A stretch of DNA of 63,951 nt, counting the filler, from Stramenopiles sp. TOSAG23-3 (taxonomy: Eukaryota): NCBI GenBank assembly GCA_900128585.1. It is 4 parts of 4 records of this genome, joined end to end, with 100 filler letters (N's around TTAATTAATTAA, not from the genome) between each part and the next. Parts side by side here need not be neighbours in the genome. Positions count along the whole stretch, not along the records: positions 16,151 to 32,178 come from LT642501.1; 3 more parts are not named here. One strand, 5' to 3'. The position numbers were made by a program, and so were the translations under genes. Shown here in pieces: positions 1 through 63,951 of this stretch. The notes beneath the pieces are model-generated. The model did not search any database. It saw only the letters and a list, made by a program, of their open reading frames with translations, and was not told the DNA's origin. The first letter of the stretch is position 1; each line of letters begins with the position of its first letter.

Positions 1-1742
1 ACTCGGAAAAAGTTTATCATTCACGAAATGATCATCAGACAGCTCCAATAAGTAAATTTCGTCATGGTCATTCCGTTGACAAGCATCCTGCGAAGATTAG
101 GGGGGGGCGGGGCGTTGTTTTACTTACCTTTGCTAGCTGTTCAAGCGATCTGACGACAAGCAGAGCGTCTATTCCGTCGGCGTACTTGCTGAACTGCTCG
201 TTCTCCCTGAGCCATTTGATCAATGGGACGACGTCCTTCACCATGGACATGGGCCGCTTTCCATTCTCTAAAATATCAAACAATTGCTGTATTTGCGGAG
301 GGCAAATTTCCAGCAAGTTCATGGACACCAATTGCTCCATTAGAGACGAACGTTGTGGGCTGAAATGGTAACCCAACAGGGCGGCCATTTCTTTGTGCTT
401 GTGGGTCTCGACATCATCGTATTCGCTGACGCCGTCGCCTTTCGAAAAAATTGGAACCGCGAGGGCCGCAAGGATCAGGCAGCTCGCCATGCTGTTCAGG
501 CTTTCGCCCGAGTCTTCGGTCGACTTGTCTTCCAAGTTGTACAGTTTAAGCCACGCGTACGCATGAAACAAGTAGTTTTTCGATACGAGAAACATCTGAA
601 AGAGAAAGAAAAAATCAAAGGGGTGTTAGTCCGTGGTCTTCAGGGGCGAACGAAGGGGGTGCGTGCGGGGGTGGGGGGCAGGGGCGTTCTATGGTCTGGT
701 CGGCGAAACATTGCTCAGAAAAATATGATTCCGGATAGCTGTTTATCCTCAGCCCGCAAGTATTGCGGTAGGAAGAGGGAGCTGTTTATCATCATAGCGA
801 AAGTTGCGCCGTGTTGGCAAAAACACACGTGCCCGAAAGGGGGGAGTAGTGGGGAAAGGGGTGGTGGTGCGGGCGGGCGGTACTTACATCCGTGAGGCGA
901 CGGTAATACTCCGCCATCATTTCCTTCTGTACAGGTCTATTAATGATCCCAATAACTCTGTGAATTTCCTCGATCGTCTTGTACGCTTCTCGGAGCATTT
1001 GGAGGTCCACGGCGGCCTTGAGCTGCCTAAACTTCGTTTTCAAGTGCTTCTCGTACACGTCGGCGTTGAGCACAATCTGGTAGCTCGGGCGCTTTGGGTT
1101 CTCCTGCGTCGACCACTTTTCGATCGACACCAAGTGGCGGCGGATAAATTCACAAATGCGCCTGAACTCCTGCTTTCGCTCGTACTTGATGCAGAAGTCG
1201 TACGCCCTCCCGCACGTATTGTGGTAAACGTGCTCTAGTTTGTTGTTGTTCCTGACAATGTCCAGCACCGTGCGGTACGCGTCGTGGAGGAAGCGCAACC
1301 ACGGGACCAAGGTCTCGCGCTCGACGCGCTCCCGGTCCCCTTCCGTAGTGACCGACGTCAGCATAAGCGTTTCCGCAGACGCGATGTCGTCCAAGTCGTC
1401 CGACGCTTCCAACTTAAAGTTGGACCGGGACAGGGCGTCCTCGCACCTCTGTTCGGCAAGGTCGAGGAAGTACTGCACGACCGTTTGCAGGGACTCCGGC
1501 TGGTGCTGCTGGCTTATGGACCGGTACTGGTGAAGGCCGTCCTTGGCGTAGACGTTTCGTCTGAGGTCCACACAGATTCTAATGTATAATTTCATCATTT
1601 CCTCGTGAGTTTTTGTCCATGATTTGTGGCGCTTGGATGTCAAAATGTTGTTCAACGTTTCAATGGCGTGTTGCTTCTTTCCGGTGGCATACAGCTCATT
1701 GGCACGTCGAAGTGCGCTTTCTGGTTTTTGATGGTGTGCCAT
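1..1742 (-). CDS. EIF3A: Translation initiation factor eIF3 subunit A, 5' part. Exons 1742-888 and 595-128; introns 887-596 and 127 to beyond the window edge.
   Basis: N-terminus KPESALRRANEL...KDGLHQYR...PWLRFLHDAYRTVLDIVRNN is typical eIF3a. Both donors are GTAAGTA and the acceptor is TTCAG at 596. Splicing joins RRLTD|MFLVSKNYLFHAYAW in frame. Confidence 0.95.
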
Positions 1743-3716
1743 CGTGCGGGGTGCAGTATCGTACGAGTGTGAGTGTCGTGTGGATATACTTGCAGTTCGT
1801 GTAAGAAAGAAAAATAATTAAAATGTCCCGTGTCTCCAAATGCTTCTGTTGAAAAATTACAACGTTACTTCTGTATCTCAACAAGACTAACCTGTGAACA
1901 GACGTGAGCAGTTAAGACGGTATGGTATGTTTGCTGAGCTGGGCTGAGCTGGACTGAGCTGGGCTGAGCCTTTCGTTCGGGCGTCTTCCTTCCTTCCTTC
2001 CTCCTTTCCACTGGTCGTCGGTGCTCGGTGTTCTTGTCTTCTCGCAACATCATCATCACAAATCCAAAACTAAAATATGAATCCCATTGTATCCAGCCTA
2101 TCTCCTACAACTAACTAGCAAGAGCCACCAAGTGAAGAAGGGAAGAAAGGAACAAGGGATATAATGCAATGAAATAGAAATAACAAGTACGTACGTATCG
2201 TATTTATATATAAGCCCACCCTAAGCAAGTAAAGCCAATTCTTTTTCCTATTTACTCTTTCTTATTCATAGTACGGTATTTAGTAGTTTAAAGCAAATTG
2301 GATGTTTTCTTCGTTCTCTCTATGTATTTATTCGGTATTTGCTTCAATAGTATTGTATGTAGTATGGATGGAACCAAGCCCAATCAATCCTTCTTTTTCT
2401 TTTGTTCGCAACCAACCACTTTTAGAAGCGAAGTAGAAATAAATTGAATTAGAGCTGGACAAACAAATATTAAGGATATATGTATATATATGCTATGTAT
2501 ATGTAAAATAGGTATATTTTATCACTTTTTTAATTCTATTTGCTTATTTTTAATATTGAGAAATGATTTCATTTAAATTCCTATATCTACAATGACATTA
2601 TCATTCCAAAAGGTCTTACGTCGTTATCCAAATAAACACATATCCTTAATTGAAGCTTATATCATATATACTCTTTCAACAAGTTAGACTATGTAACATT
2701 CCCCTATCAACATTTAATTTTCTTTTCCTTGAAAGCTTGAATTCGTGGTGAGTGTCTTATAAGTACAAAATATAGTAGAAGTATAAATATACCTATCTAT
2801 CTTATAATTAGGAAGAGAATAGGCTCACTTCACAAAAAATGAATGAGGACTCTCCATTGTCTTCTTATTGTTCTGTTTATAGCTATCCTTGTAAAAGATG
2901 ATGCTTGAAATGAATTTATTTCCTATATAAATATATATTCTAAATATGTATATAACTATAACAAAATATGTATAAAATGAATGGTGATGAAGAAAAGAGA
3001 GGTTTTCGTTCTCCTTCGATACTGTACGTATATAATAGAAGTAAATAATGGAAAATAGCATTAACACAGGAAGACGAATTAGAAAGATCACCTATACTGT
3101 ACTATAGCCCTACACCATGGCGATAGATTGCCTACTTATTCCTCACTAGAATATGCAATATTACATAGATGAAATAGTGTATCGTATGACAATATATATT
3201 AATTCTTTATAGGCATTATAATGGATTAATGTACACTTAGTTTATATACTAATTATTAATGTTTAATTTCAACTATATTTAGATATAAGTATATATTTTC
3301 CATATACTAACTTATACCACTATTTAAAATATGGTAAAAATTTCAAGCCAAAGCCAAACTGCCAAACTGCCAAACTGTTAAACTCAACACTGAACTCGAT
3401 GGATTTTTAATTTTCGATTGCTTTAGCTCACTTTGCTTTGCTTCACTTTTTCCTCAAGGTTTCTTTTCATCATGTCCTGTTATTCGTATGTAAGTAAAAA
3501 TATCTGTGATTGATACCTTCTTCCTCGTAAATATAATATAAAATAAAAATACCTTCGTAGTAAAAAAGCTAAAAGAGCGCTTATATTACATAATTAAATA
3601 AGAAAGAACTCCATATATAATCGTTTCTTCCCAAATAGCTGTAATATATGGCCAGAAGAATCGAATCGAATCGAATCTATAATAATCTAGGATAGAAATA
3701 CGTTTTATTTTAGGAA

Positions 3717-3875
3717 GGAATGAAGGGGAATGAATAATGAAGGAATGAAGAAAGGCATGAAGAAAGGAATGAAGAAAGGCATGAATGAAGGAATGAAGAA
3801 AGGAATGAATGAAGGAATAGAGAAAGGCATGAATGAAGGAATGAAGAAAGGCATGAAGAAAGGAAGGAAGGAATG
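3717..3875. repeat. Degenerate GAAT/GAAG/AAAGGCAT purine-rich tandem repeat
   Basis: Repeated gaatgaagaaaggcatgaagaaagg units read directly. Confidence 0.85.
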
Positions 3876-4524
3876 TGAATGAGTACTGCAGGAAAAACTC
3901 TTATTTCATTTTTTTAATTATTATTTATATACGTGACTTATCTACGAAGCTATATATAGTAAATAGGAACTAATTTTAAATTTATGAAATAATCCTGATA
4001 GAAAACATGATGATAGTATTGAAGAAAAGTGTGTCTGGACTTCTTCTTTTGGGTAGTATGCAAGAAATAAGGAAATGTTTGCACTTCTATCCCCCATCAA
4101 ATGTTCAATCATATATTTATTATGAAGTTATATAGTAATGTAATTATTATTCCCACTTGAATAAGTAGACACATACCCTTAATGTGTTTAAAGGAATGAA
4201 GTATAACACTAACTGATTTAATATTTTTGTAATTAATATTATTAAAATATAGAATAAAACATTATGTTGTAAAACTACTAAATACTAACTACACAACAAA
4301 ATGAACTGACTGAAGTCAATCCACTTGGTAGAAAGGTGGAAATGAATCGTTCATCAAATTGACAGAGAGTGTGAGTGAGACGCGAGAGAGAAACGTAGCC
4401 CGTGTGTATAACCACCTCGACGTAGTACGTAGGCACGCATTCGTATTGTTTACAGGGGTTACTGGAACCTCCGGTCAGCTAGCAAGAATACCAATCGATT
4501 GATCCAACCAACACAGCATTAACC

Positions 4525-5237
4525 ATGGCATCGAGGAAGGCTTTGCCCCCGTTTAAAGGTAAGTTAACACTTCGCCCTCCCGTTCCCACCCTCTTCCGCC
4601 GCGCACATGACTAACCACGCCTTGCCCATTTCCTTTCTATTACTTAGTGGTATTGCTTGGCAATTCCGGGGTAGGAAAATCGAATTTGTTGTCGATGTTA
4701 AACTCGGGTGAGTTCAGCCACGAGTTTAAAAGCACTGTTGGGGTCGAATTCTTGACCAAACAGCTCGAAGTAGATGGAACCATTGTGAAAGCGCAAATTT
4801 GGGATACAGCCGGGCAGGAACGGTTCAGCTCGATGATGGGGACCTACTACCGCAAAGCCAAGGGGGCGATGCTGGTGTATGATATATCGAAGAAAGAGAC
4901 CCTGCCAGCGGTGGAACGGTGGAAAAACGAATTGTTGCAACACGCAAATAAAGACGTTGTGATGGTCCTTGCCGGGAATAAGTGTGACCTGGGCGGGGAG
5001 GCCAGACAAATAACAACCGAGGAGGGCAAGGCTTTTGCAGAGCAACACGGGATGGAATTCTTCGAAACCTCCGCACTTGAAGATATAAACGTACGAAAAT
5101 CATTTACAAAACTCATGGTAGGCATTTACCACAAAATGGTCGACCCCGCGGAAGAAACGTCTGCCGCAAAAAGTGCGGACAACAGTGTCACGTTAGAAGC
5201 CAACCCAAGCTCTGCAAAAAAAAAATCGTGTTGCTAG
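4525..5237 (+). CDS. Rab small GTPase, Rab11-like. Exons 4525-4558 and 4648-5237.
   Basis: Motifs GNSGVGKSNLL, STVGVEF, VKAQIWDTAGQER, GNKCD, ETSA and a C-terminal CC. The 89-nt intron has a GTAAGT donor, a TGACTAAC branch site and a TAG acceptor, giving MASRKALPPFKVVLLG. Confidence 0.93.
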
Positions 5238-5430
5238 AAATGTCTCTAAATAAAGACCATGATGCGAGCACCGCGTTGAGTGGGCAGGGGGAAGATTTTT
5301 AAATTTTTTTCCAAAACAAATCATATGATAACAAAAGAGATAAGCCATATTCATACTTACTATTTGTGCGTGCCGTGTAATGTAAACGGTAACTTAAGAA
5401 TTCTAACACACAGCATTGTTTAAAAACTAA

Positions 5431-5680
5431 AAACAAACATTTGGCTGTTATTTAAGTAGTACGAAGATAAAATTTATCATCTTCATGGACTGCGAACATA
5501 TCTCTGCTCCTCAGAGTTTACTAAACAATATACCCTGTGTCACTGAGTCTCGACAATCATTCTCATGTGTACTCCATGCTTGAGTAAAACTTATGTCGAT
5601 GTGCGTCGATGTCAAAAGACACGCAGTCAACTTCCTCATCCGGTGTCTCACTCGTAAATTAATCAGGTCCTTGTGCGATT
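5431..5680 (-). repeat. Copy of the convergent-intergenic repeat family (motif A plus an internal segment shared with 21650-21712)
   Basis: ttggctgttatttaagta at 5441-5458. tcaacttcctcatccggtgtctcactc near 5627 matches tcaacttcctcatccgatatctcactc near 21657. Confidence 0.75.
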
Positions 5681-5966
5681 TCATGAGCAGCGGCGAGAGT
5701 GTTTCAAGGGTGCTCGTTGTCTGTCTTGCAAACCAGCCAGGGAATTGTCATTTGAGATGTTCAAGTTTTTGTACTTTTGTATTTGATTTTATGAGTCGTA
5801 AAATAATCATACTTTTTTTTGCTTTGTAACTTTTAAGAGTACTCCTTGCTGCTAATCATAAACACAGTTGACAACACTCTAATAATAAAACATTATCACA
5901 CATTTACACACTTGCACACCTCTCTAAAAATGTTGAGGGACATACTTCGTAACTGCGGGCCAATCA

Positions 5967-8798
5967 TCAGTCCGCGTCCAACGCCGTCACCGTGAGATAG
6001 ATTCCCTTTTGCACAACGTGCTTGATGAACTTGCCCCAAACAGGAGAGTTTTCGAGACTTGACTTTCGACCGACAACGAGCATCGAGTACTTTGCTCGAG
6101 TGAGGGCGACGTTCATTCGCTGGCAATCCGAGACAAACCCTACGCCTTTCTTCGCATTTCCATCTGCCCGGACTGTGGAAAGAACAACCACATCGCGCTC
6201 TTGGCCCTGAAAACCGTCCACACTGCGAATAATGCTATCGGCGGAAGGGTACTTGTTGCTGTCTAACTTTTTCGTTGCCAAGAACTGCTTGTACCGCTCC
6301 CGGAGCAGCCTCACTTGGTCTGAATACATGCAAATCACCCCGATTCGGTTCATGTCCACGCACGTTTTGAACGATTTGCAGAGGCGAAAGATCAGCTGAA
6401 TGCAAAACGCCGCCTCTTCCTTGTTGCTGTACGACAGGCTTCGGGAGCACTGCTGCTCTTGGCCCGCTGCAATATCGTAGAATACCAGAGAAGAAAACCC
6501 CGTGAACCCATGGTACGGCCGCCGAAAGGCGTTCGGATCGGAAATCCCACTTTTCAGAAGCCCGCCGTAGAAGGCGGCGCTGGGGAAAGAACAAATCAAA
6601 GGGTGCATCCGGTACTGCAGGCTCAAAAAATGAACGCAGTGCCCCCCTTTCTGCAAGCGCTCAAACAGACTCCGGCGGCAAAGGACGCCCGTTTTACCCT
6701 TGCTATGTATGGTGGCGGGCAATTGGGCCGGGTCGCCGCAGAGGACACACTGGTCGCAGCCCAGCCGTAACGGGATCAAAGTCGAGACCTCCGTGGACTG
6801 GGCCGCCTCATCGATGACGCATACGCTGAACTTGGTGTTCTCTATGATCCGAAGACCTGCAGAGCTGAGGGTGCTGAACACGATCTCGGCCTGGCTTATG
6901 ACTATTTCTTTCAGTCGGCGGCGGGAGGCCTCGTTGCGCGGACCTTGCAGGGTATCGTAAATGCCAATCTCTGTCGTCGCCCGGTCGAAGTTTTCTTTCG
7001 CACGGAGGAAGTCCGACTTCACCTTTTCCTCGTCCGACCGGCTCGTCTGGTGCCTGTGCGGCCCTAACAAATTGAAAAACACGAACCGGAACACGGACAG
7101 CAAGTTCTGTTTCGCTTGCTTCTGTTTCGCCTCCGCGGTAGCGCGCATTGCTTTCAAACTGTCCGTTGTCAAAGCCTCGTACTTCTTAATTTCGTCGTTC
7201 AACGATATCGCGTGCAAGGCTCGGCCGTGCCCCGACCCCAGCCGGAGCATCCGCGGGTGAAAATGAGACCCGGCACCGTCGACAAACTTGTTGGTCAAAA
7301 TCCGCATTGCCATGTTGTCTACCGCCGCGTTTGACGGCGCGGCCATCAAAATTCTAGGTTTCTGCGGAAACGACATGGTCATCCATTTCTCCCACCAGAG
7401 CGAGGCCGAGGCCCACTTTTCAGTCTCGTCCTTCAGCTTCATGTTTGCGCTGTCAAACCGGCAAACGCTCCGGCATTGACGCATCACGACATACATGGAT
7501 CGGGTTATCGCTTTGTAATACTTGCTGTAGATGTGAAGGTGCAGGGTGTTGAGGACGCCGTGCAGGGTAGTGGTCTTTCCAGTCCCAGGCGGGCCTTGGA
7601 TCAGCGTGAACCCTTTCAGCGTCGTCGCCGCTATGATGGCGTCGTGCTGCGGCGCGTTGAACTTTTCTTTTATGTACGACCGATAGCGTGGGGACAGGGA
7701 CAGGTCATTCTCATTGCCGAGGTCCAACAGCTCATTGCTCCCCGCCTCGTTCTCCCGACTGCCCCCCCTGCTGGAGCTCGCCCCGCCCGCGCCTTCCCTC
7801 TCCGCCTTCTTGGCCTTGGCCTTTACCTCCCTCCCATTAGCGTTCAACAGCGGCTCCAATATCTGCAGCGACCGAACGTTTAGCAACGCGTCGTACTCCC
7901 GCTGCACAGTGTTCAAAGATTCAATCTGCCACGCAAAATACTGCTTGTTCTCTCTCCGAAAATGATCAAAATTCGCTTTTATTTGCAACTCAAAAAGGGC
8001 CTCTTCTCGCACGCCTGGGACCTTGTGGTACGGCGACAGGGCTCTAACCCTTTGCACCACCCCGAAGAACAAGTTGCCTCCGCTGCCACCCGCGATGCTG
8101 CCGCTTGTCGGGCGCTGCTGGCAGTCAAAAATGGGGGACGTGGAAAACACCAAGACGTCCAGGCGCCGGAAGGGCTCCGTTTGACCCTGCCACCGGTGAA
8201 CTTGCGAAGAGGCAACATTTTTAAAACTGCTGCTGTCCCGAACCCCCATCACACTGACGGATATTGTATTCCTACGCTCGTCCGGATCTGCAACGCAACG
8301 AAACGGTGGTATTTTTCTATTCCGGCGAAGCTTGTCCAACTGCCCATCGATTTGAGCAACGCACTCTTGAAAATGCAACGGGACGAAAGTCTTCATGTAA
8401 CTTTCCACGGACGCGAACCCCCACGAGTCCGCGACCGGGCGGCGCTGAATCTCCGCAAGGTTTCCTGGCGCCAGCTGAAGGACTCGGTCTGCAATAGTCT
8501 TTGAGTAATTGTGGTTTTGCGCCATGTGCGTGTTCCGAGAATTCTGCGGCGGGGGCCACCTTCTTTTCTTTCTCGCCCTGTCCTGCCCGAATCCGTTTGA
8601 ATTCCTCCCACTGCCTTGCCGGGAGCTACCGGAAGAGGAGGCCACCGCTTGCCTCTTCGGCTTTGAGGTCGTTAAATCGATCACTGACCTATACCGGTAC
8701 CCCGTGTTTGCAGAAGCAGCAACGGGTCGTGATCGTTTTCTCCTCCCCGTTGACGACGTGTTGGATCGGGGGATGAAATTTATCCGCTTCATCGGCAT
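5967..8798 (-). CDS. Sen1/senataxin-like (Upf1-family, SF1B) RNA/DNA helicase
   Basis: Motifs LIQGPPGTGKT, APSNAAVD, IDEAAQ, GDPAQLPAT, SLFERL, QYRMHP, VDGFQGQERD and RMNVALTRAK. First in-frame ATG is at 8798. Confidence 0.9.
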   Translation of the reverse strand: MPMKRINFIPRSNTSSTGRRKRSRPVAASANTGYRYRSVIDLTTSKPKRQAVASSSGSSRQGSGRNSNGFGQDRARKKRRWPPPQNSRNTHMAQNHNYSKTIADRVLQLAPGNLAEIQRRPVADSWGFASVESYMKTFVPLHFQECVAQIDGQLDKLRRNRKIPPFRCVADPDERRNTISVSVMGVRDSSSFKNVASSQVHRWQGQTEPFRRLDVLVFSTSPIFDCQQRPTSGSIAGGSGGNLFFGVVQRVRALSPYHKVPGVREEALFELQIKANFDHFRRENKQYFAWQIESLNTVQREYDALLNVRSLQILEPLLNANGREVKAKAKKAEREGAGGASSSRGGSRENEAGSNELLDLGNENDLSLSPRYRSYIKEKFNAPQHDAIIAATTLKGFTLIQGPPGTGKTTTLHGVLNTLHLHIYSKYYKAITRSMYVVMRQCRSVCRFDSANMKLKDETEKWASASLWWEKWMTMSFPQKPRILMAAPSNAAVDNMAMRILTNKFVDGAGSHFHPRMLRLGSGHGRALHAISLNDEIKKYEALTTDSLKAMRATAEAKQKQAKQNLLSVFRFVFFNLLGPHRHQTSRSDEEKVKSDFLRAKENFDRATTEIGIYDTLQGPRNEASRRRLKEIVISQAEIVFSTLSSAGLRIIENTKFSVCVIDEAAQSTEVSTLIPLRLGCDQCVLCGDPAQLPATIHSKGKTGVLCRRSLFERLQKGGHCVHFLSLQYRMHPLICSFPSAAFYGGLLKSGISDPNAFRRPYHGFTGFSSLVFYDIAAGQEQQCSRSLSYSNKEEAAFCIQLIFRLCKSFKTCVDMNRIGVICMYSDQVRLLRERYKQFLATKKLDSNKYPSADSIIRSVDGFQGQERDVVVLSTVRADGNAKKGVGFVSDCQRMNVALTRAKYSMLVVGRKSSLENSPVWGKFIKHVVQKGIYLTVTALDAD

Positions 8799-9089
8799 GG
8801 TTTTGAATCGTTTACCACCCGGCACGCGCAAGTCCAATTCAAATCAGGCCCGGCGAAAGGTACATTTAATAGACAAGCACACACAGAAAGAAGAAGAAAA
8901 GAAGAAGAAAAGAAGAAGAAAAGTAGAAGAAAAGTAGAGAGAAGGGGCACAGGTGTTTCCTTTCTCTAAATGTAAAGTCTATTAGTTCTTCTTCCGGTGT
9001 TTCGTTTGTTCGTTCGACATTTGTTTGTGTTAGAATTTAAAATGTGTCTTAGTTGTATTTTTATTATAATAAATAATATAATAATTCTC

Positions 9090-9417
9090 TCCTCGTCTCT
9101 TCTTCTTCTTCTTCACCACTGTTGTTTTTTTCTTCTTTTTCTTCTTCTTCTTCTTCTTTCTTCTTCTTCTTTTTTTGTTTTTCTATATTTTTATTGTTAT
9201 AATATTATATATTATTGTTGTTGATGATTGTCTTCTTCTTTCTTTCTTTTTTTTTTCTTTTTCTTGTTGCTCCATTCCAACATTCCAACCTCCAACCTCC
9301 CCCTGTGCCCTCCCATTATAAAATAGAAAACAAGAAGAAGAAGTCCAACAATTTATTCGATTTTAAAATAGAGGAAGACAGAAAGGAAGGAATGGAAAGA
9401 ATGGAAAGAAGGAAGAA

Positions 9418-9467
<50 letters not shown>

Positions 9468-9838
9468 GGAAGGAGATAGGTCTTCTGTTGTCTGTTGTCT
9501 TCTTCTTTTGTTTCGAAAATGTCTCTCTCTTCTTCTTCTTCTTTTTTTGTCATATTTTTTAATTAAAATAATGTGTCAGTCCGTCATCATTTTTTTGTTG
9601 TCCTAATAAAAATTAATTAATTCTATAATAATGGTATTTCTATATATATTATAAACTATAGAAGAATATAATCATCAAAAATAATAAAATTGAAAAAAAG
9701 AACAGAAAAAATAACAACAACAACAAAAAAGAAAGAAAGAGTCGAAAGAAAGAACGAAAGAAAGAGTCGAAAGAAAGAAAGAAAGAAAGAAAGAAAGACA
9801 GAAAGAAAGAAAGAAAGAAAGACAGAAAGAAAGAACGA

Positions 9839-9870
<32 letters not shown>

Positions 9871-9875
9871 AATTT
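9090..9875. repeat. Alternating (TTC)n, (GAA)n and (GAAA)n microsatellite blocks in a divergent intergenic region
   Basis: Read directly. Confidence 0.9.
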
Positions 9876-10189
9876 TATTTTTTGTTTTTTTTCTTCTTCT
9901 TCTTGGTACTACTACTATTATTATACTACTCTATTATTATTATTATTATTATGGAATTATTATTTATTGGAGGAGAGTTGTTTTTATTTTGATTTGATTT
10001 GTTGTTTTGTTGTTGATATAATATATTATCATTTATTTCTTCTTTGTTCTCTGGTTCATACCCGAGTTTTTCAATTTCTTTGTTGTACAATTTAACTGGT
10101 TTGTTCTCATGTGCTGTCATTAAGTTGTTCAATCTAGGCAAAGATTACTTACATTGCATGATACTGTTTCGTACCGTGAGGTTGGAATT

Positions 10190-11720
10190 ATGAATACCGT
10201 GCCGCGTAAGCCTGGTGGTGCGGCGTTGGGGCGCCTGCTGCGCGCTCGCTCTTTCTCGGGGTTCCGTAAGTTGCCAAGCCCGCCGCAGGGGCTAGAGGTG
10301 GCGCACGTCGTGGTCTGCTTTCGGCACGGTGACAGGACCCCGTCGCACAATTTGTTTGAACCGGACCCGGACGCGGCCGTCAGGGAAGCGTTGGGGTGGG
10401 CCCTGGAACTCCCGTCGGAACAGGACAAGCTGGAGTTAGAACGTTACGCGCCCGTTAGTAGGAGCGAGTCCTCCTTGCGCCCAAGGGACGTCTCCCTTGG
10501 GGTTTTTGGCCAGCTCACCGCACGGGGGTTACGGCAGGCATCGTCCCTTGGCAAATGGATCAAACAGCAGTACTTGCCCCACGGAAACTTTCCGATGCCA
10601 AACCAGAGTGCCGTGGCGTGTTTTTCCAGCAACTACTCCAGAACCATCTTGACGGCACAGGCGGTATTGAAGGAACTGCTCGGGGCGTCGTTGTACGACG
10701 GCAACAAAGTTCGGGTGCAGATCGCGTCCCCGAACGACGAGTTCATCAACGTTTACCCATTTTTGCCGCGGCTCCAAAAGCTCATGTACGATGCTGCAAA
10801 CAACGAAACGGGGGAAATAGCGTCCAAAGATGCGGCAATGGCACAGGTTCAGCACGAGCTAGTCCAAACGCTTCCCGCGTTTGCGTTCAAGCTCCGCCGT
10901 TTCAGTTGGATCAGCTACCAGGATTACTTCCATTGCCGTGCCGGGCGAATGTCATCCCCGAACGAGGTGGCCGCGGGTTACCAAGAGCGCATGTTAGTGT
11001 CGTACATCAAAGATTTGCCAAAGGCAAGCAAAGACGGGCTGAACGCGGCCGACGTCTCGCGGGCAATCCGAAGGCTGAGCCAGTACATTACTGAAGACGA
11101 CGCCAACGTCGTGTTCACCAACATCGACGCCGACGGGGACGGGAGGGTCAGTCTGGAAGAAATATCCAATTTTGCAAGGCGGGGGCTTCCGATGCTCGAA
11201 CCAAAAGCGGTGGAAGAATCCCTGTGGGGGCACTGCTCGGCCGTTGAGAACCATGTCTCCGACCGGTTTGAGTCGTGGTACAGCTCATCGCCAATTTTGA
11301 ACCAGGCCGTGGGCAGGCTGTTGGGTACTCTGTCCACGAAAATGAGCGAAGGGTCGCAGCAGTACCATGCTGAGTGCGAAGCCGCCGAAGCGCGCAAGAC
11401 ATCGGGGGGGGGGGCATGACGTGACGCTGCTTCCACTGCTTCATGGGTTAGGAGCTTGGAATAAATTAGAAAAGCAGTGGCCAATGTATGCGAGCTCGAT
11501 AGTGTTTGAGGTGCTTCGGTGCTCCGACACAAAACGTCGCTACGTTCGTGCCTTCTACTCCAACGGAAGCAACGAAGATAGCGAGAACGATGACATCGGC
11601 ATGCAAGAAGTCGTTTTTGGAGACTCGTCGGGCGCCCATTTGCTGGGCGAGGAGACCCAGCTAATGCCTTTCGAAACGTTTGAGAAGTTCTGCAACTTCG
11701 TGAGTTTGGACCAAAGCTGA
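10190..11720 (+). CDS. Histidine acid phosphatase (branch 2) with an inserted EF-hand. Reading frame broken at the G11 run 11404-11414.
   Basis: RHGDRTP, GQLT.RG and SSNYSRT lie in the first frame. GHDVTLLPLL, WPMYASSIVFE and YVRAFY lie in the next frame. EF-hand loop DADGDGRVSLEE. Confidence 0.85.
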
Positions 11721-11959
11721 GAGTAGAACGCAGTTGAACGTAAAATTAAAATTCAGATATCATAACTTTTATCATAAATTATGGATATATACCATACAGC
11801 TACTATTCATAAATTTTAAGTTTTTATTAGGACTCGTACACAATTTTATTTTTGGAGGTTCGATCGTTCCGAATCGTAGTTTAAAACCGACACGCACGCG
11901 CACACACACGACGCTTCTTCTCTTCTTTCTTCTCTCTCTTTTTACACCGACCCCGTCGT

Positions 11960-14900
11960 TCACGGCCGCAGGCCCTCCCTCGCTTTCTTTAAAATGTCGC
12001 TCTTAATCTTCGGGTAGTCTGGAAACTTCGAAAGAATTTTATGGCATACTCGGATGGCGTCCAGGAACCGCTCCGCCTTCAGGTAGTTGAACGCCAACTT
12101 GAAGCCTATGGGGGCGTTTGCTTCGTTTGCGCACTTCCACGCCTGCTCGTAGTGCTCTGCAGCGTCTCTGTACGAACTCTCCTTCTCCATAATCAAACCC
12201 ATGTGCTCCCAGGCTTTCCCGCACGACTTGTTGTAAACGAGGCACCGTTTGCACAAATCCTGCGCAAGGTCGTACTTTCCGTTCGAAATGTAAATGTTGG
12301 CAAGCATGAGCCACCCTCGCTCGAAATCGTCGGCGTAGTCTGGGTTGTAGGACATTTTGTGAATTCGCTTCAGCTGGTTCCGCGCCTTGGGGACTTGGCG
12401 GAGCAACATCAGCGCGTTGGCCATGCCGCAGATGGCAGGGACATACTCTTTGTCGCCGCTGACCATTTCTACGAACCGTTGGACAGACCGTTCGATGTTT
12501 GATTTCTGCTTCGTGCACATGAGTGCGTAGGCTTCTAATACTAACACGCGGCGGGTTTTCGGCCTTCGCGTGATCTCCCTCAGCAGTTTCTCCGCGACTC
12601 GGACGGCTTCCCCGGTTTCCTGGCTATCGTCCTCCCAGAGCTCGTCGCTTTCCGGATTCAAATAAAGCTCGACCATGTTGATCAGAGCTTTCTCGCCCCA
12701 CATTCCACTCTTCCGCGCCTTGTTCAGCGTTCGGATCGACTCGGGAATATTGTTGGTGTATCTCAAGTAGAGCCCTCTGCAGAACATGAGCCCCGGGTCG
12801 TGCTTGCTTTTTGGGGAGTACGACTCCGCGGCCTTCATTATTTCTGGGGCTTCCTCGAGCTTCCCCGCGCGGCGCAGCAGGACGATCATGCGGAACAGGG
12901 CTTTGTGGTTGTTCGGCTTTCGCTGCAAGATCTGCTTGAAGTGGTACACTGCCTGCTCGTTCTCCCGCTTCTGGAACATGATGTCGGCCAGCATCATGGC
13001 CGCCTCTTCGTGGTTCTCGTCGATCCGCATGAGCAGGCCGCACTGGTGCTGGCACTTCTGCAGCTCGCCCTGCTTCAAGTAGAGCTTCGCCAGGCCCAGC
13101 ATGGCGACTTCGTACGAGTTGTCGTGCTCCAGCGCGTTCTTGAAAAATTTGACGGCGTCCCCCACGTCGTTGTTGTCCAGGTGGTGGTTTCCGATACGGT
13201 AGTCCAGCTTAGCGGCCTCCAGGCGCTGCTCCTGAGCGTTCGCGTCGTCCGACGACCGGGTGCGGGCGAGGATGTCCTGCTGGACCCCCCGGGCGGCCAG
13301 CAGGTCGCCCAGGGCCCCCTCGCTGTTGTTCATCCCCTGCTTCACCTCCGCGACGAGCAGCAGCAGGTTGACGTGCGCGATCATGTCCGGGACGCTGCTG
13401 CCCTCGGCGTTGTCGTGGCTCTGCTTCAAAATGCGCGAGGCATCGTCGAACTTTTTCAACTTTATGTACAGCCGGGCCAGGTCCCCGCGCAGGGACACTA
13501 TGTCCCCGCTGTTCCTCCCGGACGTGTCCCTCGAGCTGGCCTCCAGGGCATCCTCGTAGTACTCGATGGCGCGGTGGTACTCGTGGGTCTTGATGAACGC
13601 CCGGCCTATCATAAGGGCAAGGGCCTGGTCGTTCGGGTTCATCTTCAGCGCATCCTGGTAGGACAGTATGGCCTTCTCGGGCTCCTGGATGTTCATGTAC
13701 GCGTCCCCGAGCATGACGTGCGCGCTGGGCTTCGGGTTGATCTTCAGCATGGTCTGGTAGCACGCGATGTACTGCTTCTTGTCGTTCATGTTGGTGAGGT
13801 AAATCTTCGCCAGCACCATCTGGGCTTTCCCGAAGGCCGGGCTGTTCCGCTTCACCCCGCTCAGCTGGGCGATGGCCCGCTTGATCTTGCCCCGCTTCAG
13901 GGACAGCTCGCTGTTGGCCACGACAACGCGCACTTCTTCGGGGGTCCCTTGAAAAATCGCGGACGCGGTCTTGATGACTTTCGACGCGTCCTTGACCTGC
14001 CCCAGCTTCGTGTGGACGTTCGCCAGCGCGATGTAAATCGACGCGTGGTCGTGCATGGACAGGGTGCTGGACGGCCCGGCGTCCCGCTTCGACTCCCGCC
14101 CCCGCGACCCGCCCGCCAGCCTCGCGACCGCTCTCTCGACGCTCGGCAGCTTGAGGGCGGACCGGAGGACTTCGATGGACCCGGACACGTCCCCGGTGCC
14201 GTCCAGGACCTTCGCCTTGATCAGGTAAAAGAGCGGGGAGTCCCGCACCTTAAAGTCGTGGGCCAGCGCCTGCTCCAGCGAGTTGCTGGCCCCGCGAAAA
14301 TTCTCTTGAAAAATGGCAATCTGCGCCATGATGAGGTGCGCGTCGCTGTAGGTGGGCTTGAGGCGCAGGCAGTGCTTGAGCGTGCGCTCCGCGCTGTCGA
14401 AGCTGTTGTTCAAAAATTTTGACTTTGCAAGCTCCAGCTGCGCGTCCAACAGCCCCGGGACCTCCTTCGTCACCCTCGCCAAAATGTTCAGCGCTTTCGT
14501 CAGGTAGTGCGGGGTCGGCTCCCCGGCGTCGATGGGCTCCGCCCCGCAGTGCTTCATGTACTGGCGGGCGACCTGGAGCTGAAAGTCGACGTCGAAGTGG
14601 ACGAAGTAGTCGTAGGTCGACTTGAGGCTGCCCGAGCCGAGGGCCGACTGAAAGTGGGACATGCAGTCGTCCAGCATCGCGATCGAGCGCTCCTGGTCCC
14701 GATCCTTCTCCCACGCGATGACGGCGCTCAGGAAGATTATCTCGTAGCTGGACCCGATGCTGGTCTGGATCTCCTTCATAAACTCGATCTGCTGCTCCGC
14801 GTCCGTGAGCTGGCCCGCGGAGAGCTGGCAAAAGATCATCCCCGTGACCGCCTGAACGTTGGCGTCGTCCAGGCTCGCCCCTTGCTTGAACTCGTCGTTC

Positions 14901-16012
14901 GCGGTCCGCAGGTCGCCCAGAAGGACGTGCTGCTGGGCGCTCTCGGTGACGTAGAGGCTGTTCATCGGCGCCAGCTTCCGCGCGCGGCCGACGAGCTTGA
15001 GGGTCCCTTTCAGGATGTTCTTGTCCCTCCCCGAGAGGCGGGCGAGCGGGCGGGCGACGTTGAAGCAGAGCTCCGCGTTCATCGGCTCGTGGCGGTCGAC
15101 GCTGGTGATGAGGGTGTCGATGATACCCGCGGCCCGGCCGAGGTCGCCCGTCCGGGTGAGCGAGTGGAGGGCGGAGATCCGCAGGGCCTCGATGTCGTAC
15201 GGGTCCTGCTGGAGCACCCGCTCGGTGGTCTCGAGGGCCTGGTCCCAGTCCCCCATCATCATGAGCATTTTTCCCTTCCCCGAGAGGGCAGGGAGGAACC
15301 AGGGGTAGACCACGATCGCCTGGGTCAGGTGGTCCAGCGCCTTGCTGTACTGCTTCTTGAGCTCGAAGTACTTTGCCTTGCCCATGATCGCCTCCAAGTC
15401 CCTCGACGCCCGTTTCTTGTCCCCGAGGGCCTTCTCGAAGTAGGTGAAGCTCTTGTTCGCGAGCTCCTTCTCCTTCCTCGAGCTGGTCCCCTCCTCGGCG
15501 TCGTGGCGAGACTGGTGCTGCGTCGCGGTCAGGTCAATCCAGCCCCGGAGCGCGAGGGCCCGGGTGGTGAGCTTCTCGGACAGGGCCGAGTCGTCCAGCT
15601 GGGAGTTGACGAGCCGGCGGGCCTCCGCAATGCTCCCGGTGAGCCAGGAAAACGTCGCGGCGATGAGGACGCTCTCCGGGGTCGCCCGGTTCTCTGCGAC
15701 CCGGAGGGAGGACGAGAGCGAGTCGATGGCCTCGTGGTCCGTCAGGTCGGTGTTCTCGTGCGCCCAGATCAGCGCGAGGTGCGCGGGAAAACTAACGTCC
15801 CGGTTGTTCTTTATCCGCTCCCAGTCCCGTATCGCGGCGGTCCAGCTCCCCTCCTTCGCGACGCCGTACGCTTTCCAGAACAGCAGGTACCCGTCGTCCC
15901 CGCGCTTCTTCAGAACTTCCTCGCAAACCGTCTGGACGTGCCTCCAGTACCCTTCCCGGGCATAATGGTGCACGAGCGCCGAAATGTCCGTGTTGTTTCG
16001 CTTGTTGCTCAT
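11960..16012 (-). CDS. TTC21B: Intraflagellar transport protein IFT139 / TTC21B (IFT-A TPR protein), intronless
   Basis: 1350-aa TPR array. It starts with HYAREGYWRHVQ and ends with KARNQLKRI...YNKSCGKAWEHMGLIMEKE.SY.DAA..YE.AW...IGFKLAFNYLKA. Confidence 0.95.
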   Translation of the reverse strand: MSNKRNNTDISALVHHYAREGYWRHVQTVCEEVLKKRGDDGYLLFWKAYGVAKEGSWTAAIRDWERIKNNRDVSFPAHLALIWAHENTDLTDHEAIDSLSSSLRVAENRATPESVLIAATFSWLTGSIAEARRLVNSQLDDSALSEKLTTRALALRGWIDLTATQHQSRHDAEEGTSSRKEKELANKSFTYFEKALGDKKRASRDLEAIMGKAKYFELKKQYSKALDHLTQAIVVYPWFLPALSGKGKMLMMMGDWDQALETTERVLQQDPYDIEALRISALHSLTRTGDLGRAAGIIDTLITSVDRHEPMNAELCFNVARPLARLSGRDKNILKGTLKLVGRARKLAPMNSLYVTESAQQHVLLGDLRTANDEFKQGASLDDANVQAVTGMIFCQLSAGQLTDAEQQIEFMKEIQTSIGSSYEIIFLSAVIAWEKDRDQERSIAMLDDCMSHFQSALGSGSLKSTYDYFVHFDVDFQLQVARQYMKHCGAEPIDAGEPTPHYLTKALNILARVTKEVPGLLDAQLELAKSKFLNNSFDSAERTLKHCLRLKPTYSDAHLIMAQIAIFQENFRGASNSLEQALAHDFKVRDSPLFYLIKAKVLDGTGDVSGSIEVLRSALKLPSVERAVARLAGGSRGRESKRDAGPSSTLSMHDHASIYIALANVHTKLGQVKDASKVIKTASAIFQGTPEEVRVVVANSELSLKRGKIKRAIAQLSGVKRNSPAFGKAQMVLAKIYLTNMNDKKQYIACYQTMLKINPKPSAHVMLGDAYMNIQEPEKAILSYQDALKMNPNDQALALMIGRAFIKTHEYHRAIEYYEDALEASSRDTSGRNSGDIVSLRGDLARLYIKLKKFDDASRILKQSHDNAEGSSVPDMIAHVNLLLLVAEVKQGMNNSEGALGDLLAARGVQQDILARTRSSDDANAQEQRLEAAKLDYRIGNHHLDNNDVGDAVKFFKNALEHDNSYEVAMLGLAKLYLKQGELQKCQHQCGLLMRIDENHEEAAMMLADIMFQKRENEQAVYHFKQILQRKPNNHKALFRMIVLLRRAGKLEEAPEIMKAAESYSPKSKHDPGLMFCRGLYLRYTNNIPESIRTLNKARKSGMWGEKALINMVELYLNPESDELWEDDSQETGEAVRVAEKLLREITRRPKTRRVLVLEAYALMCTKQKSNIERSVQRFVEMVSGDKEYVPAICGMANALMLLRQVPKARNQLKRIHKMSYNPDYADDFERGWLMLANIYISNGKYDLAQDLCKRCLVYNKSCGKAWEHMGLIMEKESSYRDAAEHYEQAWKCANEANAPIGFKLAFNYLKAERFLDAIRVCHKILSKFPDYPKIKSDILKKAREGLRP

Positions 16013-16050
16013 GCCAGACCAGAAAGGGGTAGGAGTGTGTGGGTGTGTGT

Positions 16051-16150
16051 NNNNNNNNNNNNNNNNNNNNNNNNNNNNNNNNNNNNNNNNNNNNTTAATT
16101 AATTAANNNNNNNNNNNNNNNNNNNNNNNNNNNNNNNNNNNNNNNNNNNN
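16051..16150. other. Artificial scaffold linker (N run with TTAATTAATTAA, stops in all six frames)
   Basis: 100-nt N block with a central ttaattaattaa, identical to the blocks at 32179 and 48299. Confidence 0.95.
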
Positions 16151-16224
16151 AGAGCCATAGCATTAACGCAGATATAGATGCTATTTCACACCCACAGCGG
16201 ACCCTCCGCCACGCATTTACACCC

Positions 16225-16685
16225 CATCAAAAAAGGTCGAAAACAGAAAAATTGGGGTAAAAAAGGGCCAAAAACAAAAAAAATTGGGGTAAAAAAGGGT
16301 CGAAAAAAATAAATTGGGTGGAAAAACACCCGAATATTTTAAAATTGGGCGAAAAAATGAGTGAAAATTGAACGAAAATTGAGTGAAAATTGAGTGTTTT
16401 TTGAATAATCGATGAATATTTTGATTGAACTATCACCCCTTTTGATAACTATCACCCTTTTTCAATATTTTTTATTTTATACTTCTTATATATTTTCTTA
16501 CCATTTATCATCTTAAATAATTTTATTACTTTATTCAAATAAAAAAAAGGGGTGATAGTGGTGATAGTGGTGATAGTTTTTTCGACTTCGTTACAAAATC
16601 GAAAAATATTTTTCTGTTTTTTTAAATGAAATAAAAAAAGGGGGTTAACTATCACCCTTTTGGCTAACTATCACCCCTTTTGTGC
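16225..16685. repeat. Array of short direct and inverted repeats (AAAAATTGGG and ACTATCACC motifs), possibly a transposon subterminal region
   Basis: aactatcaccc at ~16428, 16447, 16647 and 16666. Three inverted ggtgatagt copies at 16551-16577. aaattggg occurs four times at 16248-16350. Confidence 0.7.
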
Positions 16686-16869
16686 TAAATCAACAAAATA
16701 CCGTTCGTTCATTCATAAAATCACCGGAGTTGAATCGCTCACAAAATGCCGGGGTAATACTAATAATCATTATCACTCGCAAAATCGTGGGTAATGGTCG
16801 TGAAAAAAAAAAAGCATAAGGAAAAGGTTAAAGAGCATTAAGCAAATTTATACGTTGTCGTTCTCAAGG

Positions 16870-17145
16870 GACCAAGTTGCCTGAGGAACAAGGCGTTCGT
16901 ACGTAATGTTTAATTCGTCTCAACTGAGATAACGAATAAGCTATTGTACACTAGCTGTGGTTCCCTGATAGCAACTAAGGGAGGGCCTCCCCCCTCTTTT
17001 TATTCTCCAGGTCTACCACTAAACGCTCGTGCCTTCCTCCCTTTTGGAAAGGCCTTTCTACAGGTAGCACGCCTACCGGAAAGAGGCAAGCCTCTGTCCT
17101 GTATGCTTGGTGTACCTGTATTACTTAATACCAGGCACCGGTAAT
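16870..17145. ncRNA. Candidate structured RNA or cis-element, family unknown
   Basis: GC-richer island with about seven consecutive or nested hairpins and no credible ORF (see findings). Confidence 0.35.
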
Positions 17146-17315
17146 CTAGTCTCTGTTGTAAGTTGTAATATTATAATTGCATATAATTCATACAAATACT
17201 AATTAAAATACCAAGGTCCTTCCTCCTCTCCCTTCTTCTTTTCACTTTTTCTCTTCGCGTTGGATGTGATTGATTGTCATACCAACCACTTCACTTGCTC
17301 TGTCGTTCTTTCTTT

Positions 17316-19991
17316 TTAAATGTGTATATTTTGAAAGTAGCGCTGCAATGTACTGTTGTCGGATTGTGTGGTAATAAATTGTAAGAATTCAGTCTTCAGA
17401 TCTCTCATTCCTTCTTTCGTTGATAATGCCACCTTTCTGTTTACGATGTCAAGGCTGGAGTGCTCTGGCAAAGACGACCGACGAAGTTTGGATCCTAGAA
17501 ATTCTGTTGCATAGACATTGAACCACAGGTCCGGTATAGTCCTAAATCGCGGCGGAAAATAGTTGAAGAAGTGCTCCAGCGAGAATGGGGGTCGAAACAT
17601 TGATGCAGGGACTGCCATTTGGGCACTGCCACAGTACGTAACTTCCTCATGAGTGACCGATCCGGTACGGTCCCAATACGATTCCAAGTTGAGGAACTTT
17701 AACGCCCACGTTGAAAATACATCCCCAGGGAACATATCGCTCTCACGCGCCATGCTTTCAATCATGTTCGCCGGCGATGCCACATCATCGTCCAAAAATA
17801 TAATTTGATTAAAGTTGCCAGCAATTGCTGTCGCCCCAATATATGAGAGTTTTGGACCAATATTTACAGGACTGTGGTGGACCCAGATAGAGTTGAAGGA
17901 GTGAGACAGATTCTTTTTGAAAACCTTTCGAAGGAATTTCTGAACTTCATACTCAATCCGGCACCTGGATTTGTAAGCGACGTTGTTATTCATGATAAAC
18001 AAATCTACTGGTGCCGTCTGAACTCTCAAATCATTCAGGATGCTTCCCAAATGTTTGATGCGTTTATACTGCAGTGCTACGACCGCCGTTCCCGCTGCCG
18101 CATCGCCCGTCCGATCTCTCACCTGGACACAGCCTCCTGGGGACTTGGTAAACACGCATGTAAACTTTAATCCTGGTCCGTTTTCGAATTCGATGGGGGC
18201 ACCCTTTCCGTACAGGCTTGGGGAGACCTCGTGTATTCCGACAAAAGGTATCGGTATCGTTGCGTAGTTGTTGTTGGTTTCCTTTGGGCGCTGATGCTTG
18301 GCCCATTTCCCAGGGCAGCTAGAGGGCAAACCGAACAGGTCCCACAGACGCCCTTCCTCCGTGCTCGGTGCAAACGGGTCGACGCTGTAATCGAGTACGG
18401 TTGGAAGGGACTGGCCGGATTTCTTTCGAGCCAAGACCATATTGTCCCCCAACGTATCGGACGGGACGCTCCCCGCTATCTTAATCTCATTCTCGTCAAG
18501 GAAGACACGCTCCCTCACAATTTTCATTCTTCGATCTACCGACAGTGTGCTTTGCCGCTCCAGCTGTTCCAAATAATCGGTAGAATCCATCATTTCATCT
18601 ACCAGAGCATGCATCTTTGACTTTAAGTTTTCCTTCCACGACGAGTCTCTAAAGTTTAGACCGCGGCGAAACTCAACGTTGGATTCGTACAACGTGTTCA
18701 AAGCGTTTTCCCAGCGGCTCTCAAAAAGTGGATTTTGAAACCCCCCCAACCCCATCGGAATTATCTGCTCCCTGCCCCCAAAGTCGTGCAGCCGTGCCAC
18801 GTGGGTTGTTAAATGCATCGAGGTTGCTTTCAGAAGGGCTTGGACACCCTTCGGGGCTTCCTCGCCCGGAAAATACGTCGAGGTGCTGTGAATGCAACCT
18901 CGCGGGACCCATAGGCTGTCCCCGGGCTCTAAGACCGCTTCCAAATACGGTTCCCCAAGCTTTGCCTCGTCGATTGCATCTCCTTCGTCCCTGCCAATGA
19001 TGTGACGCTTTTTTACGGGCAAGAAAAACTGCTCCTTTCTCCACAATCGCCACCGTTTGCGACCAGACAATTGTACCATCCAGCTGCCTGTAAAATCGAT
19101 GTGCGGCGGCGTCGCTACCCTCATCCCCGGGGGGGTAACGTAAACGTTCACGGAACTAATAGACCTGGAATGCTCCATTATCGCGGTGCAAAATCTTGCA
19201 AGCGATCGAACCCAGTGCTCTGCATGCAGCAGCTGAATGGAATAATTTTGCCGCAGCGCATCTAAAAGGCCACTCCCCAGCGCAAAGCCTTGGGGCAGAG
19301 TGGGGTCACCATTTCGTTTTGCCAAGCTACCTTTTAAAAAATTTACATTACGGTATGGAGACTTATACCCCCCGTTCCCGACCCTGTACCAATCACTGAC
19401 TAGTCTATTCGTCGAAAATGTCCATTGAAACATATTGGGCACCCCACGAACAAAGAGGGGCCAACGTTCGAAGTAATTTTCTTCAAACTCTTTGGAACCA
19501 ATGAAATCCAAGAACGCCGACTGGCTCCTCAGCGTTTTCCGTTGCTCGATGTACCGTGGGGCTTCGGTTCCGATTCGATCGGAAATTTCCATCTGGTCTG
19601 CGAAATATTGCTTTCGACGGGCAGAACCAGATTTATTTACATTGCCCAATTTTTCCTCCAATATATGTCTATTGTCGTACGCCTTTTCGTTGTCAGGGTT
19701 TAACCACAACGCCCTCTCAAAGGCGCGCAGAGCGTTGTCTAACTGTTGGGCGTGCATGTACGCCACGCCCAGGTCGTTCCAAGACGCCGCCGTATCCACC
19801 TTCACTGTATTAGCCATAAATGCCCGTATCGCGTTGTTATAGTCCCCCAACCTATCAAAATGAGCCCCTGCGGCCGCATGATCATGAACTCTGTTGTTGG
19901 CATCATACGACCGTGGCTCAAAAGAGGCCATTGTTTTTACCCCGTAAACCACAACCAAAAGGGTCCAAACAACCGCACCATAAAGTTTCAT
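17316..19991 (-). CDS. Signal peptide + TPR + JmjC (Cupin_4/RIOX-like) 2OG oxygenase + C-terminal GT-A glycosyltransferase-like domain
   Basis: Hydrophobic N-terminus MKLYGAVVWTLLVVV. TPR SWNDLGVAYM...AFERALWLNPDN. JmjC motifs NVYVTPPG, PPHID, QLSGRKRWRLW and LEPGDSLWVPRGCIH. GT-A motifs IIFLDDDV and PDLWF. Confidence 0.8.
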   Translation of the reverse strand: MKLYGAVVWTLLVVVYGVKTMASFEPRSYDANNRVHDHAAAGAHFDRLGDYNNAIRAFMANTVKVDTAASWNDLGVAYMHAQQLDNALRAFERALWLNPDNEKAYDNRHILEEKLGNVNKSGSARRKQYFADQMEISDRIGTEAPRYIEQRKTLRSQSAFLDFIGSKEFEENYFERWPLFVRGVPNMFQWTFSTNRLVSDWYRVGNGGYKSPYRNVNFLKGSLAKRNGDPTLPQGFALGSGLLDALRQNYSIQLLHAEHWVRSLARFCTAIMEHSRSISSVNVYVTPPGMRVATPPHIDFTGSWMVQLSGRKRWRLWRKEQFFLPVKKRHIIGRDEGDAIDEAKLGEPYLEAVLEPGDSLWVPRGCIHSTSTYFPGEEAPKGVQALLKATSMHLTTHVARLHDFGGREQIIPMGLGGFQNPLFESRWENALNTLYESNVEFRRGLNFRDSSWKENLKSKMHALVDEMMDSTDYLEQLERQSTLSVDRRMKIVRERVFLDENEIKIAGSVPSDTLGDNMVLARKKSGQSLPTVLDYSVDPFAPSTEEGRLWDLFGLPSSCPGKWAKHQRPKETNNNYATIPIPFVGIHEVSPSLYGKGAPIEFENGPGLKFTCVFTKSPGGCVQVRDRTGDAAAGTAVVALQYKRIKHLGSILNDLRVQTAPVDLFIMNNNVAYKSRCRIEYEVQKFLRKVFKKNLSHSFNSIWVHHSPVNIGPKLSYIGATAIAGNFNQIIFLDDDVASPANMIESMARESDMFPGDVFSTWALKFLNLESYWDRTGSVTHEEVTYCGSAQMAVPASMFRPPFSLEHFFNYFPPRFRTIPDLWFNVYATEFLGSKLRRSSLPEHSSLDIVNRKVALSTKEGMRDLKTEFLQFITTQSDNSTLQRYFQNIHI

Positions 19992-20551
19992 TGTTACGCT
20001 GGCGCGTCTACCCGTGCGTGAATTCAGGGAAATGTATACCAAACCACGATGCATATTCCTGCTTCCATTTATTATTTTTTATTCCAATGAAACCATACCC
20101 GCTGAAGAAGACATTATTCAATTTTTTATCATATATTTCATAAATATCAACCTTCTTCACCACCACAACTACCAAAAGCACGCCACGGTGTTTTTAATTT
20201 CTTCTTTTTTTTTTTTTTTTCTTTTTTTCTCTTCCTGCCTCCGTCCTCCTCTTTCCTCTTCCACCCTTTTCCTCCAATAATATATTTCAGCATTATTCAA
20301 TGTATTGTAATGGTGTGATAATGTAATATTTATCTACTTAGAGAGGGGAGAGGAGAGGGGAGAGGTCGTCTGTGTCGTCTGTTGAACAACACCACCATGG
20401 GTTTATGTTCCGTCGGGAAGTGATGAGTGTATTTCATGAATGTAAACACAAGATTTAATATACGAATGGAAAGTAAAGCAACTGTTTTCTTATTTAAGGT
20501 ATACATATAGTTACGAGTGTTCACTGTGATTGGAAGCGAGGGAAAAGGAAC

Positions 20552-21469
20552 ATGGCAAATCACACGCCAATCGTCGGTAAAGTTAGTCGTCGGGCACCTG
20601 GGAACATGTCGCCCTTGGTTGCCTCCCGTAAAGTTCCGGCGATGGGGGGTCCGAATCATGGCGTTGATTTTAGAAAATTAGAGCTCACGTTGGAAGAAGA
20701 CAAGAAGCTACTGGCGTATTTTGACTCGTATGTCAGCACTCGGACAAAATCTTCGCGCCCGGTTCAGGCAGTGGGGTCGGTGGTGCAGAGTCAGGTATCC
20801 AGTAAGACCAGGTTGGAGACTCCAGAGCGCGCCCAGTCTCTTGACCGCAACGCGCACCCTGTAGAAGCAGAGAGTGCCGCCAGCATGGCTGGGGCACCAT
20901 CGGCGCCAAATCATCAGCGCGGGGGAAATGAAGAAACCAGTGAATCGCCAGAGGAAAGAATAGTCAAATTTTTGTCAGACTCCATGGGGTTTGACCGTGA
21001 CGTCGCTGCAGTTGCCGCTGAGCGCTGTAAAGGTAACGTTGACCAGGCAGTCAACGATTTGTTAACAAATATGGAAGAATTAAAATCATTAGCCGCTGAA
21101 CAGTCCGGGCAAGATGGCACGCAGTGGCTGTTAAATCTCAGGGAAGGGTCAAGGGTGGATGTGCAGCGAAATGGGCAGTGGACCGAAGGTGTGATTGTGT
21201 CCAAGAATGTAGACAGGAACCTGATTCATGTCAGTGCCGAAGGATCTCCTAGCAAATGGTTCCGGATGGACACTCCGCGCATTGCCCCCCGTGGGACAGG
21301 TAGGAATGGACTGGCAAATGACAATGGTGTCTCGAACGGGGAAGGGGGTGATCGGTGGGTAGAAATGATGGACGCTGAGTCAGGACTGCCATATTATTAC
21401 AATTTGACCGATGGGCAGTCCACTTGGGAGAAGCCTTCCGTAATCGTAGACAGGGAAATGCCGACGTAG
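20552..21469 (+). CDS. UBA + Tudor/Agenet-like + WW domain protein
   Basis: UBA MGFDRDVA..A..RCKGNVDQAVNDLL. Tudor-like LREGSRVDVQRNGQWTEGVI. WW domain WVEMMDAESGLPYYYNLTDGQSTWEKP. Confidence 0.8.
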   Translation: MANHTPIVGKVSRRAPGNMSPLVASRKVPAMGGPNHGVDFRKLELTLEEDKKLLAYFDSYVSTRTKSSRPVQAVGSVVQSQVSSKTRLETPERAQSLDRNAHPVEAESAASMAGAPSAPNHQRGGNEETSESPEERIVKFLSDSMGFDRDVAAVAAERCKGNVDQAVNDLLTNMEELKSLAAEQSGQDGTQWLLNLREGSRVDVQRNGQWTEGVIVSKNVDRNLIHVSAEGSPSKWFRMDTPRIAPRGTGRNGLANDNGVSNGEGGDRWVEMMDAESGLPYYYNLTDGQSTWEKPSVIVDREMPT

Positions 21470-21513
21470 AGTATATAGGTTGCACTTCCGTCGTCTACTA
21501 TAAAGTTCTTAAT

Positions 21514-21940
21514 AACAAGAAAATTGGCTGTTATTTAAGTAATTAAATTTAGCTTCGTCGTACCCTAATCCTAACTTGATTCTGTAANNNNNNNNNNNNN
21601 NNNNNNNNNNNNNNNNNNNNNNNNNNNNNNNNNNNNNGCTTGCATATGAATCGTAATCAACTTCCTCATCCGATATCTCACTCAGAGATGAATCAATCCT
21701 TGTACCATTTTCCAAGTAAAAGAGTAAGTTTTACTCAAAGTGTCTTATTTTATATTAAGAATTTTATAATAAAATAAAATGTTTAGTTTTTAATTAATAT
21801 TATTAGAGTCTTAAAACATACTATATATTTTGGTTTTTTATTAGAATATATTAAAAAACATAAGCCATACTCTATGATATATATAATTTTTTTTTTTTTT
21901 GAATTACTCTCTATAAAATAACAGCCAATTTTCTTGTTTT
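21514..21940. mobile_element. MITE-like element bounded by 23-bp inverted repeats AACAAGAAAATTGGCTGTTATTT (contains a 50-N gap)
   Basis: Motif at 21514-21536 and its reverse complement at ~21916-21938. Internal modules are shared with the copies near 5627, 50341 and 62080. Confidence 0.6.
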
Positions 21941-21962
21941 TATTAAAAGAGTATAAGAAGAA

Positions 21963-23321
21963 TTATTCTTTTGAAGAGGAGGACCCCAAACAACAGTACT
22001 CCGATGCATAACCCTCGCTCTTTTTAATATCGACAGGGTGCATTTTAGCTTTTCTGATTGTTTCAAACGATAGAAGGGAATGATCGTAGACTTGGCATCG
22101 TTCTGGCGGGACTCCCAAATGCTTTGCTGTTATTTTGTACATTTCTATGTCCGCCTGGGAAAGGGAAAAGTCCTCTTGGGCCACGACAATATCGAAGAAT
22201 TTATGAAGCTTCAACTTCTTTAGAACCTTGATCACGTGCTTTCGCCCTTCGATCGCGACAACCGCGAGCTTTATGTTCCCGGCCCGTTTGGCATGTTTAA
22301 CTAGTTTCGTTGTGCACTGAAAATCTCTGATCTTTTCCTCACTATGTTTGTAGTACCAGTCCATTTTCTCCCTCGCTGCCTTTTCTAGAAGTTCTCGCAG
22401 TTCGTCTTTCCCCATCCCCTGCAAATGTCCCTTCCGCGCACAGAGACACCTCAGTGTAATCATTGGGTCTAGATTGGCCATGTCGTACACGTCCTTCCTG
22501 GAGAACGATAAATCTAATAACTTGGAAATGCTACGGTATGCCTCGAAGTGAAACTCCATGTTATCTACTATTGTCCCGTTAAAATTAAACAACAAGGCAT
22601 CGCAGCGCCCGTATTCATTGTGTATACTGCGGTAAAAATGTTCATCCTCGATCGACTTGCTGCACAGCGGAGTTGCCTCGATCGGGAACTGAAAGGCAGG
22701 CCCTGGCTGGAAAGTAACTTTCCCCGTGTAGTACAAGGATACGATTGGGAAATATTCATCTTTCGTTGCCTCTGTAATTACAAACGCTACCCCCTGGTCC
22801 ACACCGTTTTTGAAAAATTGTATCTCATACCAGCTTCCCTGTTTGTGACATTTTACGCACATTCCAATCACGTCCCCAGAACTGTACGGATCTCCGTACG
22901 CAGTTTTTACGCCTTTTGTAATTTTAGATCCATCAACATTGCAGTATCCGAACCCGTGCATATCGAACCCCACTGGGGCCTCAAGCTCGGCACTCGAAGT
23001 TGCCCAGCCCACTCGTACGTGAGCACCCCCACCTTCCGGCTTGACGTTTAAATCGCAGCCCGTTATCTTATACTCACAATACCAGGTGCCGCTTGAAACC
23101 ATCGAAACACCATGGGAACAGCGCGCCGAACTGTACCCATTTGTCATGCCAGAAACGTGCAGGCAACATTTTGAAAGTCGCAAATTGTGCGACTTATCTA
23201 CGTGTGAAATCGATACCCCTTTCGGTTGGTGATAGACACCGACTCCACCTTCCCCAGGCTCATTGATTACATTATCATGGGAGAGCTTGACCTTTTTCAA
23301 CTCCGGTTCACCGCCACTCAT
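21963..23321 (-). CDS. ASH2L/Bre2-like SPRY domain fused to a degenerate HAD (beta-PGM/CbbY-like) domain
   Basis: SPRY: SARCSHGV..GTWYCE, HVRVGWA..AELEAPVGFD..GFGY and AYGDPYSSGDVIG. HAD: LLFNFNGTIVDNM..HFEAY, FFDIVVAQED and LGVPPERCQVYDHS. Confidence 0.8.
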   Translation of the reverse strand: MSGGEPELKKVKLSHDNVINEPGEGGVGVYHQPKGVSISHVDKSHNLRLSKCCLHVSGMTNGYSSARCSHGVSMVSSGTWYCEYKITGCDLNVKPEGGGAHVRVGWATSSAELEAPVGFDMHGFGYCNVDGSKITKGVKTAYGDPYSSGDVIGMCVKCHKQGSWYEIQFFKNGVDQGVAFVITEATKDEYFPIVSLYYTGKVTFQPGPAFQFPIEATPLCSKSIEDEHFYRSIHNEYGRCDALLFNFNGTIVDNMEFHFEAYRSISKLLDLSFSRKDVYDMANLDPMITLRCLCARKGHLQGMGKDELRELLEKAAREKMDWYYKHSEEKIRDFQCTTKLVKHAKRAGNIKLAVVAIEGRKHVIKVLKKLKLHKFFDIVVAQEDFSLSQADIEMYKITAKHLGVPPERCQVYDHSLLSFETIRKAKMHPVDIKKSEGYASEYCCLGSSSSKE

Positions 23322-23635
23322 GTGGGTGCGACGGAGACAGTAACTCTGTGGGAACGTGTACACAGCCGCGTTGATAGTTGTTGCACCAGCCAAAGTTGTA
23401 TCAAACGGAAAGTAAGTCTCGTAAACTCTCAATCCGAATCAATGGAGTCTGTCAAAATATATATTGGATATCAGATTAAGATAGAAACATTGATGTTCTA
23501 CTAAAATTCTATATCGAAATTATAATAATTAATAAATATCAACAATAATAATAATAATAATAAAATAATATATTTTTTTATTTATTTTTTAGTAGTGTAT
23601 TATTATTATTAATAATATACTTGATAATAATACAT

Positions 23636-23825
23636 ACTTCTTCTATCTTCTTTTCTCTTCTTCTACGAGGCGTACTTCTTCTTTCTTCTTCTTCTTCTTC
23701 TTCTTCTTCTTCTTCTTCTTTCTTCTTTCTTCTTTCTTCTTTCTTCTTCTTCTTCTTCTTCTTTCTACTTATTCTTCTTCTTCTTTTCTTCTCTCTTCTT
23801 CTTCTTCTTCTTCTCTTCCTCCACC
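23636..23825. repeat. (TTC)n microsatellite
   Basis: Read directly. Confidence 0.9.
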
Positions 23826-24126
23826 CATCCTCCCATAAACATAATATTAATAAACACCACACATCTTCTTCTTCTCCTCCTCCATCATCATCATATTAGC
23901 TTATATCATCATCATCATTATTATAATAATTATTAATATTATTCATCCATCCAATCAAAAAAAACAAATTCAAGTTTATATTTTATAGAGAGAGAGCGAG
24001 GATAAATAAGATTCGCGCGTTTTCCTTCAATAATTTGGTTACTTTATTTCACTGGAAATCTCTTGTTTTTTGTTTTGACCAGGGGGTGGTTATTTTTACA
24101 TCCAGTATAGGGTCTCCGTGCGAACG

Positions 24127-26829
24127 ATGAAGACCGTGCGGGCAACGGTGAAGACCGCACAGCGACGGTGCTACTCGTCGTTGACGGGGACGAAATGTTC
24201 GTTTCTGTGCGTGGTATTAGTAGGTGGGGCATTGAACATGGTGCTGTTTGCACTTCATTTCAATGCCGGGTGTGTGCACTGTGATATGTGCAAGTATGGA
24301 GGCTATGGGTCTGGGGTTATCGACAATATTGGAATGGAGGATTTTTCACGAAAAATGTGTATGCCTCCCATTGACGTTGTGTACACTTGGGTGAACGGGT
24401 CCGACCCGGAGTGGTTAATGGAAATGGAATACTACAGGTACAAGGGGCATAATCCGTCGCGTTCGCTTTCCAGGGCGAAATGGAACGAAAGCAACATTTT
24501 CCCTGGCCCGTCCCGATACAACGCTTCTCTCAACTCGAGCGCGCTGGGGGCGAACTTTACCGTGCTTGCCTCGAACGGGTCGGAGCCGTCAGTTGGTTCG
24601 TCCAACAGGTATCGCGACAACCATGAATTGAAGTATTCCTTTCGGTCCTTGTTCAAGTATGCCCCTTGGATCCGAAAAGTGTTTCTTGTTACTTCGGGCC
24701 AAGTTCCGAACTGGTTGAACACTGCGCATCCAAGAATAAAAGTTTTTTCACACCAAGATATTTTTTTAAACTCGTCTTGGCTGCCTACGTTCAGTTCACC
24801 GGCAATTGAGACGCAGCTGCACCGCATTCCTGGGCTGTCAAAGAAGTTCATATACTTTAACGACGATGTTATGCTTGGTGCACCGGTATGGCCGGAGGAT
24901 TTTTTCAACATCGCAGGGGCACAGAAGGTATTCCTGTCATGGGACGTACCAAAGTGTAACCCAGGGTGTACCGATTCCTGGGTCGGCGACGGACAGTGTG
25001 ACCTAAATTGCAACGTCAGCAGGTGTATGTGGGACTTGGGCGACTGCTTTAACGTGTCGAAAAAAAATGCGTACGGGTATCGTCAATCGTATTCTAGTAG
25101 CTCCTCTCACGGGACCAGTCGCTCGTGGGCCTACTGCGCAGTAGGCTGTCCAAGCACCTGGATCGGGGACAAAGTCTGCGACAAAAAGTGTGATTCTGCA
25201 GCCTGCGGTTTTGACGGCGGCGATTGCGGTATAAAGGAAGTGTGGGGGGGGCTGAAGGGGTTCGAGCTGCCCGTGCGTGCGACGGGCGAGGCGGCCGCGA
25301 AGCCTCTTGGCATGGCTGCTAATGCAACGGATCTTGCACTAGATCCTAGTCGTAACATCACTGTGCATGTATGGTCAAACGCGAGTGGGCCGGGCAGCAA
25401 CAACAGCGTTTTACCTATCGCTGCAGCAGAGACTGCCGCGAAAATCGAACCTGTCGCTCTGGGCCAGTACGATTTGCCCCAAGGTTGCCAGGCGGTCTAT
25501 TTCAATTTAAGCGTCAGTGGACGGTTTGAAGGATACGGTGTAGACGTAGTTCGGGCCAACCATAACAACCCCGACGCAATAGGGAGCGCGGTCGTGCTAA
25601 AGCACTTTGGGGTCATGGTTGTTATATTTAGGAACGAAGACTACGCCCAAGAGCTTGGGTGGACGTCAAGTACAATCAAGGTGGAGCTTGCGCTGACGAA
25701 GACGGTCATTGTCGGAAATTCGAGTGTGGTTGAAGATTCTCAAAATGTTTGGATATCGTTTTCCACATTGTCGAATTTAAAAGAAATCCCCGTTTCTAAG
25801 AACAGCACGACCACCGCTGCACTAATGCCCAATTCGAACGTAAACGCATCCGCCCCTCCCCGCAATGGGAGCGAGACGACAATGATAAGCATCGTTGGCG
25901 ATGGGAAAAACGAACCTTTCCCGGTTGCCTCCAACGTGAGCTTTTTTTCGACGGCAGGAAACAGGTCAGAAGGGGTCCACTTTTCTTCCCGAAACGGGCG
26001 GCGACTACTCGGGTCCGAGGACACCTATGGAGATTCGCTTGTTAAAGTGAACATGATGTATGCAAAGGAATTTGGCGCATCCTCCCGAAAAGTTCCTGCG
26101 CACATGCCGCACATGATCGACAGGGACGTTATGGACGAGCTGCAAGACAAATACGAGAAAGAATTTTGGTACACAGGCCAGCAAAAATTCAGAACATCGG
26201 CCGACATGCAGTTCGCATTTTCATATTTTCATTGGGTTATTAATAGGAAGAGCAAAATCAACATCGAAAATATTTTTCGCAGTGAGATAGACACGGACCA
26301 AAATGGCTACCTCGACCCGAATGAAGTCAGAACCCTAGCCGCAATGATCACTGGAAAAACGCCGCCGCATGATCTTTTGGATAGGCTTACGGCAAACTGC
26401 AGCACCTTGGACGAGCTGAAGATGTGCAAAGATGCAATCGAGACGCTCTCTAAGAACTTTCGCCGCCCGAAAACGCACATTAAAGCGGACCTGGACGAAG
26501 TTACGTTTCAAATGATCGGAGACAACTTTAACGAGACAAAAGAAAAGTTGGACAGTATCCGTGCGAAAAAGACCAAGTTCATTTGCGTCAATGATGACAT
26601 GCACAATCCTGCGCTTGAATTGGAGCAGATGCTCGCAGACTTTTACAAATCCATGTTCCCTAAGCCTAGCCCTTTTGAACTGCCACCGGGGCAGACAAAT
26701 GGGGGGCGAAACATCTTTGAAATAAGACGCCATAAAGTTAGACAAGTGCCACCATTGCTTCAATCATTGGTCTTGTGCATTGCAATTATTGGCGCTGTTG
26801 GATCTCTTTTTGGTTACCTTGCCCTTTAA
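24127..26829 (+). CDS. GNPTAB: GlcNAc-1-phosphotransferase alpha/beta precursor-like (Stealth family) with two LNR repeats, an EF-hand and N- and C-terminal TM segments
   Basis: CR1 PIDVVYTWVNGSD. CR2 ELKYSFRSL...LPTFSSPAIE..LHRIPGLS..FIYFNDD. Two C..SW.GD..CD..C LNR repeats. CR3 RKVPAHMPHMID...DMQFAFSYF. EF-hand DTDQNGYLDPNE. CR4 KFICVNDDM. Confidence 0.9.
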   Translation: MKTVRATVKTAQRRCYSSLTGTKCSFLCVVLVGGALNMVLFALHFNAGCVHCDMCKYGGYGSGVIDNIGMEDFSRKMCMPPIDVVYTWVNGSDPEWLMEMEYYRYKGHNPSRSLSRAKWNESNIFPGPSRYNASLNSSALGANFTVLASNGSEPSVGSSNRYRDNHELKYSFRSLFKYAPWIRKVFLVTSGQVPNWLNTAHPRIKVFSHQDIFLNSSWLPTFSSPAIETQLHRIPGLSKKFIYFNDDVMLGAPVWPEDFFNIAGAQKVFLSWDVPKCNPGCTDSWVGDGQCDLNCNVSRCMWDLGDCFNVSKKNAYGYRQSYSSSSSHGTSRSWAYCAVGCPSTWIGDKVCDKKCDSAACGFDGGDCGIKEVWGGLKGFELPVRATGEAAAKPLGMAANATDLALDPSRNITVHVWSNASGPGSNNSVLPIAAAETAAKIEPVALGQYDLPQGCQAVYFNLSVSGRFEGYGVDVVRANHNNPDAIGSAVVLKHFGVMVVIFRNEDYAQELGWTSSTIKVELALTKTVIVGNSSVVEDSQNVWISFSTLSNLKEIPVSKNSTTTAALMPNSNVNASAPPRNGSETTMISIVGDGKNEPFPVASNVSFFSTAGNRSEGVHFSSRNGRRLLGSEDTYGDSLVKVNMMYAKEFGASSRKVPAHMPHMIDRDVMDELQDKYEKEFWYTGQQKFRTSADMQFAFSYFHWVINRKSKINIENIFRSEIDTDQNGYLDPNEVRTLAAMITGKTPPHDLLDRLTANCSTLDELKMCKDAIETLSKNFRRPKTHIKADLDEVTFQMIGDNFNETKEKLDSIRAKKTKFICVNDDMHNPALELEQMLADFYKSMFPKPSPFELPPGQTNGGRNIFEIRRHKVRQVPPLLQSLVLCIAIIGAVGSLFGYLAL

Positions 26830-27555
26830 TCTTTTGACAGAAATGTTTCATATTGAATTATTTGCTGTAGGCTGTAGGGTATAAAATATCAATAACACAC
26901 AATAATATATGATAACAAGTTTTTTGTTTTTATTATGTGATAAATATTTTATACTACTATTTAAAAGTACTACCGGTACCGGTGTATCCAATCATCAGAT
27001 TTTATATTAAATTATTATATTATTAGTCCTAAAATAATATATAATTGGATAATAATGAATACGATGAATCGAAGCTTCTTCTAGAGAAAAAGGATTGAAG
27101 AATTTAATTATTATTGGAATTATACATTCAAATAGCAAGCAAATAAAGAGCAACCTCATTGTTGTTGTTGTTGTTTGTTATAATAATAAATAAAAATGAA
27201 AAAAAAAAAAAAGTATTATTATTTTTTTTTAAAGTTGATTTTTGAAATTACAATTACATCAAAACAGCACCAACAACAACAGCAAAATAAATATTACACA
27301 CACAAAAAAAGAACGAAGGAGAAAAAAAAAGAAGGCAGCAGGAGGAGAAATGACATCATGACACACGTCGTTGTTTTTTTTTTTGTGTTGTTATTATTAT
27401 TCTATTGGTTGGTGTTGTCCGTCCGTTCGGGATGTATACGTATATGAATAGAGGAGTATAATTCTATGGAAAATTTCTCTAGTTCTAACAGCATCTTTTT
27501 GAAAAACGCTTTTCTAACATTGGTATTGCCCTTACTGCCCGACTGTCCTGAAGCC

Positions 27556-28686
27556 ATGGAACATTACACGCGTGGAAACGAACTCTTTGTGGACGAAAAC
27601 TATGTAGGTGCTCTTGAAGCGTTTTCGAAAGCAATCGAGACGGACGAAGCAATTGAGACTAGCAAACTAGCATCGTTTCATGTGAAACGGGCGGCGGCGC
27701 ATTTGAAATTGAAACAGTACGACGAAGCTCTTGACGATGGTACAAAAGCTGTCGAGTTCAACCCTGATCTTGAGATGGCATACTTGCGAAAAGGCACGGC
27801 AGCGTTTCACTTGGAAGAGTTTGAAACCGCAAAGGCGGCCTTTGCCGCCGGAAAAAGCCTCAAGCATGCCAATGGCGGCGACGTGAGCAGTTATGACACA
27901 TGGATCCGAAAATGCGACGCGGAGCTAGAAGACATGGATTCATCTGATGAAGATAGCGACGGGACTCTGAAGGCTGCCGCAGCTGCCCCTGAGAGCAGCC
28001 CTGCACCGGTTGAAAACGTGCCCCCAGCGAAACCCGCCGGCTATCGGTACGACTGGTATCAAACGCAAAACTATGTAGTGCTGACCGTTATGGCGAAACA
28101 AAAAAAAGCAGAAGAGGTTAATGTTAGCTTTGCATCAAAAAATGTTTGTGTATCAATAGCCATGGAGAACGGGAATGAATACCTCCTTGATCTCGATGTG
28201 TTCGATGAGATAGACGCGGACTCCTCTTCGTTCAAGATCATGTCTACGAAAGTGGAGGTCAAATTGATCAAGGTGGGTAAATTCCAATGGCCTTCCCTGG
28301 AACGGCCCGAAGACCAAGTTATCTTACAAACAGCGGCAGGGGAGACCCAAGTCAGCACATCGTACAACACGAAGCCAAAGGCCTACAGTTCGAATAAGGA
28401 CTGGGATGCGATTGGCACCGACCTGAAGAAACAGGAAGAAGAAGAGAAATTGGAGGGCGAAGACGCGTTGAACAAACTCTTTCGGGACATTTATTCAAAA
28501 GCAAATGAAGATACTCGCCGTGCAATGAACAAATCTTTTCAAACGAGTGGTGGGACGGTCTTGTCCACCAATTGGGGGGAAGTATCTGACAAAGATTATG
28601 AAAAAGAAAAAGTTGCTCCCGATGGAATGGAATGGCGAAATTGGGAAGGCGATAAACTTAAAAAAGATGGAACTCCGAAAGAATAA
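27556..28686 (+). CDS. SGT1: SGT1 Hsp90 co-chaperone (TPR-CS-SGS)
   Basis: TPRs ending in WIRKCDAE, a CS domain RYDWYQT...STKVEVKL.K, and an SGS domain ALNKLFRDIY...RRAMNKSFQTSGGTVLSTNW. Confidence 0.95.
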   Translation: MEHYTRGNELFVDENYVGALEAFSKAIETDEAIETSKLASFHVKRAAAHLKLKQYDEALDDGTKAVEFNPDLEMAYLRKGTAAFHLEEFETAKAAFAAGKSLKHANGGDVSSYDTWIRKCDAELEDMDSSDEDSDGTLKAAAAAPESSPAPVENVPPAKPAGYRYDWYQTQNYVVLTVMAKQKKAEEVNVSFASKNVCVSIAMENGNEYLLDLDVFDEIDADSSSFKIMSTKVEVKLIKVGKFQWPSLERPEDQVILQTAAGETQVSTSYNTKPKAYSSNKDWDAIGTDLKKQEEEEKLEGEDALNKLFRDIYSKANEDTRRAMNKSFQTSGGTVLSTNWGEVSDKDYEKEKVAPDGMEWRNWEGDKLKKDGTPKE

Positions 28687-29312
28687 TAAGGTCGACGACA
28701 GCAAGAAGAAGAAGAAATTGAAGTGGTGTTCGTATTTTAAAAATATTGAATAAATACCTTGGTACCTGATGTATATAATAATAATAAAAAGGAGTGGAGA
28801 GTGGAGAGGGAGGAGGGGGGGAGCCACAACAAACAAAAAGAGAACAAGAGAATTGATTTGGTGTGGTGGTGTTGTTGTGTTCATTCATAATCTTTTTTTA
28901 TTATGTTGTTGTTATGTTTATTATTATGAATAATACTTGTATGAATAATAATATATTTTTTAAAATTATTTTATTATTAAAATAATAAATAATAATTTAT
29001 ACACCACACAGCCTAGACCCTACACCCTACACACAGTAAGAGAATGTGGTGTGATAAGGTGGTGTAGTAAATAAGGAGGTGTAAGTAATATTTTTATCAC
29101 ACTTACTCTAACGTACAATATACAATTTATTAATAATTATTGCATGAATGATGTAGTATACTCCTCCGGAGCTCTGGAGCATCAAAAAAAAGATATGTAT
29201 AGAAAAACGATTGTGTTAAGATTGATGTAAGATAACAGGGTAAAGTGAATTTTTTGTACGAATTCGGATTGTTAGGTTGAGTTTCTGTGTGTGTGTGTGT
29301 GCGTGGTATAAA

Positions 29313-29897
29313 ATGGCAGGGACGCCGTCGGAATTTCCACCGGGCGTGCTGGAACAGGCTATCGACTATGTTGCCGGCGAAGTCTCAAAAGACGTCCAAA
29401 TGAGACGTTTAGTCAGTAAATATCACGCTTCGATAAATGTTGAATTCTCCGATTACGCTGCGGCGACAAAAAGCCTTATGCAAGATGGGGCATTGACAAA
29501 TTTATTTCGTGCGGCGGTACAGAAGCGTGCTTGGTTTCTAAAGAAACAGCTAGAAGCCAGCAATATAGAAAGCAGTCAGGAGGGGGCCACGAGTGAACAA
29601 ACTTCGACTGGTGAGGAGCCAGAATACCGCGACGATATACTTTCTTCCCACTCGTCCGATTCTTCGACGTTTGAGCACGATTTGGAAGAGACTCACTACG
29701 AAGACGATTGGGCCAATTGTTCGTTCGGTTCTGGAAATAGTAGTGGGCGTAGAAAAGTTAGTTTTAATGATAGCATTGCAGTCAAAGTGATCCCACGAAC
29801 TTCCGAGGAGAGCATAGACGAACTTTTTTACAGTGAACGGGAGATCGACAAAATGTTTGAAGAGTCAGAAGCAGAGAGGGGCTCTGGCGGGGACTAG
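29313..29897 (+). CDS. Hypothetical acidic protein with a C-terminal KVSF...V..IP...LFYS motif (RVxF-like)
   Basis: 194-codon ORF with coding-like composition and the segment RRKVSFNDSIAVKVIPRT...ELFYSEREID. Confidence 0.7.
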   Translation: MAGTPSEFPPGVLEQAIDYVAGEVSKDVQMRRLVSKYHASINVEFSDYAAATKSLMQDGALTNLFRAAVQKRAWFLKKQLEASNIESSQEGATSEQTSTGEEPEYRDDILSSHSSDSSTFEHDLEETHYEDDWANCSFGSGNSSGRRKVSFNDSIAVKVIPRTSEESIDELFYSEREIDKMFEESEAERGSGGD

Positions 29898-30062
29898 ACG
29901 CTTCTGTCGCGTGTTAATAAATTATGTTTCGTAACGCTCTCGAGTATTTGTGCCTAGTAGTAGTTTTGTACACTTTCTTTTTCTTAAGTTTAAAATACGT
30001 ATCATACGTACGCTTAACAAGGAGCGGCACCCGATAACATTCTTTTTCACAAAGCAATTTAC

Positions 30063-31197
30063 TCACAAAAAGCCGGCACTCTGCAGGTTTCTCTTTAAAA
30101 TAATGTCTTTGCACGAGCTGAAGACAAACTCGACGTTTTTCGTATCGGTGGCACATGTTGCAGTGGCGTATATGTCTTTAGAAGTCTGGTTCAGTTTCAA
30201 GAAACGCTGCTTCAGGTATTCAATCCCTAATCCTGGGTCGTTGCCAGCGGTGCAGTCTTTCCACATTTCCATTGATTCCATGGTCTTATGGGCTATCTTG
30301 GTCTCAAACAAATCGCGTTTGTTGAGAAACAGTATGATCGACGTATCTTCGAACCACCTGGAGTTACATATTTCTTCAAAGAGGGCAAGGGCCTCTTGAA
30401 TCCTGTTGGCAGAATGGTCTTCATACAGCACCTGGTCGTATTCACTAATGGCAGCGACAAAGATCACTGCGGTGACGGTGTCGAAGCAATGGATCCATTT
30501 TTTCCTTTCATTCCGCTGCCCCCCTACATCGTACATGTGAAATGGCACGTTATCAATCAAGTAGCGCTCCTCGACAATGCCCGATGTGCGCACGCGAGAC
30601 CTCAAAACATCTTGCACGGAAGGTACGTAATCCGCCTTGCCTATTTCCAAAACTTTGCTGAAATAGTACTTTGCAGAGTCCGGCAGCTGGAATTTGTGAC
30701 GCTGGTCAAAGACTTGCTGTATTATACCAGAATTCCACAACTGGTCCAAGACTGACGCCAGCGTCGTGTCAATACTGGAATCATCGCTTAAGGCCTTTAT
30801 AGTTGATGCGTCGGAGCTGTTCGATTCATCAAGAAGCCCCATTTGCTCGCCTTGTTCGATCAGCACTTTCATCGAAGAGATTACATTGCTATTTATAATA
30901 GGCACCATGGCCCGCAGCTTTTCTTCCGTGTAGCCAGTCCCGTAAAGGATCTGAGAAAAAAATTGTTAGAATAGTTTGTTTAACATCACAAGCAGAATTA
31001 ATACGTACCCTCATTTGTTTGAAAATAGTGCTTTTACCAGATTCTCCAGCGCCTAGAAGGAGAAGTTTCACGATCGAAGACGCATGGTCATTGTCCATCT
31101 GGTTCTGCTTCTCGATCCTGCGCGATCTTGCAGCCGCGTCTTTACCATACAGGCTGGAACCATCGCGAATTTGTGCTGAACTGGCACAGAGTCCCAT
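30063..31197 (-). CDS. Heterotrimeric G-protein alpha subunit. Exons 31197-31009 and 30950-30063.
   Basis: MGLC lipidation motif, KLLLLGAGESGKSTIFKQM, RVRTSG, DVGGQRNERKKWIHCF, NKRD and TCATDT. A 58-nt GTACGT...CAG intron restores KQMR|ILYG. Confidence 0.95.
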
Positions 31198-32178
31198 ACT
31201 CCTACAAAGTCTTTAAGCACTCACGCTATGTAATAAATGATCGGATCTTCTTGCTTATAGATAATATTTTTCCGGAAACAATGAAAAATATTGATTTTAT
31301 AGTACATGCCCCTTAGATGAGAATGAGGAAAGGACTTGAACAGCTTGAAACAACTGATCCAACGCAGGAGCGGGCCGACCTTTTCTATAATAACTTCTAA
31401 AGTACTACAACGAAGTCAGAACAACAACAACAAATTAATAGAAGATGTGTAGAGGAGTGGTAGTAGTATTATAGAATGTTGTTGCACAATAATAAGAAGT
31501 TAAGCAGATGATGGTTAGCTTAGTTTTTTATTCTTCTTCGACGATTGCTACAGGAGCTACACCACCACTGCAGGGATTCAAAAGGAACCGGAATACTTAT
31601 AAACAAATAAATACGGTGACCTCTAACAAAGTTGAAACACAACTACGATTTGCAAATACATACGTTGAGGCATCTTTCTTATATTTAATATACTATATGC
31701 ATATTTACTTTTGGCTAAACTCCTTTGGAAAGGTTTCCATTTGATAGGCTTTCCACTTTCCGAATAGCCTCCAGAGTGTACTATTTTTGACACCCCAAAG
31801 CGGACGTCCGGTTATGTGACCCCTACATACGAGGAGTATTCGTATTCGTTCGTGGAGTTTATTAAAAGTTGTATAATATTTTTGCACCACCGCACGCACC
31901 GCCATCAACAATAGCTATTATTATTTCGCGTGGTTTTTATACATACATTGCAGATTGCAGATTGCAGAGTGCACCCTAGATTCCCTGAATAGATTTTTTT
32001 ATATGCCTTAGAAAAAATTAGACTAAATTATAGAAATGCGAGAAATAGAAATAGTCTAGGAAGAAGTTTAAGTTTTTGCGATAAAATTCAATGTTTTTTG
32101 TACTTGTAATATTAGCCTATATAAATTGGTATAGTGAAAATAATAAACTAAACCATTTTTTGTGAAATAAAAAAACAC

Positions 32179-32278
32179 NNNNNNNNNNNNNNNNNNNNNN
32201 NNNNNNNNNNNNNNNNNNNNNNTTAATTAATTAANNNNNNNNNNNNNNNNNNNNNNNNNNNNNNNNNNNNNNNNNNNN
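32179..32278. other. Artificial scaffold linker
   Basis: N44-TTAATTAATTAA-N44. Confidence 0.95.
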
Positions 32279-33162
32279 GAAGAAGAAGAAGAAGAAGAAG
32301 AAGAAGAAGAAGAAGAAGAAGAAGAAGAAGAAGAAGAAGAAGAAGAATGAAGAAGAATGAAGAAGAAAGAAGAAAGAAGAAGAATGAAGAAGAAAGAAGA
32401 GAAGTCAAACTAAAAAGACGATTAAACTTATAATAAAATGCTTACTGCTATTACCTTGTTATATTAATTATTAGTATGTTCTTAGAATAAAATAGCCTAA
32501 TTATGATGATATATTTTATTATAAATAATTGAGATAAAATTCGTTCTTCTTCTTCTATTCAATATTATTATTTATTATAAGTGGAATACAATGAAATAAA
32601 GGATATGCCGAGGGGATCGCATTGTATATCTATACCGGTATCATCTCATCTCAGGGTATAATTATAATACCTCTCGCGAAGCTGCAATAGCACCGCACGG
32701 CCCCTTTTCTGTCTTCTTTTTATTATTATTTATTAATTCAATATTTTTTATTTTCAACACATTCTATTTTTATTTTTTTATTTGGTCTTCGTATTAATAC
32801 TACTATTGATTTCTAAGAATTTTATAATTGGTGGTGGGTGGTGTATATTTTTATTTATTATTAATAATTTTATATTATATTATTATTTATTCTTCTTCTT
32901 TCTTCGATCTTCTTCTTTTCTTCTCCTCTATTATTATTATTGGTATTAATACCCTCTTCTTCTTTTTCTTCTTCTCTTCTTTCTTCTACTTTTTTTGTAT
33001 TTCACGAATTATGTGTGTGGAGGATGAAAAATATGACTATATATAAGCAGAAAGAAATAGTATAATATGAGGAACAAGTTTTTACACGACAATAAATTTA
33101 GAAATGTGTAGTGATACAAGAGAATAATTAAATAGAGGAAGGTATTTTATTCTTTTTAAACC

Positions 33163-34212
33163 ATGGCGACCATGGTAGAGAAAAAGCGAATGATAGTGGA
33201 CACCGACTGTGGAGTGGACGACGCGCAGGCGTTGATGATAGCGTTGGGTAACCTTTCGTCTTTGGACATCCTGGGAATTACGTGCGTTTCCGGCAATGTG
33301 CACCTAGACAGAGTCCTGCAGAATGTTACCCGAGTCCAGCATATGATGAGCACGAAGATTCCCGTGTACAAGGGTGCAGCATTTCCCCTTACAGGTCCCT
33401 CCGGTGTGAACGCGTCGTTCTGGCACGGCAAGGATGGGCTGGGTGATAGCGGCTTCGAGGACTTCCCGGAGGAAGTTATATATTCGAACAATAGTCCCAC
33501 TGGTTCGGCAAATGGGAGTTATTCCAGCTTTGCTGCCAACAATGCATCGCTAAACATAGTTAGGCTAGCAAAAGACCACCCTGGGGAAATCTCAATCGTT
33601 GCTCTGGGACCGCTGACGAACATTGCACTCGCAATACTTTTGGAACCGCAGCTTCCCTCACTGGTTAAAGAATTATGGTGGATGGGTGGCAGCCGGACCG
33701 GCCTCGGGAATGTAACGAAGACCGCAGAGTTCAATGCATTTGGTGACCCAGAGGCTCTCTCCCTGTGCCTGAATAGTTTTAAGTGCGTCCATTGCGTCGA
33801 CTGGCAAGCTACCTTAGACCATGGCCTCTCGTTTTCGTGGTTTGAAGGTCTGTTCAACCAGAGTACAAACCCAAGTTTTGACAGTAACACGAACGCTCAA
33901 TTTATGGAAAAAATATCTCGAAAGTTGATCAACCAGAGCAAAATATCGCCGTATTTTAAGTACGGCTATATGATCCCAGATCCCCTGTGTATGATTGCGT
34001 ACATTTTTTCCAGGTCACGCGAAGAGCACGTTGACGCTTACGTAGAGATCGAACTCAGTGGGAAGCACACGCGGGGCATGATGATAGTTGATGACGCTGC
34101 TTTGCCGATCGGGTCTGCCCTGACCGACGAGCAGAAGGTGGCCAACGTTAGGTTTTATACTGTCATCAGCATGGACGTCGTGAAGAAAGCATTTTACGAT
34201 CTATGCTTTTAA
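33163..34212 (+). CDS. Inosine-uridine-preferring nucleoside hydrolase family
   Basis: Motifs DTDCGVDDA, HGKDGLGD, ALGPLTNIA, MGG, GNVT.TAEFN..GDPEA, PDP and TRGMMIVD. Confidence 0.93.
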   Translation: MATMVEKKRMIVDTDCGVDDAQALMIALGNLSSLDILGITCVSGNVHLDRVLQNVTRVQHMMSTKIPVYKGAAFPLTGPSGVNASFWHGKDGLGDSGFEDFPEEVIYSNNSPTGSANGSYSSFAANNASLNIVRLAKDHPGEISIVALGPLTNIALAILLEPQLPSLVKELWWMGGSRTGLGNVTKTAEFNAFGDPEALSLCLNSFKCVHCVDWQATLDHGLSFSWFEGLFNQSTNPSFDSNTNAQFMEKISRKLINQSKISPYFKYGYMIPDPLCMIAYIFSRSREEHVDAYVEIELSGKHTRGMMIVDDAALPIGSALTDEQKVANVRFYTVISMDVVKKAFYDLCF

Positions 34213-34712
34213 ACTTTGTGCGGGTTGTTTCTGGAGATTGTGGCCGAAGTGGGTGCACGTTGGGGGGGGGTAGCGATCAGTGTAGAACGGCGAAGTGTGC
34301 AGCAGTGTGCAGTAGGAAAGAGGAGGAGAGGGTAACATCAGCTACGAATAGAACATTTGGGGTTGAATTGGAAATTTCAGCAGTCATATCCTCGTAACTT
34401 TCGGTGTCTCTTCAATAACAGCAGCAGCCTATTATTACATTTTTGTTAAAAAAAATTATGATGTTGTGTCATACATCAATAATTTTTGTAATAAATACAG
34501 CGTGTATAGCATAACTTTTTCATATACTATAAATAATTTATTTTTTTAAAACGTTTTCAGAAAAATAATAAATTTTGTGTTAATAGTAATATACTGATTA
34601 CTAAAGAGGTATCCCCAGAGTCTCCACCCCAAAGCAAAACAAAAGGTTTTGCGTGTGCCTATTGCGCAGTTTCTACCGCCCAGACTGGGGACAAAACCAC
34701 CAGTCACATTTC

Positions 34713-35732
34713 TTAGTTGTCCTTTACGAATTGGACGCCCTTAGCTGCTTGTGCAACAAGGTCGGGAAGCATTGCATGCAATCCTTCCTCTTCAAAGGCG
34801 CTCAACTCGCCGTAGTGGAAGACATCTTCCACTCCGTTTTCTCCCAAAAGAACTGGGGTGGAAAAGAAAGGTGCCTGCGTAACATCGTTTTCGACAAACG
34901 AGCACTCGACAATACCCTCTTCGCCAGAAAGTCCACGCAAGACTTTTTCTGCGAATTCCGCGCCCGCATAGGCCATACTAAGCGTGGCCGAACCTAAACC
35001 ATCTTTGGCCTGAACGACTTCGTCGCCGCCGAATTGGATGCGGTGGGTAAGGGCTTTCAAGTCCTCTTCGGAGAAGTTGGCACCCTCTACTTGGGAAAGA
35101 AGCGGCAAGATGGTGGTTCCAGCGTGGCCACCGATTACGGTAACATCAACTCCGTCAACATCGAACTCTTGATTCTCAGAAACGAAGGTACGGGCGCGCA
35201 CAACGTCTAAAGTGGTGACACCAAAAAGTTTCTTTGGGTTGTAGGTGCCTGCGTTCTTGAGCACTTCCGCAAAGATAGGCACGGTGCTGTTGACCGGGTT
35301 GCTAATGATCAAGTAGCAAGCGTCAGGGCAGTGCTTGGCGCACGCATCGGCAATGCCTGCAACAATACCAGCGTTGGTGTTGAACAAGTCGTCACGGGTC
35401 ATCCCTGGCTTTCTTGGGACACCGGCGGGGATAACGACGACGTCGCAGCCGTCAAGGGCGTTGCCGATTTCGTCGTTTCCAACGTGGCCAGATACGGTCG
35501 CATTGGTGGAACAGTGAGAGATATCAGCGGCAACGCCTGGAGTGTTTACTACGTCAAACAGGGACAGATGGTCTACGTAGTCCGATTGTTTCAACAGCAA
35601 GGAAAGTGGCTGGCCAATACCCCCGGCGGCCCCAACGACGGCTACTTTGGCAGCAGCGGCCGGGGTCTTCGAAAAGGCACGACGTCCAACAACGTTGGCA
35701 AGTTTTTGGGTAACACGGGCAGTGGTTTGCAT
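34713..35732 (-). CDS. MDH2: Mitochondrial NAD-malate dehydrogenase
   Basis: Transit-like N-terminus (RRAFS), [54 protein letters not shown] and [10 protein letters not shown]. Confidence 0.97.
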
Positions 35733-37205
35733 GGTTTCTTTTGAAGTGGTTTGTTATGGTTTCAAATTGTAATTGTTTATTTTATTTTGATGTTAGATTT
35801 GCAATTGGTAATTATACCCTGTGATAATTCGATTGTTGATTTAGGTCAGGTACCTTTACACGAATACAGCCATTCGTTCATAAATCACGGAGACAGACAT
35901 GCAAGGAGGTATTTCATTATCATCCTGCTCCTCTCTCTATTATTATTATGTATTTCGCTGCTTAAAATAATTTTATTATTTTTTATTTTTTATTTGCGCG
36001 AAGAAAGAAGAAGAAGAAGAAGAGGAGAAGGAGAGAAGAAGAGAAGAGAACGAACGAGACACAGAAATAATTAATAATACATACATAGAAATACCATTAT
36101 TATTGTCATGTCATCGTCATCATTTTTTTTAATTTTATTATTTTTTTTTAAAAAGATGATTATTAAAAAATAAGATTCCTCTTGCTTCCTTCTTCTTCCT
36201 TGTACTGAAATACATTACACAACATAGGAAAATGTGCGAATAAAAAAATATTATTAGAAAAACCTTCTTCTTAAAAAAACAATTATTTTTATCAAATCTT
36301 AGCTAAGGTACGTTATACTACAATAAACACAGTATGGAGATAGAATACTATAACGTGTGGTCCTCATTCCTTCCTCCGCCTTTATCTCATTATATATAGG
36401 AATACAAAAGAAACGAGTGAAACGTTCAATTTGTATAGAGTATAATAATGGAAATAAATAAAAATAATAGTCGTCCTAACCAAAATCCAATATAGGAAAC
36501 ATAATATACCTATATATATTCTTCTTCGTGGTATACTTTTAATTCGTAATATTTTATAGTAAAAGAATGTGTTTTGATAAATATCTTTGACTACGACTCG
36601 TACTTATCGATGTTTGTATATTTATATAATTTAATCATGTATTGTTTTTCATATACATATAGGTATGTAAATAATGTTTCGAAATTAGAAACTGTGTGTG
36701 TGTGTGTCACGTGTCACCACAGCTCAGCAGTGCTCAGTCATACATAATTGAAGACAATGAAAATAATAATGAAGTTCTATAATACAGTACAACAGTAGAA
36801 CGAAAGACTTCTTGGGTTTTTTTGGAAGAAGTTTCATATTTTTTGAATATAATATTTTATTTGAGAAATTTTATTTATTTTTTTTGGCTTTTTTTATTAA
36901 CAAAAATAGGAGCACAGCATCATTATAATATTACCTTGGTATAATATTATCGCATCATACATACAACAACAAAACATCGTTATTCTTCATCATGTTCATG
37001 CGTTATTTAAAGTGTTATTAGTTCGAATACGCAATGAAGTGGCATCTGCATGAGAGCAATCTTTCCTTGCTTAGACTCGCGTTAAAGTACACCTCATCGG
37101 GATTGTCGGTAAGCCCGCGTCTTACTCGCACGCTCCGTTGACACGCCAAGTTTCTGGACCGATTCTGTTCGACCAAAAGAGGCATCGCTGGAAGCTCGGT
37201 TTATT

Positions 37206-38312
37206 ATGGGACAGCAAATAACTAAATTTCTGGACCTTTTTGACCCAGAAAAAATACTGGAGAAATTACGAGAGGGGTGCCCATTGAGCGATGAGGATTT
37301 AGAGGATCTGCGAATGAATTCAAAACTCCCGATCTTGACGATTTTAAAACTTTACAGACGATTCCAAGAATACATAGAAGTTCTTCACCCCGACAACTTC
37401 AACGTCTTGGAGATCCCGGAGAACAAATTCAAGCACATCCCCGCCCTTCACTTCAACCCACTGCGCCGGCGCGTAATTATGTGCTGCAGGAAGAAGAAGG
37501 AGGAGAAGAAACCAATTGTATTTTCCGATTTTGTAAATATGATGTCCATTCTAAATCCGGATGGGAAAATTGACGTAAAACTAAAGTTTGCGTTCCGGCT
37601 GTATGACTTCGACGAGGACGGGAAAATCGGTTTCGAGGACTTGAAAAAGTATTTGAACGCAGTAACGTTGTTTGACACCGCGGCAGCCGCAACAAATGGC
37701 GACAAAGGGGGGGGCAAAGACAAAGAAAAAGTTGAGACAAATGGGAAAAGTGCTAAGAACGGTAGGAAGGGTGAGAAGAAGGAAGACGACATATACAACA
37801 TATCACCAGAAGAGGTAATTGACCGGATTGCTAGGAAAACGATGACCGAGTGTGGGGGCGCAGAAGCGGAGTCCGACCCAACGGTGGCGTTTATAAAATT
37901 AGAAGATTTTGCGAAAACGTTAATGCATTCTGATTTTGCCGGGAAATATGCCCTTCACTTGAACTTAGGGCATTCCTCAAAAGTTTTGTTTACAAAGATA
38001 CTGGAGGACCTGAAACAGACGAAAGATACGATAGACGACTCAGACGACGAGGAGGAACCAAAACCCGAGGAGAAAAAGAGCAGCATCAAGCTTCCGAACA
38101 GTGCAGTTGCCGAGAGCACCAACTTGGCAGCACAGAAGAAGCCCGAAGAAAGGCGGGTTGAAATTAAAGTCGAGGAGGAGGAGAAAGACGAATATCCGTA
38201 CGACGACGATCAGTACTCGGATGAGCTAAGTGATTATACGGATGAAGAGGACCCCTACGAGGATTATATGAATCAATTAGACCCCAATGAACAACGTGGT
38301 GGCAATCGCTAA
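37206..38312 (+). CDS. Calcineurin-B/CIB-like EF-hand protein with an acidic C-terminal extension
   Basis: MG start (possible myristoylation), IPALHFNPL..R, KLKFAFRLYDFDEDGKIGFEDL and IKLEDF. Confidence 0.8.
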   Translation: MGQQITKFLDLFDPEKILEKLREGCPLSDEDLEDLRMNSKLPILTILKLYRRFQEYIEVLHPDNFNVLEIPENKFKHIPALHFNPLRRRVIMCCRKKKEEKKPIVFSDFVNMMSILNPDGKIDVKLKFAFRLYDFDEDGKIGFEDLKKYLNAVTLFDTAAAATNGDKGGGKDKEKVETNGKSAKNGRKGEKKEDDIYNISPEEVIDRIARKTMTECGGAEAESDPTVAFIKLEDFAKTLMHSDFAGKYALHLNLGHSSKVLFTKILEDLKQTKDTIDDSDDEEEPKPEEKKSSIKLPNSAVAESTNLAAQKKPEERRVEIKVEEEEKDEYPYDDDQYSDELSDYTDEEDPYEDYMNQLDPNEQRGGNR

Positions 38313-38807
38313 AAATTAATAATAAAAAATTTGTTTTGTTGAATTTTTTATTCGTTCGCTCCGCTGTGATCAACTATTACCTATCTAATAAAACCAATAT
38401 TAAGTATAATAATAATGTATTCTAATTAAGTGTGGTCATCAAGAAGAAGAAGAGGAAGAGGTGGATTGTTGTAGCTTCTCTTCTTCTTCGCAAAACGAAA
38501 AAAACAACAAACAACGACGAAGAAGAAGAAAAAATAAAATGAAAAAAAACACACAACACAACACACCACTGTATATTTTAATACAACAACAGGAGAGAGA
38601 GTTATTTATTATTATTGTTGTTCTATAATAAATAATAAATAAAGAAATTGATCAGCAAAGCATTTATTTATATCATACACAATCATCAAACGAATTGAAA
38701 TAGAAGAAAAAAACAGCGAAGAAAAACACAGAAGCGAAGAAGAGTGTTGATTCGACTGTTTTTAAACTCTTTTGTCGCTTATTCAATATACCTCGCAGAA
38801 ACGCACA

Positions 38808-39089
38808 ATGTCCTTGTTTGGTAGAGGAAATTCACTCCAGAGGGATATGGAGCAAATGCAGCAGGAGCTGCACATTGAGGCCACCCAAGCTTTGTTTACT
38901 TCCCTTTCTAAGATTTGTTTCCGAAAGTGTGTCCCGCATTTTGTCGAAGAAGAGCTTGCTGTAGGTGAATTAAGTTGTGTAGATCGATGCGTTTCAAAGT
39001 ATATGAAGACAAACGTAAAGGTTGGAGCGATCATGAATGAGTTCCAGCAAGCCGAAGCACTTGCCCAAGGAATGCAGCCACCACAGTAA
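38808..39089 (+). CDS. TIM10: Mitochondrial small Tim chaperone, Tim10-like
   Basis: Twin CX3C (CFRKC...CVDRC) in the context EELAVGELSCVDRCVSKY. Confidence 0.88.
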   Translation: MSLFGRGNSLQRDMEQMQQELHIEATQALFTSLSKICFRKCVPHFVEEELAVGELSCVDRCVSKYMKTNVKVGAIMNEFQQAEALAQGMQPPQ

Positions 39090-39234
39090 TAGGGCCTCGC
39101 GTCCGGACGCGACGGTTTTGTAGTATACTTTTTGCGGTTTGTAAATTTTAAAAATATCTTCGGTATTAAATCATAGCCTCCGCGCAAAACCTTTAAATTT
39201 GTACAATAGGGAGCTCTACGTTATTTAAATTACT

Positions 39235-41739
39235 TTACTGCGTCATTCTCCTGGAGGCAAACTGCTTCTTCAGCATGTCGGCAAGGCTTCCCCCTCCGCC
39301 GCCACCAGCCCCAGAGTCGTCCTTACTCGTTGGGGTCGACTTGTCTCTGGTGTTTGTCTTTTTCAGCGCATTCTTGCTGAACGCTTTGATCCCTGCAAGC
39401 ATACCGCCACGCCCAGCCTGGGCCGTTGGGACAGAAGCTTTGAGTGGGGCGGGCATCGGTGGAGGCGGGCGGGGAGGCGGCATCGTTGCTGAACGTGCCC
39501 TCGGCGCCGCCTGGCTGTTCGGGCCGGGCGGGAACAGCTTGTCCGCGTCCACTCCGGCCTGCATCATTTTGACCCGTACGGCCCCCTCCGGGACTCCCAT
39601 TTTCAACATCTTCTGAAACGGGGCATACTCTAGCCCCAGGGTTGGCACGGAGGCAGCCATGGGGGGGGCGGTTGTCGCGGCCCCACCACCCGAGGAAGGG
39701 CCGTCAAACAGGGGACCAGGGTCTAACCCGGCAACGCCCATTTTGGCGCGCACAGCGCCCTCCGGAACGCCCATTTTCAGCATCTTCTGAAACCGGGCAT
39801 ACTCTGGGCCAAGGGTTGGGGCAGGCGTCAGTGGAGTAGTTTCTCCCTCGGGGGCCTCTGGCGCTGTATCTTCGACCGTTACGCTCAATTCTGGCTGGTC
39901 GAGATGCATCGATGGGGATGGAGACCGTGACATGGGCGGAGACCGCGACAAGTTCGTCCCACGACGTTTTCTTCGGTACCGCCCACGACGAGTTTTTTCG
40001 ACGACCAACTTGTCCGACAGGGGGCTCACGTCCTCGGTGCGAGGCCCGCCCTTGCCGCTTTCTTTGGCGTGCTTGCCTTTCTTTTTGGCTTTCCAGTACC
40101 CAGTCGTGCAACACTCTGCCAGCATTGATTTCCATTCGCTCGAAAAATTATCCGGGAATTCGTCCGCTGACAAATCAATGGGAACAGACATTATTCCAAT
40201 GTCTTCCTGGTCTGGGAACTGGAAAAAGCCCACTGAGACTATTTCCTCCAGCTTCACACGGCCTTTCTTCCGTTTTTCCAGCTCGAGCGCGCCTTCATCC
40301 TGCCCTTTCTTCGAGTCGTCCCCGGCCTCTACACCCTCGCCCGGGGCATCTTTGGAGTCTGCGCCTGCGCTTTCTTCCTTGGCACCGTCCTCGGCACCGT
40401 CACCCCGGTCGTTTTTCTGTACTTCCTCTGCCCTCCCCCCGGCCTCGTCCTCCGACGAAAACGGCTCTTCCTCGTCCCGCACCCACCCGCCTTCAAAGAT
40501 CAGGTCCAATATGCGCCGGACCGGGCTGTTCCAGCGCTGCCGAGTTGCGCTTAACCCGGTGTAATCTGGCTTCGAGTATTCGAGTTTCATGCCGAACGCC
40601 ATTTCAAAAAAGAGAAATCCAAAAATGATGGCCAGGGGCTCCGCGCGCCTCTTCGAGGCCGCCTTCTTGATCAATCGGTCGATGTCTTCTGCGAAACAAC
40701 TTCGGTAGCCGAACAATGCCGTCTCGTAGCCCGTCAGTACTATTCGGTACGAACCCACGGCGTCGGACAGGACAAGCACGTTCCCACAATGCAACGGAAT
40801 GTTCGTGAACCCGTGCTTTTTCAAGGCGATGAGGCCTTCCAGAATCTGTCGGCCCCATATCCTCAGTTTGTTTATTTTCAACGGGCGGCCTCCCCGTGTG
40901 TACATCTTCTTGCGCTGCAAAAGAGGGTCCTGGACTTTGTAGATGAGGTCCCGGAGGCTTCCCGCTTTTATGAAAGGGTTCCCCACCGCGATCACCGGGA
41001 ACTCGGTGCTTCTGTTTGAAACTATGTCGACTTCCCACGTCGGCAACAGGTAAGGGTGCCGAATGGACGTCAGCCCGAACGTGAGCGTCTCAAAAAGGGC
41101 CGGGTCGTTAATGATGCTCTGGATGCGCCGACTGGGGATGGTAAAGAGCGACATGACAACTTCAAACTTCCGAACGTTCTTTCGGTCCTGGGCCTTGACA
41201 CGGTGCGTGGCCTCCTCTTTGTCCAAGGCGTCCGGGCAGTACTCTACTAAAAAAAACTGCTTCTCCTCCCTTTGCCCCCACTGCACGAGGGGGATGTCAA
41301 TCCACTTGTAAAAGATCGAGTTGCGGCAAAAGGTCGCGGCCTTTACCGCCGCGGCCGCCAGCGCAGCGGCGGGGCTGGCCACTTTCTTCCTCGCGCTCGC
41401 GGACGCCCCGCCAAAACCAAACATCTGTTTGCTGTCTATTTCCCTCTGTAGCCGCTTGCGGCTGTTCCTGTCCAACCGCTTCTCTCGCTGCGGGCTCTGG
41501 CGCTTCGGGGAGCTAAGTAGGCGCCGGGACGCTGCGCCCGCCCGGCCACCCTCCCCCGACCCGTATCGACTCGGTTCGTTGTGCCCTTTCCCCCGTTCCA
41601 TAAAGTCGAACGGGTCTGCCGACGGAATTTGCGTGTACTGCCTTCGCAACATTTGGCGCTCCCTCCAAAGCCTCAAAAACATAAGCATAGTCCCAAAAAT
41701 GATGCTGCATATAAACACGAGGATTAAATCGCCCAACAT
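39235..41739 (-). CDS. PXK/Slob-like pseudokinase with an N-terminal TM helix, two CCDC53-like repeats, polyproline and WH2
   Basis: Kinase-like HPYLLP, GSLRDLIYK, WGRQILEGL and LHCGNV with no HRD or DFG. Two copies of EY..FQKMLKMGVPEGAVR.KM. WH2-like RGGMLAGIKAFSKNALKKT. Confidence 0.78.
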   Translation of the reverse strand: MLGDLILVFICSIIFGTMLMFLRLWRERQMLRRQYTQIPSADPFDFMERGKGHNEPSRYGSGEGGRAGAASRRLLSSPKRQSPQREKRLDRNSRKRLQREIDSKQMFGFGGASASARKKVASPAAALAAAAVKAATFCRNSIFYKWIDIPLVQWGQREEKQFFLVEYCPDALDKEEATHRVKAQDRKNVRKFEVVMSLFTIPSRRIQSIINDPALFETLTFGLTSIRHPYLLPTWEVDIVSNRSTEFPVIAVGNPFIKAGSLRDLIYKVQDPLLQRKKMYTRGGRPLKINKLRIWGRQILEGLIALKKHGFTNIPLHCGNVLVLSDAVGSYRIVLTGYETALFGYRSCFAEDIDRLIKKAASKRRAEPLAIIFGFLFFEMAFGMKLEYSKPDYTGLSATRQRWNSPVRRILDLIFEGGWVRDEEEPFSSEDEAGGRAEEVQKNDRGDGAEDGAKEESAGADSKDAPGEGVEAGDDSKKGQDEGALELEKRKKGRVKLEEIVSVGFFQFPDQEDIGIMSVPIDLSADEFPDNFSSEWKSMLAECCTTGYWKAKKKGKHAKESGKGGPRTEDVSPLSDKLVVEKTRRGRYRRKRRGTNLSRSPPMSRSPSPSMHLDQPELSVTVEDTAPEAPEGETTPLTPAPTLGPEYARFQKMLKMGVPEGAVRAKMGVAGLDPGPLFDGPSSGGGAATTAPPMAASVPTLGLEYAPFQKMLKMGVPEGAVRVKMMQAGVDADKLFPPGPNSQAAPRARSATMPPPRPPPPMPAPLKASVPTAQAGRGGMLAGIKAFSKNALKKTNTRDKSTPTSKDDSGAGGGGGGSLADMLKKQFASRRMTQ

Positions 41740-42169
41740 GATGACACTTCACCCCCCCTCCCTGTTCGATTGGCGTGCCCGGAACGGTCGGCAGTACTGT
41801 TACAGAGCAAACAACACACCAAACACGCACCGGTGCAACTAACGTCCCAACCCGAATGAAAGAAAAAGAACGAAAATGAAAACAGAGGAATCGGTCGTCG
41901 CAGGTTAACTCTTATCTTGTCCTAACGTTTACTTACACACGAAGATTTTCAACAATTGTTTTGTTTCGTAATAAACTTTTTTGGTGTACAGTACCGTCTT
42001 TATATATGTATTGCATAAAAGAATTGAAGAAACCATTATTATAATAATCATCTCTCTATTATTTTTTATAATCATCATCAACTCTACTATAATATATTAT
42101 TACATTAAACCATCATCACACTACTACTACTACTATTATTCCAATATAACAACAACTCTTCTTTTCTTC

Positions 42170-42201
<32 letters not shown>

Positions 42202-42769
42202 AATACTGTATGTAAATAAATATAATAATAAATAAAAAAAATCAATCAATCTATCTTCTCAATCAATCTCAATCAATAATCCATATCACTGTGTGCATCC
42301 TCTTTTTTCTTTCTTCATTTTGTATTCTATTATAGTTTTGATAGGAATATATAAATATTGTATAGCATAGGCCAGCCAATCCAATGACGGACGGACAGGG
42401 GACAGGGATACCGGTACAGGTATTAATACCAGGTACGGTACCTAGTATTAATACCTCCTTCCTCCTCCTCCTTGAAAAATAATAAAATTTATTAATAATA
42501 ATATAAGAAGAGAAGAAGAAGAAGAAGTAACTCTTTTTTACTATAATATAATTAATAATAATAATAATATAGATAGTTCGTTGTTAGTTTATCTTCTTGA
42601 TGGTATATATGTAAAAAGAATGAAAGAGAAAATAGAAATGATGTTACACTGAAGAAAGATAATAGTTTAAAACAAATCGATTCAATAATAGTTCAATCCA
42701 ATTCAATTTCAATTGAAGCAACGACAGGAAGGGGGGTAGAGCTGTCGACGCACGGGGACATATATACGT

Positions 42770-43750
42770 ATGCGTGGAATGAGAGGGGTTGTGCCGGGGG
42801 AAGGAGGTGGTGGGAGCGGGGCGGTATCGGTGGAACTGATGGAAGAGGATGGTAGCTACAACACGGAGTTAACACCAACGATTTTATTTGGCATTTGTCT
42901 GTCGGTCCTGGCATCAATGATGAACTCCACGGGCTTAAACTTGCAACGGTATGCCAAGACGAAAGAGAAACCGTTTCTGAACTTTGTGGGCATATTCCTC
43001 AGTACCGTCTGCGGCCTTGTCGATATGTGCAGCTTTCACTATGCACCCCAGTCTTTACTCGCGCCAATCGGCGCGATGACGCTGGTCTTTAACCTGATGC
43101 TAGCACCGGTTATGCATGGAGAGATGCTGGGCAAAGTCGATTTCATGTCTACGTTTTTTGTCTTTGGTGGGACCGTAACCTGCCTGTACTTTGGCAGTCG
43201 GCACAAGGAAACGTACAGCTTGGAGGAAATCAGCACGCTCGCCTCTCGGCCGATTTTCCGGGCGTACGTAGTGTTCATTTTTGTAACGGTTGTCTCGCTT
43301 GCCATGTACCTTCGCAATTCTGAAATACTGGGGCGAGGGGCGCTGCGCCGAGTGGGCGTAGGTTACCCCGTCTGCGCGGGAATATTGGGCGGAGTGACCG
43401 TGTTGACCGTTCGCACCGTTGGCGAAATATTCAAATCGCCGGATTACACGTACGGCCTCGTGGGCATGTTGGTCATGCTCCTTGTGATGGTTGCAGCTTC
43501 TCAAGTTTTTGTTCTGAACCGAGGGTTGGGAAGGCACTCTTCGCTTTTGATTATCCCTGTATTTACGGGAACGTTCATCACGAGCAACATAATTGGAGGG
43601 GGCATCCTGTACAATGAGTTTGCACGGGCAAGTCCAACAGAGCGAAATGCATATTTTCTCGGGCTCTCCATGGTGATTTCTGGGGTTCTGTTTCTCACCT
43701 CAAAAGAACAGAAGGCAAAGAAATTGATCAAGGTTGTCGAGACGCAGTAA
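42770..43750 (+). CDS. NIPA-family (DMT) magnesium transporter
   Basis: GLNLQR, YAPQSLLAPIGAMTLVFN and QVFVLNRGL, with about nine hydrophobic segments. Confidence 0.88.
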   Translation: MRGMRGVVPGEGGGGSGAVSVELMEEDGSYNTELTPTILFGICLSVLASMMNSTGLNLQRYAKTKEKPFLNFVGIFLSTVCGLVDMCSFHYAPQSLLAPIGAMTLVFNLMLAPVMHGEMLGKVDFMSTFFVFGGTVTCLYFGSRHKETYSLEEISTLASRPIFRAYVVFIFVTVVSLAMYLRNSEILGRGALRRVGVGYPVCAGILGGVTVLTVRTVGEIFKSPDYTYGLVGMLVMLLVMVAASQVFVLNRGLGRHSSLLIIPVFTGTFITSNIIGGGILYNEFARASPTERNAYFLGLSMVISGVLFLTSKEQKAKKLIKVVETQ

Positions 43751-43917
43751 AATATTTTCAAGGTTTAGAATATTTTTTAAAATACTGGTGATTGAGAGTA
43801 CGTTGTCCAGCATCTTTATAAAGTTCTTAACTCAATTTCAACTGCAGAGGCTGAGTCCAACGGTCGTAGGATTGTATAGCCAATATGATAATAATGTTGT
43901 TAAAAAAGTGAAAAAAC

Positions 43918-43946
43918 TAAAATAACAGCCAATTTTTTGTTTTTAA
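43918..43946 (+). repeat. Solo copy of repeat motif A
   Basis: aaataacagccaattttttgtttt. Confidence 0.75.
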
Positions 43947-44225
43947 AAAAGTGATTATTTGGGGGTGGTGGTGGTAGACTAGTATATGATGATTGGTAAA
44001 TAATTAGGGCAAAAACACCACCTGAAATCTAGTTATTCGTCTAATAGTACCTGGTACCTACCTGTACTGTACCTGGTTTAAAACCGTACTGTGTAAAAAA
44101 ACAAATTATAGAGGTATATGTGCTTGTAATATTCTTATCTATATCATATCAAACACAATATATGTGTACGTAACTTCGTATGATAACTTTGTTGTATTTA
44201 AATTTATAAAAAGCAGTGCCCCCTT

Positions 44226-45742
44226 TCAAAGCCTTGGGCGAATCAACGCGTACCCGAAGAGTGCGGCAGCAACGGCCTGCAGCGTTTTTTTCTGGAACGG
44301 CGTTACAAACCCAGTGATAAGCATTTTGACAGCTATGTCGTACAGCGAGCTTCCTGGGTACGGCGGGCCCAACATGGAACCCTTGATGAACCGGGTGTCT
44401 TTTCTAAAAACGGGCTCCCGTAATAACCCATTCCCGACTCGCCGATCCCTCCAAATGGCAACGACTCATTCGCTACGTGGGACACCGTGTCGTTGACGCA
44501 AACGCCACCGCTTTGGGTGTTGTTCAAGACGTATTCGATGTTTTTGTCGCTCTCCGAAAACATGTACAACGCCAAGGGGGAGTCACATACTTGCTGAATT
44601 TTTTCAATGGCCTCTGGGATCGTTCGAAACGTCTGAATTACTAGAACGGGTCCAAATATTTCCTCGTTCATCACTCGGTCTTCAAAGTCTGGGCCGACGA
44701 GCAACGTCGGGGGGACGTACTGAGATCCCGCATCGATTGTGTCCGCGCCACCCAGCACGACGCTTCCAGACGACTCGTCGATCAGCCCTTGGATACGGGT
44801 CGCGTGCCGAGGGTGGATGATCTTGCCCCAGTTCTTGTGCTTCTTCGGGTCTGCGCCAAATCCGCGGGCGAGCAGCGCCTTCGATTTTTCGATGAACGCT
44901 TGGCGCTTGCTCTCGTGTACAAGGACGTAATCGGGCGCAACGCACGTCTGCCCCTGGTTCAACCACTTCCCGCTTGCGACCCTCTTTACGGCAACGTTCA
45001 AGTCTGCAGTCTCGTCGATGATTACTGGGGACTTTCCACCCAGCTCTAACGTGCACGGGGTCAAGTGCTTCGCGGCAGCTTGCAGAACAATTTGTGCGAC
45101 CGCGCCGTTCCCCGTGTATATGATGTGGTCCCATCGTTGCCTTAGCAACGCCGTGGTCTCCGCGACGGCCCCATTGACAACTTTAAAGCAAGTAGGGTCC
45201 ATGTACCGGGGGACAAGTTCCTCGATCAATTTTGCACAATTCACGGAGAGTTCAGACGGTTTAATTACGCAACAGTTACCCGCGGCAATTATGTAGGCCA
45301 ACGGGCGAAAGACGAGAGAGATCGGGTAGTTCCACGGTGCAATGAGCAGCATGGTCCCTTTCGGCTCTTTGCGCACGTATGACCTTCCCAGGATAGGGTT
45401 TTCGTGCTTCACTGACTCTTCCGCGGACCATGCGTCCAAGTTATCGAGGCAAAGCTGCGCACTACCCGCTTGAATGAGGTCGCCAATTCCTCGAATCTTT
45501 GGCCCTCCCAGGTCGGCCAAAACAGCTGCCGTAATACGCTCGTGATTTTCAGCGCACATGCGAATCATGGCACGGAGCTGGTCCTTCCGCCATTCCAACG
45601 ATTTCGTCTTCCCTGACTTGAAAGAGGCCCGAACCTCGTTCGCAAGGTCCGTGTAGTCAAAGTCTTCGCTGTGGGACGCGTCGACAATGCTGTCGCGAAC
45701 CCCTGCTAGCCCAGCTGTCGTCGCCGGTGCGTGCGTGGTCAT
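44226..45742 (-). CDS. Class 3 (fatty) aldehyde dehydrogenase with a frameshifting deletion near 44418; the native C-terminus lies in another frame ending at 44226
   Basis: Motifs IAPWNYP, KPSE, YTGNG, LELGGKSP, GQTCVAPDY, EEIFGP and LPFGGIGESGMG. A shifted frame continues PVFRKDTRF...GPPYP...LIRPRL*. Confidence 0.88.
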
Positions 45743-46153
45743 CGTTTGTGGTTCTTTTAAAGTAAACTTTACTGAATGCGATGGAATATTTAATATGCGC
45801 GTATGTGTTCAAAACCAGACGTATCCACTAAAATTTTCGTTATTGAATTCAGATGATGAGATTAGATCTTTATTTTCACGTATTCAATTTTACAAATTTA
45901 AAAAAAAATGTATTTTTTTTTATTATAATAATTTATTACTATGCACCACCACACAAACCAACCCACCACCCCCCAGAGGAAGAAGAAAAAGAAGAAGAAG
46001 AAGAAGAAGAAGAAGAAGAAGAAGAAGAAGAAGAAGAAGAAGAAGAAGAAGAAGANNNNNNNNNNNNNNNNNNNNNNNNNNNNNNNNNNNNNNNNNNNNN
46101 NNNNNNNNNNNNNNNNNNNNNNNNNNNNNNNNNNNNNNNNNNNNNNNNNNNNN

Positions 46154-46189
<36 letters not shown>

Positions 46190-46448
46190 AGAAGAGGAGG
46201 CCATCCATCATCATATCCAAGAGCCAAGAGCCCTATATTATTTTATCCATATTGTCATTTATAATAAAGGTTTTAATGGTCTTTGTTACTTTTTGTATTC
46301 GTATATATAGTAGTAGAATAAGTATAACAACCTCCTATATTTTTGTTTTTTTATTAATAGTAGATAGAGAAAATAATAATAGTCTAATAATAAATATTAT
46401 CATAGCACTAATACAACAACCATTCAAAAAAAAGGAAATGAAATTTTT

Positions 46449-47873
46449 TTAGTTCAAGTCACTTTTGTTTCGGTGACGTCTTAGTTGATCTTCAATGAGA
46501 AGTTCCTCCGTTTCCTTCAATTTGAAGTTTCGCTGGGACCCTTCGTCCTCTTCTTCGTACTGGCAAAATGGTAGGCGGACGACCTTGTAGTAAATGAACG
46601 TTCCGACGATCATGACGGCAAACCCGATCAGTTGGATGTAGCTGGACTCTGGATTCCACTTTTCCCCGTACTGACTGGTCGTGTAAAACAAGACCAAGTC
46701 GAGGGACCACACGATGATGGTTCGGCACGCGTCGATCAAACACCTGTGCACCGAGGACAAAGACTTGGCAACGGCAAGCCCGCAGAAGTTGTAAAATGCT
46801 ATGCTAATCCAGTACGCGCCAACGAGGGATGCGAGCCTGAAATTGCTAGAGAGCATTTCCGCCGCATCGATGGGATCCTCGTGGCTACCGCCCCCATCCA
46901 ACCCAGGCGTCGCAAACCCGACCACCGGGAGGACGACCGTGAGCATGACAATGATGCCGAACATACCTTCGCACCCAACCACGAACTCGGGGGGGAGCTT
47001 TCGGCCTTTCAAGAACTTTTCCTCGACAACCATTTGGGTCGCGGACATGAGCTGCGACAAGATCACCATGATGTTTCCAATGAATACCATGCTGCTGGCA
47101 CTGCTGGCGGTGGACGTCGACCCCCCGGCCCCAATAATCGACGATATCCCGACAAGCGTCACCCCGGCGATGGTCAGGGACAGGCCCAAGTAATGGTACC
47201 CCATCAACTTTCGTTTCAAAAAGATGACGGACAAAATTGCGGTGAACACGATGATGCTACCTCGAAGCATTTGAAAAACAGACGCGCTCGTGAACAAAAG
47301 TCCTATCCCAGAGAGGGTCGTCCCACCAATGTCGCAGAACGCTGGCAAGATGCAAATAAGGGACGACGAGCAAGTGATCGTTGCGTACGCTTCGTTCTTG
47401 TCCGAGGCCTGCTTTCCCCGGCGGTGCACGGGGGAGAACAGGCTGGAGCCCGGGGACAAAAGGTTCGTTTGCATGCCCTCGTTGGCCACCATCACCTCGT
47501 CCCTCTTTAAGCTGTTCAAGTACTGCCTTCGCTTGTAAAAGAACGCGAACAGGCACATAAACTCGCCGGTGAACATGACAAGAGTCTGGGTCCACGGCTT
47601 CTTGAAACGGTGATAACCTGAAGCGCACGGCGTTCTGCACTCCCCGACCGGGCACGTCTTTCCGTCCGGTGCGGCGTGGCTTGGGCCGCAGTACCCAGCC
47701 GCACAAAGCGTTACGTCCTCGTTTGGCAAGAATGATTTGCCGCACGTGCTGTACCCCATCTTTTTGCTGACAGTGTTGATGCTCCCAGTCACAAGCATAC
47801 CGACGACCAGCATGACTTGGAACCACCGACTGTTCCCTTGTCCATTGTTAGTATCACCTCCACCGCCTGCCAT
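46449..47873 (-). CDS. SLC35F6-like nucleotide-sugar transporter-family (DMT) protein
   Basis: MLVTGSINT, FKKPWTQTLVMFTGE..CL, PAFCD, ASVFQMLRGS, QMVVEEK, VGCEG.FG, SIAFYN..GL.V.K.LS and DACRT. Confidence 0.88.
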   Translation of the reverse strand: MAGGGGDTNNGQGNSRWFQVMLVVGMLVTGSINTVSKKMGYSTCGKSFLPNEDVTLCAAGYCGPSHAAPDGKTCPVGECRTPCASGYHRFKKPWTQTLVMFTGEFMCLFAFFYKRRQYLNSLKRDEVMVANEGMQTNLLSPGSSLFSPVHRRGKQASDKNEAYATITCSSSLICILPAFCDIGGTTLSGIGLLFTSASVFQMLRGSIIVFTAILSVIFLKRKLMGYHYLGLSLTIAGVTLVGISSIIGAGGSTSTASSASSMVFIGNIMVILSQLMSATQMVVEEKFLKGRKLPPEFVVGCEGMFGIIVMLTVVLPVVGFATPGLDGGGSHEDPIDAAEMLSSNFRLASLVGAYWISIAFYNFCGLAVAKSLSSVHRCLIDACRTIIVWSLDLVLFYTTSQYGEKWNPESSYIQLIGFAVMIVGTFIYYKVVRLPFCQYEEEDEGSQRNFKLKETEELLIEDQLRRHRNKSDLN

Positions 47874-48298
47874 GTTTCGTCGTTTTTGTCGCTTGAAGAC
47901 TTCGTAGTCAGTACACGCAATATAACCCAAACGTGTTTTGTTTATGTTTCAAAAGAACGTGTTGGTATCCACTGTTCAGCTATGTTCCGTTCCGTTTTTT
48001 TATCTTTGCATACTCTATTCATCGCATTACTGCTATATTCTTTAGCTTTATTGTTAATCATCATAATCAAGACCCTTTTGTTTCCTTCTTCATCACATAC
48101 TTTTTTTTTGCAAACAACAACATTACACAGTATAGGAATACGTTTTATACCGTACGGTAATAGTAAAAAACGAAGAAGAAGAAAGAGAAGAAGAAGTTTG
48201 GATCATTTTTTTTTTTAAAATAATAAAATGGAATGGCTTATTTATTATCCTTATTTTCCTCCTGACTCCTTCCTTCTCTTCTTTCCTTCCCTTCTTTC

Positions 48299-48398
48299 NN
48301 NNNNNNNNNNNNNNNNNNNNNNNNNNNNNNNNNNNNNNNNNNTTAATTAATTAANNNNNNNNNNNNNNNNNNNNNNNNNNNNNNNNNNNNNNNNNNNN
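48299..48398. other. Artificial scaffold linker
   Basis: N44-TTAATTAATTAA-N44. Confidence 0.95.
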
Positions 48399-48795
48399 TC
48401 TTTTCTTCTTTTCTTCTTTTCTTCTTTTCTTCTTTTCTTCTTTTCTTCTTTTCTTCTTTTCTTCTTTTCTTCTTTTTTTCTTCTTCTTCTTTTCTTCTTC
48501 TTTTCTTCTTTTCTTCTTTTTTTCTTCTTTTCTTCTTTTCTTTTTTTCTTCTCTTATTTTTTCTTCCTCTCTCTCTCCTTTTACTGCTGCCTAATTCTGC
48601 TGGGGCCAGTTCGCGTTGTCTTTGTTGTCGTCATCATCATTCTTCTTCTTCATCTTCTTCTTCTTCTTCATCTATCAAATTATTGTTGGTGGTACGATTT
48701 TGTTCAATTTGCACCCATTTTATTGAAACTAAAATTGTGTTCCACCACCAACCGAAGCCGTGCACCGAAAAAAGTCGCAGGGCATATACAATATC

Positions 48796-50034
48796 ATGTC
48801 TGTAATAAAAAGAAGAAGAGATTTCTTTGTTTGCTCCGCTGTTGGGTTTCTTTGGTTGTTATCGTGTAGTGTTGGCCAACAGCTGATTAAAATCGAGGAC
48901 CCAAATGCAAGATGTTTGGACGGTTCTCCTTACATATTTTATATATCTCCGGGCGACACATCCGAATTTTCTATAGGTATTCAAGGAGGGGGCTGGTGCT
49001 TGACTGAAGAGCTTTGCAAAGAAAGAACATTAACTGCTTTGGGAAGTTCGAAAGGCTACAATATAAGTGGAACTTGGGGTCCTACAAAAGATAATTTAAA
49101 TGGTAGCCCTGTTGAGTGGACTTGTCAAGGTCTTCAAAACAACTGCACCAGAGTTTATCTGCCCTACTGTGATGGCAGCTGCTTTACATCACAAAATTCA
49201 TCCGGTGATTTGCTAAAAATGGGATTACATTTTCGCGGGCGAAGTAATTTTGAAAGAACAATTGATATTTTGGAGAACCGTTTTGAATTTGCAAAAGCGA
49301 AGAAAGTGGTTTTATATGGGGGAAGTGCAGGTGGACTGTCTACATTTCTACATGTAGATTATGTTGCTGATCGGCTAAACGCAGCAGCAAGCAGAAACGC
49401 ACCAAGCCTCGACTACAAAAGCAATGCGGTAGTTGTTGGTAGACCCGTAGCTGGTTTTTTTATCAGCGAAGAAAATTTTAATCCATCGATCCCGAGCTAT
49501 GCCGAGCAAGTAAAATATGGTGTGCAGATGTTCAATAGTACTTTATCTTTGAATACAAAATGCCTTTCAACATATCCTGGGGAAGAATGGAAATGTTGGA
49601 TGGTGCACTACATGGCACCATTTGTCCGCCAGCGAATGTTTATTGTACAAAGCCGGTTTGATGAATTTCAGCTAATGAAGCTCCTCGGACTACCATGTTT
49701 TGAAAAGCAATCTTATCTGCCACCATTTAAACGAAGCAATTGCACTTCTGCGGAAAATTCGATGATCGTTGCTTTTGGATCACGGCTAAAGAAACTGTTA
49801 ATGGCATACCTCAGCAAAAAGCCGAAAAACGGTCTTTGGCTGGTATCATGCATACAACATAATGTGGTTTGCAATATGCACAATACAAAGGAAGAATTAG
49901 CGTTTCAAAGCTGGCTGGATGGTGGTGAACTTGGAAGAGACATTGGGTACCGATGGGTTGATGACTGTGGCAAAGAAAAAAATGGCAACACCCCATGTAA
50001 CAAAGGCGCCTACTGTGCCCCTCCTCATTTTTAA
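48796..50034 (+). CDS. Secreted pectinacetylesterase/Notum-family carboxylesterase
   Basis: Signal-like N-terminus, ARCLDGSP, QGGGWC, YLPYCDGS, LHFRG, GGSAGG (nucleophile), FD..Q and SCIQH. Confidence 0.9.
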   Translation: MSVIKRRRDFFVCSAVGFLWLLSCSVGQQLIKIEDPNARCLDGSPYIFYISPGDTSEFSIGIQGGGWCLTEELCKERTLTALGSSKGYNISGTWGPTKDNLNGSPVEWTCQGLQNNCTRVYLPYCDGSCFTSQNSSGDLLKMGLHFRGRSNFERTIDILENRFEFAKAKKVVLYGGSAGGLSTFLHVDYVADRLNAAASRNAPSLDYKSNAVVVGRPVAGFFISEENFNPSIPSYAEQVKYGVQMFNSTLSLNTKCLSTYPGEEWKCWMVHYMAPFVRQRMFIVQSRFDEFQLMKLLGLPCFEKQSYLPPFKRSNCTSAENSMIVAFGSRLKKLLMAYLSKKPKNGLWLVSCIQHNVVCNMHNTKEELAFQSWLDGGELGRDIGYRWVDDCGKEKNGNTPCNKGAYCAPPHF

Positions 50035-50266
50035 ATTATTTAGAACAACAACTAAGAGTTACCCGCACCTGCTGGTACAGGAATCGGAGACACAGCATAG
50101 TTCTCAACCACTTGATCAAGTTAATAATGGAACACCACCAGACGAGATGGTACGAAGTTTTGAAGATTATAATTGGGAACTGGGTCGAATGATACGATAT
50201 CGTAGTTAAGTGATATGAATTTTAGCAGTTGCAAAATTAGATCAGTTTTACAATTGGGATAATCTT

Positions 50267-50550
50267 GAGAGTGTCTTAAACCATACTATATCATTTGTTT
50301 TTTTATCTAAATTTGTTTTCTTATATTTTTATCCAGATAAAAAAACCAAAATATATAGTATGTTTTAAGACTCTCATTTTAAATCAAATACTAACTTCAA
50401 ACCCAACCCTAATCCTATCTCGATTTTTTAGTTATCCAGATAAATATTTTAATTACTTAAATAACAGCCAATTTTCTTGTTTTTTTACTTAAATAACAGC
50501 CAATTTTCTTGTTTTTATTAAAAATAACAGCCAATTTTCTTGTTTTTAAA
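50267..50550. repeat. Composite copy of the convergent-intergenic repeat: imperfect inverted repeat 50267-50375, CCCTAATCCTA module and three tandem motif-A units
   Basis: aaataacagccaattttcttgttttt three times at ~50459-50547. aaaaaccaaaatatatagtatgttttaagactct (50341-50374) is the reverse complement of ~21805-21838. Confidence 0.85.
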
Positions 50551-50721
50551 TATTGATACGTTCCAAGATGAGCTTTCATAGAGGTGATCTCTGATATGTG
50601 ATTAAATGAAAAAGAATTAATAATGTTTGGTGGCGTGGTATGTACGATCTGTCCAGTTCGCTCCGATTTCGTTGACACTTGCTCGCTCATGCACGAGACG
50701 TCATTGATGCCTCCGATTTTC

Positions 50722-52350
50722 TTACTCTGAAGGGGTCACCTCCTCGATGGCCGGGCCGTCGTCGGACTTGCTATTGCCCTCGCTTGAACCTGCCGCGTTC
50801 TGTTCCAAAGCCGTCACGTGGCCTATGTTTGCCGTCAGGTCGGACAGGTTTTCATCATCATCGAAATCATCATCCTCGTCTTCCTCCGCGTTGTCGCCCG
50901 TGAGCCCGCCAAGCGCCATGAGCTTTGCCAGGTCCAGCGACCCAAAATCTCCATCTTCACCCCCACTAGCGCCACGGAACGACGACAAGATCTTTGCCAA
51001 ATTGTTCCATATGTCACCTTGGTCGATCTCTTCGTGCATCGCCATGGCCTGCGGCGGCGGACCACCAATCTGTCTGGCGTGCAGCTCGAGGAGAACTTTC
51101 AGTTGGGTCTCTACGAAGGAATCCCACGCTTTGTTCCCGCTCACGTGCTCGGACACAAAGGACTTGTCCCCAGCGGCCGCAACGTTGTTCACCACGGTAG
51201 AAATTTGGGTCAGGGCCCCCATGTACGGTCGCCCCCGAGACTTGTCTTTCGCTTTGTCGGCGTCGTTGTCCTCCCAGGCCTCCATGATGCGTTCGAGCAG
51301 GTTGCACTTCACTAGCAACGACTCTTGGAGGGGCACGTGCTGACCTTCCAGTGCAGTGATGGCGCAGGAGGCCACCGCGTTGTGCAAGATATTGTTGCAG
51401 TCGTACTTGAAAAATAAATCTATCAACATTGGGAGCAGCCCAAGGTCCACGACCTCCTGGTCCAGCGACTCTGCGCGGAAGCGCAGCAGTTCCGCGAGCA
51501 TCCCCGCGACCTTGACGCGAAGGATGCCGCAGCGGGGCTTCAACTCCCCGCAGGTGGTCACCAAGTCCGATGGCAGCGACCCGACGGCCTCGACGGGGTC
51601 CGCGGCGCCGGAGGCTTCCCCGTCCGTCGCGCTTGGCTTCCCGGGCACGTGCAGTTTCGGAGTCTCTCCTAGGACCACTTTGAATTTCGGCAGGAGCCGC
51701 TTCAGCACGGCCAGGAGGTCCTCCGATAGGCCGCACTGCTCATCGTCTATGTCAACGTTTTCTGCCAAAATTGTTTGTACATTTTCGAACTGTTCGCACA
51801 GTTCAAAAAGGGTCAAAGGTTTGGTATCCTTCGCCTCATTGCTGCCTTCGGCGCCCCCTTCCCCGCCGTCCTTCCCCTCCGCCGCACCACTATCAACGAC
51901 GGCCAAGTTGCTCCGTCGGTCCAACGCGCCGCTGAGTTCCTCCACGTACGCAACCCACATTTGCTGCTGCTGCGCAGCCTCCTCTTCCAGCTCCTGCGGG
52001 GTTCTATCTTGCATCTTAAACCCACCGAATTGCCCCCCGGCATCGCCAGATAGGTTCCACATACCACGCCCGGAGGCGTCCAGCCCCCCAAGAACACCTT
52101 GAAAATCGGTTTCTTCCTCCTCTTCCGCGTTGTCGGCGGCCGCGTCCTCCTCTTCTTCGGCGGCTCCGTCGGCAGCGTCCCCGTCCATGGGCGGGGTTGC
52201 GGCCTCGCTCGCCAGGGCCGTACCCTCGCCATCTTTCCCTTCCTTCCCATTCGCCGCGCTTTTGTTCTCCTCGTTGTACTTGTTCCCAAAGTCCGTGTTG
52301 TCAAGGGCGTCGTCCGCTAAGTTTTCAAGCGAAGACGTAGGCTCTGCCAT
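50722..52350 (-). CDS. SAPS / PP6 regulatory subunit-like protein (C-terminal half of the SAPS domain, acidic termini)
   Basis: GILRVKVA.MLAELL, LIDLFFKYDCNNILHNAV, LL..CNLLERIMEAW, RPYMGALTQIS and W..FVETQL. Confidence 0.78.
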   Translation of the reverse strand: MAEPTSSLENLADDALDNTDFGNKYNEENKSAANGKEGKDGEGTALASEAATPPMDGDAADGAAEEEEDAAADNAEEEEETDFQGVLGGLDASGRGMWNLSGDAGGQFGGFKMQDRTPQELEEEAAQQQQMWVAYVEELSGALDRRSNLAVVDSGAAEGKDGGEGGAEGSNEAKDTKPLTLFELCEQFENVQTILAENVDIDDEQCGLSEDLLAVLKRLLPKFKVVLGETPKLHVPGKPSATDGEASGAADPVEAVGSLPSDLVTTCGELKPRCGILRVKVAGMLAELLRFRAESLDQEVVDLGLLPMLIDLFFKYDCNNILHNAVASCAITALEGQHVPLQESLLVKCNLLERIMEAWEDNDADKAKDKSRGRPYMGALTQISTVVNNVAAAGDKSFVSEHVSGNKAWDSFVETQLKVLLELHARQIGGPPPQAMAMHEEIDQGDIWNNLAKILSSFRGASGGEDGDFGSLDLAKLMALGGLTGDNAEEDEDDDFDDDENLSDLTANIGHVTALEQNAAGSSEGNSKSDDGPAIEEVTPSE

Positions 52351-52662
52351 GGCTCTCTTGGTAATACGGTAGGTTGGAAGAAACAAATGCAATCGCACAC
52401 ACACAGACACACACACACACACACAAAGTATAGAGTCTATGAAACGATACTTCACTTGGTATGTTAAAGAATGTTAGCAATTTCATACAAATTAGTAACG
52501 TCTAATCCACTTTCCCTTCCTTTCCGGATTCATCATGCAATTTGATTTTTATATTTTATTCAATTAAAAAAATACAATAATAGACGACGACGACTACTAC
52601 ACTGTGTAAAAAAAATTAATTTTTCAAATAATCTTCTTCTATCATCTCAGCCAGCAGCCAGC

Positions 52663-52995
52663 AGAAGAAGAAGAAGAAGAAAGAAGAAGAAGAAGAAGAA
52701 GAAGAAGAAGAAGAAAGAAGAAAGAAGAAGAAGAAGAAAGAAGAAGAAGAAGAAGAAGAAAGAAGAAGAAGAAGAAGAAAGAAGAAGAAAGAAGAAGAAG
52801 AAGAAGAAAAAAGAAGCCTCCCTTCCTTCTTTCCTTCCTTTCCTTCCTTCCTTCTTTCCTTCCTTTCCTTCCTTCCTTCCTTCCTTCCTTCCTTCCTTCC
52901 TTCCTTCCTTCCTTCCTGTTTCTTCCTTTCCTTCCTTCCTTCCTTCCTTCCTGTTTCTTCCTGTTTCTTCCTTCCTTCCTTCCTGTTTCTTCCTC
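52663..52995. repeat. (GAA)n tract abutting a (CCTT)n tract
   Basis: Read directly. The purine-to-pyrimidine switch is near 52817. Confidence 0.9.
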
Positions 52996-53986
52996 TGCTA
53001 CTATTTTAAGTATTAATAGCTATATATTTATAATTATTTCTTGACAACTAAAAGCTTTAATTAAATTATATAGAATATGATGGTCCTGCTGAAGTAGAAT
53101 AAGTCTCCACTGATATTTTATAGATGGGATGGGATATAAATGCTTAAATTGCAAATTTAAGATCCTTGATTCATCTTTTTTAGGAACCATTCAATAAATA
53201 AATTAAAGTCGTTCTATTTATATATAGGAATATAATTGGAATAATAGTACTAACTCCTACCATTCAATCTACGAAAAATAAAAAAGAAGAATTTGAAATA
53301 AAGATAAAAAAAAAAGACGAATTAATTTAAAGGATTTATAATAGATAATTAAACCTATTCTATGATTTTAAAAAAGAATTTATTATAATGAATAATATTA
53401 ACCTTAAATATATAATTAAATGGTATATACCTGTTAGACGACTTATCTTCCACTTTGCTCCTAAAAATACTGTTGTTTAGCTGTAATACGTTCAACGCTG
53501 TCGTCTGTAATATTATTAATACAATAATAGCTTTTTCAAGCTTCCAGCTTCGGATTGAATGTAAAAGAAAAGATGACATTTCTTCATCGAAATTAGGACT
53601 CAAAATACTACAGTTCTCTTCTCTTCCTCTTCCCTTCCCTTCTCTTCTCTTCCCTTCCCTTCCTCTTCCCTTCTCTTCTCTTCTTCTCTTCTTCTCTTCT
53701 CCCATCTTCTACTTCTTGGTATTAGACTAATTATTAGATAATAATAAAAAAATAATAAAAAAAAATAACCGACAGAGGACGACTTGAAGAAAGACTGATA
53801 GTACTACTTTTTAATTACCTGTAGTAAAGGATTATGTATATATACATACGTTAATTTCTTTAAACACTGACAGGCGTGAATAAGGTTTACACATATTGTC
53901 ACAATTCACGCTGTACGTCTAGTCTTTGAAGAGGTTGTTTTTCTTGCGCATGCTTACTTGAGCAGTCGTCGATACCGTGCCTTCAT

Positions 53987-56380
53987 ATGGCTTCATTTAA
54001 AGACGGTGGTCCGGCGTCGGCGAGGGACAGCGCCGAGGCCAGGGCGTCGGCGGCGGGGAGCGAGGACGTTTTGGATATTTTTGAGGGGCTTGTGCTCAAG
54101 GACGAGTCGGGGCAGAAACTTGGGAGGGAAGGAGAGCCCGGGGGGGACGATGGGCCGATGGTGTACCTTCCACCAGCGGTTATGGAGGAGGCGGCGGCTA
54201 TGAAACAGGCGCCCCGCTCGAGCTACTGGTTGAAAGCAGTCGCGATTGTACATTTTGATATAAAGTTTGGGCAGCGCGTGGAGACCATCGTCCCAGCAAA
54301 CGCGTGCAACGAGGAGGAGAAGAAACGGATTGCGCTACTGTCCCTGCCGGACTCTTACAGCGGTCACGACGGCAACATGTTGTTTTCCTTCCGTGTGCGG
54401 ACGAACCCAGAGTCCTACACCGAGACGAGCGACCGCACCTTTCTGCACGGGCACGCGTTTTTCACCAGGGAGAAGGACCCAGGCGCGGCGCGGGGGTTTC
54501 ACCAGCGCGCCGTGGTGTACCTGACGGACAAGCCCTACGCTGCACTCTATAGAACGCTCGCAGAAGTCACGGGCCCCCTCTACTTTGAGTTCGGAGAAGG
54601 CATGCTGGACACGATCGTCATGGACGTTGCTGCGTGGCCAAAGCCGGTCCCGGGCACCAAAATGAAATTCCCCATCGCGGGGACGACCCTGTCCTACCGC
54701 GTCCCATTTTTGCACGAAGCCCTCGTGGAAGAGACCATATCCCGGAGCAAGAGCAACCCGCCGTCTCCGGCCAGAAAGCCCAAGCCGAAGCAAGCCTTGG
54801 GCATTCAAAGGTCCGCGTCTGTTGAGTCCGGGGGCGAGTTTCTGGGACCGCCAGAAATAAATCGCATCAAGCGTGGCGCGTCTGCCCCGGTCGGCAGGGA
54901 GGCGGGCGGCAAGCCTTCCTCGACGTCCCCGGCCATCAAGTCCATCTACGACGTGTTCGACATTTCCGGGCAGGACCGGAGCGGGCTCTTTCAGTCTGTT
55001 GGCTTGTACAGCACGTTTGGCCCCGCGCTGTCGCCGTCGATGTGGCAAATTTGGGAGCTGCTGATCTGCGGGGAGTCGTTGATGGTGTACGCGCCCACCC
55101 CGGACCTGTGCAGCCGGGCAGTCTTCGCCCTGGTCAGTTTGCTCGGCCCGTTCCCATTTGCTGGCGACTTTAGGCCCTATTTCACGATTTACGACTGCGA
55201 CTTCAACGCTTTCGCCGAATCGATACAGTCGGATGGTGGTGGCAGCAGAAAGGCGAAGGGCGCTCGCTCGCTCCCACTAGTTTTGGGGGTCACCAACCCG
55301 TTTTTTTTGAAGAGCTTTGAAAAGTGGCCCAACATTCTGTCCCTCGGGCAAGGCTCCAACAACGTGCACCTGCACAAAAAAGTCATCAAGCCCACGACGT
55401 GGGGCCGGTCAAAAGCCCTTCAAAAGGCTGCCGAAGCGAACGGGGTGCCGTATTTTCTTGTCTCTCGAAACGCGATTCTCCCCAGCAATGGGGCGGTCGT
55501 ACGGCAGTTGCTTCCCGTTCGTAGCAACGCGGAAGCGCCGCATCAAGGGGGTGCTCACGACGACGGCGCCTACTCCATCAAAAGGGTAAATTCCATCCCG
55601 TGCGTGTTTGAGCGAAGGGGGAACGACGCGAACGCTAGTGGCGAGACGACCCTGGACGGAAAGGTAGGCATTCAAGCCTGCCCCGAAGACGCCATCAACA
55701 ACGCCTTGCTTAGACAACATTTCCGGAACCTCACAGAACAATTTTTGAGACCTTTCGACCAATTATTTGGTATCCCGACTGCCCAGGAAGGCAACGGGGG
55801 CCCTGCCTCTAAAAGCGAAGATCGGTTCGTGATGTTAGGCTTCGGCCCCTACTCTCGGGTAAACTTGCCGGCGTTTGATCAAGCAAGTTTCATGAAAGGG
55901 ATCAAGTTGAACGGTATGCCTCGGGCGTTTCAGATATTGGGTATGAAATCAAAATGGATTCACTTGTACGATAGATTTATTTCGTCTGCGCACTTTATGC
56001 CATGGCTCCAGAGCCGGCAGCACGCGCACCGGGCGCATCTTATTGCGACCACGCGTGCACTGCGGGCAGATTTGAAAGCAAAGGATTTAGTGAGAAGCAC
56101 CGCACCTACGTTGTACGATATGGTGCGATCGCGACAGAGCGGGAAGAAGGCCGTTCCGAAGCGTGAAATAGATTCCCTTTCTGCCATGCTGGACAACATC
56201 AAGCAGGCGATCGAGAAGGAAATGGAAGACATCAGCGGGGGAGACGGCGACGAAGCACTCCTAGAGAAAATGTGGGAGCACTTTTTTGCCGTCAGGGCAA
56301 TATTGCCAGATAGGTTCGCATCGGCAGGATCCAAAGCTTTTGGTGAAAACCGATCCCAAAAAAATGGGGATTATATTTGA
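53987..56380 (+). CDS. DENND6/FAM116-like DENN-domain Rab GEF
   Basis: IVHFDIKFGQ.VE, LSLPDS, RGFHQRAVV, WELLICGE, DFRPYFTIYD, LGVTNPFF.K, LRQHF..LT..FL.P and LY.RFI.S..F..WL. Confidence 0.88.
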   Translation: MASFKDGGPASARDSAEARASAAGSEDVLDIFEGLVLKDESGQKLGREGEPGGDDGPMVYLPPAVMEEAAAMKQAPRSSYWLKAVAIVHFDIKFGQRVETIVPANACNEEEKKRIALLSLPDSYSGHDGNMLFSFRVRTNPESYTETSDRTFLHGHAFFTREKDPGAARGFHQRAVVYLTDKPYAALYRTLAEVTGPLYFEFGEGMLDTIVMDVAAWPKPVPGTKMKFPIAGTTLSYRVPFLHEALVEETISRSKSNPPSPARKPKPKQALGIQRSASVESGGEFLGPPEINRIKRGASAPVGREAGGKPSSTSPAIKSIYDVFDISGQDRSGLFQSVGLYSTFGPALSPSMWQIWELLICGESLMVYAPTPDLCSRAVFALVSLLGPFPFAGDFRPYFTIYDCDFNAFAESIQSDGGGSRKAKGARSLPLVLGVTNPFFLKSFEKWPNILSLGQGSNNVHLHKKVIKPTTWGRSKALQKAAEANGVPYFLVSRNAILPSNGAVVRQLLPVRSNAEAPHQGGAHDDGAYSIKRVNSIPCVFERRGNDANASGETTLDGKVGIQACPEDAINNALLRQHFRNLTEQFLRPFDQLFGIPTAQEGNGGPASKSEDRFVMLGFGPYSRVNLPAFDQASFMKGIKLNGMPRAFQILGMKSKWIHLYDRFISSAHFMPWLQSRQHAHRAHLIATTRALRADLKAKDLVRSTAPTLYDMVRSRQSGKKAVPKREIDSLSAMLDNIKQAIEKEMEDISGGDGDEALLEKMWEHFFAVRAILPDRFASAGSKAFGENRSQKNGDYI

Positions 56381-56749
56381 AACCATCGGCTGATGCACGT
56401 GCTTAGTATTTAATTACTTTGTAAAAAGTATGTACAAACTTCTATTATGTTCAAATAATACTAGTTTGATACTTTAATTCGGTGCGTCATCCTTTTTTTA
56501 GTAATGCTGTCTTCCTATTGATGTGGTTAATTAAAAAAACCAAAATTTGTGCCGACGAAAGCCGAATAGTTTTTTTACTAGTCCGTTCTAAATAATATAA
56601 GCCCACCACCATATTTATAATAGTCTCCTCAAACAAAATACTCAACAACAGCCCTTGCCCAAATACAAGTTTATTGGACGACTAATAATAGCGCTATGTT
56701 AATGTTATTCAGAGTCGAATATTTACAAAAAAATTATACTACCCTGGTG

Positions 56750-56823
56750 GTTCCAAAAGAATGATACACAATGATTTGTTCCAAAAGAATGATACACAAT
56801 GTTTGTTCCAAAAGAATGATACA
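56750..56823 (+). repeat. Minisatellite, three copies of a 27-28-bp unit (core GTTCCAAAAGAATGATACA)
   Basis: Read directly. Confidence 0.9.
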
Positions 56824-56921
56824 TATTTTAATTTTCGAGTCTTGATTCTTTTGAATGTGTACATTATCGTAATATCCGAATACATATTGTGTACGGAACC
56901 CCTGTGACGACGTGATTAATA

Positions 56922-58094
56922 ATGGCAACTTCAACGCACTCCTACACGGTCCAACCGATAGAGAACTCTGTGACAGAGGTAGGTTCTTTGGAAGAGAATG
57001 TGCGAGAGATAAACAGTTTAGAAGAGCTTCCTTACTATTTAAAGTGTACCGTCAAAATTTTGTCGAGTAAGGGAACCATGCGCATCGCAATCGTATTGGT
57101 ATTCTTTGTGCACGTACATACTTTTTTCTTTATGTCACAACTGACAGGGAGCGTTGGTGCGGGCGGGGCCCTTGCGTTTTCGTTTGCCTTGGGTCACCTA
57201 TGCGATTTTTTACCTCTTCCAGATTTTTCGAAAGGCTTTTTCTTGGACATCCTTCTGTCCAATAGAGCCACAGCGAAAAAGCTAAACAACGAGATTAAAA
57301 TAGGTATTATTGGAGGTGTGATTTTTATGATGATTATGGTCATACCGCTGTTTTCTATATTCTTGACGTACCCATTTTCCCAGGGCGATCTTCTCGGGCC
57401 AAATACGTTTGTTATAACCCTAGTTGGTTTTATCGTGTCGTATCCGTGCGGCCTTATTACAAATTTATTCTCTGGTGGGGTAATGCTGATGCCAGGCTTG
57501 ACACCGCTTTGGAAAAAAAAAGTAAGGACATACGTGAAGAAAGTTCGAGATATTTTGGTTTCGAACGTGACTAATGTTGAATCAATCGTTGATCAACTAT
57601 CAAAAGAACAGGAGAAAATCAATTCCTTCGCACGACAAATGTCCAAGGGATTAAATATGTTTTACTCTGTCCACATAGTTACAGCAATTTGGTGGGCTTC
57701 TGTGGCTGCTTTTTTTATTGCAACTCCAACAACCACAACAACGTCTCGGATTGGTGTATTGGTGGGTTTTTCTGCCATTCTTTTCATGTGCATGGTATGG
57801 ATGTGGAGCACTTTGAGGGGGGTTTCTAAGCCTAACTTGATTTGGGAAGAAGCCATCTTGGAGTTCTTATCAGACGCTAAAATCCAGCATGCCAAGGTAA
57901 ACAAATTAGGTTGGTCCTCATCGATATTTAATGAGTGGATTGGTAGTCACGAATGCAAAGGGTTAACGGCCTTTGGCACGCATATTACGTCAGCAATTGT
58001 TATGAAAGGATTTTCTGCATTTGCATCTGTCTTTACGGTTGGACTTTATTTTGTAGCGAGAGAAGAATTAAGAGAGATTTTGCAGGGGGCGTAA
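56922..58094 (+). CDS. Multi-pass (~7 TM) membrane protein, possibly gustatory-receptor-like/DUF3537 (7TMIC)
   Basis: About seven hydrophobic segments, long helical loops after TM4 and TM6, and C-terminal KGLTAFGTHITSAIVMKGFSAFASVFTVGLYF. The gene is well supported but the family call is tentative. Confidence 0.65.
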   Translation: MATSTHSYTVQPIENSVTEVGSLEENVREINSLEELPYYLKCTVKILSSKGTMRIAIVLVFFVHVHTFFFMSQLTGSVGAGGALAFSFALGHLCDFLPLPDFSKGFFLDILLSNRATAKKLNNEIKIGIIGGVIFMMIMVIPLFSIFLTYPFSQGDLLGPNTFVITLVGFIVSYPCGLITNLFSGGVMLMPGLTPLWKKKVRTYVKKVRDILVSNVTNVESIVDQLSKEQEKINSFARQMSKGLNMFYSVHIVTAIWWASVAAFFIATPTTTTTSRIGVLVGFSAILFMCMVWMWSTLRGVSKPNLIWEEAILEFLSDAKIQHAKVNKLGWSSSIFNEWIGSHECKGLTAFGTHITSAIVMKGFSAFASVFTVGLYFVAREELREILQGA

Positions 58095-58168
58095 AGAGTG
58101 TGCGTGCGTGCGCGCGCGCGCACGGGGGAGGGGCACGTACAATCGTGTAAAGATATGAGATAAATAAT

Positions 58169-58288
58169 TAAACAAGAAAATTGGCTGTTATTTAAGTAAT
58201 TAAAAAAATATATAAAATTATAAAATAGCCATTTTTTTGTTTCTAAAGATTAATCATTTACCTAAATAACAGCCAATTTTCTTGTTTA
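58169..58288. mobile_element. 120-bp MITE-like element with perfect 26-bp inverted repeats
   Basis: taaacaagaaaattggctgttattta (58169-58194) and taaataacagccaattttcttgttta (58263-58288). Confidence 0.7.
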
Positions 58289-58442
58289 GATTAATCATTT
58301 GTTTTATTATATTCTTAGTAAAAATCTTGTTTTACTCGTCCCGCGTATATTTTCTCTCAACCAAAATACTTTTCGTAAATAGAGTCCATGTGTTCTTGCA
58401 TTTTTCTTACAGTTTACTTCTCTCTCCCTCTAGACCTCCTCA

Positions 58443-59735
58443 TCACTTGCGCGGCATGCAAATGTGGGCATTGTGGGTACTGCACAACCATTCAATCAAG
58501 GGCTCGTACGTGTTACTTCCCGTAACCGAGCCGACGTCGCCCATAAACAACCACACGCTGAGGGCGATGAGATTGTATCGCTTGTCAACGTTGTTGTCAA
58601 TGAAGCGAGTGCTCGTGCCGTAAACTGCCCCGTTTGCAAAGAAAATAAGAAACATTCCGATGGGGGCCAAAATAGCAATTTTGCTGATGCACAGCAGTGC
58701 GCCGGTAATACTTAATATGATGTACTGCAACGGATGCCTTGGTTTTGCCCAGTAGGCGAACTTTCGAGAAATGGTGTCCCCGCAGAAAGTGAACGAGTTG
58801 TTTATCGCGAAGAACCAGTCATGGCTGAACAGCAACGTCCCAGCACCAAATAGGGGCACCAGCCCGGTGCCCGCAGCCCCATCGTTGTAGATGTACAGCA
58901 ACGCCGCGCTAAAGAAAGAAACGCAGTACATATCGACCAGCAATGCCAAACCATTGAATTTGATTTTCGGAAACCATTCGCGCCATTGCTTCAAATTGGC
59001 AATGAACTCCCCGGCGTTCACGGAATTGTTTTTGATCGGTACGTTCGGGATGCGAAAGAAATAAATCATCGATCCCACACCGACCAGTGCGCACACAAAA
59101 AGGTACAGAGAGATCAGGGGAGCCCCAAGGGCTTGCGCGGCAAACCCAACGATAGAAATCACATTGAACCCGACGGGCATCCCGGATATCGCCCAAACCT
59201 TGGTATTGTGACCAAGGGGCGTAATGGATGAAATGAAGTTTGGCCCAAACGTGCCAATTCCCATGCCACCAAGGAAATACGACAAGTATATCCAGCCCAG
59301 CCAGTGGTGCTTGAAAATCACGACCACGAACGAGATAATGCACATTGCGGTGGCAATCGAGATCAATGAAACATAAACACGCTGACGTGGCGACAGACCA
59401 CTGAACACAAAGTTGTGCGCGATGCGAAACACCATGTTGCCAATGTAGTTGAAGCTACAGGCGTGTTGGAAGCTCACCTTGGCCGCTTTTAGCTCGTCGC
59501 CTGTCAGCTTCGTATCCTCAAAATACCTACCAGCAAGCTTGTGCTGCAGAACAACCATGGCAGCGTACGCAGAAAAGACTGCCATTGCAACTATTATGGC
59601 CTCCGAGTAAGTTTTCTCTTCACCCCCCTCATTCTTCCCATCTTCCTCCGCAACACCGTTCGAGGAGTTGATCAGACCTTCCTCTTTTTGCGTTTCCAAG
59701 AGCGGGTATTCCGCGTCGTCGTCTCGTTTATTCAT
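58443..59735 (-). CDS. CLN3/battenin-like MFS-type membrane protein
   Basis: About 11 TM segments, GMGIGTFGPNF, and C-terminal ANGAVY.T....I...V......ALS...MGDVGS resembling the battenin end. Acidic N-terminal tail with EYPLL. Confidence 0.65.
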   Translation of the reverse strand: MNKRDDDAEYPLLETQKEEGLINSSNGVAEEDGKNEGGEEKTYSEAIIVAMAVFSAYAAMVVLQHKLAGRYFEDTKLTGDELKAAKVSFQHACSFNYIGNMVFRIAHNFVFSGLSPRQRVYVSLISIATAMCIISFVVVIFKHHWLGWIYLSYFLGGMGIGTFGPNFISSITPLGHNTKVWAISGMPVGFNVISIVGFAAQALGAPLISLYLFVCALVGVGSMIYFFRIPNVPIKNNSVNAGEFIANLKQWREWFPKIKFNGLALLVDMYCVSFFSAALLYIYNDGAAGTGLVPLFGAGTLLFSHDWFFAINNSFTFCGDTISRKFAYWAKPRHPLQYIILSITGALLCISKIAILAPIGMFLIFFANGAVYGTSTRFIDNNVDKRYNLIALSVWLFMGDVGSVTGSNTYEPLIEWLCSTHNAHICMPRK

Positions 59736-60466
59736 AACTGGAAGTATATAAGTAGTTATAGTTCTTGTTTCATACAATTGATATTGTCTACAAAATAAGA
59801 AATGTACATATGGACAACGACATTAATTGTGAAACCAGGAGACTGAAAAGCATACATAAACAAACAATCAATCAGTCATTCATTGAATAAACAATTAAAA
59901 GTTTCCTTCTTCGTACATCCTACCGTACGGGTACCTGGTATAATACGTATAATACCACCCGTAGAATACTGTAGGTAGAATAATTCTTTCACTTTCTTCT
60001 TCTTCTTCTTTCTTCTATGATACTATTAATACTATTTTTTATTATATAGTAATAATAGCTCTAATAATAAAAAAATATTACTATTCTGTACAATTATTAT
60101 TATTTTAAAAATTCCTTCTTCCTCCTTCTTCTTCCTCCTCCTCCTCCTCACTCCGTCGTGTTATTATTCCCAAGGAGGGGGGGGACGGACGGACTTTTTT
60201 TTTAAATTTATTTTATCAACAAATAACAAAACAACAACCTTCTTCTTCTTTCGTAAATAATTTACTAAAAAAATAGTATTGTCCTTGTCCGAAAAATGCC
60301 CCCTTCTTTTCCTTATTATTTCCAAGCAAATGTGCCTACGTCTGATATTTCCTTCGCTTTCACCTTTGGTCTTTCTTTCATTCTATCATTGTATTTTATA
60401 AAGTGACCACCTCTATTAAAGTAAGGGACGGACGGCGGGGGACTTTGCACTCTGCAGTAATATACG

Positions 60467-61870
60467 ATGAGTGGCTTCGCTGGACTGTCCGCTGCCTCAA
60501 ATGGCGTGGCCGTTTCTATTCCTACCTTAGAAATGAAGTCTAGCAGGGACATTAAGAACAAGGAAGTGCTGTACGTAGCATATACCATTGAAGTGCAGCG
60601 GGGGGAAGACTCCTGGAGAATCCCTCGTCGTTTTCAAGACTTTCGGTCGTTGCACAAAGGCCTGAGCGAAAGTTACAAGGTTAAAGATTTCCCAGAACTT
60701 CCAACTCGGGGAATAATGCGCTTTGGAAAGAGCAAGTTTGACCCGAAGTTTACCTTGGAGAGAAGGGGATTGTTAGAGGTTTTTTTGCAGACCGCAGTGA
60801 TGAGGTTCGGGGTGGAAGACTGCGCCGAGTTAGATGATTTTTTGGAGTATTCGGAGCATATGATTTTCTTTTCGTAAGTGCCCCCTCCCCCCACCTTTCT
60901 TACGTTCGCGCGTCGACTCATTTCTAACCTTTTTTCTTTCTTTTACAACAGGATCGACAAACTAGCGGCAATTGATGGGATGCAAGATATCATTTCGAAT
61001 TTGAAGCATATATCGGAGACGGACATGCAAGTCGCTGCGTTTAAGAGCCATTCCGATGGATCGGTGGGGGAGGGCAGTGGAACAAATGCAGAGCAGGGGG
61101 CCCCGGGTGAAGATAGAGCGACATCAAAGCAATACCAGCTTCGGCGTAGCCGGACAAATTCAGTAGTAATCGAAAACGTCCTCGAGCAAACGGCGAAAGA
61201 ATTGAGGGTGACCATCCACCGAATGGATAGTATGAGGGAAGACATGATTGCAGGGATAAATGCAAAAAGCACTGTTGTCGAAATGTTAAAAAAACAGCTA
61301 GAAGACGAGCAAGTACGCTCGAAAAAAATACGAATGAAACAGGATTCCGAGCGCGGAATTATTCAGAAAAAGTTAGAAGAACTGCAGTCACATACCAAAA
61401 AGTTGCAGAGGGAGAAGAAACTTCTCGTCGCAGATGTCAAATTAAGCAATCAAAAGTTAGAAGCACTGGAAGCGGAACGAGAGCATTCAAAAAGGCTGTA
61501 CGAAAGCAAAATAAACGATTATAATGCGCTTGAAGCTGCTTTAAAGAAAGAGAACGACGATTCGAGCAATCAATCTGTCAAAGAAGGTTCAGATGCCACA
61601 AAGACGCTAGCCAAAGGAACGATCGAAAGGCTGCATTCCTTGCCAGAGTTTAAGTTCCCTTCGACTCTGGACGCCCCAGAAGAAGTAAAGCAACTTGAAG
61701 AAGCCATTGAATATATAAAGTCGTGGAAAAGCGCCGGAGTTAGAATAACAGAAAATAATGATGGCACCGTCCACGCCCCCATGGTGAAAAAATTAGAAGA
61801 CCTTATCACCGACAACTTGAACTTACGGAACGCATTGTATCAAGAGCGGTTGTCGTGTTTGCTGCCTTAA
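60467..61870 (+). CDS. PX-domain + coiled-coil protein. Exons 60467-60873 and 60952-61870.
   Basis: PX: YVAYTIEV...W.IPRRFQDFRSLH..L...FPELP...ERRGLLEVFLQ. A 78-nt GTAAGT..TTCTAAC..ACAG intron joins IFFS|IDKL in frame. Confidence 0.88.
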
Positions 61871-61984
61871 TGCGTACTTAGCACCGCGAAGAGGAGCACT
61901 ACCTCGCAGTCCATCTCGGCGTCTTTAAATAAAATCTTGTCTCGTAAATTTATATATTTTAAAAAACAAATTAAATTATATAAT

Positions 61985-62105
61985 TTGTTTTTTAATATAG
62001 TATGCTGAAAGACTCTCATTTTTATTTAAAAAACAAACAAATTATTACGACTCTCATTTCATCAATTACAATTTCAGTTCCAACCCTAATCCTAACTTGT
62101 TTAAA
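61985..62105. repeat. Degenerate copy of the convergent-intergenic repeat (atatagtatg..aagactctcatttt and ccaaccctaatcctaacttg modules)
   Basis: Matches the modules at 50350-50420 and 21561-21580. Confidence 0.7.
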
Positions 62106-62194
62106 AAATTAAATTATCTCTTGTTTTTTGAATTATCATAGTAGTAATGTTAGCTTTCACCTTTAATTGATGAAACTTTTACAGTTCGTCTTGA

Positions 62195-63951
62195 TTACAA
62201 CCGCCGGAAACTAAATCTGCCAAGGATTTTTTTCACAGTTGCCTTTGCTTTTTGGATGATCGTGCATTTCTTAATATTGCATGCTCGGGTCTGCTCCTTC
62301 GGGCATGCTTTCCCATCGTTTGCAGCACGGACAAGCACCGTCTTGACAGTTCTCTTTTGTTCACCACTACCGCATGTTTTCGTGCACTTGGACCATTCCT
62401 CGTTCCACGCGACTTGGCAATCTACGGGTTTTTTAGCAGCTTCCTCTGCAGCTTGCTTTTTTTCCTCCATTTCTTTTTCACGGGCAGCAATTAACGCCTT
62501 AGACTTTTCTTCGAGCTTTTTCTTTTCTGCTGCCCTCTCTGCATCGGCTTTCTTTGTGGCCGCCTCTTTAGCCTTATTCAACTTCTCTTGAATGGCTTTC
62601 GCAGCCTCTTCCAGCCTCGCCTTCTCCGCTAGCCTTTTCTTATCAGCCACAGCCTTCAGCTTCTTGACTTTTTCTTCTGCTTTTTTGATGGTCAAAGCCT
62701 TTTCGGCTTTCTCCTTTTTTCCCTTTTGCTCTGCCACGTGAGCATTCTTTTTCCTTTCAGCCTTTTCTCCTTCTTCCTTCTCTTTCAGGGCCATCCTTTT
62801 TTTTGCTTCCATAAGTTTGGTAGCACTTTCTCTGGCTTTTTCCGCTGCTTTCCGAGCCGCTGCTGCTTTGGATTTCGCGGTACTTTCTGCTGCCTTCTTC
62901 AACCTATCAGCATTCTTACGCCCTTCTTCTACTTTTGCTGCCAAGGCTTCTTTCTTTTGCAACTCTTCAAGGCGATCAGCTTCCTTTTCTTTTTCTAATC
63001 GCTTCTGTTCTTCCTCCTTCTCGAGGCGGTTGGCTTCTTTTGCCTTTTCCTCATCCTTCTTTCTGATTACTTTTTGCTTTTCCTCTTCCCTTGCAAGCCG
63101 TTCCTTTTCCTCTCTCTTTTCTTCCGCTTCAATTTCTGCGTTTTTCTTCTCAAGTGCGGCCTTGATGCCTTCTTCTTTCTTTGCTTCTACTCTTGCCTTC
63201 TCCTTGTTCTTCTCCAATTGCTCACGGCTTTCTGCACGTTTTTCGGCATTTTCTTTTTTCGCCGCGCGGGCTTTCTCCAGACGGTCGTACAATAGACCCC
63301 ATTCAGCTCTTCCCATACCAGACGTGCCGGGCCGGTGCGTGTACCTAATCCATGCTAGCTCTTTCTCTTTCCGTTCGAACGCTACCGGGGTCTCTTCTTC
63401 GTCTTCAGGTTCGTCAGGAATGGATGGAATTTCGGGCTTCCTGGGCAACACTGGCTTGTCGTCATCCTTTGCTTTACCATCGCAGACTTCCACACCGCAT
63501 GGGTATTTTGGGCAACCCATCTCGTTCTTCTCGACGCTCATGACCCGTTGGCAACCATCGGCTGGGGCTTTGCAACGTGGGACAGGGCAAGAAACTGGCT
63601 CTTCGATTGGCTTTACTGGCACAGGCCTGATTGGTTTTCGTTCAATTGGCAACGGTTTCAGCGGATTTTTAGGAAGTACCGGAACTGGTGTTGGAACGAG
63701 CTCCTTTTTCCCTGGAATCGAAGGAACTGGAACCGGGACTAGCTCGCTTCTTTCAAAGTGCGGAACCGGAACAGGAACGACGCCTGACGTGCCAGTGCTT
63801 CCGGTAGCCGTGCTTGTCGCACCACTATCTGATGTGCCAGTACTTGCGGTAGCCGTGCTTGTCACACCAGTAGCCGTTCCCGTCGACTCGATTGCCGTGG
63901 CGGCGACGACTTCGTCAGCTTTTCCTGTGCCAGTAGCGGTTCCCGTCGACT
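62195..63951 (-). CDS. 3' part of a large protein: Thr/Gly-rich repeats, Pro-rich segment, small Cys-rich module, long K/E/A coiled coil and a C-terminal thrombospondin type-1 domain
   Basis: The frame is open to the window edge (STGTATG repeats). TSP1: PVDCQVAWNEEWSKCTKTCGSGEQKRTV...NDGKACP..QTRACN. Confidence 0.8.
   Translation of the reverse strand, partial: STGTATGTGKADEVVAATAIESTGTATGVTSTATASTGTSDSGATSTATGSTGTSGVVPVPVPHFERSELVPVPVPSIPGKKELVPTPVPVLPKNPLKPLPIERKPIRPVPVKPIEEPVSCPVPRCKAPADGCQRVMSVEKNEMGCPKYPCGVEVCDGKAKDDDKPVLPRKPEIPSIPDEPEDEEETPVAFERKEKELAWIRYTHRPGTSGMGRAEWGLLYDRLEKARAAKKENAEKRAESREQLEKNKEKARVEAKKEEGIKAALEKKNAEIEAEEKREEKERLAREEEKQKVIRKKDEEKAKEANRLEKEEEQKRLEKEKEADRLEELQKKEALAAKVEEGRKNADRLKKAAESTAKSKAAAARKAAEKARESATKLMEAKKRMALKEKEEGEKAERKKNAHVAEQKGKKEKAEKALTIKKAEEKVKKLKAVADKKRLAEKARLEEAAKAIQEKLNKAKEAATKKADAERAAEKKKLEEKSKALIAAREKEMEEKKQAAEEAAKKPVDCQVAWNEEWSKCTKTCGSGEQKRTVKTVLVRAANDGKACPKEQTRACNIKKCTIIQKAKATVKKILGRFSFRRL

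Follow-up and report, generated by a model that had tools for sequence, protein, structure and literature searches.

A gene on the minus strand of the Stramenopiles sp. TOSAG23-3 assembly (GCA_900128585.1) encodes, in one polypeptide, a TPR array, a RIOX-like JmjC domain and a predicted C-terminal GT-A glycosyltransferase domain behind a signal-like N-terminus, and its product is read here, with a probability of roughly 0.55, as a bifunctional enzyme of protein modification that works in the ER/Golgi lumen or is possibly secreted. A protein substrate of the secretory pathway would be docked by the TPR array, as the AspH TPR does for EGF domains, a side chain would be hydroxylated by the JmjC domain, and the GT-A domain would move a sugar, perhaps a HexNAc, from its UDP-sugar donor to the new hydroxyl. 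The two reactions, we infer, would be sequential, hydroxylation and then O-glycosylation, and the whole enzyme would be a JmjC/GT64-like analogue of PLOD3 and mimivirus L230. Typical products of JmjC-only hydroxylases are C3/C4/C5 hydroxy-His, -Arg, -Lys, -Asn or -Asp.

Hydroxylation-dependent O-glycosylation is known on hydroxylysine (collagen: PLOD3, COLGALT, L230) and on hydroxyproline (plant HRGPs, Skp1), and to our knowledge the oxygenase is always of the lysyl- or prolyl-hydroxylase type. No description of a JmjC-glycosyltransferase fusion was found in the literature searched, a paper on RIOX evolution included; an earlier sequence-only reading of this DNA knew of no characterised enzyme with the TPR-JmjC-GT architecture. 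If the proposed function is correct, the hydroxylate-then-glycosylate logic would extend to residues attacked by JmjC hydroxylases and a RIOX-like enzyme would be placed in the secretory pathway; furthermore, the recombinant protein would be a target directly testable by 2OG turnover and UDP-sugar transfer. Its hosts belong to uncultured grazers that abound in the sea (MAST-4 is the label of one relative), and next to nothing is known of their surface biology.

Reading frame and domain architecture

The open reading frame occupies positions 17316..20054 (minus strand; 912 amino acids plus stop, no internal stop) of a window of 63,951 nucleotides, i.e. the whole stretch of DNA that was analysed. 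The first ATG (20054-20052) opens the 912-aa form, to which a protein in public data (P0002, from the homologue search) is identical, and the second in-frame ATG (19991-19989), chosen as the start in the sequence-only reading, opens the 891-aa form (P0001) on which residue numbers throughout are based. With 2.7 kb open, a GC content of 49% over that length against about 36% in the flanks, and homologues down to E 9e-297, this is no chance frame. That earlier reading had described one intronless ORF and had named an H-x-D motif at 19095-19103, a distal histidine near 18889, an FLDDDV motif near 17785 (located at 17781-17798) and a PDLWF motif (17520-17534); all of these sequence features lie where it had placed them.

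The TPR array, likewise anticipated, covers residues ~30-120 (19632..19904, minus strand) with about 2.5 repeats in five helices and is borne out by Pfam TPR_1 (E 2e-9; 37.3 bits against a cut-off of 27.8). It is the sole confidently predicted part of the full-length AlphaFold2 model (pLDDT 77-92), and its match to the TPRs of PEX5 and OGT at Z ~14 is of a size that helical repeats easily give.

The JmjC domain, a double-stranded beta-helix of the RIOX/NO66-like kind, spans residues 231-370 (18882..19301, minus strand). The gathering score of Pfam JmjC_2 (PF08007) was passed (E 1.6e-16; 60.4 bits against a cut-off of 22), with relatives scoring 50-68 bits, and the match to Cupin_8 was far poorer (E 0.0076). 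In phmmer searches of the PDB, NO66 was matched at E 1.3e-15 over the same residues, while a family profile matched NO66 at 1.2e-17 and MINA53 at 2e-14. The predicted Fe(II) ligands are H297-x-D299 (19095..19103; H297 at 19101-19103, D299 at 19095-19097), aligned with HYD of NO66, and the distal H368 in PRGCIH (18888..18890), aligned with PRGFIH; K312 (19056..19058), aligned with the lysine of NO66 'LEGRK', is the candidate 2OG C5-carboxylate ligand, the residue roles in NO66, that of this lysine included, being taken here as given. All four residues are invariant in two family alignments (10/10 and 14/14 sequences), and the metal triad was thus rightly described as intact from the sequence. 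The domain is a RIOX-type 2OG/Fe(II) oxygenase, predicted to be active, with metal and 2OG ligands complete.

Beyond it, a middle region (residues 371-628; 18108..18881, minus strand) comprises a post-JmjC helical part and then a Cys-containing linker, and has no Pfam match; its invariant residues include H393, H397, D403, R426, W427, D538, P539, W550, C559, C612, G619 and C621. Neither WHD_RIOX1 nor WHD_ROXA was matched in the window protein at E up to 1, and the family profile aligns to NO66 and MINA53 across the JmjC part only. The full-length AlphaFold2 model (14 sequences, pLDDT 59.5) has low pLDDT in the middle region, and domain packing, the JmjC tail and active-site proximity are unreadable in it. 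Foldseek aligned this poor model with 370-446 NO66 columns at 20% identity and TM 0.1, and together with VIA it re-found only NO66 at that TM, the GT-A domain and the TPR.

Residues 629-889 (17325..18107, minus strand), delimited by an HMM envelope, can be confidently assigned from a separate AlphaFold2 model to the GT-A fold, with retaining UDP-HexNAc transferases (GT45/GT64) as the nearest structures. The domain model (99 sequences) reached pLDDT 84.7 and pTM 0.83, and the best 50 of 333 Foldseek matches at E 0.001 or lower were all glycosyltransferases. VIA-align gave Z 20.5 against the PmHS2 GlcNAc-T (227 aa, 3.1 A), 19.9 against EXTL2, 18.7 against EXTL3 and 18.1 against EXT2, with other GT-A enzymes at 15-16, so that the fold Z favours GT45/GT64 by 2-5 units. 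A GT profile matched PmHS2 in the PDB at E 9e-13, with the DDD and active-site Asp aligned, and ESM features pointed to GT2/GT64 at 0.95. Model quality, Foldseek and VIA-align thus agree with the C-terminal GT-A domain that had been claimed, and the guess that it was 'GT2/GT64-like' proved right insofar as its closest structural neighbours are retaining HexNAc transferases of families GT64 and GT45. The window domain has no Pfam match of its own at E up to 1, PF09258 and PF00535 included; PF09258 is found in 4 of 66 Pfam-scanned GT relatives and PF00535 in many. Since the relatives' Pfam matches are mostly to GT2, which is inverting, it is uncertain whether configuration is retained and whether the donor is a HexNAc.

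Proposed coupling of hydroxylation and glycosylation

Four of the 66 Pfam-scanned GT relatives (P0029, P0037, P0062 and P0081) carry an N-terminal Asp_Arg_Hydrox oxygenase. In unrooted trees of GT domains (FastTree, 142 domains; IQ-TREE, 64), for which sequences had been chosen by their similarity to the window's domain, one branch with support 98 unites all 7 JmjC-fused domains, all 4 AspH-fused domains, the GT-TPR-like rows and only 7-9 others. The occurrence of Asp_Arg_Hydrox fusions within this GT subclade lends indirect support to a coupling of hydroxylation to glycosylation: the presence of two unrelated hydroxylase families on one GT subclade would be more easily explained if the glycosyltransferase uses the hydroxylase product. 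That the AspH-type fusions share the subclade suggests that hydroxylase-coupled glycosyltransferases form a wider class, not yet described, although the oxygenase of the AspH-GT proteins could act on non-protein substrates. AspH-GT fusions were not found in prokaryote genome contigs (scans with P0029 and alignment A5) or in viral contigs (P0029 query); with alignment A5, viral contigs yielded 35 loci matching the hydroxylase part only (residues 4-235). A C-terminal extension of P0027 that looked by eye like an HxD...H...R oxygenase was dropped, as Pfam returned nothing at E up to 10, and as an AspH-like domain it scored a probability of 0.2 in hhalign against AspH domains. The ~190-aa N-terminal domains of GT relatives of ~400 aa (P0060 and others) had no phmmer similarity to AspH domains.

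It is possible, if rather unlikely, that both domains are active on a common TPR-docked substrate at different sites, giving dual rather than sequential modification, for example with the glycosyltransferase acting on Ser/Thr or extending a glycan and the JmjC domain hydroxylating another residue. The nearest solved glycosyltransferases (PmHS2, EXTL2, EXT2 and EXTL3) would fit this, as they take sugar acceptors and not amino-acid hydroxyls. So would the occurrence of GT-TPR-like fragments without a detected oxygenase (P0019, P0022, P0025 and P0028) and of SP-TPR-JmjC proteins without a glycosyltransferase (P0012, P0206 and P0207); split forms exist, and therefore each half could function with TPR alone. 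However, these forms are only fragments or distant relatives (28% identity), and the fusion of two unrelated hydroxylase families to one GT subclade would be easier to account for with a shared site. The tail of the GT-TPR-like proteins is TPR-like by eye, with Pfam TPR_16 at E 0.046 in one of five and a weak BLAST HSP to the window TPR (E 0.061); a scan of metagenome contigs with the GT-TPR-like alignment (A4) gave no match, and a word-based search with it gave only 4 fragments.

Sequential modification is the preferred reading, and a more specific version of it can be put forward tentatively, at clearly less than even odds. The secreted or cell-surface proteins of marine stramenopiles would bear a modification not seen before, in which a beta- or gamma-hydroxylated amino acid (the candidates are hydroxy-His, -Arg, -Lys, -Asn and -Asp) is O-glycosylated, and a single TPR-JmjC-GT enzyme would install it. 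In a broader sense, one GT-A subclade near GT45/GT64 would have specialised in acceptors that 2OG oxygenases create, after independent fusions to JmjC and to AspH-type hydroxylases.

The glycosyltransferase domain retains the expected active-site residues. Its DXD motif, D734-D735-D736 (17784..17792, minus strand), predicted to bind metal and nucleotide-sugar, aligns with the DDD of PmHS2 and is invariant in the fusion family, with Asp in 99-100% of 97 occupied rows of the wider GT alignment. The candidate catalytic Asp is D821 of PDLWF (17529..17531, minus strand), which is aligned with the Asp of PmHS2 'ADIYF' and is conserved in 98% of 96 rows of the wider alignment; in EXTL2 its counterpart is presumably the 'ED' motif. 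In an extract of a preprint, Asp569 of PmHS2 is the proposed nucleophile (bioRxiv 10.64898/2026.10.20.760405). D821 appears to align with this residue, a numbering offset of 92 being deduced from the alignments. Residues conserved in the wider family are also kept at R644, Q658, N668-670, N710, Y772, R775, Y786, G788, P813, W823 and K866. Two positions depart from it, i.e. 716, which is Ser in the fusion family and Arg in 91% of relatives, and 820, which is Pro, Ser or Thr in the fusion family (P820 in the window) and Glu in 81% of relatives, and on this comparison GT activity could be altered or reduced. These substitutions, and the lack of a Pfam GT match on the window's own domain, would be in line with one catalytic domain being a non-catalytic binding module (for example a lectin-like GT-A or a recognition-only JmjC) and the protein having a single activity, but such an arrangement is improbable given the retention of DDD734-736, D821 and the other GT residues named above (R644 to K866) and the invariance of H297, D299, K312 and H368 in 14/14 sequences.

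Cellular location and integrity of the gene

A hydropathy scan placed a hydrophobic segment at residues 5-18 (GAVVWTLLVVVYGV; 19938..19979, minus strand), and 19-residue windows exceed 1.6 at the N-terminus only. Thirteen sequences were compared, two of them from the window's own gene and three of them cluster-mates; in 12 the best 15-residue window within the first 40 residues is at least 1.8 (P0006 reaches 1.65), and none has a second hydrophobic segment by hydropathy. A putative cleavage site with small residues, between KTMA and SF, was read by eye; the segment is short (12-17 residues), and in several relatives it is followed by cleavage-like sites, e.g. between AAAS and G (P0009) or ASAS and I (P0010). 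In the upstream-ATG (912-aa) form R/K-rich residues precede the segment. The signal-like N-terminus proposed earlier is thus present and conserved among relatives, and on the strength of hydropathy, this conservation and the cleavage-like site seen by eye it is predicted to form a signal-peptide core, or else a type II signal anchor should translation begin at 20054.

Against a lumenal location stands the absence of a KDEL-type signal from the protein; for it, that known eukaryotic GT64 enzymes are Golgi-resident and lumenal. The description of the protein as secreted holds for its N-terminus and not for secretion itself, since ER/Golgi-lumenal residence, by cleaved signal or type II anchor, appears at least as likely. 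Were the protein instead membrane-anchored with cytosolic enzyme domains, the JmjC domain could act like RIOX on ribosomal or other cytosolic proteins, as RIOX1/2 and YcfD do in the cytosol or nucleus (extract of PMC6182338). This is very improbable in view of the short, N-terminal segment, the small-residue cleavage-like sites after it in several relatives (P0009, P0010), the positive charges ahead of it in the 912-aa form and the five invariant cysteines (366, 559, 612, 621 and 677). It also runs against the established lumenal location of eukaryotic GT64-type enzymes.

The TPR-JmjC-GT order, which the sequence-only reading had proposed to look for elsewhere, is shared by 9 other protein clusters (35-54% identity, 77-97% query coverage), one of them labelled as a MAST-4 stramenopile, and the inter-domain linker is conserved across the family alignments. 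RNA contigs from 4 libraries of 4 studies (2 of them polyA/oligo-dT) tile 17219-18715 and 19215-20050, have no joints over the ORF and bridge residues ~425 to 889; none lies in the flanks at 17100-17206 or 20096-20300. Furthermore, 14 of 24 listed DNA runs contain at least half of the sampled words of the ORF. Because the same order is found in 9 clusters, the linker is conserved, the RNA contigs are free of joints and the stretch is present in 14 DNA runs, the ORF is a single transcribed gene rather than a chimera. The artefact in which neighbouring genes are fused by a lost stop or a chimeric contig, for which the only support found is that the draft assembly carries N runs in the window, none of them inside the ORF, is already effectively refuted by this evidence, the 9 clusters being of other origin.

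Comparison with known systems

The closest oxygenases by sequence are NO66/RIOX1, MINA53/RIOX2 and YcfD, with the same HxD...H triad and an aligned Lys; the human enzymes RIOX1/NO66 and RIOX2/MINA53 are ribosomal histidyl C3-hydroxylases and YcfD is bacterial. In the extract of PMC6182338, NO66 and MINA53 are nuclear or cytosolic and have a dimerisation region and a winged-helix tail. Unlike the window protein, neither has a signal peptide, TPR or glycosyltransferase, and the signal-like N-terminal segment argues against a cytosolic or nuclear ribosomal-protein role. JMJD8, which we take to belong to the Cupin_8-type group, differs in being JmjC-only, with no TPR and no glycosyltransferase. 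The earlier description of such JmjC enzymes as intracellular is valid for RIOX1/2 and YcfD, which are cytosolic or nuclear, but fails as a JmjC-wide rule, since JMJD8 carries a signal peptide and lies in the lumen of the ER (extract of PMC5684140).

The best fold matches of the glycosyltransferase domain (Z 18-20.5, with PmHS2 also the best profile match) are retaining alpha-1,4-HexNAc transferases, i.e. the PmHS2 GlcNAc-T and KfiA (GT45) and EXTL2, EXTL3 and EXT2 (GT64). PmHS2/EXTL-type enzymes share 10-18% identity with the window domain and extend glycosaminoglycan chains on GlcA acceptors, and the window domain, unlike the GT45/GT64 enzymes, falls below the Pfam GT64/GT2 thresholds. Human AspH (aspartate/asparagine beta-hydroxylase) likewise has a TPR and then a 2OG oxygenase, is membrane-anchored in the ER lumen and hydroxylates folded domains of secretory proteins (extract of PMC6817910). 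The likeness is limited to this layout and to lumenal topology, which is predicted for the window protein: the AspH oxygenase is PF05118 and not JmjC_2, Pfam gave no PF05118 match in the window protein, and AspH itself has no glycosyltransferase.

In Dictyostelium and Toxoplasma, hydroxylation of Skp1 by PhyA makes the acceptor for the alpha-GlcNAc transferase Gnt1 (GT60), a pathway that differs in being cytosolic and in using separate proteins, a P4H-type oxygenase and GT60. PLOD3/LH3 and L230, bifunctional enzymes that hydroxylate and glycosylate collagen lysines, are alike in joining a 2OG oxygenase and a GT-A domain in one lumenal polypeptide, and the GT-A domain of LH3 matches the window GT model at Z 15.3 (VIA-align). 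According to an extract of PMC5802723, L230 converts Lys to Hyl and then attaches a sugar to it. In these enzymes the glycosyltransferase comes first, the oxygenase is C-terminal with an LH-type DSBH, and there is no TPR, whereas the window protein has a JmjC_2 oxygenase N-terminal to a GT64/GT45-like glycosyltransferase, which would make it an analogue of the LH/PLOD-L230 family rather than a member.

A single conserved and expressed gene

The TPR-JmjC-glycosyltransferase (GT) architecture is real, conserved and expressed, and apparently undescribed: no account of a JmjC-glycosyltransferase fusion was found in the literature, and the words glycosyl, TPR and signal peptide are absent from the RIOX phylogeny paper. 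The fusion ORF occupies 17316-20054 (-) and has 912 codons without the stop. The sequence-only reading began it at 19991, which is an in-frame ATG and yields the 891-aa protein P0001 whose numbering is used here, but it is only the second such ATG and the open frame extends to 20054. The motifs named in that reading all lie where it placed them, i.e. H297-x-D299 (19095-19103, -) and H368 (18888-18890, -) in the JmjC domain, and FLDDDV (17781-17798, -) and PDLWF (17520-17534, -) in the GT domain. The ORF contains no N runs and its G+C content (49% versus ~36% in the flanks) is in keeping with the window at large, whose high-GC intronless ORFs lie on both strands with AT-rich spacers between them.

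The proposal that a single ORF encodes the fusion is borne out by its relatives, its linker and RNA. A word-based search returned 14 proteins at E <=1e-3, including the window's own 912-aa form. Nine of these (P0003-P0011) share the domain order at 35-54% identity over 77-97% of the query; among the remaining matches P0012 covers 24% and three are TPR-only. Some of these nine sequences are truncated by contig ends or perhaps run into an intron past 'STWG'. The P0009 cluster has its full-length representative in P0186 (913 aa), P0026 (793 aa, from the HMMER scan) also carries JmjC_2, and a EukProt entry labelled Stramenopile MAST-4 falls inside the P0003 cluster. Inter-domain linker residues D538, P539, P542, W550, C559, Y594, P599, C612, G619 and C621 are invariant.

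Of the 24 public runs listed, 20 contain part of the stretch, 14 contain at least half of its sampled words and six are RNA libraries. Contigs from four RNA libraries (four studies; two polyA or oligo-dT) are at least 99% identical and tile 17219-18715, covering the GT domain and linker back to ~residue 425, and 19215-20050, with no joints, indels or loose ends; the bins on either side, 17100-17206 and 20096-20300, were empty. No RNA contig covers the ORF from end to end, and transcript ends cannot be proven from contigs, so that the case for one unspliced mRNA is good without being final.

Elsewhere in the window, a 903-aa ORF (24118-26829, +) ~4 kb from the fusion gene contains the complete set of Stealth regions (CR1-CR4; E 1e-45 for CR2) together with two Notch/LNR repeats, a domain combination as in GlcNAc-1-phosphotransferase-like enzymes, another secretory-pathway type of sugar transfer. 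In a 489-aa ORF (21963-23432, -) a SPRY domain is fused with a HAD-type hydrolase. Downstream of the fusion ORF along the window, on another of the joined records, lies a 1350-aa helical-repeat ORF (11960-16012, -; translation only), opposite which are long spurious high-GC ORFs (12800-14422 and 14507-16102). The intergenic pairs of 44-base N runs, 12 bases apart, at 16051-16094 and 16107-16150, 32179-32222 and 32235-32278, and 48299-48342 and 48355-48398, are the artificial fillers between records.

Two predicted catalytic domains

Pfam detects TPR_1 (E 2e-9) and JmjC_2/PF08007 (E 1.6e-16; 60.4 bits, cut-off 22) in the fusion protein, with a weak Cupin_8 match (E 0.0076). The best non-TPR PDB match is human NO66/RIOX1 (residues 231-370, E 1.3e-15), and a family profile finds NO66 (1.2e-17) and MINA53 (2e-14). 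PPHIDF aligns with APHYDD of NO66, QLSGRKRW with QLEGRKLW and PRGCIH with PRGFIH, and from these pairs H297, D299 and H368 match the iron triad. K312 matches the NO66 lysine that binds the C5 carboxylate of 2OG. All four residues are invariant in 10/10 and 14/14 family sequences. By sequence, the oxygenase is a Pfam JmjC_2 member nearest to RIOX1/2. The defining features of ribosomal oxygenases proper are dimerisation and winged-helix domains (PMC6182338). Neither was detected in the fusion protein by Pfam or with the family profile against PDB, and the oxygenase is therefore not classed among them.

For the C-terminus, HMMER was run in full over 1.84 billion representatives (query residues 560-891), with 155 matches at E <=1e-3 and 45 at <=1e-10, which besides family members and fragments are mostly 220-330-aa proteins covering query residues ~76-316. 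Pfam was run on 66 of the 150 listed matches (36 + 30): Glycos_transf_2 matched the window-matching stretch in 13 single-domain proteins among the first 36, and PF09258 (GT64) was found in 4/66. Pfam gave no match on the last 300 residues of the fusion protein itself. An AlphaFold2 model of the region, built on a 99-sequence alignment (A2), bears out the predicted GT2/GT64-like GT-A fold (pLDDT 84.7, pTM 0.83, 221 residues >=90), with disorder only in the first 37 linker residues. Foldseek against PDB returned 333 matches at E <=1e-3, led by EXTL2 (9.7e-9) and followed by SpsA, AvpGT, PmHS2, EXTL3, KfiA and the LH3 GT domain. VIA-align Z scores were highest for the PmHS2 GlcNAc-transferase (20.5; 227 aa, 3.1 A), EXTL2 (19.9), EXTL3 (18.7), EXT2 (18.1) and KfiA (16.1), with 15-16 for the many other GT-A enzymes, and ESM-Atlas features place GT2/GT64 clusters at 0.95.

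The A2 profile matches the second (GT45) domain of PmHS2 (E 9.1e-13), with DDD opposite DDD and eDLW opposite ADIYF. A numbering offset of 92 between HMMER and VIA ranges makes the aligned Asp of ADIYF Asp569, which a 2026 preprint (bioRxiv 10.64898/2026.10.20.760405) puts forward as the nucleophile of retaining GlcNAc transfer and reports to be conserved almost universally in GT45. In a wide alignment the window's GT keeps R644, Q658, N668-670, N710, D734-736, Y772, R775, Y786, G788, P813, D821, W823 and K866; it deviates at two positions, S716, where 91% have R, and P820, where 81% have E, as does the whole fusion family. The modelled domain is best described as a GT-A enzyme nearest to GT45/GT64.

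Predicted topology and hydroxylase-linked relatives

The signal-peptide-like N-terminus noticed earlier is a hydrophobic segment that relatives keep. In a hydropathy scan of 13 sequences, two of them the window's own gene and three cluster-mates, 19-residue windows >1.6 were confined to the N-terminus and 12/13 had a best 15-residue window >=1.8 inside the first 40 residues; the exception, P0006 (1.65), has an apparently shortened start. Several relatives show classical signal patterns, e.g. LLLLAAPAAAS|G (P0009) and FLAFASAS|I (P0010). From the upstream ATG, a 21-residue R/K-rich tail precedes the hydrophobic core, the usual layout of type II Golgi enzymes. The bulk of the protein should be lumenal under either start, and this predicted topology argues for a substrate class other than that of ribosomal oxygenases. 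A sequence scan found no KDEL-like signal at the C-terminus. Five cysteines (366, 559, 612, 621 and 677) are invariant in the family.

An N-terminal Asp_Arg_Hydrox (PF05118) 2OG oxygenase stands directly before the GT in four of the 66 Pfam-scanned relatives, P0029, P0037, P0062 and P0081 (E 7e-11 to 2e-14). A further GT2 domain is present in P0037, and P0029 has a UPF0227-like tail. Searches of prokaryote genomes with these fusions gave no match, and in viral contigs the matches were confined to the hydroxylase part. Among non-fused proteins the nearest GT domains are those of P0019, P0022, P0025 and P0028 (up to 41% identity, over 178 aa, E 1e-39), fragments that continue into a helical tail, weakly assigned as TPR, and that may represent a permuted architecture; searches found no full-length forms. 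The tail includes 'AWNNLGVALLR', recalling the window's N-terminal TPR.

A local HMM served to excise the GT domains of 156 proteins; 142 were kept (>=170 profile positions) and 14 shorter ones dropped, including P0022. In FastTree a branch with support 98 groups 7/7 JmjC-fused, 4/4 AspH-fused and four GT-TPR-like rows within just 24 of the 142, nine of them unlabelled. An IQ-TREE quick search on 64 rows, made up of these 24 and every third row from the remaining 118, gave a similar group of 22 (SH-aLRT 98), which P0098 and P0125 leave. Both trees are unrooted, their rows were chosen for resemblance to the window, and many rows have a skewed composition. Two of the unlabelled rows, P0016 and P0017, are fusion-family fragments; two others, P0033 and P0041, by eye share the linker and tail of the AspH fusions and may be truncated copies. 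P0213, placed within the JmjC-fused group, is probably a fragment of it.

Other relatives vary the theme. Ala-rich P0012, P0206 and P0207 (671-704 aa, ~2.6-kb contigs) have signal-TPR-JmjC_2 without the GT domain. Over 236 aa they are 28% identical to the window's protein (E 1e-16), and they form a distant GT-less counterpart in another lineage. P0027 (497 aa) has a signal-like N-terminus, a same-subclade GT and a C-terminal extension (HVDH...THG...SLR) that is 2OG-oxygenase-like by eye and was recognised by neither Pfam nor hhalign. A ~190-aa N-terminal domain ('R.EF.N.G...W') is common to ~400-aa GT relatives (P0060, P0065, P0076, P0083, P0110 and others), with no Pfam match and no phmmer kinship to AspH domains.

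Proposed function and known systems

These comparisons show a GT subclade that is found again and again in association with protein-hydroxylase domains and TPR-like modules, a pattern to be expected if the acceptor depends on a hydroxylase, though no proof of it. The main rival, two independent modifications on one substrate, is considered less likely. The most likely function, at a probability of about 0.55, is that of a lumenal two-step enzyme: the TPR array would dock a protein substrate in the lumen, the JmjC oxygenase would hydroxylate it and the GT-A domain would add a sugar to the newly made hydroxyl. There is a fair chance that such an enzyme writes a protein modification not yet seen.

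PLOD3 and mimivirus L230 are analogues of the overall hydroxylase-GT logic, with the reverse domain order. AspH is similar in combining TPR and oxygenase in the ER lumen (PMC6817910), and JMJD8 in being an ER-lumenal JmjC protein (PMC5684140). None of the four holds both of the catalytic domains found here. The fusion protein is a predicted bifunctional hydroxylase-glycosyltransferase, a known kind, here built from non-homologous parts.
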